From the NCBI RefSeq assembly GCF_009914755.1, contig NC_060930.1: a stretch of DNA of 64,000 nucleotides, one strand, 5' to 3'. The notes beneath the pieces are model-generated. The model was not told where the DNA came from. It was given only the letters and a program-made list of their open reading frames with translations, and ran no database searches. The position numbers were made by a program, and so were the translations under genes. This document shows positions 1 through 64,000 of this stretch, one piece after another. The stretch's first letter is position 1. Each line of letters begins with the position of its first letter. This stretch comes from the human T2T-CHM13v2.0 reference genome, Homo sapiens.

Positions 1-175
1 TTCAACGTGTCATCAATGGAAAAATGAATAATGAGACATTTGACATTTTCATACTAAACCTTTGGAATTTGGTGTGCACCATATACTGACAGTACTTCTC
101 AATTTAAACTAGTTGTATTGCAAGCTCTTAATAGCCTCATGTAGCTAGTAACTGCTGGGTTAGACTTTGCAGCTT
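1..175. mobile_element. hAT-Charlie-type MITE fragment (MER3/MER33-like); mirror at ~56000-56340
   Basis: AATAGCCTCATGTAGCTAGTAAC-type terminus. Confidence 0.45.
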
Positions 176-194
176 TAGATTTTAGAATGATCTT

Positions 195-503
195 GCCGGG
201 CGCGGCAGCTCACCCCTGTAATCCCAGCACTTTGGGAGGCCAAGGTGGGTGGATCACCTGAGGTCGGGAGGTCGAGACCATCCTGACCAACCTGGTGAAT
301 CCCCTTCTCTACTAAAAATACGAAAATTAGCTCAGTATGGTAGTGCATGCCTATAGTCCCAGCTACTCAGGAGGCTGAGGCACAAGAATCAATTGAACCC
401 AGGAAGTGGAGGTTGCAGTGAGCCGAGATCATGCCACTACACTTCAGCCCTGGCCAGCGAGTGAGACTCTGTCTCAAAAAATAAAATAAAATAAAATAAA
501 AAA
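195..503 (+). mobile_element. AluS
   Basis: GCCGGGCGCGG...CTGTCTC(A)n. Confidence 0.9.
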
Positions 504-1859
504 TATCAGAGTTATCAGGCAGGGATTTACAAATAACTATGCTTACTATGTTTCAATAGCTTTAAAATAATGAAAAAAATCATTGAGCAAAAAATTTTCC
601 TGGTTTTCTTGCTCTGTTGTTGCTATGTCACATGGGACCTGCCCGTTAGAGCTAAACAGTCAGTTTTGCTGTTTCTAGGCAGGAAAACGCTCACATCACA
701 AGTAAATGTCGAGGCATCCCAGGAGGTTTCCCTGGTAATGTATATTTTCATTAGTCAATTCCAGTCTTAAAGGTACTATTCTCCTGACTTTTTAACGTTT
801 TCCTAGGGTGCCATCCTGTATGTGAAATCCAAAATTGATGATTTCTTCTCAAAGGCAGTGTTACCATAATTCACACCATTTAGATATATTATAAAAAAGT
901 GTTTAAATCTATTCAACATTGTTCATTAAGCTTCTGTCAGAATCATAAAAATATCTTGTCATGCCTGATTAATTCAACTGAGTTCAGTTTTGAAACAGCA
1001 CTGCTGTTCTACAATGTGCTATTTATTGTTTAAGCCTAGAATTCATTAATGTTTCCAATAACTGAAAGGGATGGAGTATTTTACTAAGATATCTATCAAA
1101 ATTATAATAAATTTAAGACTGTGGGCTGATTTTATGAAACCTATAAAATATAGAAAGAATAGGAAGTAAAAATGAATTTAATATAGTCCTAGAATTCATT
1201 TTGTCTAAAAGCCAATGTTCAGTGAAAACATTGTTGTTTTTCTCTTCTGCAAACCTGAAGCAAGTAATGCTAGAAATGTGATTTTCTACAGAACTGACAG
1301 GTTGGTAAGATGATACATGACTGGAGTAATATCATTCATCTGTTTAACATTTATAGCCTGGGAACATGCCTTATAATACGGCCAAATGCCTACAAGTTTC
1401 AATATACTCCTAAAGATAAGAGACTTTAAGCTCCTATGTTCACAAAGGAGTATTGTCTGTAAATTATATCTCAGTAAGTTTAATATTTATGAAAGGCGAT
1501 AGGAGAGAAGACTAACAGTAGCTGAATAAGAGAAAAACAATAAGCTTGTCCGATCTACAAGTGCATCTATGAAAGGTAGGTTAAACTAGAAACCATTCTC
1601 CACCTCCTTGAGACTGTGACTAACAGCCTAGAACAGTACAAATCCACTGGATGAAGACAGGAAATAAGGTCAGGCTTCTGGCTCCCTCACCCAAATTACC
1701 CCAGAGAAACAATGGAAGGAAGAAGGAAACACTTGGCCAACAGACTACACAACAGCAACCCTGGTTGCAAGATAACAACGGAGTATTCTTTCTAAAATAT
1801 AAAGGAAAAGAACTTGAGCCTAGAATTTTTTATCCAGTCAAATTCTCATTTAAATAGGA

Positions 1860-2395
1860 AGGTATCTTTTCTGTTGCAGCCATAACAAATTGCCACATAC
1901 TTACCTGCTTAAATCAGTACATCTTTATTATTTCACAGAGTCCTCTAGGTTGCAAGTCTGAGATGGCTTGATTGGTTTCTCTGCTCCCAGTTCCTCAAGG
2001 TCAAGGTCAAGGTGTCCACCTGCTGGGCTCTGGTTGGGAGGTTCTGGGAAGCATCTGCTTCCAAGTGCACTCAGGTTGATGGCAGAATCCAGTCCTTGGA
2101 CCTGTGGGACTAAGGTCCCAGCTTCCCTGCTGGCTGTCAGCTGCAGCCCTTCCCTAACTCCCAGAGGCCCCTCTCCAGTCTTGCTCATGGCCCCCACATC
2201 TCAGAGCCAGCAACAGTGCATGGAATCCTTCTCATGCTTAGAATCTCTCTGACATTGGACGCATATTTCTTGGCTCCAGCCTGAGAAAATTCTCTGCTTT
2301 TTAGAGCTCATGTGATGGCACTGGGCCCACTCAGAGAATCCAGGAAAATCTCTCTATTTTAAGGTCAACTGATTAGTAACTTTAATGATGACTGT
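1860..2395. mobile_element. MaLR LTR (MLT1-like); mirror at ~53855-54385
   Basis: GCCATAACAAATTGCCAC...GGGCCCACTCAGAGAATCCAGG motif. Confidence 0.65.
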
Positions 2396-3243
2396 ACAGA
2401 GCCTAGACTAGCAGTACCTATACTCACAGTACCTAGACTAGCGGTGCCTAGACTAGGAGCAGCTGGTTTCTCTAGGCCCCTCACCCCTCACTCTCTCCAT
2501 CCCCTTCTTCCTGGCCCCCCTTCCTTTCCCATTTCCATTCCCATTTTCATAATCATGTTTTCTTTGCTTAAAATACTGGATTTTCCTGCCGCTGGTATGC
2601 ACCAGGCTCAAACAAGCAGGCTAAGACAGCCGTTAGTTGTCCTATCATCAGTCTTTTCTAGAACATATCGTTCTAGAAAAGGTACAGGAAACTTGAGGGG
2701 GCAGCTTCCAAATCCTGCCCACCATGGTGTATCAGAAATATTCAAAACAGAAAACTTGAAGGATATTTGCCTCCTAAAGATCCAAGTTGGAAATAGTTTA
2801 GAGGAAGGTACCTCAATAGCAAGAGAAACACAGGTGATGCGACAAGAGAACCGAGGAGGACAAGTGACCAAGGAATCTATTCCAGATTACTGTTATCTCA
2901 CAACAAGGGGAAATGTGAAGTTGGGATCATAGAAACAAAGAAGTATAGCTAAGAATAACCGAGAATTACAGCTAGGAAAGCTATCAGGAAAATGGGGCTG
3001 GAGGTGGCACGTGAAAGGGATATGAAAACATGCTGAGACTTCTAAAATTAGGAATAAAACAAAACCAATAATACCAATAAATGTGACACATACTGGTATG
3101 AGTCATAGGTTAACGGCGGCCACCCTGAGAAGAAAACTAGAATGTATAACTTTTAAACCAACAGAAAAAAACCCTCAGTATACTAAATGGAACACAGGTA
3201 TGGAGGGGAAATGCCAGCATTAAAAAACACAATAAATACATGT

Positions 3244-3548
3244 GGACCAGGCACAGTGGCTCATGCCTGTAATCCCTGCACTTTGGGAGGCTGAGGTGGG
3301 AGGATCGCTTGAGCTCAGGAGTTCAAGACCAGCCTGGGCAATATAGGCAGACCCCATCTCTACAGACAAATATAGAAAATTAGCCCAGTGGGTGGCGCAT
3401 GCTTGTAGTCCTGGCTACTCGGAGGCTGAGGCAGTAAGATGGCCTGAGCCCAGGAGTTAGAGGCTGCAGTGAGCTATGACCACGCCATTGCACTCCAGCC
3501 TGGGCAACAGAGGGAGATCCCATATCTTAAAACAAACAAACAAAAAAG
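3244..3548 (+). mobile_element. AluJ
   Basis: GGGAGGATCGCTTGAG diagnostic; A-rich tail. Confidence 0.85.
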
Positions 3549-4359
3549 ATGGCATAGCTAAATCCTAAACAGTAATAATTACAATAAAGCTGAATTGCTA
3601 AACTCATCACATAAATCAGTGAAACTCCCAGGTTGGATTTTAAAATATCAAATAATATACACTATTTTCAAAAGGCAATGTTAAATGTAAAGCTTAAAAA
3701 TGGAAGGTATCTACCAAGAAAGGCTACTTTATTTGTTCGTTCGTTTCTTTTAGCGACTACAATATGCTTTATTGTTCTTGGAAAGGGCTCAGGGTTTGGC
3801 TTTAAATCAGGCTGCACGCTTTTCATCAGTCCCACATCTCTCTCCCCATGCCAAGCTGGCTCCAGCTAGCAATGCCACATTAAATTCCAGGGAGACCTTT
3901 AGAAACTTCCAGAAGCCTCCCTTCCTCCTGACCCCCCACCCCTGCAGTCCAAGATCTCCCATGTTGGCCCACGACCCCTGCTTAGGGTCCAGCCTGGAAC
4001 TCACTGATCCGACCCACTCCGGACCAGCCTGGTAGCAGGAGTAGAGGCTGGAGGCAAACACCCAACTCTGCGCCAGCACCTGTGCCACTGGAGACCTGGA
4101 GCCCAGGGTGTGATATGCTTGGAGGAAGCAGAGGGTCCCTGTGTGAGTCACCCCGGCCCTCAAGGCTGTCACAGCTCCAGTGGCCCCACCCCGCCCACTT
4201 GCAACTCCAGGCCATGGGTCCAGAAATGTCTGGATTCTTGTTCCCTTTCAGACCCCAACCTTTCTCTTCTCCTTCTCTTTCCTCCTGGCCCCCTTATCTT
4301 TTCCCATTTCCATTCCCACTTTCAGACTCGTTCCTTATTTGTTTAAAGCACAGATTTTC

Positions 4360-4656
4360 GGCTGGGTACTGTGGCTCATGCCTGTAATCCCAGCACTTTG
4401 GGAGTCTGAGGCGGGCAGATCACGAAGTCAGGAGTTCAAGACCAGCCTGGCCAACATAATGAAACCCCGTCCCTACTAAAAATACAAAAAAATTAGCCGG
4501 GTGTGTTGGCTGGCACCTGTAATCCTAGCTACTGGGGAGGCTGAGGCAGGAGGATCTCTTGAACCTGGGAGGCGGAGGTTGCAGCGAGCCGACATTGCAC
4601 AACTGCACACCAGCCCCTGCGACAGTGAGAGACTCTGTCTAAAAAAAAAAAAAAAA
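4360..4656 (+). mobile_element. AluS
   Basis: Full dimer with poly(A). Confidence 0.9.
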
Positions 4657-4856
4657 GGCAAGATTCGTTTGGCCCTGGTGCACTCTAGGCTCAGTCAAAC
4701 CAGCTGAAGTCTATCATTATGCTGTCCATCATTATGCTATGTTTTTCTAGAAGATTCTATCCTGTTGAAGCACCCCCAGACTGGTTGAAAACCAAGTTAC
4801 TCTTCCTTGGAAAATCTTTGTGGACACCCAGGTGGGCATACAAATTTCCAAGTCTT

Positions 4857-5166
4857 GGCCAGTTTCAGTGGCTCACACCTGTAATCCCAGCACTATGGGA
4901 GGCTGAGGCAGGTGGATCACCTGAGGCCAGGAGTTTATAAGACCAGCCTAGCCAACATGGTGAGACCTGTCTCTACTAAAATTGCAAAAATTAGTTGGGC
5001 ACAGTGGCAGGCCCTGTAATCCTAGCTACTTGGGAGGCTGAGTTAAAAGAATCGCTTCAACCCTGGAGGAGGCGGTTGCACTGAACTGAGATCATCCCAC
5101 TTCACTCCAGCCTGGGCAACAGAGTAAGACTCAGTCTCAAGAAAAAAAAAAAAAAAGACAAAAAAA
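4857..5166 (+). mobile_element. AluS
   Basis: Full dimer with poly(A). Confidence 0.9.
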
Positions 5167-6879
5167 GTATTACCAACTTGTGCCAGCCATGAGGTCTACA
5201 ACCTCGATGCTGCCACCCTCAGGACCCTGGGGGTTACAACCTCCACTCCAGCTCCCCTCTGAACCTGTGCTTTTCCTCTGAGCCCCATTCACTCCCACAA
5301 CTGTCTCATTCATTCACTGGTTCACTCAGCCTCCAACCACCCTTAAATCATGTCAGGCTCACCAGCTGACGGAGAGAAAAATCATCCTTTGTAGGTCTGA
5401 AAAACGTGTCTGAATCCTGATGGTGGGTCTTGTTTTCATTTCCACCCCCTCACAGCACACTCAGGGCCATGAAGAGGCCATGGCCTGGGCTCAGAGCTCC
5501 AGCTCTCCTCAGGGTGGGCCTGGCATTTGCTGACTTCAGGGAGGGTGGCAGGGCTCACAACTGAAATAGGAGACCTGCCCTGGGTCCTTAGCATGTGCAA
5601 GGATAGGGTTCTTTGTAGAATCTGCTCATTTCATCTGTGTTCATAGCATCTGTCATTTTCCACATGCGGACATCCACACCCAGAAAGCTGAAGAAGCTTG
5701 CACAGGAATATTCAGCCACAATATGAGCTGACTTCCATATCTGAATGCATGATCTCTAGATCCCGGCCATTACAATAACCTTTGGGCCACTTCTATGCCC
5801 ATCCTGGGCAGGCCTGAGTCTAGTGGCCGGATGCCTGCAGCAGGGGTGAGGCAGGAGGGCCCAGGTGTGCACACAGGCCCCTCCTCCTGTCACCTGGCTG
5901 TCCTGCTTGGGGCTCTCCTGCCAGCCTCCTTCTGCCTTCCTCCTGTTCCCGCAGTCACTGGCCCAGGTCACCCGGCCTCAGGGGTGGTGCTGCCAGGGAC
6001 TTCCCAGTGGCCTCCTCCTAGGACTAACCTGAGCTCCTGCCCCCAGCCCTGTACATGGGAGGCTTTTCTCACACACAGATCCCTGGGCCCACCAAGCTAT
6101 TCCCCTCCCAAATCTGAGAACTGCCCACCCCCGTGTGACTGTTGTCCTGCCGACCACCCTTCATGTAGCCCCTCCTGGACAGAGGCTCTAGTGCATCAGG
6201 CCAGAACCTTTTGGCTCCTGTGTCCCTGCTCAGTCACAGAGATGGCTGCCATCCCATGTCCCTGTCCTGAAGCATAGTCAGGCCCTGGGCTTGGTCCAGG
6301 CCTCCTCCCCTTTCCCACAGCCTCAGGACCCTGGTGATTGATGGTCACCAGGTGAAGGTCTCCCCACATGAAGACTGTGTGGAGTGGGAGGTCTGTGCCT
6401 ATTTTTCTCATTCATTGGGGAATGGGCTGAGTGGCTGGGGGCAAAGTGGGACTCAGGGGCTCTGCCCAGTCCTTACTGCAGGCTAAGCCCTCCCTTGCGG
6501 CCAAGAGCCACTGGGCCCTCCACCTCCCTCTGGCTTCTACCCGCAGATCTAGATGGTTTCATGGTGACTCAGAGGAGGATGCACTCGGGCGTCCCTTTTG
6601 AGGATGGCTGCAGGGACCATCCAGGGACTGAGCCGAGGTGCAGATACAGCCACGGATTTGGGTGTTGTTAGACACAGAAGGGTGTGTAGCAAAGTGAGCC
6701 CCACGCATGCGTAGACTCTTCCCTCGGCTTCTGCTCTCCATGGAAACACAACTGATCACATCATGATTGATCACGGTAGCCCTCTAGGGCTTTCTTTCTT
6801 TTCTTTTTTTTTTTTTCCAGAAGTCATAAAGGGATATAGAATATACTCAAAGACCACCTCATGCTTTTAGTGGAGAGGC

Positions 6880-7392
6880 AAAAAAGGTTCGCTCCGGAAT
6901 GGGGAAGCGGCTGCGCCCTGGACGGAGAGGGGCGGGGACTTCGCGACTGCAGGCGGAGGGAGGGCGGGTGTCGCTGGCGCAGGCGGTGACAGGGAGACAC
7001 CGCCGCCACTGAGTATTCCTATGCAAGTTTCTTCATCTTCCTGTGCATCAGTGTTTACACTGGGGTAATGATAAATGCTGTGTTGAAAAATTATTTGATG
7101 GGGCCATGGAAGGAACGGAAGGAACGGCGTCCTGGCCCGCTCGGGGCCCGCGCACGCCGCCACCAAGCCGCGGGGGCGGGTCGGAGGGGAGAGTTGCGTC
7201 AGCCAGGCCGCTGTCAGATGACGAGCCCGGGGCGTGACGGGGTGGAGCATCCCCAAAAAAGTGCATGCCTAGGATCCCGCCCAGTGTATCCCTGCGCGCG
7301 GCGGGCCGGGCTGGGCAGCTTTATAAACAGCCGTGGTGTGAGCCTCGAAGGGAACCATCAGCGCCTCCTGTCCACGGAGCTCCAGGTCTACA
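6880..7392 (+). promoter_or_regulatory. ULBP1 CpG-island promoter
   Basis: GC boxes (GGGGCGGGG near 6929); C/EBP-ATF-type TTGCGTCA 7194-7201; TGACG half-CREs at 7219 and 7236; TATAAA 7322-7327. Confidence 0.8.
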
Positions 7393-7477
7393 ATGGCAGC
7401 GGCCGCCAGCCCCGCGTTCCTTCTGTGCCTCCCGCTTCTGCACCTGCTGTCTGGCTGGTCCCGGGCAGGATGGGTCG
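7393..7477 (+). CDS. ULBP1: ULBP1 exon 1 coding part (signal peptide)
   Basis: ATG 7393; donor TCG|GTGAGT at 7477/7478. Confidence 0.97.
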
Positions 7478-10400
7478 GTGAGTTCGGGGATGTAGCCTAA
7501 GCAGGGCGGGGGCCAAACCTGGGAGGTTGTGGACTGCAGCGGGTTTCAGAGGAGGGGAGGCTTCTGGAAGGACCGGCGCGATCTCCCTGAACGAACATCG
7601 CGGTCTCCCCGAACGTCGCGGTCCCTCCGAACGTCGCGGTCTCCCCGAACATCGCGGTGCCCCCGAACATCGCTGTCTCCCCGAACATCGCGATCTCCCC
7701 GAACATCGTGATCTCCCCAGACATGCCCAGCTGAAGGCACTCAGTTCCCCTCGGTGGCTCCTTTCCGCCGGGTCCGCTTCCTGCGGCTGCTGCTTGCCCC
7801 TCAGGCCAGGAGGTTTCTGGAAGGACCGGTGCTGTCTCCCCGAACATCGTGGTCTCCCCGAACATCGCGGCCTCTCCGAACATCGCCCTCTCTCCGAGCA
7901 ACGCGATCTCCCCGAACATCGCGGTCTCCCCGAAAATCGCGATCTCCCCGAACATTGCCATCTCACCGAACATCGCGATCTCGCCGAACATGCCCGGCTG
8001 AAGGCACTCAGTTCCCCTCCGCGGCTCCTTTCCGCCGGGTCTGATTCCTGCGGCTGCTGCTTGCCCCGCAGGCCAGGAGGCTTCTGGTAGCACCGGCGCG
8101 ATGCCCCCGAACATCGCGTTCTACCCCAACATCGCGATCCCTCCGAACATCGTGATCCCCCCCGAACATCGCCGTCCCCCCGAGTAACGCGGTCTCCCCG
8201 AACATCGCGGTCCCCCCGAACATCGCGGTACCCCCGAACATCGCCGTCTCCCCGTACATTGCGATCCCCCGAAACATTGCGATCTCCCCGAACATCGCGA
8301 TCTCGCCGAACATGCCCGGCTGAAGGCACTCAGTTCCCCTCCGCGGCTCCTTTCCTCCGGGTCCGCTTCCTGCGGCTGCTGCTTGCCCCATAGGCCAGGA
8401 GGCTTCTGGGTGGACCAGCGCGATCTCCCCGAATATCGCGGTCTACCCGAACATCGCGGCCTCCCCGAACATCGCGGTCTCCCCGAACATCGCGATCCCC
8501 CAGAACATCGCGGCCTCCCCGAACATCGCGGTCTCCCCGAACATCGCGATCCCCCAGAACATCGCGGTCTACCCGAACATCGCGGCCTCCCCGAACATCG
8601 CGGTCTCCCCGAACATCGCGATCCCCCAGAACATCGCGGTCTCCCCGAACATCGCTGTCTCCCCGAACGTGCCTGGCTGAAGGCACTCAGTTCCCCTCCG
8701 GGGCTCCTTTCCGCCGAGTCCGCTTCCTGCAGCTGCTGCTAGCACCGCAGTCCAGGGGGAGTGTCAAAGAAGGCTGAAAAGGAATTGCAGGAGGGTGGAG
8801 GGACCAAAAGGCTACAGAGGGCAAGGTAGGGCGGGGATCCCTGGTGCAGACCCGCAGCCCCACTGGCCCTAGGGAAGGAGAAACCAGATTCCCGAACCCT
8901 AGCTGGGGTCAGGACAGGGGTAAAGGGGAGTTCCACAGGGACGCGATCACAGACTCCCCCATCAGCCACAGCCCTGCTCTGCTCTGACCTGCTGTTCACC
9001 ACACAAAGCTTCCAGCAGCCCCAGGGCTCCCTGCCCTGGAACTTCGCCCCTACACTTTGCTGCAGACACTCACCTGCACGCAGGGGCTCACCAGACACTT
9101 GCTACCCTTCCCCTCACCATTCACTTTCACCACCCAGGTCGCATCCTTTCACTCCCCATCTCAGCTCACCCCTGTCACCACACAGGCCTCCCTCACCTCC
9201 CCATCCATGAAGGGGCCCTTAGCACCTCCCCCGACCAACTAGCACCTTGTCCCCTTTTGCCTGAGGACACACCCCAGCAAACACACCCCAGGCTTTCCAC
9301 AAAACTTAATGCAGGGGGGACGGGAAATCCCATTTCCCTCACGATGACCCTGGGAGCGCCGGTGAGTAGAGGTGCCCACTTCTGCCCTTGGGTCCCAGAC
9401 CCGCCTGTTCTTCCGACTGGGGAGCCAGGGTCATATAGAATAGTCACTAAGCAGACAGGAGTCAGCAAACCCTTTCTAGAAAGGAAAGGCTGAAGGCACT
9501 TTGGTCCTTGCTGGCCGTGAGTTCTCTGTCTGTGTGTCAAGTCCTGTCCCTTTGTAGAGCAACAGCAGGCAATGGTAACCTGCAAATAAAAGGGAGAGCA
9601 GATGTGGACCCTGTCCTAGGTTGCTGACCCCAGATGAGGGCACATGCTGTGTCCTGGCAATTGCTGCCCCATCCCCTAGGGTGTCATCTCCAAGTAGTGT
9701 AAGTTGAAGAGTCACAAGTGTGTCCTACCCTGCCTGTGGCTTCTGGGTGGTGTGGATGTGATGGATGTGAATGGAGGTCCTATGGTTCTGGGCCTACTGC
9801 GCCCCTCCTTTGCTGCTGGGTGGCATCATAGGTCCCTCAGGGCAATCAGGGACCCTCCTTAAAGCCTCAGGTGTGAGCTAAGGGTGAGGGGGTGCAGCCA
9901 TGTAGTGTCCTGGGGATCGGGGCCAACTGCTTGTGCAGCTTCTTGGTTCCCTGTGGCCCTGCTCCTGCCCATCCCAGGAGACCCACCTGTGTCTTCTCAC
10001 TGTGGGGCCTATATTCCTAATGACCTAAAGGGTGAGGAGCCCACCCTGTGATGGGCAGCTCTGAGGCTGTGTGGTCACTGCCCTCCCATAGCTGGAGGCC
10101 CATCTCCACAGGGGCCCAGGACCACAGCAGGAGCCACTTTTAAATGAGGGGATTTCACTGCTGTGAGTGGCACAGCCTTGCTTCTGAGCACTAGGGGATC
10201 CTGTTGTGATTCTGCGGTTGGCAATTGCCATGAAATCCACATAGCACCTTTTCCAACCACATATGCCTCTGGGATCTTAGGGAGTCCAGGGTCAAATAGC
10301 TGTATTGGTAGGTCCAGCGTCACCCCTCATCACAGGGTGTGTATGGCTGCATCCCAGCTACAAGAGCAGAGTTAAGTAGTGACAGGGGAGGTCATATGAC

Positions 10401-13400
10401 CAGCACAACCTATAATAGTTACTACATTAACTACAAACACTGTCCATTCCCGGTACGAATCCAGGAAATGTGAAATTACCATCGAATGGGTCTATGAACC
10501 CAGCCCATCCCTCTAAGCTGGACCTGACAGAGGTGTCCATCTGTTACTTTGCCCTAAATGCACCTCATGAGTAATAGGGGAGCAAGTTAATGCTTTAGGT
10601 CCCTGGGAGGAGGTTGGATCACACACTGTGTCTACTAGGAGTGTCTGGGTATTTGCCATTTCATGGCATACAGTTACCAGAGTGAATGCCCATCTGGCTC
10701 TCTGGGGGAGGCTGAGGGAGTCATTGCAGTTGCTGTGGGGTTGAAGGAGCCCACCAGGGCCTCTGGGCTCTCCTTCTAGCAATGGACTCTGGGTCTGAGA
10801 TGTGGCTCAGTTCTCAAAGCTGGGCAAAGGAGCTCAGTTATTTCCTAGGGTGACTCCTTTCAGCCTTCAGGTCATCCATCCTTGCGTTTTGTCTTTGTTT
10901 GTTGTAATTATTTATATCTAGCAGTATCCGGGTTGAGTTTCCATTTCTTTTGGATCCTTGACCCCTTTGTTCTATGAGCCATGGGCATACATTTTTAAGG
11001 CTGAGGTCCCCCACTGGCATTGTGACTTCTTTAATTATTTACATCATTGCACCCTCCTTCCTGCTGACAGTTGACGGCCTCCGCTTGAGATCTCTTATTT
11101 CAGGATTTTCCATCCCCATTACTACTGGGAGCCCATTTCAGGAACAGCATTTCCTACCCCCAACCCCGGCCTTCAGCAACAGGCATTCCTGGGCTTCTTG
11201 ATAGTCTGCTGCCTTCTCCTGGGGCCTTCTTTATATGCTGGGTATACAAGAGTCCTCCAGTCATCCCATGAGCACAGAGGATGGACGTTGTTCTGGATTT
11301 TCATATTGCAACCACTCTGGCATGGGTGCTTCTCTGAGCCTTTTGATTCTTTCCCTTACACCCTGATGTAGAAGTTCTGGGTTTTCAACTTCTTGCCCTG
11401 TGAACCATCCCTTTACAAGGTTCCAGAAATGCATGCTCATAGCAGATGGGCATCTTCACTGGGGCTTTGCCAACGTGTTAAATCATGTGACCCATGACAA
11501 TAATCACTTGCTTATCTAAACTGAATTCTGCCCTCACCCCACCCACTGTGCTGGAGCATCCCAGGGCAGCTCCCACACACTCTCCCACCTCCTGCAGTCC
11601 ACATGGGCTGCTGCTGAGGGTCCTCCTCATCCAGGCCTTTTCCTGCCACAATAGGCCTGGCACCTCCACCACAAGGTCATGTGCTGACTGATGTCGGCAC
11701 AGAGCAGGTGGGACATGTCTGGAGGGGACATGTGGTTTCATGGCTGCAGGAACCTTCCCCTCCGTGTACTCAAGCAAGGGAGACGCTCTAGTCATTAACT
11801 AGTTTTCATGACAGTCCTGGCTGGGGCATGTCTTGGTCTGCCAGCCCAGCCCCTCAGAGGCCTTCACTTGCAGTCACCATAAGTGGGAGGAGGGGATACA
11901 GGTTCCATTTCCCCCCACACCAACCCCCTCCTGTGTTTTTCTTCCACAGACACACACTGTCTTTGCTATGACTTCATCATCACTCCTAAGTCCAGACCTG
12001 AACCACAGTGGTGTGAAGTTCAAGGCCTGGTGGATGAAAGGCCTTTTCTTCACTATGACTGTGTTAACCACAAGGCCAAAGCCTTTGCTTCTCTGGGGAA
12101 GAAAGTCAATGTCACAAAAACCTGGGAAGAACAAACTGAAACACTAAGAGACGTGGTGGATTTCCTTAAAGGGCAACTGCTTGACATTCAAGTGGAGAAT
12201 TTAATACCCATTGGTAAGTTTAAAATGGCCCAGGGAGCAGACACAGTAGTAACTTAGAGTCATTTATTGATTTCATATGAAAAATAAATCAGAAGTTTGT
12301 GTCACCCAAGAGGTTGAGGAGCATGGGCCGGATGCAGCAGAGAGAGCAAGTCCAGGAGCCAGGAAAGGAAGCAGGGTGGGGCTCAGGCTTTGTCAAGATC
12401 AGAGCTGATCTCTTTGCAATGGGGCAGAGCCCCTCACCCTGCAGGCCAGGATGTCTTGTGAGCATGAAGCCCATGGACACGGCAGAGGATCTTGGCAGTT
12501 CCTCTTCAATGGACAGAAGTTCCTCCTCTTTGACTCAAACAACAGAAAGTGGACAGCACTTCATCCTGGAGCCAAGAAGATGACAGAGAAGTGGGAGAAG
12601 AACAGGGATGTGACCATGTTCTTCCAGAAGATTTCACTGGGGGATTGTAAGATGTGGCTTGAAGAATTTTTGATGTACTGGGAACAAATGCTGGATCCAA
12701 CAAGTAAGTGAGAGGGGGATAAATGGAAGCTGTCTCGAGTTCAGATCTTATCAGCTGGTGTATGTGTGTGAGTGCGTGTGTGTGTGTGTTTGAGTGAGTA
12801 TGAACATGACCCCCTCATGGGGGGCTCCTCCTGGGGGTCCTGGCATGCCTGTGCTCTCTCATCCTCCTCTCCCTTCTTCCCCCTGACTCCTCTTCCTCAC
12901 TGCACCTGCTTCTGCTCTACCCACCGCATTTCTCACCAGCCTCAAATCTGTGGGTGTCATAGTGTTTCCACATCTTTTTCATTAGTGTTCCTTCCTCCTA
13001 GAATCACCTTTTCTTTCCTCTCCCCTCATCGGTTTCTGTAAATCCATCAAAATCACCTCCAATGCCAGGGCCTGAGGCCCTCCCCTCCCTGGCCCTGGGA
13101 CATCACCTCCTCTTTCTCCACAGCAGGAGGGTGGACTGTGCTGTCACCTCGCTTCCCTTAGCAGATGTGTGAGCTCCCTGAGGGCAGGGGACACCCCCTC
13201 TCCCTTCTTACCCCAAGACTTGTCCCAGAGGTTGCCCCACAGCAGAGGGGGACAAAAGGTCTGCCTTCCAGGATGACCTGGGGTGGCAGGAGCTGAGGAG
13301 ACATCCCCTAAGATTTTGAGCCTGGACAAGGGTTGTCACTCCTGTGTTTCCATTTCAGAACCACCCTCTCTGGCCCCAGGCACAACCCAACCCAAGGCCA

Positions 13401-13468
13401 TGGCCACCACCCTCAGTCCCTGGAGCCTTCTCATCATCTTCCTCTGCTTCATTCTAGCTGGCAGATGA
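7393..13468 (+). CDS. ULBP1: ULBP1 (RAET1I), GPI-anchored NKG2D ligand, 244 aa; spliced CDS join(7393..7477,11950..12213,12428..12703,13359..13468)
   Basis: Exons of 85+264+276+110 = 735 nt, all GT-AG, translate to [54 protein letters not shown]...[17 protein letters not shown]...[36 protein letters not shown], which I recognise as ULBP1. Confidence 0.98.
7560..8740. repeat. Compound CpG-rich minisatellite in ULBP1 intron 1: 18-bp unit (CCCGAACATCGCGGTCTC) in four higher-order blocks
   Basis: About 8, 9, 12 and 14 18-mers separated by a ~105-bp spacer (ACATGCCCGGCTGAAGGCACTCAGTTCCCC...AGGCTTCTGG); gives PEHRGL-repeat ORFs. Confidence 0.95.
11950..12213 (+). CDS. ULBP1: ULBP1 exon 2 (alpha1 domain)
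   Basis: Acceptor CTTCCACAG| and donor TTG|GTAAGT; matches ORF 11883..12257. Confidence 0.97.
12428..12703 (+). CDS. ULBP1: ULBP1 exon 3 (alpha2 domain)
   Basis: Acceptor GGGGCAG| and donor CAA|GTAAGT; matches ORF 12451..12711. Confidence 0.97.
13359..13468 (+). CDS. ULBP1: ULBP1 exon 4 coding part (GPI-anchor signal); exon continues to donor at 13490
   Basis: Acceptor CATTTCAG|; TGA 13466-13468; donor ACAG|GTACTG at 13490/13491. Confidence 0.96.
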
Positions 13469-15199
13469 GGAGAGTTGTTTAGAGTGACAGGTACTGTGGG
13501 CAATATTGGGAGGGGAGCAAGAGGCAGATGGGTGAGATGGGAGGATGTGGAAGGAGAATTCCCAGAGTCCCAGAGGCCGGGAACTTCTCATCCTGACATT
13601 AGACAGATGAATGAGACCTGCTGTCACCTGTTGGCAATGACCTGGGCAGCTCAACCTTGAGTTCTGATGGATTCTAACTGTCAGAGGCCAGAGGGAAAGG
13701 GAGGGACCCATACCAAGGCTCAAGGCCTGTTGAGCTTGAGAGGGTTTAACCAATTCAGGCCTGTTTCAGAGCAGGTTCCTATTCGGGATGGTGTGTGGCC
13801 TGCAGGCAGCAGAAACTCAGGCATGGGCAGTCTGCACAGTAGGAGAGGAGTAGCATGGCCACTTCACCAAGGATGTCAAGGGAAGGGGTGTCCCTGGAGG
13901 AGGCTAAGAAGAGAGTGATCTGGGAGAATCCCAGGACGAGGGAGCTGTGAGGGTCTTGGCCCACCCAGTTCCAAAGGCTGCATTCCCAGAGAAAGCAGCT
14001 CGGGTCCCAGCAGTTAAGGTGGAAGGTGAAGAGTAGAGCGTGTCCAGGGTGAGATTTAGGAAAAGGCCAGGCCCCTTGGACCCATGGGAGTCCTTGCCAG
14101 GCCCTGGGGCGATGCCCCTGCCATTCTGCCTCCTTCATACTCCAGATCCTGAGCCAGCTGATGGCCCTGCCTGGAGCAGAGTGGACTCAGGCAGGGGAGC
14201 TGAGCTGCTGCTGGAGTTCCATGCTCACCACTGAACTTGGCCAGGAATGAATGGGGCAGGGCAAGGACAGTCCCATTCAGAGCTATGGGTGCAGCTCCCA
14301 GGGTGAGGAAAGGCTGAGAGTGAAGGGAAAAGAAGGTGGTTTGTCTACAAGCCCACCCAAGGCCAGGGAACGTGGATAGAAAGAGCTCTCTTTGGACAGG
14401 GTTCCCCCAGGTCCTCTAGACCCTTCTATGAGAGGGAGGAGCAGGCCCTCAGTGAGGGTGCAGACCCCTCATTACCAGCCTCAGTTGTGAGCCCCCCTGG
14501 GCTGTAACAGGACCTGGGCTGGCTCTGTGGTGTGGTGAAGGAGGGTGGAGGTTGGAACAGGGTACAGAGCCAGGGGTAGTGTTGGAGGGAAAAGCATGTT
14601 TCTTATTTGTGGGAGAGGTTCCGAAATGGGGAGGGCCTGGGAAGGATCACCCAGGAGAACAGACCCAGGTTTTTCTCAGCCACTTAAACCAATGCTTCAT
14701 CTTTTCTCAAGGTGGAAAGTGATATCAAGAAGCCTCTGTTAGCCTGGTCTGGGTCCTGCTCTCCCTTCAGGGAGGCCGCCTGTCTACTCACCACTGTGCC
14801 TTTCTGGAAAGCAGGAGTTCAAGCCTTAGCAAGCCCAGAGGCCCCCAGCAGACGATGAGGACATTGTCGGCTCAACATCTCAGGCCACTCATTACCTTCG
14901 CTCATGATCCCAGCAGCCATTTTTCTTAACACCTTCTGCCACTTTCTGTCGGTGCTAATGGATGGAACTCCTGCACAAGTTTTAACTGAACAAGAAATCC
15001 CAGCAAAAGGCATTTTTTTTTCTACTTCTTTGATTGTAGAAAAGCAGACACTTCTCTGAAACATGACCTTATTCTTCCAAACAGTATCGCTAGTAAAATA
15101 GCATGCTGGACTTCAGACCTCAGGGATCCTTTTGATGCACTGACCAGGAATTGTGATAATCCTTTTCATTTTTATGGCTTTTTACAGTTTCTCATTCTG

Positions 15200-15460
15200 T
15201 CAACCATATTGAAGTGAAGTGGCATAGTCTTCACTCACTGTAATCTCCAGCTCCTGGGCTCAAGTGATCCTCTAGACTCAGCCTCTAGAATAGCTGGGAC
15301 TACAGGCACATGCCACCAGGACTGGCAAACTGTTTTATTTTTAGGTAGAGGTAGGGTCTTCCTATGTTGCCCAGGATGGTCTTCAAATCTTGGTCTCGAG
15401 CAATGCTACCACCTTGGCCTCCCAATGCTCTGGGATTACAGACATGAACCACAGTGCCTG
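15200..15460 (-). mobile_element. AluJ in ULBP1 3' UTR (mirror 41470-41760)
   Basis: CTCCTGGGCTCAAGTGATCC...GGGATTACAG. Confidence 0.8.
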
Positions 15461-15528
15461 TTGTAGAAATTTTTAATTATTTAATATGAAAATATTACAT
15501 TCATGATTATTTTATTTAGTAAATAAAA

Positions 15529-16840
15529 TAATAGAGAGCCCAGAAATCAACCTGCACACCTACCGCCATCTAATCTTCAATAGAAATGGGCAATGTGGGA
15601 AAGACTCCCTATTCGAAAATTAGTGCTGGAATATCTGGCCAACCATATGCAGAAGAATGAAACTGAACCCCTACTTCTCCCCATATATGTAAAATAATTC
15701 AATATGGATGAAAGATTTAAATATAAGTACTAAAACTGTAAAAATCCTGGAATATAACCTAAGAAATACCAATGTGGACATAGGGCCTGGCAAAGATTTC
15801 ATGAAGAAGACACTAAAAACAATTGCAACAAAAACAGAAATTGACAAATGGGGCCTCATTAAACTAAAGAGCTTCTGCACAGAAAAAGAAACTAGCAACA
15901 CAGTAAACAGACAGCCTGTAGAATGGGGAAAACTATTTGCAAACTCTGCATCTGATGAAGGTCCAATATCCAGAATCTACAAGGAACTTAAACAATTCAA
16001 CAAGCAAGAAGAAAAAACCCAATTAAAATTGGGCAAAGGCATGAACAGACACTTTTCAAAAGAAGACCTACAATTGGCCAACAAACATGAAAAAATGCTC
16101 AGTATCACTAATCATCAGATAAGTGCAAATCAAAACTGCAATGAGTTACCATCTCTTACCAGTCACAAAGTCAGAGATGGTGGTGAGGCTGCAGAGCAAA
16201 AGAAACAGACACTGTTGGTGGGAAAGCAAACTTGTTCAGCCACTATGGAAAGCAGTTTGGAGATTTCTCCAAGAACTTAAAATAGAACTACCATTCAATC
16301 CCGCAATCCCACTACTCGGGATATACCCACAGGAAAAGAATTCATTTTATCAAAAAGACACCTGCACCAATATGTTCATTACAGTGCTATTCTCACCAGC
16401 AAGGACAGAGAATCAATCTAAGTGCCCAACAACAGTAAATTCAATGAAAAAAAATGTGGTACATAGATACGATGGAAAACTATGCAGCCATGAAACACAA
16501 GAAAATCATGTCCTTTTCAGCAACATGGATGCAACTAGAGGCTATTATCCTAAGCAACCTAATGCAAGAACAGAAAACCACATACTGCATCTTCCCATTG
16601 GAAAGTGGCAGCTAAACATTAAATTCGCATGAACCACAGATGCTGGAGATCACCAGACCGGGGAGAGAAGAGGGGCACCTGGGCTGAAAAACACACCTGT
16701 TGGGTATCATGCTTACTGTCTGGGCGATGGGATCATTGGGACACCAAGCCTCAGCTTCTCAAATTCTACCCATGTAACAAACCTGTATATGTACCTTGTA
16801 TTATATAGGTTGAAATTAAAGATGAATAAATAAAATAAAA
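15529..16840 (+). mobile_element. L1 3' fragment (ORF2 end and 3' UTR, L1PB/L1MA-like)
   Basis: ORFs 15708 and 16123 resemble L1 ORF2 ([14 protein letters not shown]; ELPFNPAIPLLGIYP). Confidence 0.9.
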
Positions 16841-18513
16841 TGACACAAGGCCAAAAACAAATGGGTTTAACTGACCAGAGCGAGAGAACTCTGCACTATG
16901 AACCCAAACCCAGCTCAAAAAGATAAAATCTAGTCATTTAAGATAATCATAAGTTGTATGATGATAATTGTATAAAAATTTGTATGATGATAATTGTATA
17001 ATAATTATACATGAAAGTGCCAAAACCCTACAATTAAACACTGTATAATGGAATTACAGATGAGTTCCATCTTGTTCTTTATGCCCTCACTTTTTTTTCC
17101 ATTTTCAAGTGACATTTTTGTTTATCCTCAGGAAATCCTTGCTGTCAGCCTTCTCCTTCTGCACCCACCACCTCCTTTTCCACTGTCCACCTCAGGCCTT
17201 CCTCTGGTCTGGGACTGTGGCTTCCTTGGCACTGAAGGCCCAAGAGTTGCATTCAGCTTTGGGAGAGAGGAGGATGCAGGGCAGGTTGTGGAGGTGGTCT
17301 TGGCATTGCAGAGGAACCTAACAGCTCGAGTACTCTATCTCAGACAACTGCGTTTCTCCACCAGGTTAGCTACAACCAAGCCAACCTTGCCCTTTTCCTC
17401 GTTTTTTTCCTAATACTTCCGAACTCGTACTTGAAAATTTATATTCTTCCTCCTAACAGTTCTTTCTACTTCTTGTCCGCACAATATATCCTGATTTATT
17501 ATGCCCAGAAAACACTGGACTCACCATGTCCATGACAGCTACAAGGCCACAGCTACAAGTCTCCACTTGCTGAAGGGGCACCAGGGGCTTGGAGCCCTTC
17601 AAAAGCCCCTGCCCCAGAGAACTCTATTTGGCCTATCTGGGACTCACTGGAAAAGCCCCATTCATTGGGTTTGTCATTGTTTGACCTGCTGAGGTCTCTT
17701 TCTAGGGAAAAGCCAGATCCTCAGAGCATTGGCTAAAAGCAGTCTTTGCAACCATACAACTCCACCGTTTGTATGTGGGGCAAACAAGAGGCTAGTGGGG
17801 GAAATTGAGAGAAAGATTTGGGGAATGAGATGTGCATAGAGGCTGGCACGTGCCCAGGAAGCACCTGAGAAGGCCACATCTCTGATCTTTGGCTGACCTG
17901 GAGGTTCTGTGCAGGCAGGAAGTGGAGCTGCAGTGGTGACATCAGCTGCCCGCCTGAGTGCAGCAGGGGCAGGAGTGCACCACACACACAAAACCCTCCG
18001 CACTGGGGAGAGACTCGCCGGCTCAAGGCATTGATGCAAACCTCTATCCAACCTCACCTAACTGAGCAGAGACTTCAGGGTCCACCTGTGACAGGGAATA
18101 CAGATGTTATAAGATCCATCCAGGAAAGTCACTAAACAAGCAGCAGTAACACACCTTGAAGAGAGGGGACATCTGATTCCCAGAGCTGTCACATTGTATT
18201 CTTGTAAACATTCCGTTTCATCTCAAAAAACCACAAGAGGTGCAAAGAAGCAGGGAAGGATCCCCAGACACGAACAAGAAACTAGTCCCTGGAACTGTCC
18301 CCAAGAAAGCCCAGCCATTGGTCTTAGTGAGTTACTCACTGTCACTCTGAGGCAATGGCAGTCAAGGGGAGACTGTGTGGAGGAGGCTGTTCAGCTTCCT
18401 CATTTCCATGGAGACAGGACTCAGCAGAGGTGGCGCTAGAGACTGAATGTCTATGTGCCCCTAAACATAGTGCCTAATGTGTACTAGGAGAGGGAGGCTT
18501 TGATAGGTTATTA

Positions 18514-19520
<1,007 letters not shown>

Positions 19521-19619
19521 GTGAAGACAGGGAGAGACTGGATCCTTCACCCCTGCCAGAGGCAGAGCGCAGGGAGTTGGGGTTGGGGTGGAGTGTGGAT
19601 GAGAGTGTGGTCTGTGGGA

Positions 19620-19930
19620 CTGTGATGGTGAATATTAGGTGTCCAGTGGATTGGATAAGGGATGCCTAGATGGCTGGTAATGTACTCTTTCTGGGTGTGT
19701 CTGTCAGGGTGTTGCCAGAGGAGACTGACGTTTGAGTCGGGGGATGGGGAGAGGAAGACCCCTATCAGTGTGGGTGGGCACCATACCATGGGTTGCCAGC
19801 TGGGCTAGATGAGAGCAGGTGAGAGAGGGTGGGGTGACTCTGTTGGCGGAGCTCTCTGGCTTCTCTCTGCCTTCCCTGCGGGTTCTTGCTTCCTTCCTCC
19901 TTGGACATCAGACTGCAGGTTGTTTGGCCT
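19620..19930 (+). mobile_element. ERVL LTR (MLT2-like) 5' part
   Basis: TGTGATGGTGAATATT...CTGGGTGTGTCTGTCAGGGTGTTGCCAGAGGAG. Confidence 0.7.
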
Positions 19931-21166
19931 TCCCTCCTCCTGACAGGTGACAGCCTCTACCTGGGATCAGTTATTTCAGATCATTACTCCTGGGAGTCAT
20001 TTAGGGAACAGCATTTCCTACTCCCAACCCTGGCCTTCAGTAACAGGTATCCCTGAGCTTCTTGACAGTCTGCTGCCTTCTCCCAGAGCCTTCTTTATAT
20101 GCTGGGTAAACAAGAGTCCTCCAGGCTTCCCATGAGCATAGAGGACGGACATTGTTCTGGATTTTCACACTGACACCCCTCTGGCATGGGCACTTCTCTG
20201 AGCCTGTGATCCCTTCCTCTACGCCCTACCTTAGAAGTTCTAGATTTTCTACTTCTAGCCTTGTGAACCATCCCTCTTCCAAGGTTTCAGGAATGCATCT
20301 CATAGCAGATGGGCAGCATCACCAGGGGCTTTGCCAATGTGTTAAATCCTGTGACTATGACAATAATCTCTTTATGATACAAATTGGATTCTGTCCTCAC
20401 CCCACCCACTGTGCTGGAGCATCCTAGGGCAGCCCCCACACCCTCTCCCACCTCCTGCAGTCCCCAGGGGCTGCTGAGGAAGATCCTCCTCATCCAGGCC
20501 TTTTCCTGCCACAGCAGGCCTGGCTGCTGACATGACAAGGTCATGTGCTGACCGATGTGGGCAGAGCCCAGGTGGGATATGTTTTGGGAGGACATGTGGT
20601 TTCATGGCTGCAGGGACCTTCCTCGCCTTGTACTCTAGCAAAGGAGACACTCTAGTCTTTAACTAGTTGACATGACAGTCCTAGCTGGGGCACGTCTTGC
20701 TCTGCCAGCCCAGCCCCTCAAAGGCCTTCACTTGCAGTCACCATAAGGGGGAGGAGGGGTCTCAGGTTCCACTCCCAGCCACACCATCCCCCTCCTGTGT
20801 TTTTCTTCCATACACACACACTGCCTTTGCTATGACTTCATCGTCACTCCTAAGTTCAGACCTGAACCACGATGGTGTGAAGTTCAAGATCAGGTGGATA
20901 AAAGGCCTTTTCTTCACTATGACTGTGTTAGCCATAAGGCCAAAGCCTTTGCTTCTCTGGGGAAGAAAGTCAATGTCACAAAAGCCTGGGAAGAACAGAC
21001 TGAAACACTAAGAGACATGGTGGATTTCCTCAAAGAGCAACTGCCTGACGTTCGAGTGGAGAATTGAATATCCAGTGGTAAGTTTAAAATGGCCCAGGAC
21101 AGGAGGGAGCAGACACTATAATAGCTTAGAAACCTTTAATGTGTTCATGCAACAAATAAATCAGGT

Positions 21167-22039
21167 GGGCATCCCAGCTTGTGTGTGCCTAATCTCAGTT
21201 GGTCCACCTGAGACAACCTGAACACCAACCCTAGTCTCCCATGCGGCCCCTTATCCACTCCGACAAGATGAAAGAAACAATCACGAACCAGGAAAAACTT
21301 GCCAAACTGCAGGCACAAGTGTGCATTGGTGGGAAAGGACCTGCTTGCAGAAAGAAGAAGGTGGTTCATAGAACAGCCACAGCAGAAGATAAAAACTTTC
21401 AGTTCTCCTTAAAGAAGTTAGGGGTAAACAATATCTCTGGTATTGAAGAGGTGAATATGTTTACAAACCAAGGAACAGTGATCCACTTTAACAACCCTGA
21501 AGTTCAGACATCTCTGGCAGGGAACACTTTCACCATTACAGGCCATGCTAAGACAAAGCAGCTGACAGAAATGCTACCCAGCATCTTAATCCAGCTTGGT
21601 GTAGACAGTCTGGCTAGTTTAAGGAGACTGGCTGAAGCTCTGCCCAAACAATCTGTGGATGGAACAGCACCATTTGCAACTGGAGAGGATGATGATGATG
21701 AAGTTCCAGATCTTGTGGAGAATTTTTATGAGGCTTTCAAGGATGAGGCAAACTGAATTGAGTCAACTTCTGAAGATAAAACTTGAATAAGTTACTAGGA
21801 ACTGCTATTTTATATTATGACTGCTTTTTAAGAAATGTTTGTTTATGGATGTGATAAAATCTAGGTGTCTAATACTTTTGAGCCCAAGCCTCTTGGACAC
21901 TGAGCTCTTTTCAGTTTTTGCATATACACAATTTATTCTTTGCAGCTAATTAAGCCAAAGAAGCCTGAGAATAAAGTTTGAAACAAAGGTTAATAATGTT
22001 CTTAGCCTAGTTAAAAAAATAATTAATTAATTAAAAATA
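21167..22039 (+). pseudogene. BTF3P10: BTF3 (beta-NAC) processed pseudogene, probably BTF3P10; ORF 21268-21756 open (162 aa)
   Basis: Intronless [18 protein letters not shown]...[17 protein letters not shown]; AATAAA near 21970, A-rich tail, 16-bp TSD AACAAATAAATCAGGT at 21151-21166 and 22040-22055. Confidence 0.9.
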
Positions 22040-22697
22040 AACAAATAAATCAGGTTTATATCACTTGAGAGGTCAAGGAGCAAGGGCAGCAGACAGGAAA
22101 GGAAGCAGGGTGGGGCTCACAATTTGTCAAGATCAGAGCTGATCTCTTTCCAAAGGGGCAGAGCCTCTCACCCTGCAGGCCAGGATGTCTTGTGAGCACA
22201 AAGCCCATGGACACAGCAGAGGATCTTGGCAGTTTCTCTTCAATGGACAGAGGTTCCTCCTCTTTGACCCAAACAACAGAAAGTAGACAGTGCTTCATCC
22301 TGGAGTCAAGAAGATGAAAGAGAAGTGGGAGAAGAACAGGGATGTGGCCATGTTCTTCCAGAAGATTTCACTGGGAGACGGAAACTTGGCTTGAGGAATT
22401 CTTGATACACTGGGAAAAAATGCTGAAGAGAACAAGTAAGTGGGAAGAAAACAAAGGTAGCTGTCCTGAGTTCAGATCTAATCAGTCCAGTGTCTGTGTG
22501 TGTGTGTGTGTGTGTGTTTGAGTGAGTGTGAACAAGACCCCCTCATGGAGGGCTCCTCCTGGGGGTGCCTGTGCTCTCCCATCCTCCTCTCCCTTCTCCC
22601 TCCTGACTCCTCTTCCTCACTGCACTTGCTTCTGCTCCCCTCCTTGTGGATTTCTCACCAGCCTTGAAACTGCGGGTGTCACTGAGTTTCCAGACCT

Positions 22698-24650
<1,953 letters not shown>

Positions 24651-24709
24651 GAGAAATGCAGATCAAAACCACAGTGAGCTACCATCTCATACCAGTCAAA
24701 ACGGCAATT

Positions 24710-25041
<332 letters not shown>

Positions 25042-26983
25042 TCAAAAAAACCACAGATGTTGGTGAAGCCGAGGAGAAAAAGGAACACTTAGACTCTGTT
25101 GCTGGGAAAGCAAACTAGTCCAGCCACTACGGAAAGAAGTTTGGAGATTTCTCAAAGAAGGTAAAATAGAACTACCATTCAACCCAGTAGTCCTGCTGCT
25201 GGGGATATATCTAAAGGAAAATAATTTATTCAATCAAATAGACCCATATGTTCATTGCAGTGCTATTCTCATGAGCAAGGACGCAGAACCAATCTAAGTG
25301 CCCAGCAGCAGGGGACTGAATGAAGGAAGCGTGGTACGTATGCACCATGGAAATCTATGCAGCCACGAAAGACAACAAAATCATGTCATTTTCAGCAACA
25401 TGGATGGAGCTGGAGGCCATTATCCTAGGTGACTTAACAGAACAGACAACTGCATTCTGCAGGTTCTCGTTTATAAGAGGAGGGCTAAACATTAAATATA
25501 TATGAATATAAAGATGGGAACCACAGACACTGGAGATCACTAGACAGGGGAGGGAGGAGGGGCATGTGGGCTGAAGAACCACCCACTGGGTACCGCTTTT
25601 ACTGTCTGGGTGATGGGATAGTTGGGACCCCAAGCCGCAGCCTCCCACAATTGACCCATGTAACGAACCTGCACGTGTACTCTTTAATCTATAAAAAGAG
25701 TTGAAATTAAAAATGAATAAAGAAAATAAAATGACATGAGGCAAAAACAAAAAATGGGTTTAACTGACAGGGGTGAGAGAGAACTCTGCATTATCAACTC
25801 TAACCCTGCTCTAAAAAAATAAACTCTAGTCATTTAAAATAAGTGTAAGGTATATGACCATAATGTTATAAAAATTACATATGATTATACCAAAACCCTA
25901 ACATTAAACACTGTATAATGGAATTATGGATAATTGCCATCTTGTTATTATACCTTTCTTTTTTGTCCCATTTTCAAGTGACATTTTTTGTTTATCCTCA
26001 GGAACTCATTGCTTACAGGGGTCCCCTTCTGTACCTACCACCTTTTCCACTGTCCACCTGAGCCCTTCCTCTGGCCTGGGACTATGGCTTCCTTGGCACT
26101 GAAGGCACAAGAGCTGCATTCAGCCTCAGGAGAGGATGATGCAGGGTAGGTTGTGGAGGTGGTCTCAGCATTGCAGGTGAGTCTAACAGCGCCCAGTCTC
26201 CATTGCAGACGGCTGCATTTCTCCACCATGTTAGCTACAACCAAGCCAACCTTGCCCCTTTCTTGTTTGGTTTTTGTCTCACTCTTCCCAACTGCTTCTT
26301 GAAAATTCATATTCTTCCACCTAACATTTCTTTCTACTTCTTGACTTCACAATGTACACTGATTTGTTGTGCCCAGAAAACACTGGTCCCACCATGTCGT
26401 AAGTTACCATCTAAAGTGTAGTGAATGAATGGACAGGAAAGAGGCCCCTGCCCCAATCACTGCCTCTCATTTATTCACTCACAGGGTAAGTACAGCCTCA
26501 GCACCAACAATGGGCTGTGCTGCGGATGCTTCCCTGAGGAAAACAGACAAAATCCCTGCTCCAGTGGGGACAGCAGGTGAACCTAATGAGCAGGGGCATT
26601 GCATCGGGTGTAGGAAGGTGACAGATGATTCTGGGGGCGGGGAACAAGGTTGTGGGAAGGAGACTGGGAGGGGACCTCCCAGGTCCTCAGTAGTCTGAAC
26701 AGGAAGGTCTCTAAAGAAGGTGACATATGAGTCCTGGCTTCAAGGAAGTGAGCATTCCCCGCAGGAGGCAGAGCCCGCGAATATGGCCTTGAGCGGTCCA
26801 GGGAAAATCCAGAAGGTGCCTCCGTAACATTTTCAAGACAACCCCAAAACAAAAGAAATACCGAAGAATGTATTTATTAAGTAGTTAGGACCAAGAAAGA
26901 AATATTCATGACCTAGCAATTTAATCACCGTTTAAGAAAATATTTCACATGAATTGAAAAAGTAGTATATTTATTTCATTCTC

Positions 26984-27898
26984 TTTTTTTTTTTTGAGCT
27001 GGAAGGGCTGGGTGTCTTTTTCTTTTTGTTTTTCTTTTTTTTGAGCTGGAAGGGCTGGGTGTCTTTTTCTTTTTCTTTTTTTTTTTGAGCTGGAAGGGCT
27101 GGGTGTCTTTTTTTTTCTTTTTTTTTTTTGAGCTGGAAGGGCTGGGTGTCATTTTCTTTTTCTTTTTTTTGAGCTGGAAGGGCTGGGTGTCTTTTTTTTT
27201 CTTTTTTTTTTTGAGCTGGAAGGGCTGGGTGTCATTTTCTTTTTCTTTTTTTTGAGCTGGAAGGGCTGGGTGTCATTTTCTTTTTCTTTTTTTTTGAGCT
27301 GGAAGGGCTGGGTGTCTTTTTCTTTTTTTTTTTTGAGTGGAAGGGCTGGGTGTCTTTTTTTTTTGAGTGGAAGGGCTGGGTGTCTTTTTTTTGAGTGGAA
27401 GGGCTGGGTGTCTTTTTTTTTTGAGTGGAAGGGCTGGGTGTCTTTTTTTTTTTTGAGTGGAAGGGCTGGGTGTCTTTTTTTTTTTTTGAGTGGAAGGGCT
27501 GGGTGTCTTTTTTTTTTTTCTTTTTTTTTGAGCTGGAAGGGCTGGGTGTCTTTTTCTTTTTCTTTTTTTTGAGCTGGAAGGGCTGGGTGTCTTTTTTTTT
27601 TTTGAGCTGGAAGGGCTGGGTGTCTTTTTCTTTTGTTTTTTGAGTGGAAGGGCTGGGTGTCTTTTTCTTTTTTTTTTTTTGAGTGGAAGGGCTGGGTGTC
27701 TTTTTTTTTTGAGTGGAAGGGCTGGGTGTCTTTTTCTTTTTCTTTTTTTTGAGCTGGAAGGGCTGGGTGTCATTTTCTTTTTCTTTTTTTTTGAGTGGAA
27801 GGGCTGGGTGTCTTTTTCTTTTTCTTTTTTTTTTTTGAGCTGGAAGGGCTGGGTGTCTTTTTTTTTTTTTTTTTTTTGAGCTGGAAGGGCTGGGTGTC
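26984..27898. repeat. Tandem array of 24 x [T-tract + GAG(C)TGGAAGGGCTGGGTGTC]
   Basis: Counted 14 copies of the 21-mer and 10 of a 20-mer lacking one C, each preceded by a variable poly(T). Confidence 0.95.
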
Positions 27899-28386
27899 AT
27901 TTATTGACAGCAGTTTATACACATTTGTTTCCTTCCCATGGTTGTTTCCTTCCCAGCACAGGCACAGAGCCCTTGAGAAAGGTAGTCTCTGAACCAGGGA
28001 GCCAGGAACGCAGGTCGGACACATCTTTGGCAGGCAAGTTCAGCTCCACCAGGATGCAATCCTTCAAGTTGGAATTCCGTTGGGTATTTGAGAGGGACCA
28101 CGGTGAGAGGTAGAGAGGGAGTCTCCAACAGGACTCACATCTCAGCCCAAGCCTCCTCATTATCCAAGTCCATACAAGTTTTAGGACGCTGGGGGACAAC
28201 AATCAGGCCCATCCACCTCAACAGGGGCAGATTCTTCAATCTGTGTCCAGTTCACACACATCTGCTTCTGCCGGTCGCACAGTTCGAGAGAATCAGCCTT
28301 ATGTTAAGGGACAGACTGCCTCTTCTCTGCCCTTCCCTGGCACCTCTCTTCAGCGGCATCTGTGCAGGAACTGCTGGGAAGATGGA
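26984..28386 (-). pseudogene. Prohibitin (PHB1) processed-pseudogene fragment: distal 3' UTR plus amplified poly(A) tail
   Basis: Minus strand reads ...GAATTCCAACTTGAAGGATTGCATCCTG...GGAAGGAAACAAATGTGTATAAACTGCTGTCAATAAATGACACCCAGCCCTTCCAGCTC(A)n, matching the PHB1 mRNA 3' end as I recall it; AATAAA at 27900-27905. Confidence 0.8.
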
Positions 28387-29110
28387 CACATAGACACTGG
28401 TTACATTTGTTGTGATGCAGTCATTCTGTGCAATATTGTGCAGAGATAAAAAGGAAAAGAATCTGTATGTGTGGGTCTTGGAAGATCTTCAAACTGTTAT
28501 TTTGGGATAGAATCTGCGTGCAGCAGAGTGCCTATGGGCTTATCTTTGTTATAAAAACCAGCATTGATACGTACACATGTCTGCACTATTAGTAAAGAAA
28601 ACAGTGTTTCCATAACTTCTTGCCAGTCTGTTTATCCGTTTTAGGAAAAATCAATATAGTTAAAAAGCCATGGTGGCAGGAATTGGTCATCACCAGCCCT
28701 GATTCTACACTGCCCTACACATCATCTCAACTGAGGTTGCTGGAGGAACAGGATGTGGAATACAGTCACGTTTCAGAGAGGAACCTAAAGTCAAACTGGA
28801 CCAGGGGTCTTGCCCCGACCTCTGCCTCTTCACCCAACCCCCACCTGGTCAGGCAGTGACCCTGGAGGGGCTGGGATGATGCTGGGAGGGCCGTGAAATG
28901 GGGAGCCAATGGTGAGAGCATGGTGAACACAGAGAGCCCAGACCCCACACCATCTGGGGAGGAACTCATGTGATGCTGGGAGCACTGGGAAGGCAGGGAG
29001 CCTGGCTGCAGCACTCACTGTTCCTCTCATCTGGGACCGGATTGGGGTGGATGATGAGAAAAGTTTCCTGAATATCATAGTTTCCAAACCTGGCAGGATG
29101 ACTCACCCCG
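28386..29110. repeat. Inverted duplicate of ~56520-57240
   Basis: ORFs 28620..28859+ and 56768..57007- are nearly identical. Confidence 0.9.
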
Positions 29111-29559
29111 GTTGCACTCACAGCCAAGACCCACTCGGCCTCTGGACCAATCTACCGCAGGGGATGGTAAAGTCAGGAGTGTGAATACTACTGAGCCTTC
29201 TGCCAGGGCATAAGAAACAGCAAGTGTAGGATGACCAGCAGGAGGCTCAGACTACCCTGCCCTGCACTCTCCCACTTTGAGTGGGGAGGAAGCCTTGAGC
29301 CCAGGGGGTTGAGATTTCAGTGAACTATGATCGTGCCACCGCACTCCAGACTGGTGACAGAGCAAGACTCTGTCACACACATGTTCACACACACAAATTA
29401 AATTGTGATATAATACATGTAACATGAAAGTTTCCATCTTAACCATTTTTAAATGTAAAAGTATCTTTTTCAAAATGCAGTATTTCCACCTGCCTGAGCA
29501 ATCCTGGACCTTCTTCACCTGAATTTTTTCTTCCTAAAGCAAGGACCACTTTAAATCAG

Positions 29560-30400
29560 ACTGTATTAGTTTTCAATAGCTGTTGTTACAAATTACTACA
29601 AATTTAGTGTTTTAAAACAACATACATTCATCCAGGCACGGTGGCTCACGCCTGTAATCCCACCACTTTGGGAGGCTGAGTTGGGCAGATCACGATGTCA
29701 AGAGATCCAGGCCAACATCACGAAACCCCGTCCTACTAATAATACAAAAACTAGCCAGGCATGATGGCATGTGGCTGTAGTCCCAGCTACTCAGGAGGCT
29801 GAGGCAGGAGAATCATTTGAACCCGGGAGACGGGGTTGCACTGAGCCGAGATCATGCCGCTGCACTACAGCCTGGTGACAGAGCGAGTCTCTAACTCAAA
29901 AACAAAACAAAACAAAACAAAAACACACATTGATTTTCTTAAATTCTCCTATGGTTCTGGAGCTCAGAAGTCTGAATGGTCTTTCGAGGCTAACATCACT
30001 GCGCTGTCAGAGCTGTGTTTCTTTGGGAGGCTCTTGGAGAGAACCTGTCTCCTCCTCACCTTTTCCAGCTTCTCCAGCTGCCCACATCCATGACACAGGA
30101 CCCATTTCCCCACCTTCAAATGGAGCTCCACCAGGCTGGATCCTCAGGGTGCCCTCTGTCTTGTTCTCCCTCTTCTGTCCCCATCTTCCTGTATAAAGAT
30201 CCTGTGGTTACAATGGACCCCTGGGAAATCCAGAGAATTACCCCATCTCCAGGACAGATGATAAGCAACCTCAGCTCCACCTGCAGCCTTCATTCCCCTT
30301 TCCATGTAACCCAGTGCAGAGGTTCCAGGGACTCGGACCTGCATCTTGTCAGGGAGGTGGGGGTGGGGGTGGGATGATTCTGCCCAGGACCCATACCATA
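29560..30400. mobile_element. MLT1-like LTR with an inserted AluS (29631-29925)
   Basis: ACAAATTACTACAAATTTAGTG...TTCCATGTAACC; Alu dimer. Confidence 0.65.
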
Positions 30401-30514
30401 TACTTTTTATATTTATCATTTTTACAGCACAAAATGCAGGAGGGAGCAGAGCAATACTGGAGAAGAGATTTTTCATCCTATTAAAATTAAGCATGAGGCA
30501 CACATCTTTGCTCT

Positions 30515-30720
30515 CAGTACTTTGGGAGGCCAAGTAAGAAATATTGCTTGAGCCCAGGAGGTCAAGGCTACAGTGAGCTATGATCATACCACTGCATGCC
30601 AGCCTGGGTCAGCCCAGGAGGTCAAGGCTACAGTGAATTATGATCATTCCACTGCATGCCAGCCTGGGTCACAGAGTGAGACCCTGTTTCAAAAATAAAA
30701 TAACATAAAATAAGATAAAA
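30515..30720 (+). mobile_element. AluJ/FLAM fragment with an internal 60-bp tandem duplication
   Basis: AGCCCAGGAGGTCAAGGCTACAGTG...CAGCCTGGGTC at 30551 and 30611. Confidence 0.8.
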
Positions 30721-30959
30721 AGTTGCTTTTTATCCAATCTAGGTTGTGATAAATTAAGATATTAATTGCTATTCCACAGGAAAACCACTAAGAAAGTAAC
30801 ATTTTAAAAATAATTAAGGGGCCGGGTGTAGTGGCTCATGCCTGTAAACCCAGCACTTTGGGAGGCTGAGGCGGGCAAATCCCCTGAAGTTGGGAGTTTA
30901 AGACCAACCTGACCAACATGGAGAAACCCTGTCTCTACTAAAAAATACAATAAATACAT

Positions 30960-31722
30960 ATGGAAAAGTAAGAACAAGGTGACAGGTGTAAATTCTGCCT
31001 TAGCAATACTTCCATTACCTCTCAAACTATTAAATACTCAAAAGCAAAAGCAGAGGTTGACAGAATGCATTTTATAAATGATCTAAAGATACAATGTAGA
31101 TCCAAAGATACAAGTCGGTTGAAAGTAAAAGTATAAAAAAGACAAAGCACACCAATAGTAAAGAAAGACAGTTGAAATTGCTATTAACGATTTTTTGTCT
31201 GTGTTTCTAGAAACAGGGTCTTGATTTGTTGCCCAGGTTGGTCTTGCTCCTGGGCTCAAACAGTCCTCTGATCTGGGCCTCTCAAAGTACTGGGATTACA
31301 GGTGTGAACCACAATGCCCAGCCTGAAATTAATAATATCAAGCAATGTGGTGTTTAAGACAAAAATTTTTTCTGAAACACTCTTTTAAAACTAAATGATT
31401 AAAAAGAAAATCACAAAAAATCAGAAAATAAGATAAATTAAAACAAAAACACAGCATATTATAACTTATGAGAAGTAGCTAAAGCAGTCCTTAGAGGGAA
31501 ATGCATTGCTGTCAGTGTGAATATATTGAGAAAGAGAAAAGAAACAAAGGAGTAATCTCAAATTGAGAACCTAATATTTCACTTGAAGAAACTCAAAAAA
31601 GAAGCCATCTACTCAAAATAAACGAACAATGAATAGGAATTAGAATGTAAATAAATGAAGTAGAGAAGAGAAAAACATTGGAGAACTCAACAAAACTGAT
31701 AGCTGAGTGTTCGAAAAGCTTG
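30960..31722 (+). mobile_element. Old L1 ORF2 fragments with a FLAM (31200-31325, -)
   Basis: GCTAAAGCAGTCCTTAGAGGGAAAT motif. Confidence 0.6.
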
Positions 31723-31725
31723 GTC

Positions 31726-33710
<1,985 letters not shown>

Positions 33711-34849
33711 TGGGACCGGGACCTGGCGACGGAATGCCGAGGACACCGGTGTTCGCCGCGCAGGGGAAACTGCGGAGCTTCCCGCTGAGCCGTGTGGGGC
33801 TTTGGTCACCCGGGTGGAGCCGAAGCGCGGAGAAAAGTCCTGACGTTTCACTCCTCCTGTCTCCTGCTTCCCATCCTTTCCAGGAGATCATTTCACTTCA
33901 TTGTTTTGCAAATCTTTTCTCCCATCTGAGCGCTGCTTCTTTATTGTCTTAAATGAGTGTTTCACAAAGAGCACGGATTGGGTTTTGTACTTTTTCTGTG
34001 TGGTTGGTTTTTGTGTGTCTGTGGGTGATGAAATCGGGTCGGAGTCGCTCTAAAGTCATTTTTGTCTCTTGCGCGCCTCAGGGAGGATATTAAAGGCTTT
34101 TGTGGATTTCAACCGCTAAAGCCTTTCCTCAAAGTTCATTGCGAGGGGTTTCAGTTCCGCCCGGCAGCATCCCTCAGGGTTCTGCGCGCTCCCGTGGCAC
34201 CGTCTGCGCCCGAGCTCCGGTCCCGTCCCGATTGCCTGATGCCCCGCAGGGAGCGCCCAGCGGCCGCCGATGTCCCACCAGCAGGCACCGGGCGCCTAGC
34301 GGGACCCGCGGGCGGAACTGCCTTTGGAAGACGCGTGAGAACTCCACCCCATCGCGGCAGGGGACAGTTATTATCTCCGAGCTTGAGGTGAGGGGAAATC
34401 AGAGGCGGCTGATGGTTTCCTCCTACAGCCTGGTGCTGGGCGCGGGGAGGACTTTACACCCAGCTCCTGCCGAGACGTGACCTTACAGCTGGGGTCCTTG
34501 GGGCTCCAAAAGTGCGGCTTCCGCGCGGATCCCATTCCTGCTTGCTTTGAGGCTGCTGGTGAGCGGCGCCTGCGCAGGGGAAGTTGTGTGCCCGAGTTGC
34601 TTACTTGTGTTTTATTGATCTTCTAGACTGCTCTTGTTAGAAGAGAAGTGATTTCTTTGAACTGCTTGGGGTTAGAAAGAGAGCAATTTCTGAGCTGTTT
34701 TTTGTTAGAAGGAAAATTTTTTGCCGTGGACTATTTTTACCCTATCTACCTAAATGATTTCTTTCTTATCTCCTATAACAGCAGGAGGATGGGAGGGACG
34801 AGAGGATTGGAGGGGGCCAGAGGACACGGTGGGACTCTATGTTGAGGCT

Positions 34850-37378
34850 TGAGTCTCTGCTCAGTTAGGTGAGGTTGGACAGAGGTTTGCATCAATGCCT
34901 TGAGCCGGCGAGTCTCTCCCCAGTGCTGAGGGCTTTGTGTGTGTGGTGCACTCCTGCCCCTGCCGCACTCAGGCGGGCAGCTGATGTCACCACTGCAGCT
35001 CCACTTCCTGCCCGCACAGAACCTCCAGGTCAGCCAAAGATCAGAGATGTGGCCTTCTCAGGTGCTTCCTGGGCACGTGCCAGCCCCTATGCACATCTCA
35101 TTCCCCAAATCTTTCTCTCAATTTCTCCCACTAGCCTCTTGTTTGCCCTACATGCAAACGGTGAGGTTGTATAGTTGGAATGATTGCTTTTAGCCAATGC
35201 TCTGAAGATCTGGCTTTTCCCCTAGAAAGAGACCTCAGCAGGTCAAAGGAGGACAAACCCAATGAATGGAGCTTTTCCACTGAGTCCCAGATAGACCAAA
35301 TAGAGTTCTCTGGGGCTGGGGCTTTTGAATGGCTCCAAGACCAGCGTGCCCCTTCAGCAAGTGGAGACTGTGGCTTTGCAGCTGTCATGGACATGGTGAG
35401 TCCAGTGTTTTCTGGGCGTAATAAATCAGCATATATTGTGCAGACAAGAAGTAGAAAGAAATGTTAGGAGGAAGAATATAAAGTTTAAGTACGAAGGGAA
35501 GAATTAGAAAAAAAAAAAAAAAACAATGAGGAAAGGGGCAAGGTTGACTTGGTTGTAGCTAACCTGGTGGAGAAACGCAGCCGTCTGCAATAGAGGACCA
35601 GAGCTGTTAGGTTCCTCTGCAATGCCGAGACCACCTCCACAACCTGCCCTGCGTCATTCTCTCTCCCGAGGCTGAATGCAGCTCTTGTGCTTTCAGTGCC
35701 AAGGAAGCCACAGTCCTAGGCCAGAGGAAGGGCTGAGGTGGACAGTGGAAAAGGAGGAGGTGGGTGCAGAAGGAGAAGGCTGACAGCAAGGATTTCCTGA
35801 GGATAAACAAAAAATGTCACTTGAAAATGGAGAAAAAGTAGTAAGGGTATAAAGAAGAAGATGGAAATCATCTGTAATTCCATTATACAGCGTTTAATTT
35901 TAGGGTTTTGGCACTTTCATGTATAATTTTTATACAATCAGCATCACAGAACTTATGATTATTTTAAATGACTAGAGTTTATTTTTTTAAGCTGGGTTTG
36001 GGTTCATAGTGCAGAGAAAAATGGGGTTAACTCTGGTCAGTTAACCCCATTTTTTTGGCCTTATGTCATTTTATTTTATTTATTCATTTTAATTTCAACC
36101 TATATAATTGATTAAAGGGTACACATACAGGTTTGTTGCATGGGTAGATTTTGGGAGGCTGAGGCTTGGTGTCCCAATGATCCCATCGCTCAAACAGTAA
36201 ACATGGCACCTAACAAGTGTTTTTTTCAGCCCAGGTGCCTCTCCTCTCCCTCCCATCTAGTGATCTCCAGTGTCCATGGTTCATGTGAATTCAATGTTTA
36301 GCTGCTAGTTTCCAATGGGAACATGCAGTATGTGGTTTTCTGTTCTTGCATTAGGTTGCTTAGGATAATAGCCTCTAGTTCCATCCATGTTGCTGAAAAG
36401 GACATGATTTTCTTGTGTTTCATGGCTGCATAGATTTCCATGGTGTCTATGTACCACATTTTTTTTCATTCAATTCACTGTTGCTGGGCACTTAGATTGA
36501 TTCTGTGTCCTTGCTGGTGAGAGTAGCACTGTAATGAACATATTGGTGCAGGTGTCTTTTGGATAAAATGAATTCTTTTCCTGTGGATATATCCCGAGTA
36601 GTGGGATTGTGGGATTGAATGGTAGTTCTATTTTAAGTTCTTGGAGAAATCTCCAAACTGCTTTCCATAGTGGCTGAACAAGTTTGCTTTCCCACTAACA
36701 ATGTCTGTTTCTTTTTCTCTGCAGCCTCACCACCATCTCTGACTTTGTGACTGGTAAGAGATGGTAACTCATTGCAGTTTTGATTTGCACTTATCTGATG
36801 ATTAATGATATTGAGCACTTTTTCATGTTTGTTGGATACTTGTATGTCTTCTTTTGAAAAGTGTCTGCTCATGTCTTTGCCCATTTTTTAATTGGGTTTT
36901 TTGTTCTTGCTTGTTGAATTAAGTTCCTTGTAGATTCTGGATATTGGACCTTTGTCAGATGCATAGTTTGCAAATAGTCTTCCCCATTCTACAGGCTGTC
37001 TGTTTACTGTGTTGCTAGTTTCTTTTTCTGTGCAGAAGCTCTTTAGTTTAATGAGGCCCCATTTGTTAATTTTTTTTGTTGCAATTGTTTTTAGTGTCTT
37101 CTTCATGAAATCTTTGCCAGGCCCTATGTCCGCATTGGTATTTCTTAGGTTATATTCCGGGATTATTACAGTTTTGGTACTTACATTCAAATCTTTCATC
37201 CATATCTAGTTATTTTACATATGTGGGAAGAGGTAGGGGTTCAGTTTCATTCTTCCGCATATGGCTGGCCAGATATCCCAGCACTATTTGTCGAATAGGG
37301 AGTTTTTCCCCCATTACTCATTTCTGTTGAAGATTAGATGGCTTTAGGTGTGCAGGTTTATTTCTGCGCTCTCTATTT
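34850..37378. repeat. Inverted duplicate of 15529-18075
   Basis: ORFs 17674..18057- and 34869..35174+ are nearly identical; shared L1 fragment. Confidence 0.9.
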
Positions 37379-38400
37379 TGTTCCACTCATCTAACTGTCT
37401 ATTTTTGTACCAGTGTTGGTCTGTGTTGGTCACTGTAGTCTTATAGTATAGTTTGAAGTCTGACAATGTGATGCCTCTGGCTTTGTCCTTTTTGCTTAGG
37501 ATTTTGACAGTTCGAGCTTCCTTTCTTTTTTTCTTTCTTTCTTTCTTTTTTTTTTGGCTCTAAACAAATTTTAGAATAGATTTTTCTAATTCTGTGAAAA
37601 ATAATATTGGTATTTTAATAGAGATAGCTTTGCATATATAAATTGTTTTGGGAAGTGTGGCCATTTTAGCTATATTGATTCTTCCAATCAAAGAGCATGA
37701 AATATTTTTTCCATTTATTTGTGTTGCCTCTGATTTTTTTCAGCAGTGTTTTGTAGTTCTCTTGTAAAGATCTTTCATCTCTTCAGGTAGATGAACTACT
37801 AGGTACTGCACTTTCCTTGTGGCTGTTGTAAATAAGATCGTGTTCTTGCTTTCATTCTCAGCTAGAATGTTGTTGGTGCATAAGAATGCTACTGATTGTG
37901 TACATTGATTTGGTATCCTGAAACTTGACTGAATTCATGCATCAGTTCCAGGAGCCTTTTGACAGAGTCTTTCGGGTTTTCTTTTTTTTTTTTTTTTTGA
38001 GATGGAGTCTTGCACTGTTGCCCGGGCTGGAGTGCAGTGGTGCGATCTCGGCTCACTCCAAACCTCCACCTCCTGGGTTCAAGCAATTCTCCTGTCTCAG
38101 TCTCCCACGTAGCTGGAATTACAGTTGCCCGCCACCACGCCCTGCTAATTTATTTGTATTTTTAGTAGAGATGGGGTTTCACAATATTGGCCAGGCTGGT
38201 CTCAAACTCCTGACCTCGTGATCCACCCACTTTGGCCTCCCAAAGCGCTGAGATTACAGGTGTGAGCCACCATGACCAGCCGTCTTTCGGGTTTTCTATG
38301 TATGGAATCACATCATGGCAAAGGGAGGTGCTTTGGCTTGTTCTTTTCCTATTTGAATGCCTTTTCTTTTTTTGTCTTGCCTTATTCTTCAGCTAGGATT
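36065..38400 (-). mobile_element. L1 3' portion with an AluS (37982-38281, -)
   Basis: ORF2-like ORFs 36888..37199-; extends further 5' than the copy in the ULBP1 3' UTR. Confidence 0.88.
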
Positions 38401-38404
38401 TTCC

Positions 38405-39660
38405 TGCTGCCTCCTTCAGGCCTCTGGGGGTTATAACCTCCACGCCAGCTCCCCTTCTGCACCTGGGGTTTTCCTCTGAGCCCCATTCACTCCCACAACT
38501 GTCTCTTTCATTCACTTGCTTGCTCAGCCTCCAGCCACCCTTAAATCATGTCAGGTTCACTTGATGAAGGAGAGAAAAACCAACCTCTGTGAGTTTGAAA
38601 AGGACTCTGGATTCCTGATAACTGTGTCCTGGGTCCCCGTGGTTGCTGGAGGAGGTGCATAATTGCTAGATCATAGCCATTACAGTCACCTGGCTGCTTC
38701 CATTCCCAGCTTCCGTGGGCCTGAGTCTGGTGGCCAGGAGCCTGCAGCAGGGGTGAGGCAGGAGGGCCCAGGTGTGCAGAGATGCCCCTCCTCCTGTCAC
38801 CTGGCTGTGCTGCCCAGGACTCTCCTGCCAGCTTTTTGTCTTCTTCCTGTTCCCCCAGTCACTGGCCCAGGTCACCCAGCCTCGGGGTGGGGGCTGCCAG
38901 GGCCTTTCCCACTGGCCTCCTCCCAGGACTAACCCGGGCTCCTGTCCTCAGCCCTATGCATGGGAGGCTCTTCTCACACACAGATCCCGGGACCCACCAA
39001 GCTCTGCCCCTCCCAAGTCTGAGAACTGCCCACCCCCGTGTGTCTGTTGTTCTCCAGACCACCCTTCATGTGGCCTCTCCTGGACAGAGGCTCTAGTGCA
39101 TCAGGCGAGAACCTTCTAGGCTCCTATGTCCCTGCACAGTCACAGAGGTAGCTGCCATCCTATGCCCCTGTCCGGAAGCAGAGACAGGCCCTGGGCTTGG
39201 TCCAGGCCTCCTCCTCTTTCCCAAAGCTTCAGGGCCCTAGGGATTGATGGCCACCAGGTGAAGGTGATCCCCACATGAAGACTGTGTGGAGAGGGAGGTC
39301 AGTGCTTACTTTTTGTCATTTAATGGGGAAAGGGCTGAGCGGCTGTGGGAAGAGTGGGACTCAGGGGCTCTGCCCAGTCCTCACCCCAGGCTAAGCCCTC
39401 CCCACCAGCCAGGGGCCACTGGGCTCTTCATGTCCCTCATATTTCTGCCCACAGGTCTAGATGCCTCCGTGGTGACTGACACGAGGATCTGCTGGGGATT
39501 CCTCAGTTGTGGTTAAATGAAGTGACCACATGGATGAACCAAATGGAGAGGAGGTACAGCTGCAGACTCAGGCCTGGGCGACCATCGATGGCTGTGTGGT
39601 AAAGCAAGCCCCACGCGGAAGGAGAACCCTCCCTCAGCTCCTGTGCCCATGGAAATCCAA
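38405..39660 (+). other. Third, more diverged partial copy of 5205-6760 (end of alpha3-like exon, TM-like and downstream exons)
   Basis: Direct similarity to 5205-6760; TM-like IIAITVTWLLPFPASVGLSLVARSLQQG|GTGAGG at ~38670-38752. Confidence 0.7.
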
Positions 39661-41359
39661 CCCTTCACAGATCTGAGTCTCATCTGGATTAGGCCATATA
39701 TTTAGGTGATGAAGGGACTCTGGGCCTGAGCTGCTTCATTCTCTAGAGGGGCCTGGGGGCTGCCTGCAGAGGAGGAGGGGGCAGGAGAAGCTGCCTGAGG
39801 CTGAGGGATGAGAAGGAAATGCCTGGAGGCCCTGGCTTTGCAGGAAGGGGAGGAGCTCTGCAGCCATTTATGGAGGTATTCACATCAATTTCTGAAAAGT
39901 AAGTTTTTCTTCAATTTCTATCTTCAACTAGTAAAAGAAATATGAAACAATCAGAATGAACAGAGTGGTTGCAAGCACATTACGGAGAACTTCTCTGCCT
40001 GCACTACTTAAGAGTGAGCTGTCACACTGATGCCCCATCTTAATGATGCCACCTTATGCCCCATACTTTACTGTGGTTTCCTTGCAAACCAGGACAATCT
40101 CCAGATAACCACTGTGCAAACTCCAAATTAGATTTCACTCCAGACATTACGACCACCTCATGCTCAGATGCCACTCCGGGTTCAGCAATTGTTCTAAGAA
40201 TGTCTTTAATCACCAGGGAGCTGATATATGTGGGCATTTCCTACCCCCTTATTTTCCTAAATATATACGTTATGGTGTTCTATTTGTCCCAGTGGTAGAT
40301 CTGTATATTTTTGGAAATATGGAAAGTGATCTAAATTGATGTGATTATTTTTATTGCGTGTAAATCTGCAATCCTCACTAACATGTTGGAAAAGTTTAAC
40401 ATTTTCATCCTGCATTTGGATTGGTTCATTTTTGCCAGTTCAGATTTTGTAGTCTGATGTAGAGCAAAAGAGAAATCTTTCATCAGCATTGAAAAGCATC
40501 CTGTACTGTACTAGCATATTTCATTGCTAACTCTTTGCTATGGCAAAGAACAGCACGGTCAGCAGTCTAGTATCTCCATGCTCTCTGGAACGTTTGGAGC
40601 CCCGAACTGACTCTGGGATTGCTGGTTAGTGGGATGAGCACAGCGTCCGCTGTCCTGGATACTGCCTGAGTAGACGTCAAAGTAGTGATTCAATCTGGAC
40701 TCCTACCTACAATGTAAGAAGTCTCTGATATTCCATTTCCTGTCCACCAATTGGTAGAGACAGATTTAAAAAATTATCAGTAGGGTGGGTGTGCAGGGGT
40801 AGACCACTGTTCTCTTGATTGTGTCAGAGCTATGAAAGCTTTCACAGGTTTCTTCAGCATCTCTGAACTGCTCAGAGCATTTGCTCAAGAATTAGGTGCA
40901 CTTTATTAATTTCTAGGAGTTCTTTATATAGTTTGCTCCTGATCTTTCATCTGTGGGGGAATAGAATAACTTTTACAAATAGAGATGCATCTGTGGTGAG
41001 GATTTCTTCTACTAGAAGTGAGCGTGGTCAGGGCTGAAGAATGATGAGAAAAGCCACTGCCGAGCGTGGAGTGGGCTGGGGCCAAACCAGAAAGCATCAC
41101 ATTCTGGAAGCAGGGATAGAGGCAGGAATATCTGCCAGCCCCCAGGGCATCAGGACAGTAGTGAAGACTGACAGCCAGGCTGCTTGTAAATAGACTGACA
41201 GCCAGCCTGCTTGTAAATTAAGAGTGATCTTTAAAGTCTCTGTTTCCAAAAGATATCTAGCAGCATCCCTAGTTGTATTACTAAAAACAACATGGCAGAA
41301 TAATGAAATTCCATTAATTCTCTACTGGGTTATAAACCAAAATTCCAAAGTCAATAAGG

Positions 41360-44300
41360 TTCTTTGAAAATAGACATCTTTATTTAACTATAAATCTAGG
41401 CTAATAAATTACTAAATAAAATAATCATGAATGTAATACTTTTCCGTATTAAATAATTTAAAATTTCTACAACAGGCACTGTGGTTCATGCCTGTAATCC
41501 CAGAGCATTGGGAGGCCAAGGTGGGAGGATTGCTTGAGGCCAGGAGTTGAAGACTAGCCTGAGCAACATAGGAAGACCCAATCTCTACCTAAAAATAAAA
41601 CAATGTGCCGGGCATGGTGGCATGCGCTTGTAGTCCCAGCTATTTCTAGAGGCTGAGTCTAGAGGATCACTTGAGCCCAGGAGCTGGAGATTACAGTGAG
41701 TGAAGACTATGCCACTTCACTCCAGTATGGTTGACAGGATGAGAAAATGTAAAAAACCATAAAAATAAAAAAAATTAATACAATTCTTGGTCAGTGCATC
41801 GAAAGGATCCCTGAGGTCTGAAGTCCAGCATGCACTGGAAGAATAAGCGATACTGTTTGGAAGAATAAGGTCATGCTTCAGAGAAGTGTCTGCTTTTCCA
41901 CAATCAAAAAAGTAGAAAGAAAATGCTTTTTTGCTGGGATTTCTTGTTCAGTTAAAACTTGTGCAGGAGTTCCATCCATTAGCACCGAGAGAAAGTGGCA
42001 GAAGGTGTTAAGAAAAATGGCTGCTGGGATCATGAGCGAAGGTAATGAGTGGCCTGAGATGTTGAGCCGACAATGTCCTCATCATCTGCTGGGGGCCTCT
42101 GGGCTTGCTAAGGCTTGAACTCCTGCTTTCCAGAAAGGCACAGTGGTGAGTAGACAGGCGGCCTCCCTGAAGGGAGAGCAGGACCCAGACCAGGCTAACA
42201 GAGGCTTCTTGATATCACCTTCCACCTTGAGGAAAGATGATGTGTTGGTTTAAGTGGCTGAGAAAAACCTGGGTCTGTTCTCCTGGGTGATCCCTCCCAG
42301 ACCCTCCCCATTTTGGAGCCTCTCCCCCAAATAAGGAACATGTTTTTCCCTCCAACCCTACCCCTGGCTCTGTACCCTGTTCCAGCCTCCACCCTCCTTG
42401 AGGCTGGGAATGAGGGGTCTGCACGCTCACTCAGGGACTGCTCCACCCTCTCATAGAAGGGTCTAGAGGACCTGGGGGAGCCCTGTCCAAAGAGAGGTCT
42501 CTGGATCCATGTTCCCTGGCCTTAGGTGGGCTTGTAGACAAACCACCTTCTTTTCCCTTCACTCTCAGCCTTTCCTCACCCTGGGAGCTGCACCCATAGC
42601 TCTGAATGGGACTGTCCTTGCCCTGCCCCATTCATTCCTGGCCAAGCTCAGTGGTGAGCATGGAACTCCAACAGCAGCTTAGCTCCCCTGCCTGAGTCCA
42701 CTCTGCTCCAGGCAGGGCCATCAGCTGGCTCAGGATCTGGAGTGTGCAAGAGGCGGAATGGCAGGGGCATCGCCCCAGGGCCCAGCAAGGACTCCCATGG
42801 GTCCAAGGGGCCTGGCCTTTTCCTAAATCTCACCCTGGACACGCTCTACTCTTCACCTTCCACCTTAACTGCTGGGACCCGAGCTGCTTTCTCTGGGAAT
42901 GCAGCCTTAGGAACTGGGTGGGCCAAGGCCCTCACAGCTCCCTCATCCTGGGATTCTCCCAGATCACTCTCTTCTTAGCCTCCTCCAGGGACGCCCTTTC
43001 CCTTGACATCCTTGGTGAAGCAGCCATGCTGCTCCTCTCCTACTGTGCAGACTGCCCATGCCTGAGTTCCTGCTGCCTGCAGGCCACACACCACTACCCT
43101 TCCCGAATAGGAACCTGCTCTGAAACAGGCCTGAAATGGCTAAACTCTCTCAAGCTCAACAGGCCTTGAGCCTTGGTATGGGCCCCTCCCTTTCCCTCTG
43201 GTTCTGACAGTGAGAATCCATCAGAACTCAGGGCTGAGCTACCCAGGTCATTGCCAGTAGGTGACACTAGGTCTCATTCATCTGTCTCATGTCAGGATGA
43301 GAAGGTCCCAGCCATGGGGATGGGTGGGACTCTGGGAATTCTCCTTCTGCATCCTCCCACCTCACCCATCTGCCTCTTGCTCCCCTCCCAATATTGCCCA
43401 CATTACCTGTCACTCTAAAGAACTCTCCTCAGATGCCAGGGAGGATAAAGCAGAGGATGATGAGGAGGCTCCAGGGACTGAGGGTGCTGGCCATGGCTTT
43501 GGGTTGGGTTGTGCCTGGGGTCAGAGAGGGTGGTTCTGAAATGGAAACACAGGAGTGACAACCCTCGTCCAGGCCCCAAATCTTAGGGGATGCCTCCTCA
43601 GCTCCTGCCCCCCTCAACTCATCCTGGAAGAGCTTTTGTCCCACAATGCTGTGAGGAAGCTGCTGTGACCGTTCCTGGGTTGGGAAGGGAGGGGGGTGTC
43701 CCCTGTCCTCAGGGAGCTCACACAGCTGCTGAGGGAAGCAAGGTGACAGCACAGCCCACCCTCCTGCTGTGGCGGAAGAGGAGATGATGCCCCAGGGCCA
43801 GGGAGGGGAGGGTCTCGGGGCTGGCATTCTAGGTGGTTTCGATGGATATACAGACACAGACAGGGGGAGAGGAAAGGAAAAGTGATTCTAGGAGGAAGGA
43901 ACACTAATGAAAAAGGTCTAGAAACACTATGACACCCACAGATTTGAGGCTGGTGAGAAATGCACAGTGGGTTGAGCAGAAGCAGGTGCAGTGAGGAAGA
44001 GGAGTCGGGGGAAGAAGGGAGAGGAGGATGGAGAGCATAGGTATGCCAGCACCCCCAGGAGGAGCCCCCCATGAGGGGGTCATGTTCACACTCACTTAAA
44101 CACGCACACGCACACACACACACACACACACTCACACAACGGGCTGATAAGATCTGAACTCAAGAGAGCTGCCTTTTTTCACCTCTCACTTACTTGTTGG
44201 ATCCAGCATTTGTTCCCAGTATATCAAAAAGTCTTCAAGCCATGTCTTACAATCCCCCATTGAAATGTTATGGAAGAACACGGTCACCTCCTTGTTCTTC

Positions 44301-47300
44301 TCCCACTTCTCTGTCATCTTCTTGGCTCCAGGATGAAGTGCTGTCTACTTTCTGTTGTTTGAGTCAAAGAGGAGGAAAGTCTGTCCATTGAAGAGGAACT
44401 GCCAAGATCCTCTGCCGTGTCCGTGGGCTTCATGCTCACAAGACATCCTGGCCTGCAGAATGAGGGGCTCTGCCCTATTGCAAAGAGATCAGCTCTGATC
44501 TTGACAAATCCTGAGCCCCACCCTGCTTCCTTTCCTGGCTCCTGGACTTGCTCTCTCTGCTGCATCCGGCCCATGCTCCTCAACCTCTTGGGTGACACAA
44601 ACTTCTGATTTAATTTTTACAGGAAACCAATAAATGCCTCTAAGACACTACTGTGTCTGCTCTCTGCTGTCCTGGACTATTTTAAACTTACCGATGGGTA
44701 TTACATTCTCCATTTCAATGTCAGGCAGTTGCCCTTTGAGGAAATCCCCCACATCTCTTAGTGTTTCAGTTTGTCTTAGTGTGCTTGTGTGGGAGAGAAG
44801 GGAGAAATCTCTTAGTGTTTCAGTTTGTTCTTCCCAGGTTTTTGTGACATTTACTTTCTTCCGCAGAGAAGCAAAGGCTTTGGCCTTGTGGTTAACACAG
44901 TCATAGTGAAGAAAAGGCCTTTCATCCACCAGGCCTTGAACTTCACACCATCGTGGTTCAGGTCTGAACTTAGGAGTGATGATGAAGTCATAGCAAAGAC
45001 AGTGTGTGTCTGTGGAAGAAAAACACAGGAGAGGGTTGGTGTGGAGGAAAGTGGAATCTGAGACCCCTCCTCCCCCTTATGGTGACTGCAAATGAAGGCC
45101 TCTGAGGGGCTGGGCTGGCAGAGCAAGATGTGCCCCAGCCAAGCCTGTCATGTCAACTAATTAAAGACTAGAGCATCTCCCTTGCTTGAGTACATGGAGG
45201 GGAAGGTTCCTGCAGCCATGAAACCACATGTCCCCTCCAGACATGTCTCACCTGCCCTGTGCCAACATCAGTCAGCACATGACCTTGTGGTGGAGGTGCC
45301 AGGCCTGTTGTGGCAGGAAAAGGCCTGGATGAGGAGGACCCTCAGCAGCAGCCCATGTGGACTGCAGGAGGTGGGAGAGGGTGTGGGGGCTGCCCTGGGA
45401 TGCTCCAGCACAGTGGGTGGGGTGAGGGCAGAATTCAGTTTAGATAAGCAAGTGATTATTGTCATGGGTCACATGATTTAACACTTTGGCAAAGCCCGGC
45501 GATGACACCCATCTGCTTTGAAGATGCATTCCTGGAACCTTGTAAAGGGATGGTTCACAGGGCAAGAAGTGGAAAATCCAGAACTTCTAAGTCAGGGTGT
45601 AGAGGAAAGAGCCAAAAGGCTCAGAGAAGCACCCATGCCAGAGTGGCTGCAGTACGAAAATCCAGAACAATGTCCATCCTCTGTGCTCATGGGAAGCCTG
45701 GAGGACTCCTGATTACCCAGCATACAAAGAAGGCCCCAGGAGAAGGCAGCAGTCTATCAGGAAGCCCAGGGATGCCTGTTGCTGAAGGCTGGGGTTGAGG
45801 GTAGGAAATGCTGTTCCTGAAACGGGCTCCCAGTAGTAATGGGGATGGAAAATCCTGAAATAAGAGATCTCAAGTGGAGGCCGTCAACTGTCAGGAGGAA
45901 GGAGGGGGCAAAGATGGAAATAATTAGAGAAGTCACAATGCCAGGTGGGGACCTCAGTCATACAAAGGTGTGCCCATGGCTCATAGAACAAAGGGGTCAA
46001 GAATCCAAAAGAGATGGAAACTCAACCCGGATGCTGCTAGATTTAAATAACTACAACAAACAAAGACAAAACACAAGGATGGATGACCTGGAGGCTGAAA
46101 GGAGTCACCCCAGGAAATAACCGAGCTCCTTTGCCCAGCTTTGAGAACTGAGTCACATCTCAGACCCAGAGTCCATTACTAGAAGGAGAGCCCAGAGGCC
46201 CTGGTGGGCCCCTTCAACACCACAGCAACTGCAATGACTCCTTCAGCCTCCCCCAGAGAGCCAGATGGGCATTCACTCTGGTAACTGTACACCATGAAAC
46301 AGCAAATACCCAGACACTTCTGGTGGACACAGTGTGTGATCCAACCTCCTTTCAGAGATCTGAAGCATTAACTTGCTCCCCTGTTACTCATGAGGTGCAT
46401 TTGGGGCAAAGTAACGGATGGACACCTGTGTCAGGTCCAGCTTAGGGGGATGTGCTGGGTTCATAGACCCATTCGATGGTAATTTCACATTTCCTGGATT
46501 TCTACCGGGAATGGATAGTGTTTGTAGTTAATGTAGTATCTATTATAGGTTGTGCTGGTCATATGACCTCCCCTGTCACTACTCAACTCTGCTCTTGTAG
46601 CTGGGATGCAGCCATACACACTCTGTGATGAGGCGTGACGCTGGACCTACCAATATGGCTATTTGACCCTGGACTCCCTAAGATCCCAGAGGCATGTGTG
46701 GTTGGAAAAGGTGCTATGTGGATTTCATGGCAATTGCCAACCGCAGAATCACAACAGGATCCCCTAGTGCTCAGAAGCAAGGCTGTGCCACTCACAGCAG
46801 TGAAATCCCCTCATTTAAAAGTGGCTCCTGCTGTGGTCCTGGGCCCCTGTGGAGATGGGCCTCCAGCTATGGGAGGGCAGTGACCACACAGCCTCAGAGC
46901 TGCCCATCACAGGGTGGGCTCCTCACCCTTTAGGTCATTAGGAAGATAGGCCCCACAGTGAGAAGACACAGGTGGGTCTCCTGGGATGGGCAGGAGCAGG
47001 GCCACAGGGAACCAAGAAGCTGCACAGGCAGTTGGCCCCGATCCCCAGGACACCATGTGGCTGTACCGCCTCACCCTCAGCTCACACCTGAGGCTTCAGG
47101 GAGGGTCCCTGATTGCCTTGAGGTACCGATGATGCCACCCAGCAGCAAAGGATGGGGGCAGTAGGCCTGGACCCATGGAACCTCCATTCACATCCATCAC
47201 ATCCACACCACCCAGAAGCCACAGGCAGGGTAGGACACACTTGTGACTCTTCAACTTACACAACTTGGAGATGACACCCTAGGGGATGGGGCAGCAATTG

Positions 47301-48503
47301 CCAGGACACAGCATGTGCCCTCATCTGGGGTCAGCAACCTAGGACAGGGTCCACATCTGCTCTCCCTTTTACTTGCAGGTTACCATTGCCTGCTGTTGCT
47401 CTACAAAGGGACAGGACTTGACACACAGACAGAGAACTCACGGCCAGCAAGGACCAAAGTGACTTCAGCCTTTTCTTTCTAGAAAGGGTTTGCTGACTCC
47501 TGTCTGCGTAGTGACTATTCTATATGACCCTGGCTCCCCAGTAGGAAGAACAGGCGGGTCTGGGACCCAAGGGCAGAAGTGGGCACCTCTACTCACGGGC
47601 GCTCCCAGGGTCATCCTGAGGGAAATGGGATTTCCCGTCCCCCCTGCATTAAGTTCTGTAGAAAGCCTGGGGTGTGTTTGCTGGGGTGTGCCCTCAGGCA
47701 AAAGGGGACAAGGTGCTAGTTGGTGTGGGGAGGTGCTAAGGGCCCCTTCATGGATGGGGAGGTGAGGGAGGCCTGTGGGGTGACAGGGCTGGGCTGAGAT
47801 GGGGAGTGAAAGAATGAGACCTGAGTAGCAGAAGTGAATGGTGAGGAAGTGGTGAATGGTGGGAAGTGTCTGGTGAGCCCCTGGGTGCAGGTGAGTGTCT
47901 GCAGCAAATTGCAGGGGAAGTTCCAGGGCGGAGCCCTACAGGTGCTGGAGGGTGGAGAGCGGGTGAGAGCAGAGCATTTCTGTGGTTGGTGGGGGAGTTT
48001 GTGATCGCATCCCTGTGGAACCCCGCTTCACCCCTGTCCTGACCCCAGCTAGGGTTTCGGGGGCTCTGGTTTCTTCTTCCCGAGGGCGAGTAGGGCTGCG
48101 GAGCTGCATCAGGGATCCCCGCTCCACCCTGCCCTCTGCAGCCCGTTGGCCCCTCCACCCTCCTGTGGTGCCTTTTCCGCGCTCTTTAAAAACCCTCCTG
48201 GTCTGCAGTGCAAGCTGCAGCCGCAGGAAGCGGACCCAGCGTAAAGGAGCCGCAGCGGGGAACTCCGGGGGCGGGGGGGCCGATGCTCGGGGAGATCGCG
48301 CCGGTCCTTCTAGAAGCTTTCCTTCCTCTGAAACACGCTGCAGTCCACAGCCCGCCAAGTTTGGCCCCAGCCCCCGATTAGGCTCCAGCCCCCGATTAGG
48401 CTCCATCCCCGAACTCACCGGCCCGCCCTGACCCGGACCAGCCGGACAGCAGTAGCAGAAGCGGGAAGCACAGAAGAAACGCGGGGCAAGCGGCCGCTGC
48501 CAT
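41360..48503 (-). pseudogene. RAET1K: RAET1K, inverted ULBP1 paralogue: exons 48503-48419, 45009-44692, 44469-44194, 43535-43407, 42225-~41360
   Basis: All splice sites intact; in-frame 54-nt insertion in exon 2; TGG>TAG at 44347-44345; C-terminus ...[13 protein letters not shown]; AATAAA 41384-41379. Confidence 0.92.
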
Positions 48504-50713
48504 TGGGGACCTGGGGCACAGGGGACGGGAGTCGGGGTCGAGGCGGATATGGGCGGAGGAATCGCCTGGTGCCTCACATTCAGGCTAGTGAATTGGACCG
48601 CTCCGCCCCGTCCAGCCCCGTTCCGCCCCGCCGCAGGCTGGGATCCAAGGGGCGTGATCCGACGGCTGCCTTGTTTGGGCATGCTCCACCCCGCCCTGCT
48701 CCGGGGCTCGTCACGTGACAGCGGCCCCGGCGGGCGAACCCTCCCCCTCCACCTCGGCCCCGCGGCTTGGTGGCGGCGTCACCGGGCTCCGCGCGGGGCA
48801 GGACACGGTGCCTTCCATGACTGCCTCGTTTAATTTTTCAACACAGCATTTATCATTACCCCAATGTAAACACTGATGCACAGGAAGGTGAAGAAACTTA
48901 ACAGGAATATACAGTGGCGGCGGTGACCCCGTCACCGCCTGCGCCAGCGACACACCCCCTCCCTCCGCCTGCGTCGCGGAGTCCCCGACCCTCTCTGTCC
49001 AGCGCGCAGCCGCCTCCCCAGTCCAAAGCGGACCTTCTTTGCCTCTCCACTAAAAGCATGAGGAGGTCTTTGAGTATATTCTATATCCCTTTATGACTTT
49101 TGGAAAAAAAAGAAAAGAAAGCCCTAGAGGCCTACTGTGATCAACCATCATGTGATCAATTGTGTTTCCATGGAGAGCAGAACCCGATAGTAGGGGTCTA
49201 CGCATGGGTGGGGCTCACTTTGCTGCACTCCCATCTATGTCCAACCACACCCAAATCCATGGCTGTATCCGCACCTCGGCTCAGTCCCTGGATGGTCCCT
49301 GTAACCATCCTCAAAGGGGACACTCGAGTGCGTCCTCCTCTGAGTCACCATGGAACCATCTAGATCTATGGACAGAAGCCAGAGGGAGGTGGGGAGCCCA
49401 GTGGCCTCTGGTGGCAAGGGAGGGCTTAGCCTGGGGTGAGGAGTGGGCAGAGCTGAGCCCACTCTACCCCCGGCCACTCAGCCCGTTCTCCATTGAATGA
49501 GTCTTCATGTGGGGAGAACTTCACCTGGTGACCAGCAATCCCTAGGGTCCTGAGGCTGTGGGAAAGAGGAGGAGGCCTGGACCAAGCCCAGGGCCTGTCT
49601 CTGCTTCAGGACAGGGTCATGGGAGGGCAGCCACCTCTGTGACTGAGCAGGGACACAGGAGCCTAGAAGGTTCTCGCCTGATGCACTAAAGCCACTGTCC
49701 AGGAAGGGCCACATGGAGAGCGGTCTGCAGGCCAACAGACACACGGGGGTGAGCAGTTCTCAGACTTCGGAGGGGCATAGCTTGGTGGGTCTGGGGATCT
49801 GTGTTGTGAGAAGAGCCTCCCATGCATAGGGCTGGGGACAAGGAACCCGGGTTAGTCCTGGAAGTAGGCCACTGGGAAGACCCTGGCAGCACCACTCGTG
49901 AGGCTGGGTGACCTGGGCCAGTGACTGGGGGAACAGGAGGAAGGCAGAAGGAGGCCAGCAGGAGAGCCTCCAGCAGGATAGCCAGGTGAGAGGAGAAGGG
50001 GCCTCTGTGCACACCTGGGCCCTCCTGCCTCACCCCTGCTGCCGGCATTTGGCCACCACACTCAGGCCAGCCCAGGATGGGCATAGAAGTGGCCCAAAAG
50101 TGACTGTAATGGCTGTGATTTAGAGATCATGCATTCAGACATGGAAGTCAGCTGATATTGCAGCTGAATATTCCTGTGCAAGGTTCTTCAGCTTTCTGGG
50201 CATGGATGTCCGCATGTGGAAAATGACAAATGCTATGAACACAGATGAAATGAGCAGATTCTACAAGGAACCCTGTCCTTGCACATGCTAAGGACCCAGG
50301 GCAGGTCTCCTATTTCAGTTGTGAGCCCTGCCGCCCTCCCTGAAGTCAGCAACTGCCAGGCCCACCCTGAGGAGAGCTGGAGCTCTGAACCCAGGCCGCG
50401 GCCTCTTCATGGCCCTGAGTGTGCTGTGAGGGGGTGGAAATGAAAGCGAGACCCGCAATCAGGACTCAGGCATGTTTTTCAGACCCACAGAGGATGATTT
50501 TTTTCTCCATCACCTGGTGAGCCTGACATGATGTAAGTGTGGTTGGAGGCTGAGTGAACCAGTGAATGAATGAGACAGTTGTGGGAGTGAGTGGGGCTGG
50601 GAGGAATAGCACAGGTGCAGAGGGGAGCTGGAGCGGAGGATGTAACCTCCAGGGGCCTGAAGGTGGCAGCATTGAGGTTGGTAAAATTTTTTTGCCCATT
50701 TTTCGTGTTTTAG

Positions 50714-51028
50714 TTTTTTTTTTTTAATTATACTTTAAGTTCTAGGGTACATGTGCACAACATGCAGGTTTATTACATATGTATACATGTGCCATGTTGG
50801 TGTGCTGCACCCATTAACTGGTCATTTACATTAGGTATATCTCCTAATGCTATCCCTTCCCCCTCCCCCTACCCCGCAACAGGCCCTGGTGTGTGATGTT
50901 CCCCTTCCTGTGTCCAAGTGTTGTCATTGTTCAATTCCCATCTATGAGTGAGAACATGCGGTGTTTGGTTTTTTGTCCTTGGGATAGTTTGCTGAGAATG
51001 ATGGTTTCCAGCTTCATCCATGTCCCTA
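50714..51028 (-). mobile_element. Young L1PA 3' end inserted in an Alu tail
   Basis: TTATACTTTAAGTTCTAGGGTACATGTGCACAAC...; absent from the left arm. Confidence 0.9.
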
Positions 51029-51323
51029 CTTTTTTTTTTTTGAGGCGAAGTCTTGCTCTATTGCTCAAGCTGGAGTTCAGTGGGATGATCTCAGCTCAGT
51101 GCAACCTCCGGCTCCTGGATTCAAGTGATTCTCCTGCCTCAGCCTCCCAAGTAGCTGGGATTATAGGTGCCTGCCACTGTGCCTGGCTAATTTTTGCAAT
51201 TTTAGTAGAGACAGGGTCTCACCATGTTGGCCAGGCTGGTCTCGATCTCCTGGCCTCAGGTGATCCACCTGCCTTGGCCTCTCAAAGTGCTGGGATTACA
51301 GGTGTGAGCCACTGCTCCCGGCC
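51029..51323 (-). mobile_element. AluS (mirror of 4857-5166)
   Basis: Alu dimer. Confidence 0.88.
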
Positions 51324-51539
51324 ACAACTTGGAAATTTGTATGCCCACCTGGGTGTCCACAAAGATTTTCCAAGGAAGAGTAACTTTGGTTTTCAACCAG
51401 TCTGGGGTGCTTCATCAGGATAGAAACTTCTAGAAAACATAGTGTGATGATGGACAGCAAACTGCTGTCTTCATATGGTTTGACTGAGCCTAGGGCGCAC
51501 CATGGCCAGGAAAATCTTGCCTTTGTTATTGTTGTTGTC

Positions 51540-51857
51540 ATTATTATTATTATTATTATTTTATTATTTTTGACGGAATCTTGTACTGTTGCCCGGGCTG
51601 GTATGCAGTGGCACAATCTTCGTTCACTGCAACCTCCACCTCCTTGGTTCAAGTGATTCTCCTGCCTCAGCCTTCTCAGTAGCTAGGATTACAAACACCT
51701 ACCACCACACCTGGCTAATTATTTTTATTTTTATTTTTAGTAGAGACGGGGTTTCACTATGTTGGCCAGGCTGGTCTCGAACTCCTGACCTCATGATCCG
51801 CCAGCCTTGGCCTCGGAAAGTGTTGGGATTAAAGCTGTGAGCCACTACGCCCTAGCC
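51540..51857 (-). mobile_element. AluS (mirror of 4360-4656)
   Basis: Alu dimer with (ATT)n tail. Confidence 0.88.
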
Positions 51858-52659
51858 GAAAATCTTGTATTTAAGCAAAAAAGGAATGAGTCTGAAAGCA
51901 GGAATGGCATTGGGAAAAGATAAGGGGGCCAGGAGGAAAGTGAAGGAGAAAAGAAGGGTTAGGGTCTGAGAGGGAGCCAGGATCCAAGTATTTCCAGCCC
52001 CAGGGCCTGGAGTTGCAAGTGGGCGGGGCGGGGCCACTGGAGCTGTGACAGCATCGAGAGCCTCGGTGACTCACGTGGGGGCCCTCTGTTTCCTCCGGGT
52101 GTGTCACGCCCTGGGCTCCAGGTCCCCAGTGGCACAGGTGCTGGCACAGAGTTGGGTGTCTGCATCCAGCTTCTGTTCCTGGTGCCAGGATGGTCCAGGG
52201 TGGGTCGGGTCGGTGAGTTCCAGGCTGGACCCTAAACAGGGGTCATGGGGGTTCTTGGACTGCAGGGAGGTCAGGAGGAGGGGAGGCTTCTGTAAGCTCC
52301 TGAATGTCTCCCTGGAATGTAATGCAGCATTGCAGGCTGGAGCCAGCCTGGCATGGGGAGAGAGATGTGAGACTGATGAAAAGCGTGCAGCCTGATTTAA
52401 AGCCAAACCCTGAGTCCTTTCCAAGAACTATAAAGCATATTGTAGTCGCTAAAAGAAACAAATACAAAAAAACAAAGTAGCCTTTCTTGGCAGATACAGC
52501 ACCTTTTATTTTTAATCTTTACATTTAACATTGCCTTTTTAAAATACTGTATATTATTCGATATTTTAAAATCCAACCTGGGAGTTTCGCTGATTTATGT
52601 GATGAGTTTAGTAATTCACGTTTATTGTTAATTATTACTGTTTAGGATTTAGCTATGCC

Positions 52660-52963
52660 ATTTTTTTATTTTTTATTTTTTTTTTGATACTAGCTCTCTC
52701 TGTTGTCCAGGCTGGAGTGCAATGGCGTGGTCATAGCTCACTGCAGCCTCTAACTCCTGGGCTCAGGCCATCTTACTGCCTCAGCCTCCGAGTAGCCAGG
52801 ACTACAAGCATGCGCCACCCACTGGGCTAATTTTCTGTATTTGTTTGTAGAGATGGGGTCTGCCTATATTGCAAAGGGTGGTCTTGAACTCCTGAGCTCA
52901 AGCGATCCTCCCACCTCGGCCTCCCAAAGTGCAGGGATTACAGGCGTGAGCCACTGTGCCTGG
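52660..52963 (-). mobile_element. AluJ (mirror of 3244-3548)
   Basis: Alu dimer. Confidence 0.85.
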
Positions 52964-55682
52964 TGCACATGTATTTATTGTGTTTTTTAATGCTGGCATT
53001 TCCCCTCCGTAGCTGTGTTCCATTTAGTATACTGAGGGTTCTTTTCTGTTGGTTTAAAAGTTATACATTCTAGTTTTCTTCTCAGGGTGGCTGCCCTTAA
53101 CCTATGACTCATACCAATATGTATTCACATTTATTGGTATTATTGGTTTTGTTTTATTCCTAATTTTAGAAGTCTCAGCATGTTTTCCTATCCCTTTCAC
53201 GTGCCACCTCCAGCCCCATTTTCCTGATAATTTTCCTAGCTGTAATTCTCGGTTATTCTTAGCTACACTTCCTTGTTTCTGTGATCCTAACTTCACATTT
53301 CCCCTTGTTGTGAGATAACAGTAATCTGGAATGGATTCCTTGGTCACTTGTCCTCCTTGGTTCTCTTGTCGCATCTCCTGTGTTTCTCTTGCTGTTGAGG
53401 TACCTTCCTCTGAACTATTTCCAACTTGGATCTTTAGGAGGCAAATATCCTTCAGGTTTTCTATAATTTCGAATATTTCTAATACACTGCAGTGGGTAGG
53501 ATTTGGAAGCTGCCCCTTCAAGTTTCCTGTACCTTTTCTAGAACGATATGTTATAGAAAACACTGATGATAGGACAACTAACCACTGTCTTAGCCTGTTT
53601 CATTGAGCATGGAGCATACCAGCCGCAGGAAAATCCAGTATTTTAAGCAAGGAAGGAAGGAGTATGAAAGTGGGAATGCAAACGGGAAAGAAAAGGGGGG
53701 CCAGGAAGAAGGGGATGGAGAGAGTAAGGGGTGAGGGGCCTAGAGAAACCAGCTGCTCCTAGTCTAGGCACCGCTAGTCTAGGTACTGAGAGTCTAGGTA
53801 CCGCTAGTCTAGGTACTGAGAGTCTAGGTACCGCTAGTCTAGGCTCTGCACAGTCATAATTAAAGCTACTCATCAGTTAACCTTAAAATAGAGAGATTTT
53901 CCTGGATTCTCTGAGTGGGCCCAGTGCCATCACATGAGCTCTAAAAAGCAGAGAATTTTCTCAGGCTGGAGCCAAGAAAGATGCGTCCAATGTCAGACAG
54001 ATTCTAAGCATGAGAAGGATTTCATGCACTGTTGCTGGCTCTGAGATGTGGGGGCCATGAGCAAGACTGGAGAGGGGCCTCTGGGAGTTAGGGAAGGGCT
54101 GCAGCTGACAGCCAGCAGGGAAGCTGGGACCTTAGTCCCACAGGTCCAAGGACTGGATTCTGCCATCAACCTGAGTGCACTTGGAAGCAGATGCTTCCCA
54201 GAACCTCCCAACCAGAGCCCAGCAGGTGGACACCTTGACCTTGACCTTGAGGAACTGGGAGCAGAGAAACCAATCAAGCCATCTCAGACTTGCAACCTAG
54301 AGGACTGTGAAATAATAAAGATGTACTGATTTAAGCAGGTAAGTATGTGGCAATTTGTTATGACTGCAACAGAAAAGATACCTTCCTATTTAAATGAGAA
54401 TTTGACTGGATAAAAAATTCTAAGCTCAAGTTCTTTTCCTTCATATTTTAGAAAGAATACTCCGTTGTTATCTTGCAACCAGGGTTGCTGTTGTGTAGTC
54501 TGTTGGCCAAGTGTTTCCTTCTTCCTTCCATTGTTTCTCTGGGGTAATATGGGTGAGGGAGCCAGAAGCCTGAGCTTCTTTCCTGTCTTCATCCAGTGGA
54601 TTTGTACTGTTCCAGGCTGTTAGTCACAGTCTCAAGGAGGTGGAGAATGGTTTCTAGTTTAACCTACCTTTTCATAGATGCACTTGTAGATCAGACAAGC
54701 TTATTGTTTTTCTCTTATTCAGCTACTGTTAGTCTTCTCTCCTACCACCTTTCATAAATATTAAACTTACTGAGACATAATTTACAGACAATACTCCTTT
54801 GTGAACATAGGAGCTTAAAGTCTCTTATCTTTAGGAGTATATTGAAACTTGTAGGCATTTGGCCGTATTATAAGGCATGTTCCCAGGCTATAAATGTTAA
54901 ATAGTTGAATGATATTACTTCAGTCATGCATCATCTTACCAACCTGTCAGTTCTGTAGAAAATCACATTTCTAGCATTACTTGCTTCAGGTTTGCAGGAG
55001 AGAAAAACAACAATGTTTTCACTGAACATTGGCTTTTAGACAAAATGAGGGCTAGAACTATATTAAATTCATTTTTACTTCCTATCATTTCTGTATTTTA
55101 TAGATTTCATAAAACCGGCCCACTGTCTTAAATTTATTACAATTTATGACAGATATCTTAGTAAAATACTCCATCCCTTTCAGTTATTGGAAACACTAAT
55201 GAATTCTAGGCTTAAACAATAAATAGCACATTGTAGAACAGCAGTGCTGTTTCAAAACTGAACTCAGTTGAATTAATCAGGCATGACAAGATGTTTTTAT
55301 GATTCTGACAGAAGCTTAATGAACAATGTTAAATAGATTTAAACACTTTTTTATAATATATCTAAATGGTGTGAATTATGGTAACACTGCCTTTGAGAAG
55401 AAATCATCAATTTTGGATTTCACATACAGGATGGCACCCTAGGAAAACGTTAAAAAGTCAGGAGAATTGTACCTTTAAGACTGGAATTGACTAATGAAAA
55501 TATACATTACCAGAGAAACCTCCTGGGATGCCTGGACATTTACTTGTGATGCGAGCATTTTCCTGCCTAGAAACAGCAAAACTGACTGTTTAGCTGTAAC
55601 TGGCAGGCACCACATGCCATAGCAACAACAGAGCAAGAAAACCAGGAAAATTTATTTTTAAGTCCGTGCCTGATAATTCTAA

Positions 55683-55979
55683 TTTTTTTTTTTTTTTTGA
55701 GACAGAGTCTCACTCGCTGGTTAGCGCTGAATTACAGTGGCATGATCTCGGCTCACTGCAACCTCCACTTCCTGGGTTCAATTGATTCTTGTGCCTCAGC
55801 CTCCTGAGTAGCTGGGACTATAGGCGCGCACCACCATACCCAGCTAATTTTCGTATTTTTAATAGAGAAGGGGTTTCACCAGGTTGGTCAGGATGGTCTC
55901 GAACTCCCAACCTCAGGTGATCCACCCACCTTGGCCTCCCAAAGTGCTGGGATTACAGGGGTGAGCTACCGCGCCCGGC
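55683..55979 (-). mobile_element. AluS (mirror of 195-503)
   Basis: Alu dimer. Confidence 0.88.
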
Positions 55980-57719
55980 AAGATCATTCTAAAATCTAAA
56001 GCTGCAAAGTCTAACCCAGCAGTTACTAGCTACATGAGGCTATTAAGAGCTTGCAATACAACTAGTTTAAATTGAGAAGTACTGTCAGTATATGGTGCAC
56101 ACCAAATTCCAAAGGCTTAGTATGAAAATGTCAAATGTCTCATTATTCATTTTTCCATTGATGACATGTTGAAATAATCATTTTGGTTAAAAAAATTTAG
56201 TTAAAACATATTGAGTTAAAAATGTTGTAAAAATATATTTCACCTGTTTCTTTTTATTTTTTTCAGTGTGTTCACTAGAATATTTAAAATTCCCTGTGTG
56301 GCTCACACTTGTGGCTTGCATTATATTTCTATCAGAGGACTGATCTAGAGGTTCCATGTATTTTCTGTCTCTGTTGCACATTTCAGCTGGTTCTTGTTGT
56401 TGCTATCTTATCTCCCCATGTGGTTGGTTATCTTTGTCTATGTTCTGGATACAGTGTTTTAAAAATTGCTGTTGACAGAATATAAAGTGTAGGATGGGCT
56501 GGGCATAGTGGCAACCGGGGCCAGCCATTCTGCCAGGCTTGGGAACTGTGCTACTCAGGAAACTTTTCTCATCACCCACCCCAATCCTGTCCCAGATTGG
56601 AGGAACAGTAAGTGCTGTGCCTAGGCTCCCTGTCTTCCCAGTGCTCCCAGCATCACACCAGCTCCTCCCCAGTTGCTGTGGGGTCCCGACTCTCCATGTT
56701 CACCATGCTCCCAAAATTGGCTCCCCATCTTCACTGCCCACAAAGCATGGTCCCAGCTCCTCCAGGGTCACTGCCTGACCAGGTGGGGGTTGGGTGAAGA
56801 GGCAGAGATCAAGACAAGACACTTGGTCCAGTTTGACTTCAGGTTCTTCACTGAAACGTGACTGCATTCCACATCCTGTTCCTCCGGCAACCTCAGCTGG
56901 GACGATGTGTAGGGCAGTGTAGAATGTTGGCGGGTGATGACCAATTCCTGCCACCATGGCTTTTCAGCTATATTGATTTTTCCTAAAACGGACAAACAGA
57001 CTGGCAATAAGTTATGGAAATACTGTTTTCTTTACTAACAGTAGAGATGTGTACATGTATCAATGCTGATTTTTAAAACAAATATAAGCCCATAGGCACT
57101 CTGCTGAACGCAGATTCTATCTCAAAATAACACATTTTCAAGATCTTCCAATACCTGCACATACAGATTCTTTTCCTTTTTATCTCTGCACATTACATAG
57201 AATGACTGCATCACAACAAATGTTACCAGTGTCTGTGTCTGAAGATCCAGATGGTCTCCAGTCAGTTACTTTTAGAGAAACTAAATGCTGCAGAAACTGT
57301 GCTTGCATGAATCTCAATTTAATTGTGTAGAATAGATTTGCAGACACAGAATTGCTGTGCAAATTAATGCACCTTTAAAGCATCTCATGTCACGGATGGC
57401 AATGCTGGCGACACTCTTGTCTGTGATTGTGATGACCCAGCTTGGGCAGAGGATGGTGAAACATCCACTATAGTGGGAGGGGAAACTGAAGGACAGGGAG
57501 ACAGGTTTCATCAAGAGCAAAAAATATCCAAGTCTGAATGAAGAATATCTATACATATGCGTTTGAAATGGCATAAAGACTCCCTGGAAAGATTCAAAGA
57601 ATCCAATCATGTCTCATTCCGGGCTGTGGCCAATGAGATTGGATGCAGGCAGGGGCGGGGGAGACTTTCACACATGACTTTTCATGGTTTCGATCCTGAA
57701 ACACGTGAAAATATGTAGG

Positions 57720-58530
57720 TGAAGAAGTAAGAAAGAGTGGGGCCGGAGCCCCAGGGAGGGTCACCGGATGGGCTCGCCTGATCTGTTGTGGGCCCCGAGG
57801 GTCCTGGGACGCGGAACCCAAGCAGGGGCGCGCGGGGCTGCCTCAGTGACGAGGCACTGGTTCTAGATATTTACCAAACGGTGTTGACACACCGGGGATG
57901 TTATAGGCGATTGCTGATTTCAACCACAGATGACTTTGGGGGAAAGTTCGCTCCTGGGGGTTTCAGTTTCGACCCCTCCGCGTCCATTCTGGCTTCTGCG
58001 GGCTCCGCCAGGGCGTCCGCTTCGCCGGAGCTCCGGACCCAGGTCCTGCCCTGTGGAGACCCCGGAGTGGGTGCGCCGCTGCCGGCCGATACCCCCGGGC
58101 CTCCGGGTCCACAGCGTCCGGAAAAAAACGGCCTTTCGAAGACCTGGGATGACTCGCTGGTCGCGGCAAGGGACCCTTGGTTCCCGTGTCAGAAGGATCA
58201 AGGAAATGCGGGGCCTGTTGGGGTGAGGAGCACGAGGTCCCTCCTCCATCCTCGCGGGGACTTTGTCACCGGCTCAGTGTGTAGACCTCACCGTCCCACT
58301 CGAATCTGTGGGGCTCCGACAGTGTGGGCCCCGCGAGGACCCCCATCCTCCTTGCCCTGGGGCCGCTACAGGAGGGCGCCGGGACGCACTAGGTCCTGAG
58401 TGTCCAGGGTCCGGCAGGGGCGTCAGGTTGTCGCCTCCCGGATCCCGCCGCTCGCGGTCCAGGGCTCCTGGTTTCTACGCTGGGCTGGGGACCCGGAGCA
58501 TGCATGTCGTGGGGCGGAGAAAACCTTGGG
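57720..58530. promoter_or_regulatory. Orphan CpG island
   Basis: Dense CpG, GC-rich; no recognisable exon. Confidence 0.55.
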
Positions 58531-58859
58531 ATGGTTGGAAATGAAGGATGGGAGGGAGAACCAGAGAAAGGGAGAGGAAGGAAGCAGGGAGGGCCAGAGA
58601 ACAAAGAGAAACCTCCGCCAGGAAAATGGGAAGAGGATGACACAGGCACAGCCCTACACTCCACCAACTCTCAGTCTCCTGCTCTCTGCCTTGTAAGGAA
58701 CGCAGGCCCCACCCCCTCCAGCCTCACAGTGTTTGGGGTCACCCATTCTAGCGGGGTGAGGCGTCGCCTTGTGGGTGCGGTTGGCATTTCCCTGAGGTCT
58801 GTGGACACTGAGCACCTTTTCCTGGGCTCACTGCCATTTGCATTCTTCTTCTGATGCCA

Positions 58860-59443
58860 GTGGGCAAGGGGAGGTCCCTAAACGCCGGTTGGACCGCGAC
58901 CCTAGCCGGTGCGGGGCTCTTGGCAGCGCTTGGGGAAGTGAATTCGAAGACCAGTAGGAAAATAGAGGAAGGACGGAGATTTATTGTAAAAGGAAAAGTA
59001 CACACTCAAGTAAAGGGAGTGCAGGGGAACTCAAGAGAGAGGCAGGTGCAAGGGGGTTTGGTGCTGCCACCTTTCCTGGTTTCTTCAACCAAGGGGTGGA
59101 ATATTCATGAAAATTCCTGGAAGAAGGACAGGGATTCTCAGAACTCTGGTGCCTCGAATTTTTACACCAAATATGGGTATTCTCAGAACTGCTAGGGAGC
59201 TGGCTAGTGTGTGTTTAGTGTGTTTATCAGCATGTAATGAGGTCCCAGGTGAAACCTAGGTCAAATCCAGGGCCATGTTGGATCCACTCATTCTTAGTCA
59301 GCTTGGTCCACATGCTGTTTCTCAGCAACTTATCAGCCCAGAGCCACTGCAGATATTTCAACAGATTTCTTTTGCTAGTCACCTGAAACTGCTGCCCAAA
59401 ATTTTCTATTCTTTTGAGACCACCGTGTAGTATACCTGTCTCA
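58860..59443 (-). mobile_element. ERV1-class LTR (MER61-like)
   Basis: GAGATTTATTG...AAAAGTACACACTCAAG; ends CCTGTCTCA. Confidence 0.5.
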
Positions 59444-59784
59444 CTTTGGAGAAATGTCTATTCAAATTCCTTGCATATATTTAAATTGGGTTATTTCCCT
59501 TTGTAATATTGAGTTGGAAGAGTTCTTTATATATTCAGAATAACAGTCCATTACCAGATATATGATTTTCAATGATTTTCTCTCGTTCTGGAAGTTTTTT
59601 TTAATCTTCTAATTGGAGTTCTTTTGGAAGCACAAAAGTTTTACATTTGCATGAAATGAAATTAAACTACCTTTTATTACGCCATTTGTGCTACTGGCTA
59701 CAGGGAACGAGGGGTGGGCAGGAAGCCCCCTGGAGTCCCTGACTCCCTCCACAGCAAGTCAACCAGAAAATCAATTCAACATTC

Positions 59785-59972
59785 ATACATGCATGTTATC
59801 TCACACACACACACACATGCACACACACAGAGACATGCAGGCACAATCTCTCACACACACTCACACCACACAGGCACACACATTCACAGAGACACACATA
59901 CACAAATGCATGCAGAAATACAGACACAGCCATGCACATACACGGGCACACAAAAAGACACACAGAAACACA
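59785..59972. repeat. Degenerate (CA)n low-complexity tract
   Basis: Direct reading. Confidence 0.85.
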
Positions 59973-60544
59973 TGGGAGAAACCGCGTGTCATCTTGAGAG
60001 TTGTCATGTCGAGCCCATCCTGCCCACACACCTTTCACCTTGGGGGCTGTCTCCCAGCTCATGAAGGAGTTCTGAAGCCATCAAGAAGGCAGTCACTGTG
60101 TGATCTGAAACACTCAGACAGCTCCTCACTCTGATCTATCTTCCTGGTCCCCTTGGGATGAAGCAGCGTCCTGTTGGTTTTCACTGCAGCAGAAGAGAAT
60201 CCTCCCCCAGGGCAGAACTGCTGGGCCACCAGAGTACCCCTCTGCTCTTTGCCCTCAGGGCATCTTGATCTGCAGGGTGGGAGGAACTGCCCCAGTCCTC
60301 AAAAATGAACTCTTTATGGATTCCTCTTCCACCATGATGTCAATGTCTCTTTTGTCTTCTCTAGCCCTTGGCTGTGGATCCCAGGTTGTGTGCCAAGGAG
60401 CTCAGGGCACAAACTCGCTGTTGGCAAACCCTCTGGGCTTATTGAAATATTTGAAAGATGAACAGTGCCATCTGCTGGAAAAGACTGGAAAGTACCAGTC
60501 CAAGGTATTTCATAGTTCCAACATCAGACTATGCACCATTACAG

Positions 60545-61590
60545 GTTACAGGTATGCACCACCACATCTGGCTAATTTTTGTATTTTTAGTAGAGACGGA
60601 GTTTCACCATGTTGGTCAGGCTGGTCTCAAACTCCTGACTTCATGATCTGCCCACCGCGGCTTCCCAAAGAGCATTTTTTCATGTTCGTTGGCCACTTGC
60701 AGGTCTTCTTTTGCAAAGTGTCTGTTCACATTCTTTGCTTATTTTTTAATTGGAATTTTGTTCCTGCTTGTTGAGTTGTTTAAGTTCCGTGTAGATTCTG
60801 GATATTAGAGCTTTGCCAGATGCATAGATTGCAGATATTTCTCCCATTCTATAGGCTGTTTACTGTGTTGCTAATTTCTTTTACTGTGGAGAAGCGCTTT
60901 AGTTTAATGAGGTCACATTTGTCAATTTTTGTTTTTGGTTGCAAATGCTTTTGGTGTCTTCATCATGATATCTTTGTCAGGCTGTATGTCCAAAGTGGCA
61001 TTTCCTAGGTTATCTTCCAGGATTTTTATAGTTTTAGGACTTACATTTAAATCTTTAATTCATGTCGAGTTATTTTACATATATGGTGAAAGGTAGAGGT
61101 TCAGTTTCATTCTCCTACACATGGCTAGCCAGTTATCCCAGCACCATTTATTGAATTAGGACTCTTTCCTCATTGCTTTTTTTGTTGATTTTGTTGAAAG
61201 TTAAAAGGTGTGAAGGTTTCTTTCTGAGCTGTCTATTCTGTTCCACTGATCTAAGTGTCTACTTTGGTACCAGTACCATTCTGTTTTGATCACCGTAGCC
61301 TTATATTATAGTTTGAAGTCAGGCTATGTGGTGTCTCTGGCTTTGTTCTTTTTGCTTATGATTGTTTTGGCTATTTGGGCTCTTTTTTAACTCCAAAGAA
61401 CTTTTAGATTAGATTTGTCTAATTTTGTGGAAAATGACATTGGTATTGATAGAGATAGTGTTGCATCTATAAATTGCTTTTGGAAGTATGGCCATTTTAG
61501 CTATATTGATTCTCCAACCCATGAGCATGAAATATTTTTCCATGTATTTGTGTTGTCTCTGATTTTTTTCAGCCATGTTTTGTAGATTCT
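60545..61590 (-). mobile_element. Alu fragment (60545-60670) joined to an L1 fragment
   Basis: ORF2-like [20 protein letters not shown] (61409..61624-). Confidence 0.85.
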
Positions 61591-61709
61591 CTTTTTCCAC
61601 ACAAAGTCTGGCAGAATCACTCATTTATTACTCCATATCATGGAGGAAAAATGAAATAACATTAATTCTCTACTGAGTAATACAACAAAATTCTAAACTC
61701 AGTAGGTTT

Positions 61710-62228
61710 TTGGGAAATATAACTCTTTATTTAAATATCAGTACACAGCAATAAATTACTAAAGGAAACAATCATTAATATAAATTTTTTTCTTATTAAA
61801 TAATTAAACAATTCTCTTTCAGGACATGGAAAGAATCCCTGGAGGTCTGAAGTCTAACATGATTGTTTTACTGACAATCATGTCAGTAATGAAAGAAAGA
61901 AATCATCATTCAAAGAAGTACTTGATTTTCCAAACAAAAAGAGAAGAAAGAAAATGTTGACATATCTTGTTTAGTCAGCCAGAACTTTAAGTGCAGGAAT
62001 TCCATCAGGTAGCACCAAGAGAAAATTGCATAATATGTTAGGAATAATCACTGGTTAAATTGTTGGCAAAAGGAATCAAGGCAGTGAATGAGCTATTGGG
62101 TCCATGGTGTCATCATCATCTGCTGGAGGCTGCTGGACATACACCGTAGGTGGTGGGCAGCTGGCCAGACAGAAGGGCGAGGTTGATCAAGACCGTGCTC
62201 ACAGGGGCTTTTTGGTATCATCTTTAAC
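61710..62228 (-). other. RAET1L: RAET1L exon 5 (3' UTR)
   Basis: Acceptor TTTCTGAAG|GTTAAAG; ULBP2-type UTR; AATAAA 61731-61726. Confidence 0.75.
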
Positions 62229-63522
62229 CTTCAGAAAGGACCCAAATGTTGGTTTAAGAGGCAGAGAACCCGGATCACTTTTCCACGGTAATCTTTCCCT
62301 AGTCACTCTATGTCTCAGAGCCCCCTGCACTAAGGGACCTATTTTTCCCTTGAGCCCCAACCCTGGCGACTGCAGCTTGGACCTACCTCTTTCCTCCTTT
62401 GTCACATCACAGAGTCAGCCCAGGCCCTGCACCTGACCAGGGGATGGAGTGGAGGGGCCCACAGGTCTGAAGCTGGTAGTGATGGGTCCGCTCCCTCACT
62501 CAAGGCCCTCTTTATCATCTGATGACAGGGTCTAAAACATGGCAAGGGGTGGGACAGACTTCCAAAGAGAGGGCTCTGTATTCCTGTGCCCTTGGCCTTT
62601 GGTGGGCCTGCAGGCAAACATCCTTCTTTCCCCTTCTTCTTGAGCATCACCTCACACTGGGAGCAGCACCCATAGTTCTGAAGGTGACTGTCCCTGTTCC
62701 ACCTTTTCCATTCCTTATCCAGCCCAGTGGTGCCCGTGGAACCCCAGCAGCAGCTCAGATGCCCCTTCCTCTGAGTCCACTCTGCTCCTGGCAGGGCTAT
62801 GACTGGGCTCAGGATCTGGGGTGTGCAGGAGTGTGATGGCAGGGGAGCTGCCTCAGGGCCCAGACTCAAACCCCACGGGTACATGGGACTGACTTTTTAA
62901 AAATCCTTCTCTTGAGCAGCCTCTACTCTTCACCTTCCACCTTAATTCCTGGAACCTAAGCCACTTTCTGTGGGAAGGCAGCCCTGCACTCCCTCCTTTT
63001 CAATTAGGTGTACCAAGGCTCTCCCAGCCCCCTCCTCCTGGGATTACACCCAGATCTCTCTTAGCCTCAGAGATGGAATCCCCCTTCCCCTGTCACACCT
63101 CATGTAAAGCTACCATGATGCACCTAACCCAATTAAGAGGACTGCCCATGTCTGAATTCCTGCTGCCTGCAGGCCACACACCCTTCCTGAATAGGAACCT
63201 GCTCTGAATCAGGCCTGAACTTGCTAAACCTTCTCAAGCTCAACAGACCCTGAGCCTTGGTATGGGCCCCTCCCTTTCCCTCTGGACTCTGAAGGTGAGA
63301 ATCCATCAGAACTCAGGGCTGAGCTGCCCAGGTCATTGCCAACATTGCCAACAGGCAACACAAGGTCTCATTCACCTGTCTCATGTTAGGATGAGAAGGT
63401 CCCAGCCACGGGGAGGGGCGGGACTCCGGGAATTCTCTTTCCCCATCCTGCCTCCTCACCCACCTGCTCCTTGCTCCACTTCCAATTCTGCCCACAGTAC
63501 CTGTCACTCTAAAGGATTCTCC

Positions 63523-63632
63523 TCAGATGCCAGGGAGGATGAAGCAGGGGAGGATGATGAGGAGGCAGCAAAGGATGAGGGTGGTGGCTGTGGCCCTGAG
63601 TTGGGTTGTGCCTGAGGACATGGCGAGTGGTG
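63523..63632 (-). CDS. RAET1L: RAET1L/ULBP6 exon 4 coding part (GPI signal); gene continues beyond the window
   Basis: APLAMSSGTTQLRATATTLILCCLLIILPCFILPGI*; acceptor CATTTCAG|, donor at 63501. The peptide is shared with ULBP2, so RAET1L is assigned from strand and position distal to RAET1K. Confidence 0.85.
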
Positions 63633-64000
63633 CTGAAATGGAAACACAAAAGTGACAACCCTTGTCCAGGCCCCAAATCTGAGGAGACACCTCCTCAGTT
63701 CCTGCCACCCTAGGTCATCCTGGAAGGCAAAAGTTTTGTCCCCTCCCCCCTGGTGTGGGGCAGCCAGTATGACAGGTCCTGGCTTAGGAAGGGAGATGGG
63801 GTGTGTCTTGTCCTCAGGGAGCTCACACAGCTGCTGAGGGAAGCAAGGTGACAACACACCCCACCCTCCTGCTGTGGGGGAAGAGGAGGTGATGCCCCAG
63901 AGTTGGGGAGGGGAGGATCTCTGGCTGGTGTTGGAAGTGGTTTTGATGGATTTCCAGAACCAGACCAGGGAAAGGAAAGGAAAAGTGATTCTCAAAAGAG

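What the first reader, a model, noticed from the sequence alone, without database searches (positions are those of the whole stretch)
26984..27905. Minisatellite made from an mRNA 3' end: 24 tandem copies of the last 21 nt of a PHB1 retrocopy plus poly(A)
Seen: on the minus strand the retrocopy ends AATAAAT-GACACCCAGCCCTTCCAGCTC-(A)n, and exactly the signal-to-tail segment plus a variable A-tract is repeated 23 more times. Four extra units keep AAATGAC from the poly(A) signal. A 1-nt deletion variant forms a run of six and a run of three, showing secondary block amplification. Inference: it arose from misalignment between the AATAAA A-run and the poly(A) tail, either by reiterative re-priming during L1 reverse transcription or by later slippage. 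It is likely a highly length-polymorphic, nucleosome-disfavouring element 10 kb downstream of ULBP1.
Basis: partly seen in the sequence, partly recalled or inferred. Interest (0 to 1): 0.75.

Follow-up and report, generated by a model that had tools for sequence, protein, structure and literature searches.

The report
Minisatellite grown from a pseudogene's tail
Ten kilobases past the immune gene ULBP1, the last 21 letters and poly(A) tail of a prohibitin pseudogene fragment are repeated 24 times, while its duplicated sister copy nearby has them once, so the repeat likely grew by DNA slippage long after the pseudogene inserted; no function is shown.

Summary
The array is real: 24 cores (14 full-length, 10 lacking one G, no substitutions) with A-rich spacers, minus strand 27898-26984, at the 3' end of a 512-bp PHB1 3'UTR retrocopy. 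That piece is not a separate insertion. It is a segmental duplicate of PHB1P1, about 60 kb away, and it lost 6.8 kb by deletion. An empty-site paralogue and both target-site copies survive in the cluster. PHB1P1 and the seven other PHB1 3' ends found carry no repeat. All 24 units share two bases with PHB1P1 that differ from PHB1, so they cannot be fresh copies of the mRNA. This rules out reverse-transcriptase re-priming as the source of the present units; post-insertion slippage between A-tracts is likely. Published GRCh38 coordinates give only a 2-bp net length difference across 24 kb spanning the array. That argues against an artefact and gives no support for high polymorphism (two haplotypes only). 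The same 3'-end-plus-tail duplication recurs at Alu tails, with 2-3 units. No function was found. Verdict: a well-resolved minisatellite birth, a new variant of a known kind, interest 0.35.

The parts
26984..27898 (-). 24-unit minisatellite: 20-21-nt PHB1 signal-to-cleavage core plus A-rich spacer, 915 bp
27900..27905 (-). AATAAA poly(A) signal of the retrocopy; present once, not part of the unit
27878..28389 (-). 3'UTR-only fragment of a PHB1 processed pseudogene, sister of PHB1P1; not in the gene table supplied
   Evidence: 12.3% from PHB1P1; sister pair, FastTree 0.905
28386..28392 (-). Junction of a 6,812-bp deletion (5,498 bp of flank including the 5' target-site copy, plus 1,314 bp of the retrocopy); microhomology 0-3 bp, ambiguous
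   Evidence: 4 of 4 paralogues continue undeleted
26972..26982 (-). 3' copy of the 11-12-bp target-site duplication; the 5' copy survives at PHB1P1
   Evidence: compared with the PHB1P1 5' junction and the empty site in L018
27335..27507 (-). Run of six deletion-variant units (11-16), five with pure-A spacers
27642..27730 (-). Run of three deletion-variant units (5-7); a singleton lies at 27793-27812
27108..27274 (-). Units 18-21: a two-unit block duplicated (exact 73-nt repeat, period 83)
25314..26983 (-). 3' flank shared with the PHB1P1 segment and with the empty-site paralogue
28388..31973 (-). 5' flank shared with the PHB1P1 segment; its first 0.7-1 kb is also in three other cluster paralogues

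Best explanation
This is a single-locus 24-unit minisatellite made of the last 21 bases and poly(A) tail of a duplicated, partly deleted PHB1 pseudogene, and it likely grew long after insertion by DNA slippage between A-runs, with no function shown. Step 1 (shown by comparison): one PHB1 mRNA copy inserted once, leaving a target-site duplication. Step 2 (shown): the segment was duplicated within the ULBP cluster. One copy is PHB1P1; this copy lost 6.8 kb. Step 3 (inferred): in this copy a misalignment duplicated the 21-nt core plus tail. It paired either the AAA of the poly(A) signal with the tail, or the AATGA shared by the signal and the target site. Step 4 (inferred): every unit then carried an A-tract, so mispairing between tracts of different units added single units and blocks and shifted the A-lengths, spreading the one-base deletion variant in runs. 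Step 5 (inferred): the present units are young, a few to about 12 million years on a star model, against tens of millions for the duplication. It is most likely neutral DNA.
For: PHB1P1 joins 7 chr17 exon blocks and shares the 3' flank with the window. Empty site and both target-site copies identified. Window and PHB1P1 segments are sisters in the retrocopy (0.905; 4 exclusive shared sites), in the 5' flank (0.97) and in the 3' flank (10.5% vs 13-14%). 0 of the 8 other PHB1 3' ends found are repeated. Core position 10 is C in all 24 units and PHB1P1 but A in 6 of 6 other informative copies; position 17 is A (CpG decay) in all 24 and PHB1P1 but G in 4 of 5 others. No substitutions in 24 cores against 12.3% divergence between the duplicates; block structure. 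Such duplications recur: 16 of 19 distinct Alu-tail loci from three patterns are two-unit end-plus-tail duplications.
Against: No ape, monkey or population sequence could be examined, so timing rests on assumed rates. Slippage, unequal crossover and gene conversion cannot be told apart from one haplotype. A two-unit seed made at insertion and later homogenised is not excluded: 9 of the 16 Alu dimers have diverged cores, as old duplications would, and reverse-transcription slippage does duplicate non-A bases in tails (PMC3415434). Position 17 decayed independently in one unrelated copy (L013), so it is weaker evidence than position 10. Exclusive shared sites are not unique to the sister pair (8 for L007-L008, 5 for L005-L007).
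Confidence: 0.8

Rival explanations
1. L1 reverse transcriptase slipped at insertion and made a two-unit seed. PHB1P1 later collapsed to one unit, while this copy expanded and homogenised.
For: Slippage duplicated non-A tail bases in five recovered Alu inserts (PMC3415434 passages). Alu end-plus-tail dimers exist, and 9 of 16 have diverged cores.
Against: It needs an extra loss in PHB1P1 and homogenisation that reaches both edge units. The first and last units are identical and carry the post-insertion bases.
Confidence: 0.11
2. All 24 units were written at once by reiterative re-priming during reverse transcription.
For: The unit stops exactly at the mRNA cleavage site and includes the tail.
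Against: Each unit would be a fresh mRNA copy, yet all 24 carry two non-mRNA bases and no other substitution; the sister copy has one unit.
Confidence: 0.02
3. The array, however it arose, is a functional, length-variable regulator of ULBP1, RAET1K or RAET1L, for example as a nucleosome-poor element.
For: 26 A/T runs of 8 or more in 915 bp; it lies between NKG2D-ligand genes (hub table).
Against: No RefSeq functional element overlaps it (hub table). Net length matches GRCh38 within 2 bp. No listing in the supplements searched. No Rfam match. No canonical G-quadruplex motif.
Confidence: 0.05
4. Assembly artefact.
For: Long homopolymers are error-prone, so single A-lengths may be wrong.
Against: The longest exact internal repeat is 73 nt. 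Anchors either side have the same spacing in GRCh38 within 2 bp.
Confidence: 0.02

Closest known systems
Retroelement-derived minisatellites (Ahmed and Liang 2012, PMC3389668; parts 2-3 of 4 read)
   Same: A piece of a retroposed sequence duplicated in place and expanded locally; single locus.
   Different: The source here is a cellular mRNA 3' end, not a TE family, and the unit includes the poly(A) tail. That survey required at least 40% GC and 95% unit identity; this array has about 39% GC and 79% TRF matches.
Haber-Louis minisatellite birth between short direct repeats (as described in PMC6947457 and PMC3389668 passages; original not seen)
   Same: A unit bounded by short repeats is duplicated, then amplified by slippage, conversion or unequal crossover.
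   Different: The bounding repeats here are A-runs, or a 5-bp match, supplied by the poly(A) signal, the tail and the target site. The A-tract stays inside each unit and varies in length.
Poly(A)-tail-derived microsatellites of Alu and L1 (review PMC3812793, passages)
   Same: Born at a retroposon tail; the spacers show the same A5G-type interruptions as the tail of retrocopy L003.
   Different: The repeated unit reaches upstream of the tail and takes in 21 nt of unique mRNA sequence; period 28-47 nt.
A-tail duplication by L1 ORF2p slippage (Wagstaff 2012, PMC3415434, passages)
   Same: It yields tail-sequence-tail duplications at a retroposon 3' end.
   Different: It acts at insertion on the RNA template; the units here carry post-insertion changes and the sister copy has one unit.
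PHB1P1 (PHBP1), processed pseudogene at 6q25 (PMC5438715, passages)
   Same: Same insertion event, same target site and flanks.
   Different: Full length, one unit, with an Alu in its 3' flank; the window copy is a 512-bp unannotated remnant bearing the array.

Membership tests
L1-mediated processed pseudogene | Introns removed | tested here: met
   PHB1P1 joins 7 separate chr17 blocks. The window piece lies in the last exon, so this holds through its sister copy.
L1-mediated processed pseudogene | Poly(A) added at the mRNA cleavage site after a poly(A) signal | tested here: met
   The gene continues without an A-run at the point where the copies have one; 6 of the 8 pseudogene copies, the window's included, end at that site and L007 and L008 end a few bases earlier.
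L1-mediated processed pseudogene | Target-site duplication at a T/A-rich nick site | tested here: met
   11-12 bp, 5' copy at PHB1P1 and 3' copy at 26982-26972; the empty site reads TTT then AAGAA. The endonuclease consensus is recalled.
Minisatellite / VNTR | Head-to-tail units of about 10-100 bp with variant repeats | tested here: met
   24 units, period 28-47 nt, two core types.
Minisatellite / VNTR | Copy number varies between people | tested here: inconclusive
   Net 2-bp difference from GRCh38 over 24 kb; two haplotypes only, possibly close kin, and by coordinates not sequence.
TE-derived tandem repeat (Ahmed and Liang definition) | Unit matches or overlaps an annotated TE; GC at least 40%; units at least 95% alike | tested here: not met
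   The unit is PHB1 3'UTR; GC about 39%; TRF matches 79%.
Reverse-transcription slippage product | Units are copies of the RNA template and are present in all descendants of the insertion | tested here: not met
   All 24 units carry two non-mRNA bases; PHB1P1 has one unit.
Haber-Louis origin | 5-10-bp direct repeats bounding the unit | tested here: inconclusive
   AATGA occurs at the signal and in the target site, and A-runs bound the unit; a 5-bp match can be chance and the junctions fit either.
Human-specific VNTR expansion | Absent or much shorter in apes | not testable with these tools
   No ape genomes held; not found in 3 of 4 supplements of PMC8327921; the Sulovari 2019 list was not held.

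The most novel reading that the evidence does not exclude
Retroposon 3' ends with their poly(A) tails are an under-catalogued nursery of minisatellites: end-plus-tail dimers arise repeatedly and rarely run away. This 24-unit array would be a young, human- or ape-specific runaway whose length varies between people and tunes NKG2D-ligand expression in the ULBP/RAET1 cluster.
Probability: 0.08. Interest if true: 0.65.

Novelty: new variant of a known kind. Interest (0 to 1): 0.35.

Why it matters
One gene cluster in one genome holds three stages side by side: the empty target site, the insertion with one unit (PHB1P1), and the 24-unit array. That makes it an unusually clean case of minisatellite birth, with the order of events readable from shared mutations. 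It also points to a small class of end-plus-tail duplications that GC and identity filters would drop from repeat surveys. Biological effect is unshown. It would matter more if long reads showed wide length variation tied to ULBP1, RAET1K or RAET1L expression.

Tried and rejected
Independent 5'-truncated insertion: rejected, because the 5' end is a deletion junction and both flanks are shared with PHB1P1. A target-site duplication around the fragment itself: only 7-bp chance matches, since the 5' copy was deleted. Multi-locus repeat family: rejected; 24 of 26 exact genome matches are here, and the roughly 5,000 one-mismatch hits appear to come from a chrY tandem array of about 3.5-kb period (first 100 listed). 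Structured RNA: 0 Rfam matches. G-quadruplex: 0 canonical motifs, G4Hunter maximum 1.0. An L1-end analogue: 1 pattern hit, and it is not a tail duplication. The 17 Alu matches were seen only as matched strings; two overlap at C19:32661186-32661246 and imply three units. Literature: 9 full-text searches listed no paper on this locus by title or abstract start. Supplement searches for the locus were empty in PMC8327921 (3 files; 1 not searchable), PMC11701250, PMC13308034, PMC13263140 and PMC13689511. PMC8024321 (10 files; 1 not searchable) lists neighbouring repeats but not this one, and the rows shown are coding, UTR or promoter repeats, so absence there says little. Genome-wide VNTR call sets lie outside these files, so the array may well be catalogued as an anonymous repeat. 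Earlier scan findings were not available.

Full report
Observation. On the minus strand the sequence runs AATAAA (27905-27900), T, then 24 copies of a core, each followed by an A-rich spacer, ending at 26984. Fourteen cores are 21 nt and ten lack one G (units 3, 5-7, 11-16). There is no substitution among the 24. TRF.0 copies, period 41, score 965. Of 26 exact genome matches to the first 17 nt of the core, 24 are in this array.

What the retrocopy is. A search of the genome with 27880-28450 gave 13 matches: the window itself, eight PHB1-like 3' ends (PHB1P1, the chr17 gene and six other copies) and four matches to the flank alone within the ULBP cluster. PHB1P1 joins seven separate chr17 blocks, and its first 40 codons match Prohibitin 1 (E 8e-17). 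The window piece (28389-27878) is 3'UTR only. It shares its 3' flank with PHB1P1. Its 5' flank matches sequence 5.5 kb upstream of PHB1P1. Four of four paralogues continue undeleted at that point, so this copy lost 6,812 bp: 5,498 of flank and 1,314 of retrocopy. A paralogue beyond ULBP2 (L018) has no insertion and shows the empty site. The 11-12-bp target-site duplication is split: its 5' copy sits before PHB1P1 and its 3' copy at 26982-26972. Trees place the window and PHB1P1 segments together in the retrocopy (0.905, eight sequences; L013 left out as too short) and in the 5' flank (0.97, five sequences). The 3' flanks differ by 10.5%, against 13-14% from the empty paralogue. So there was one insertion, then a segmental duplication, then a deletion in this copy.

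When the array arose. None of the eight other 3' ends is repeated; PHB1P1 has one unit and a simple A-tail. Core position 10 is C in all 24 units and in PHB1P1, but A in six of six other informative copies, older and younger, including the gene. Position 17 is A in all 24 and in PHB1P1, but G, as part of a CpG, in four of five others; L013 decayed independently. Re-priming on the mRNA would write A and G into every unit, so the present units descend from one already mutated genomic unit. The duplicates differ by 12.3% while the cores differ by nothing. On a star model with assumed rates of 0.5-2.2e-9 per site per year, the 95% upper bound for the units is 12 to 3 million years, against 134 to 31 for the duplication. 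The ratio, about tenfold, does not depend on the rate, but homogenisation could hide an older start.

Mechanism. Shown: order of events, unit anatomy, block structure. The deletion variant is clustered (7 runs, P=0.012) and goes with pure-A spacers (6 of 10 vs 2 of 13, Fisher P=0.039). Units 18-19 and 20-21 share an exact 73 nt at period 83. Inferred: the first duplication came from mispairing between the AAA of the signal and the tail, or between AATGA in the signal and in the target site; the T-bearing junctions fit either. After that, any two A-tracts could mispair, adding or removing whole units and shifting A-lengths. Slippage, unequal crossover and conversion cannot be separated here. 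A dimer made at insertion and later homogenised remains possible (about 0.11).

Is the pattern general? Three short patterns for an Alu 3' end preceded by an A-run gave 20 hits at 19 distinct loci, with 0 for the reversed controls. Sixteen of the 19 are two-unit duplications, one including some flank; 7 have identical and 9 diverged cores; none has more than two units. A fourth pattern gave 17 matches, seen as strings only, two of which overlap and imply three units. The Alu motifs are recalled and the patterns are narrow, so these are lower bounds. The seed event recurs; growth to 24 units was not seen in this sample.

Artefact and polymorphism. Supplement 4 of PMC8024321 gives GRCh38 starts for repeats that TRF also finds here: 149973605 (window 16949) and 149997823 (window 41165). 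The offsets, worked out by hand, are 149,956,656 and 149,956,658. The 24 kb spanning the array therefore differ by about 2 bp net. Unless a large indel compensates, GRCh38 holds the array at about the same length. This argues against an artefact, as does the lack of long exact internal repeats. It gives no support for high polymorphism, though two possibly related haplotypes are a weak test.

Function. None shown. The array is rich in A/T runs (275 of 915 bases in runs of 8 or more), which would disfavour nucleosomes (recalled knowledge). It overlaps no RefSeq element in the hub table, has no Rfam match and no canonical G-quadruplex motif.

Comparison with what is known. Retroelement-derived minisatellites are common: 7,276 in PMC3389668 (parts 2-3 of 4 read), a survey whose GC and identity filters would drop this array. 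Birth between short direct repeats is the standard model (PMC6947457 passages). Tail-derived microsatellites are reviewed in PMC3812793 (passages), and slippage duplication of tail bases was shown in PMC3415434 (passages). PHBP1 is described as a processed pseudogene at 6q25 with an antisense transcript (PMC5438715 passages). PMC12350158 has no 'ULBP' in its main text; PMC8327921 passages show it excludes repeats within repetitive elements. Nine searches and six supplement sets did not show this locus, or a minisatellite built from a cellular mRNA's signal-to-tail segment. Unseen supplements and genome-wide call sets, including the Sulovari 2019 list, may hold it.

Verdict. A real single-locus minisatellite with a well-resolved post-insertion origin; a new variant of a known kind; most likely neutral. 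Interest 0.35. The boldest reading not excluded is a young, variable regulator of NKG2D ligands and the extreme member of an overlooked class (probability 0.08, interest 0.65).

Noticed in passing
window 19928-21164 and 22078-22692: 85-86% matches to ULBP1 11052-12292 and 12344-12970 (exons 2-3 region) on either side of BTF3P10: a ULBP remnant absent from the gene table, interrupted by the BTF3 retrocopy.
   Followed up: no
window 7592-8668: CpG-rich 18-bp repeat at the start of ULBP1 intron 1, about 1.1 kb. PMC8024321 lists only 127 bp of it, with alleles of 18-144 bp, not tested for eQTL. It overlaps a RefSeq enhancer and looks a better regulatory candidate than the array studied.
   Followed up: partly
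L038-L057; G000:C19:32661186-32661246: Alu 3'-end-plus-A-tail tandem duplications: 16 of 19 loci are two-unit, and one further place implies three units.
   Followed up: partly
L002 about 2170-2470 (3' of PHB1P1): An Alu-like insertion 160 bp past the PHB1P1 tail that is absent from the window copy; a marker for dating the duplication.
   Followed up: no
L005 about 1981-2005: A chr2 PHB1 retrocopy whose signal-to-tail segment is replaced by a short inverted copy of the adjacent sequence: a second rearrangement at the same 3' end.
   Followed up: no
window 56511-57238 and L011 (G000:C6:151154937-151155663): These two cluster paralogues differ by only 3.3%, against about 10-12% for the other pairs: a recent duplication or gene conversion between the ULBP1-side and RAET1L-side segments.
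   Followed up: no
window 2402-2456 and 53759-53843: Related 15/30-bp tandem repeats on opposite strands with different copy numbers, 3.7 and 5.7.
   Followed up: no
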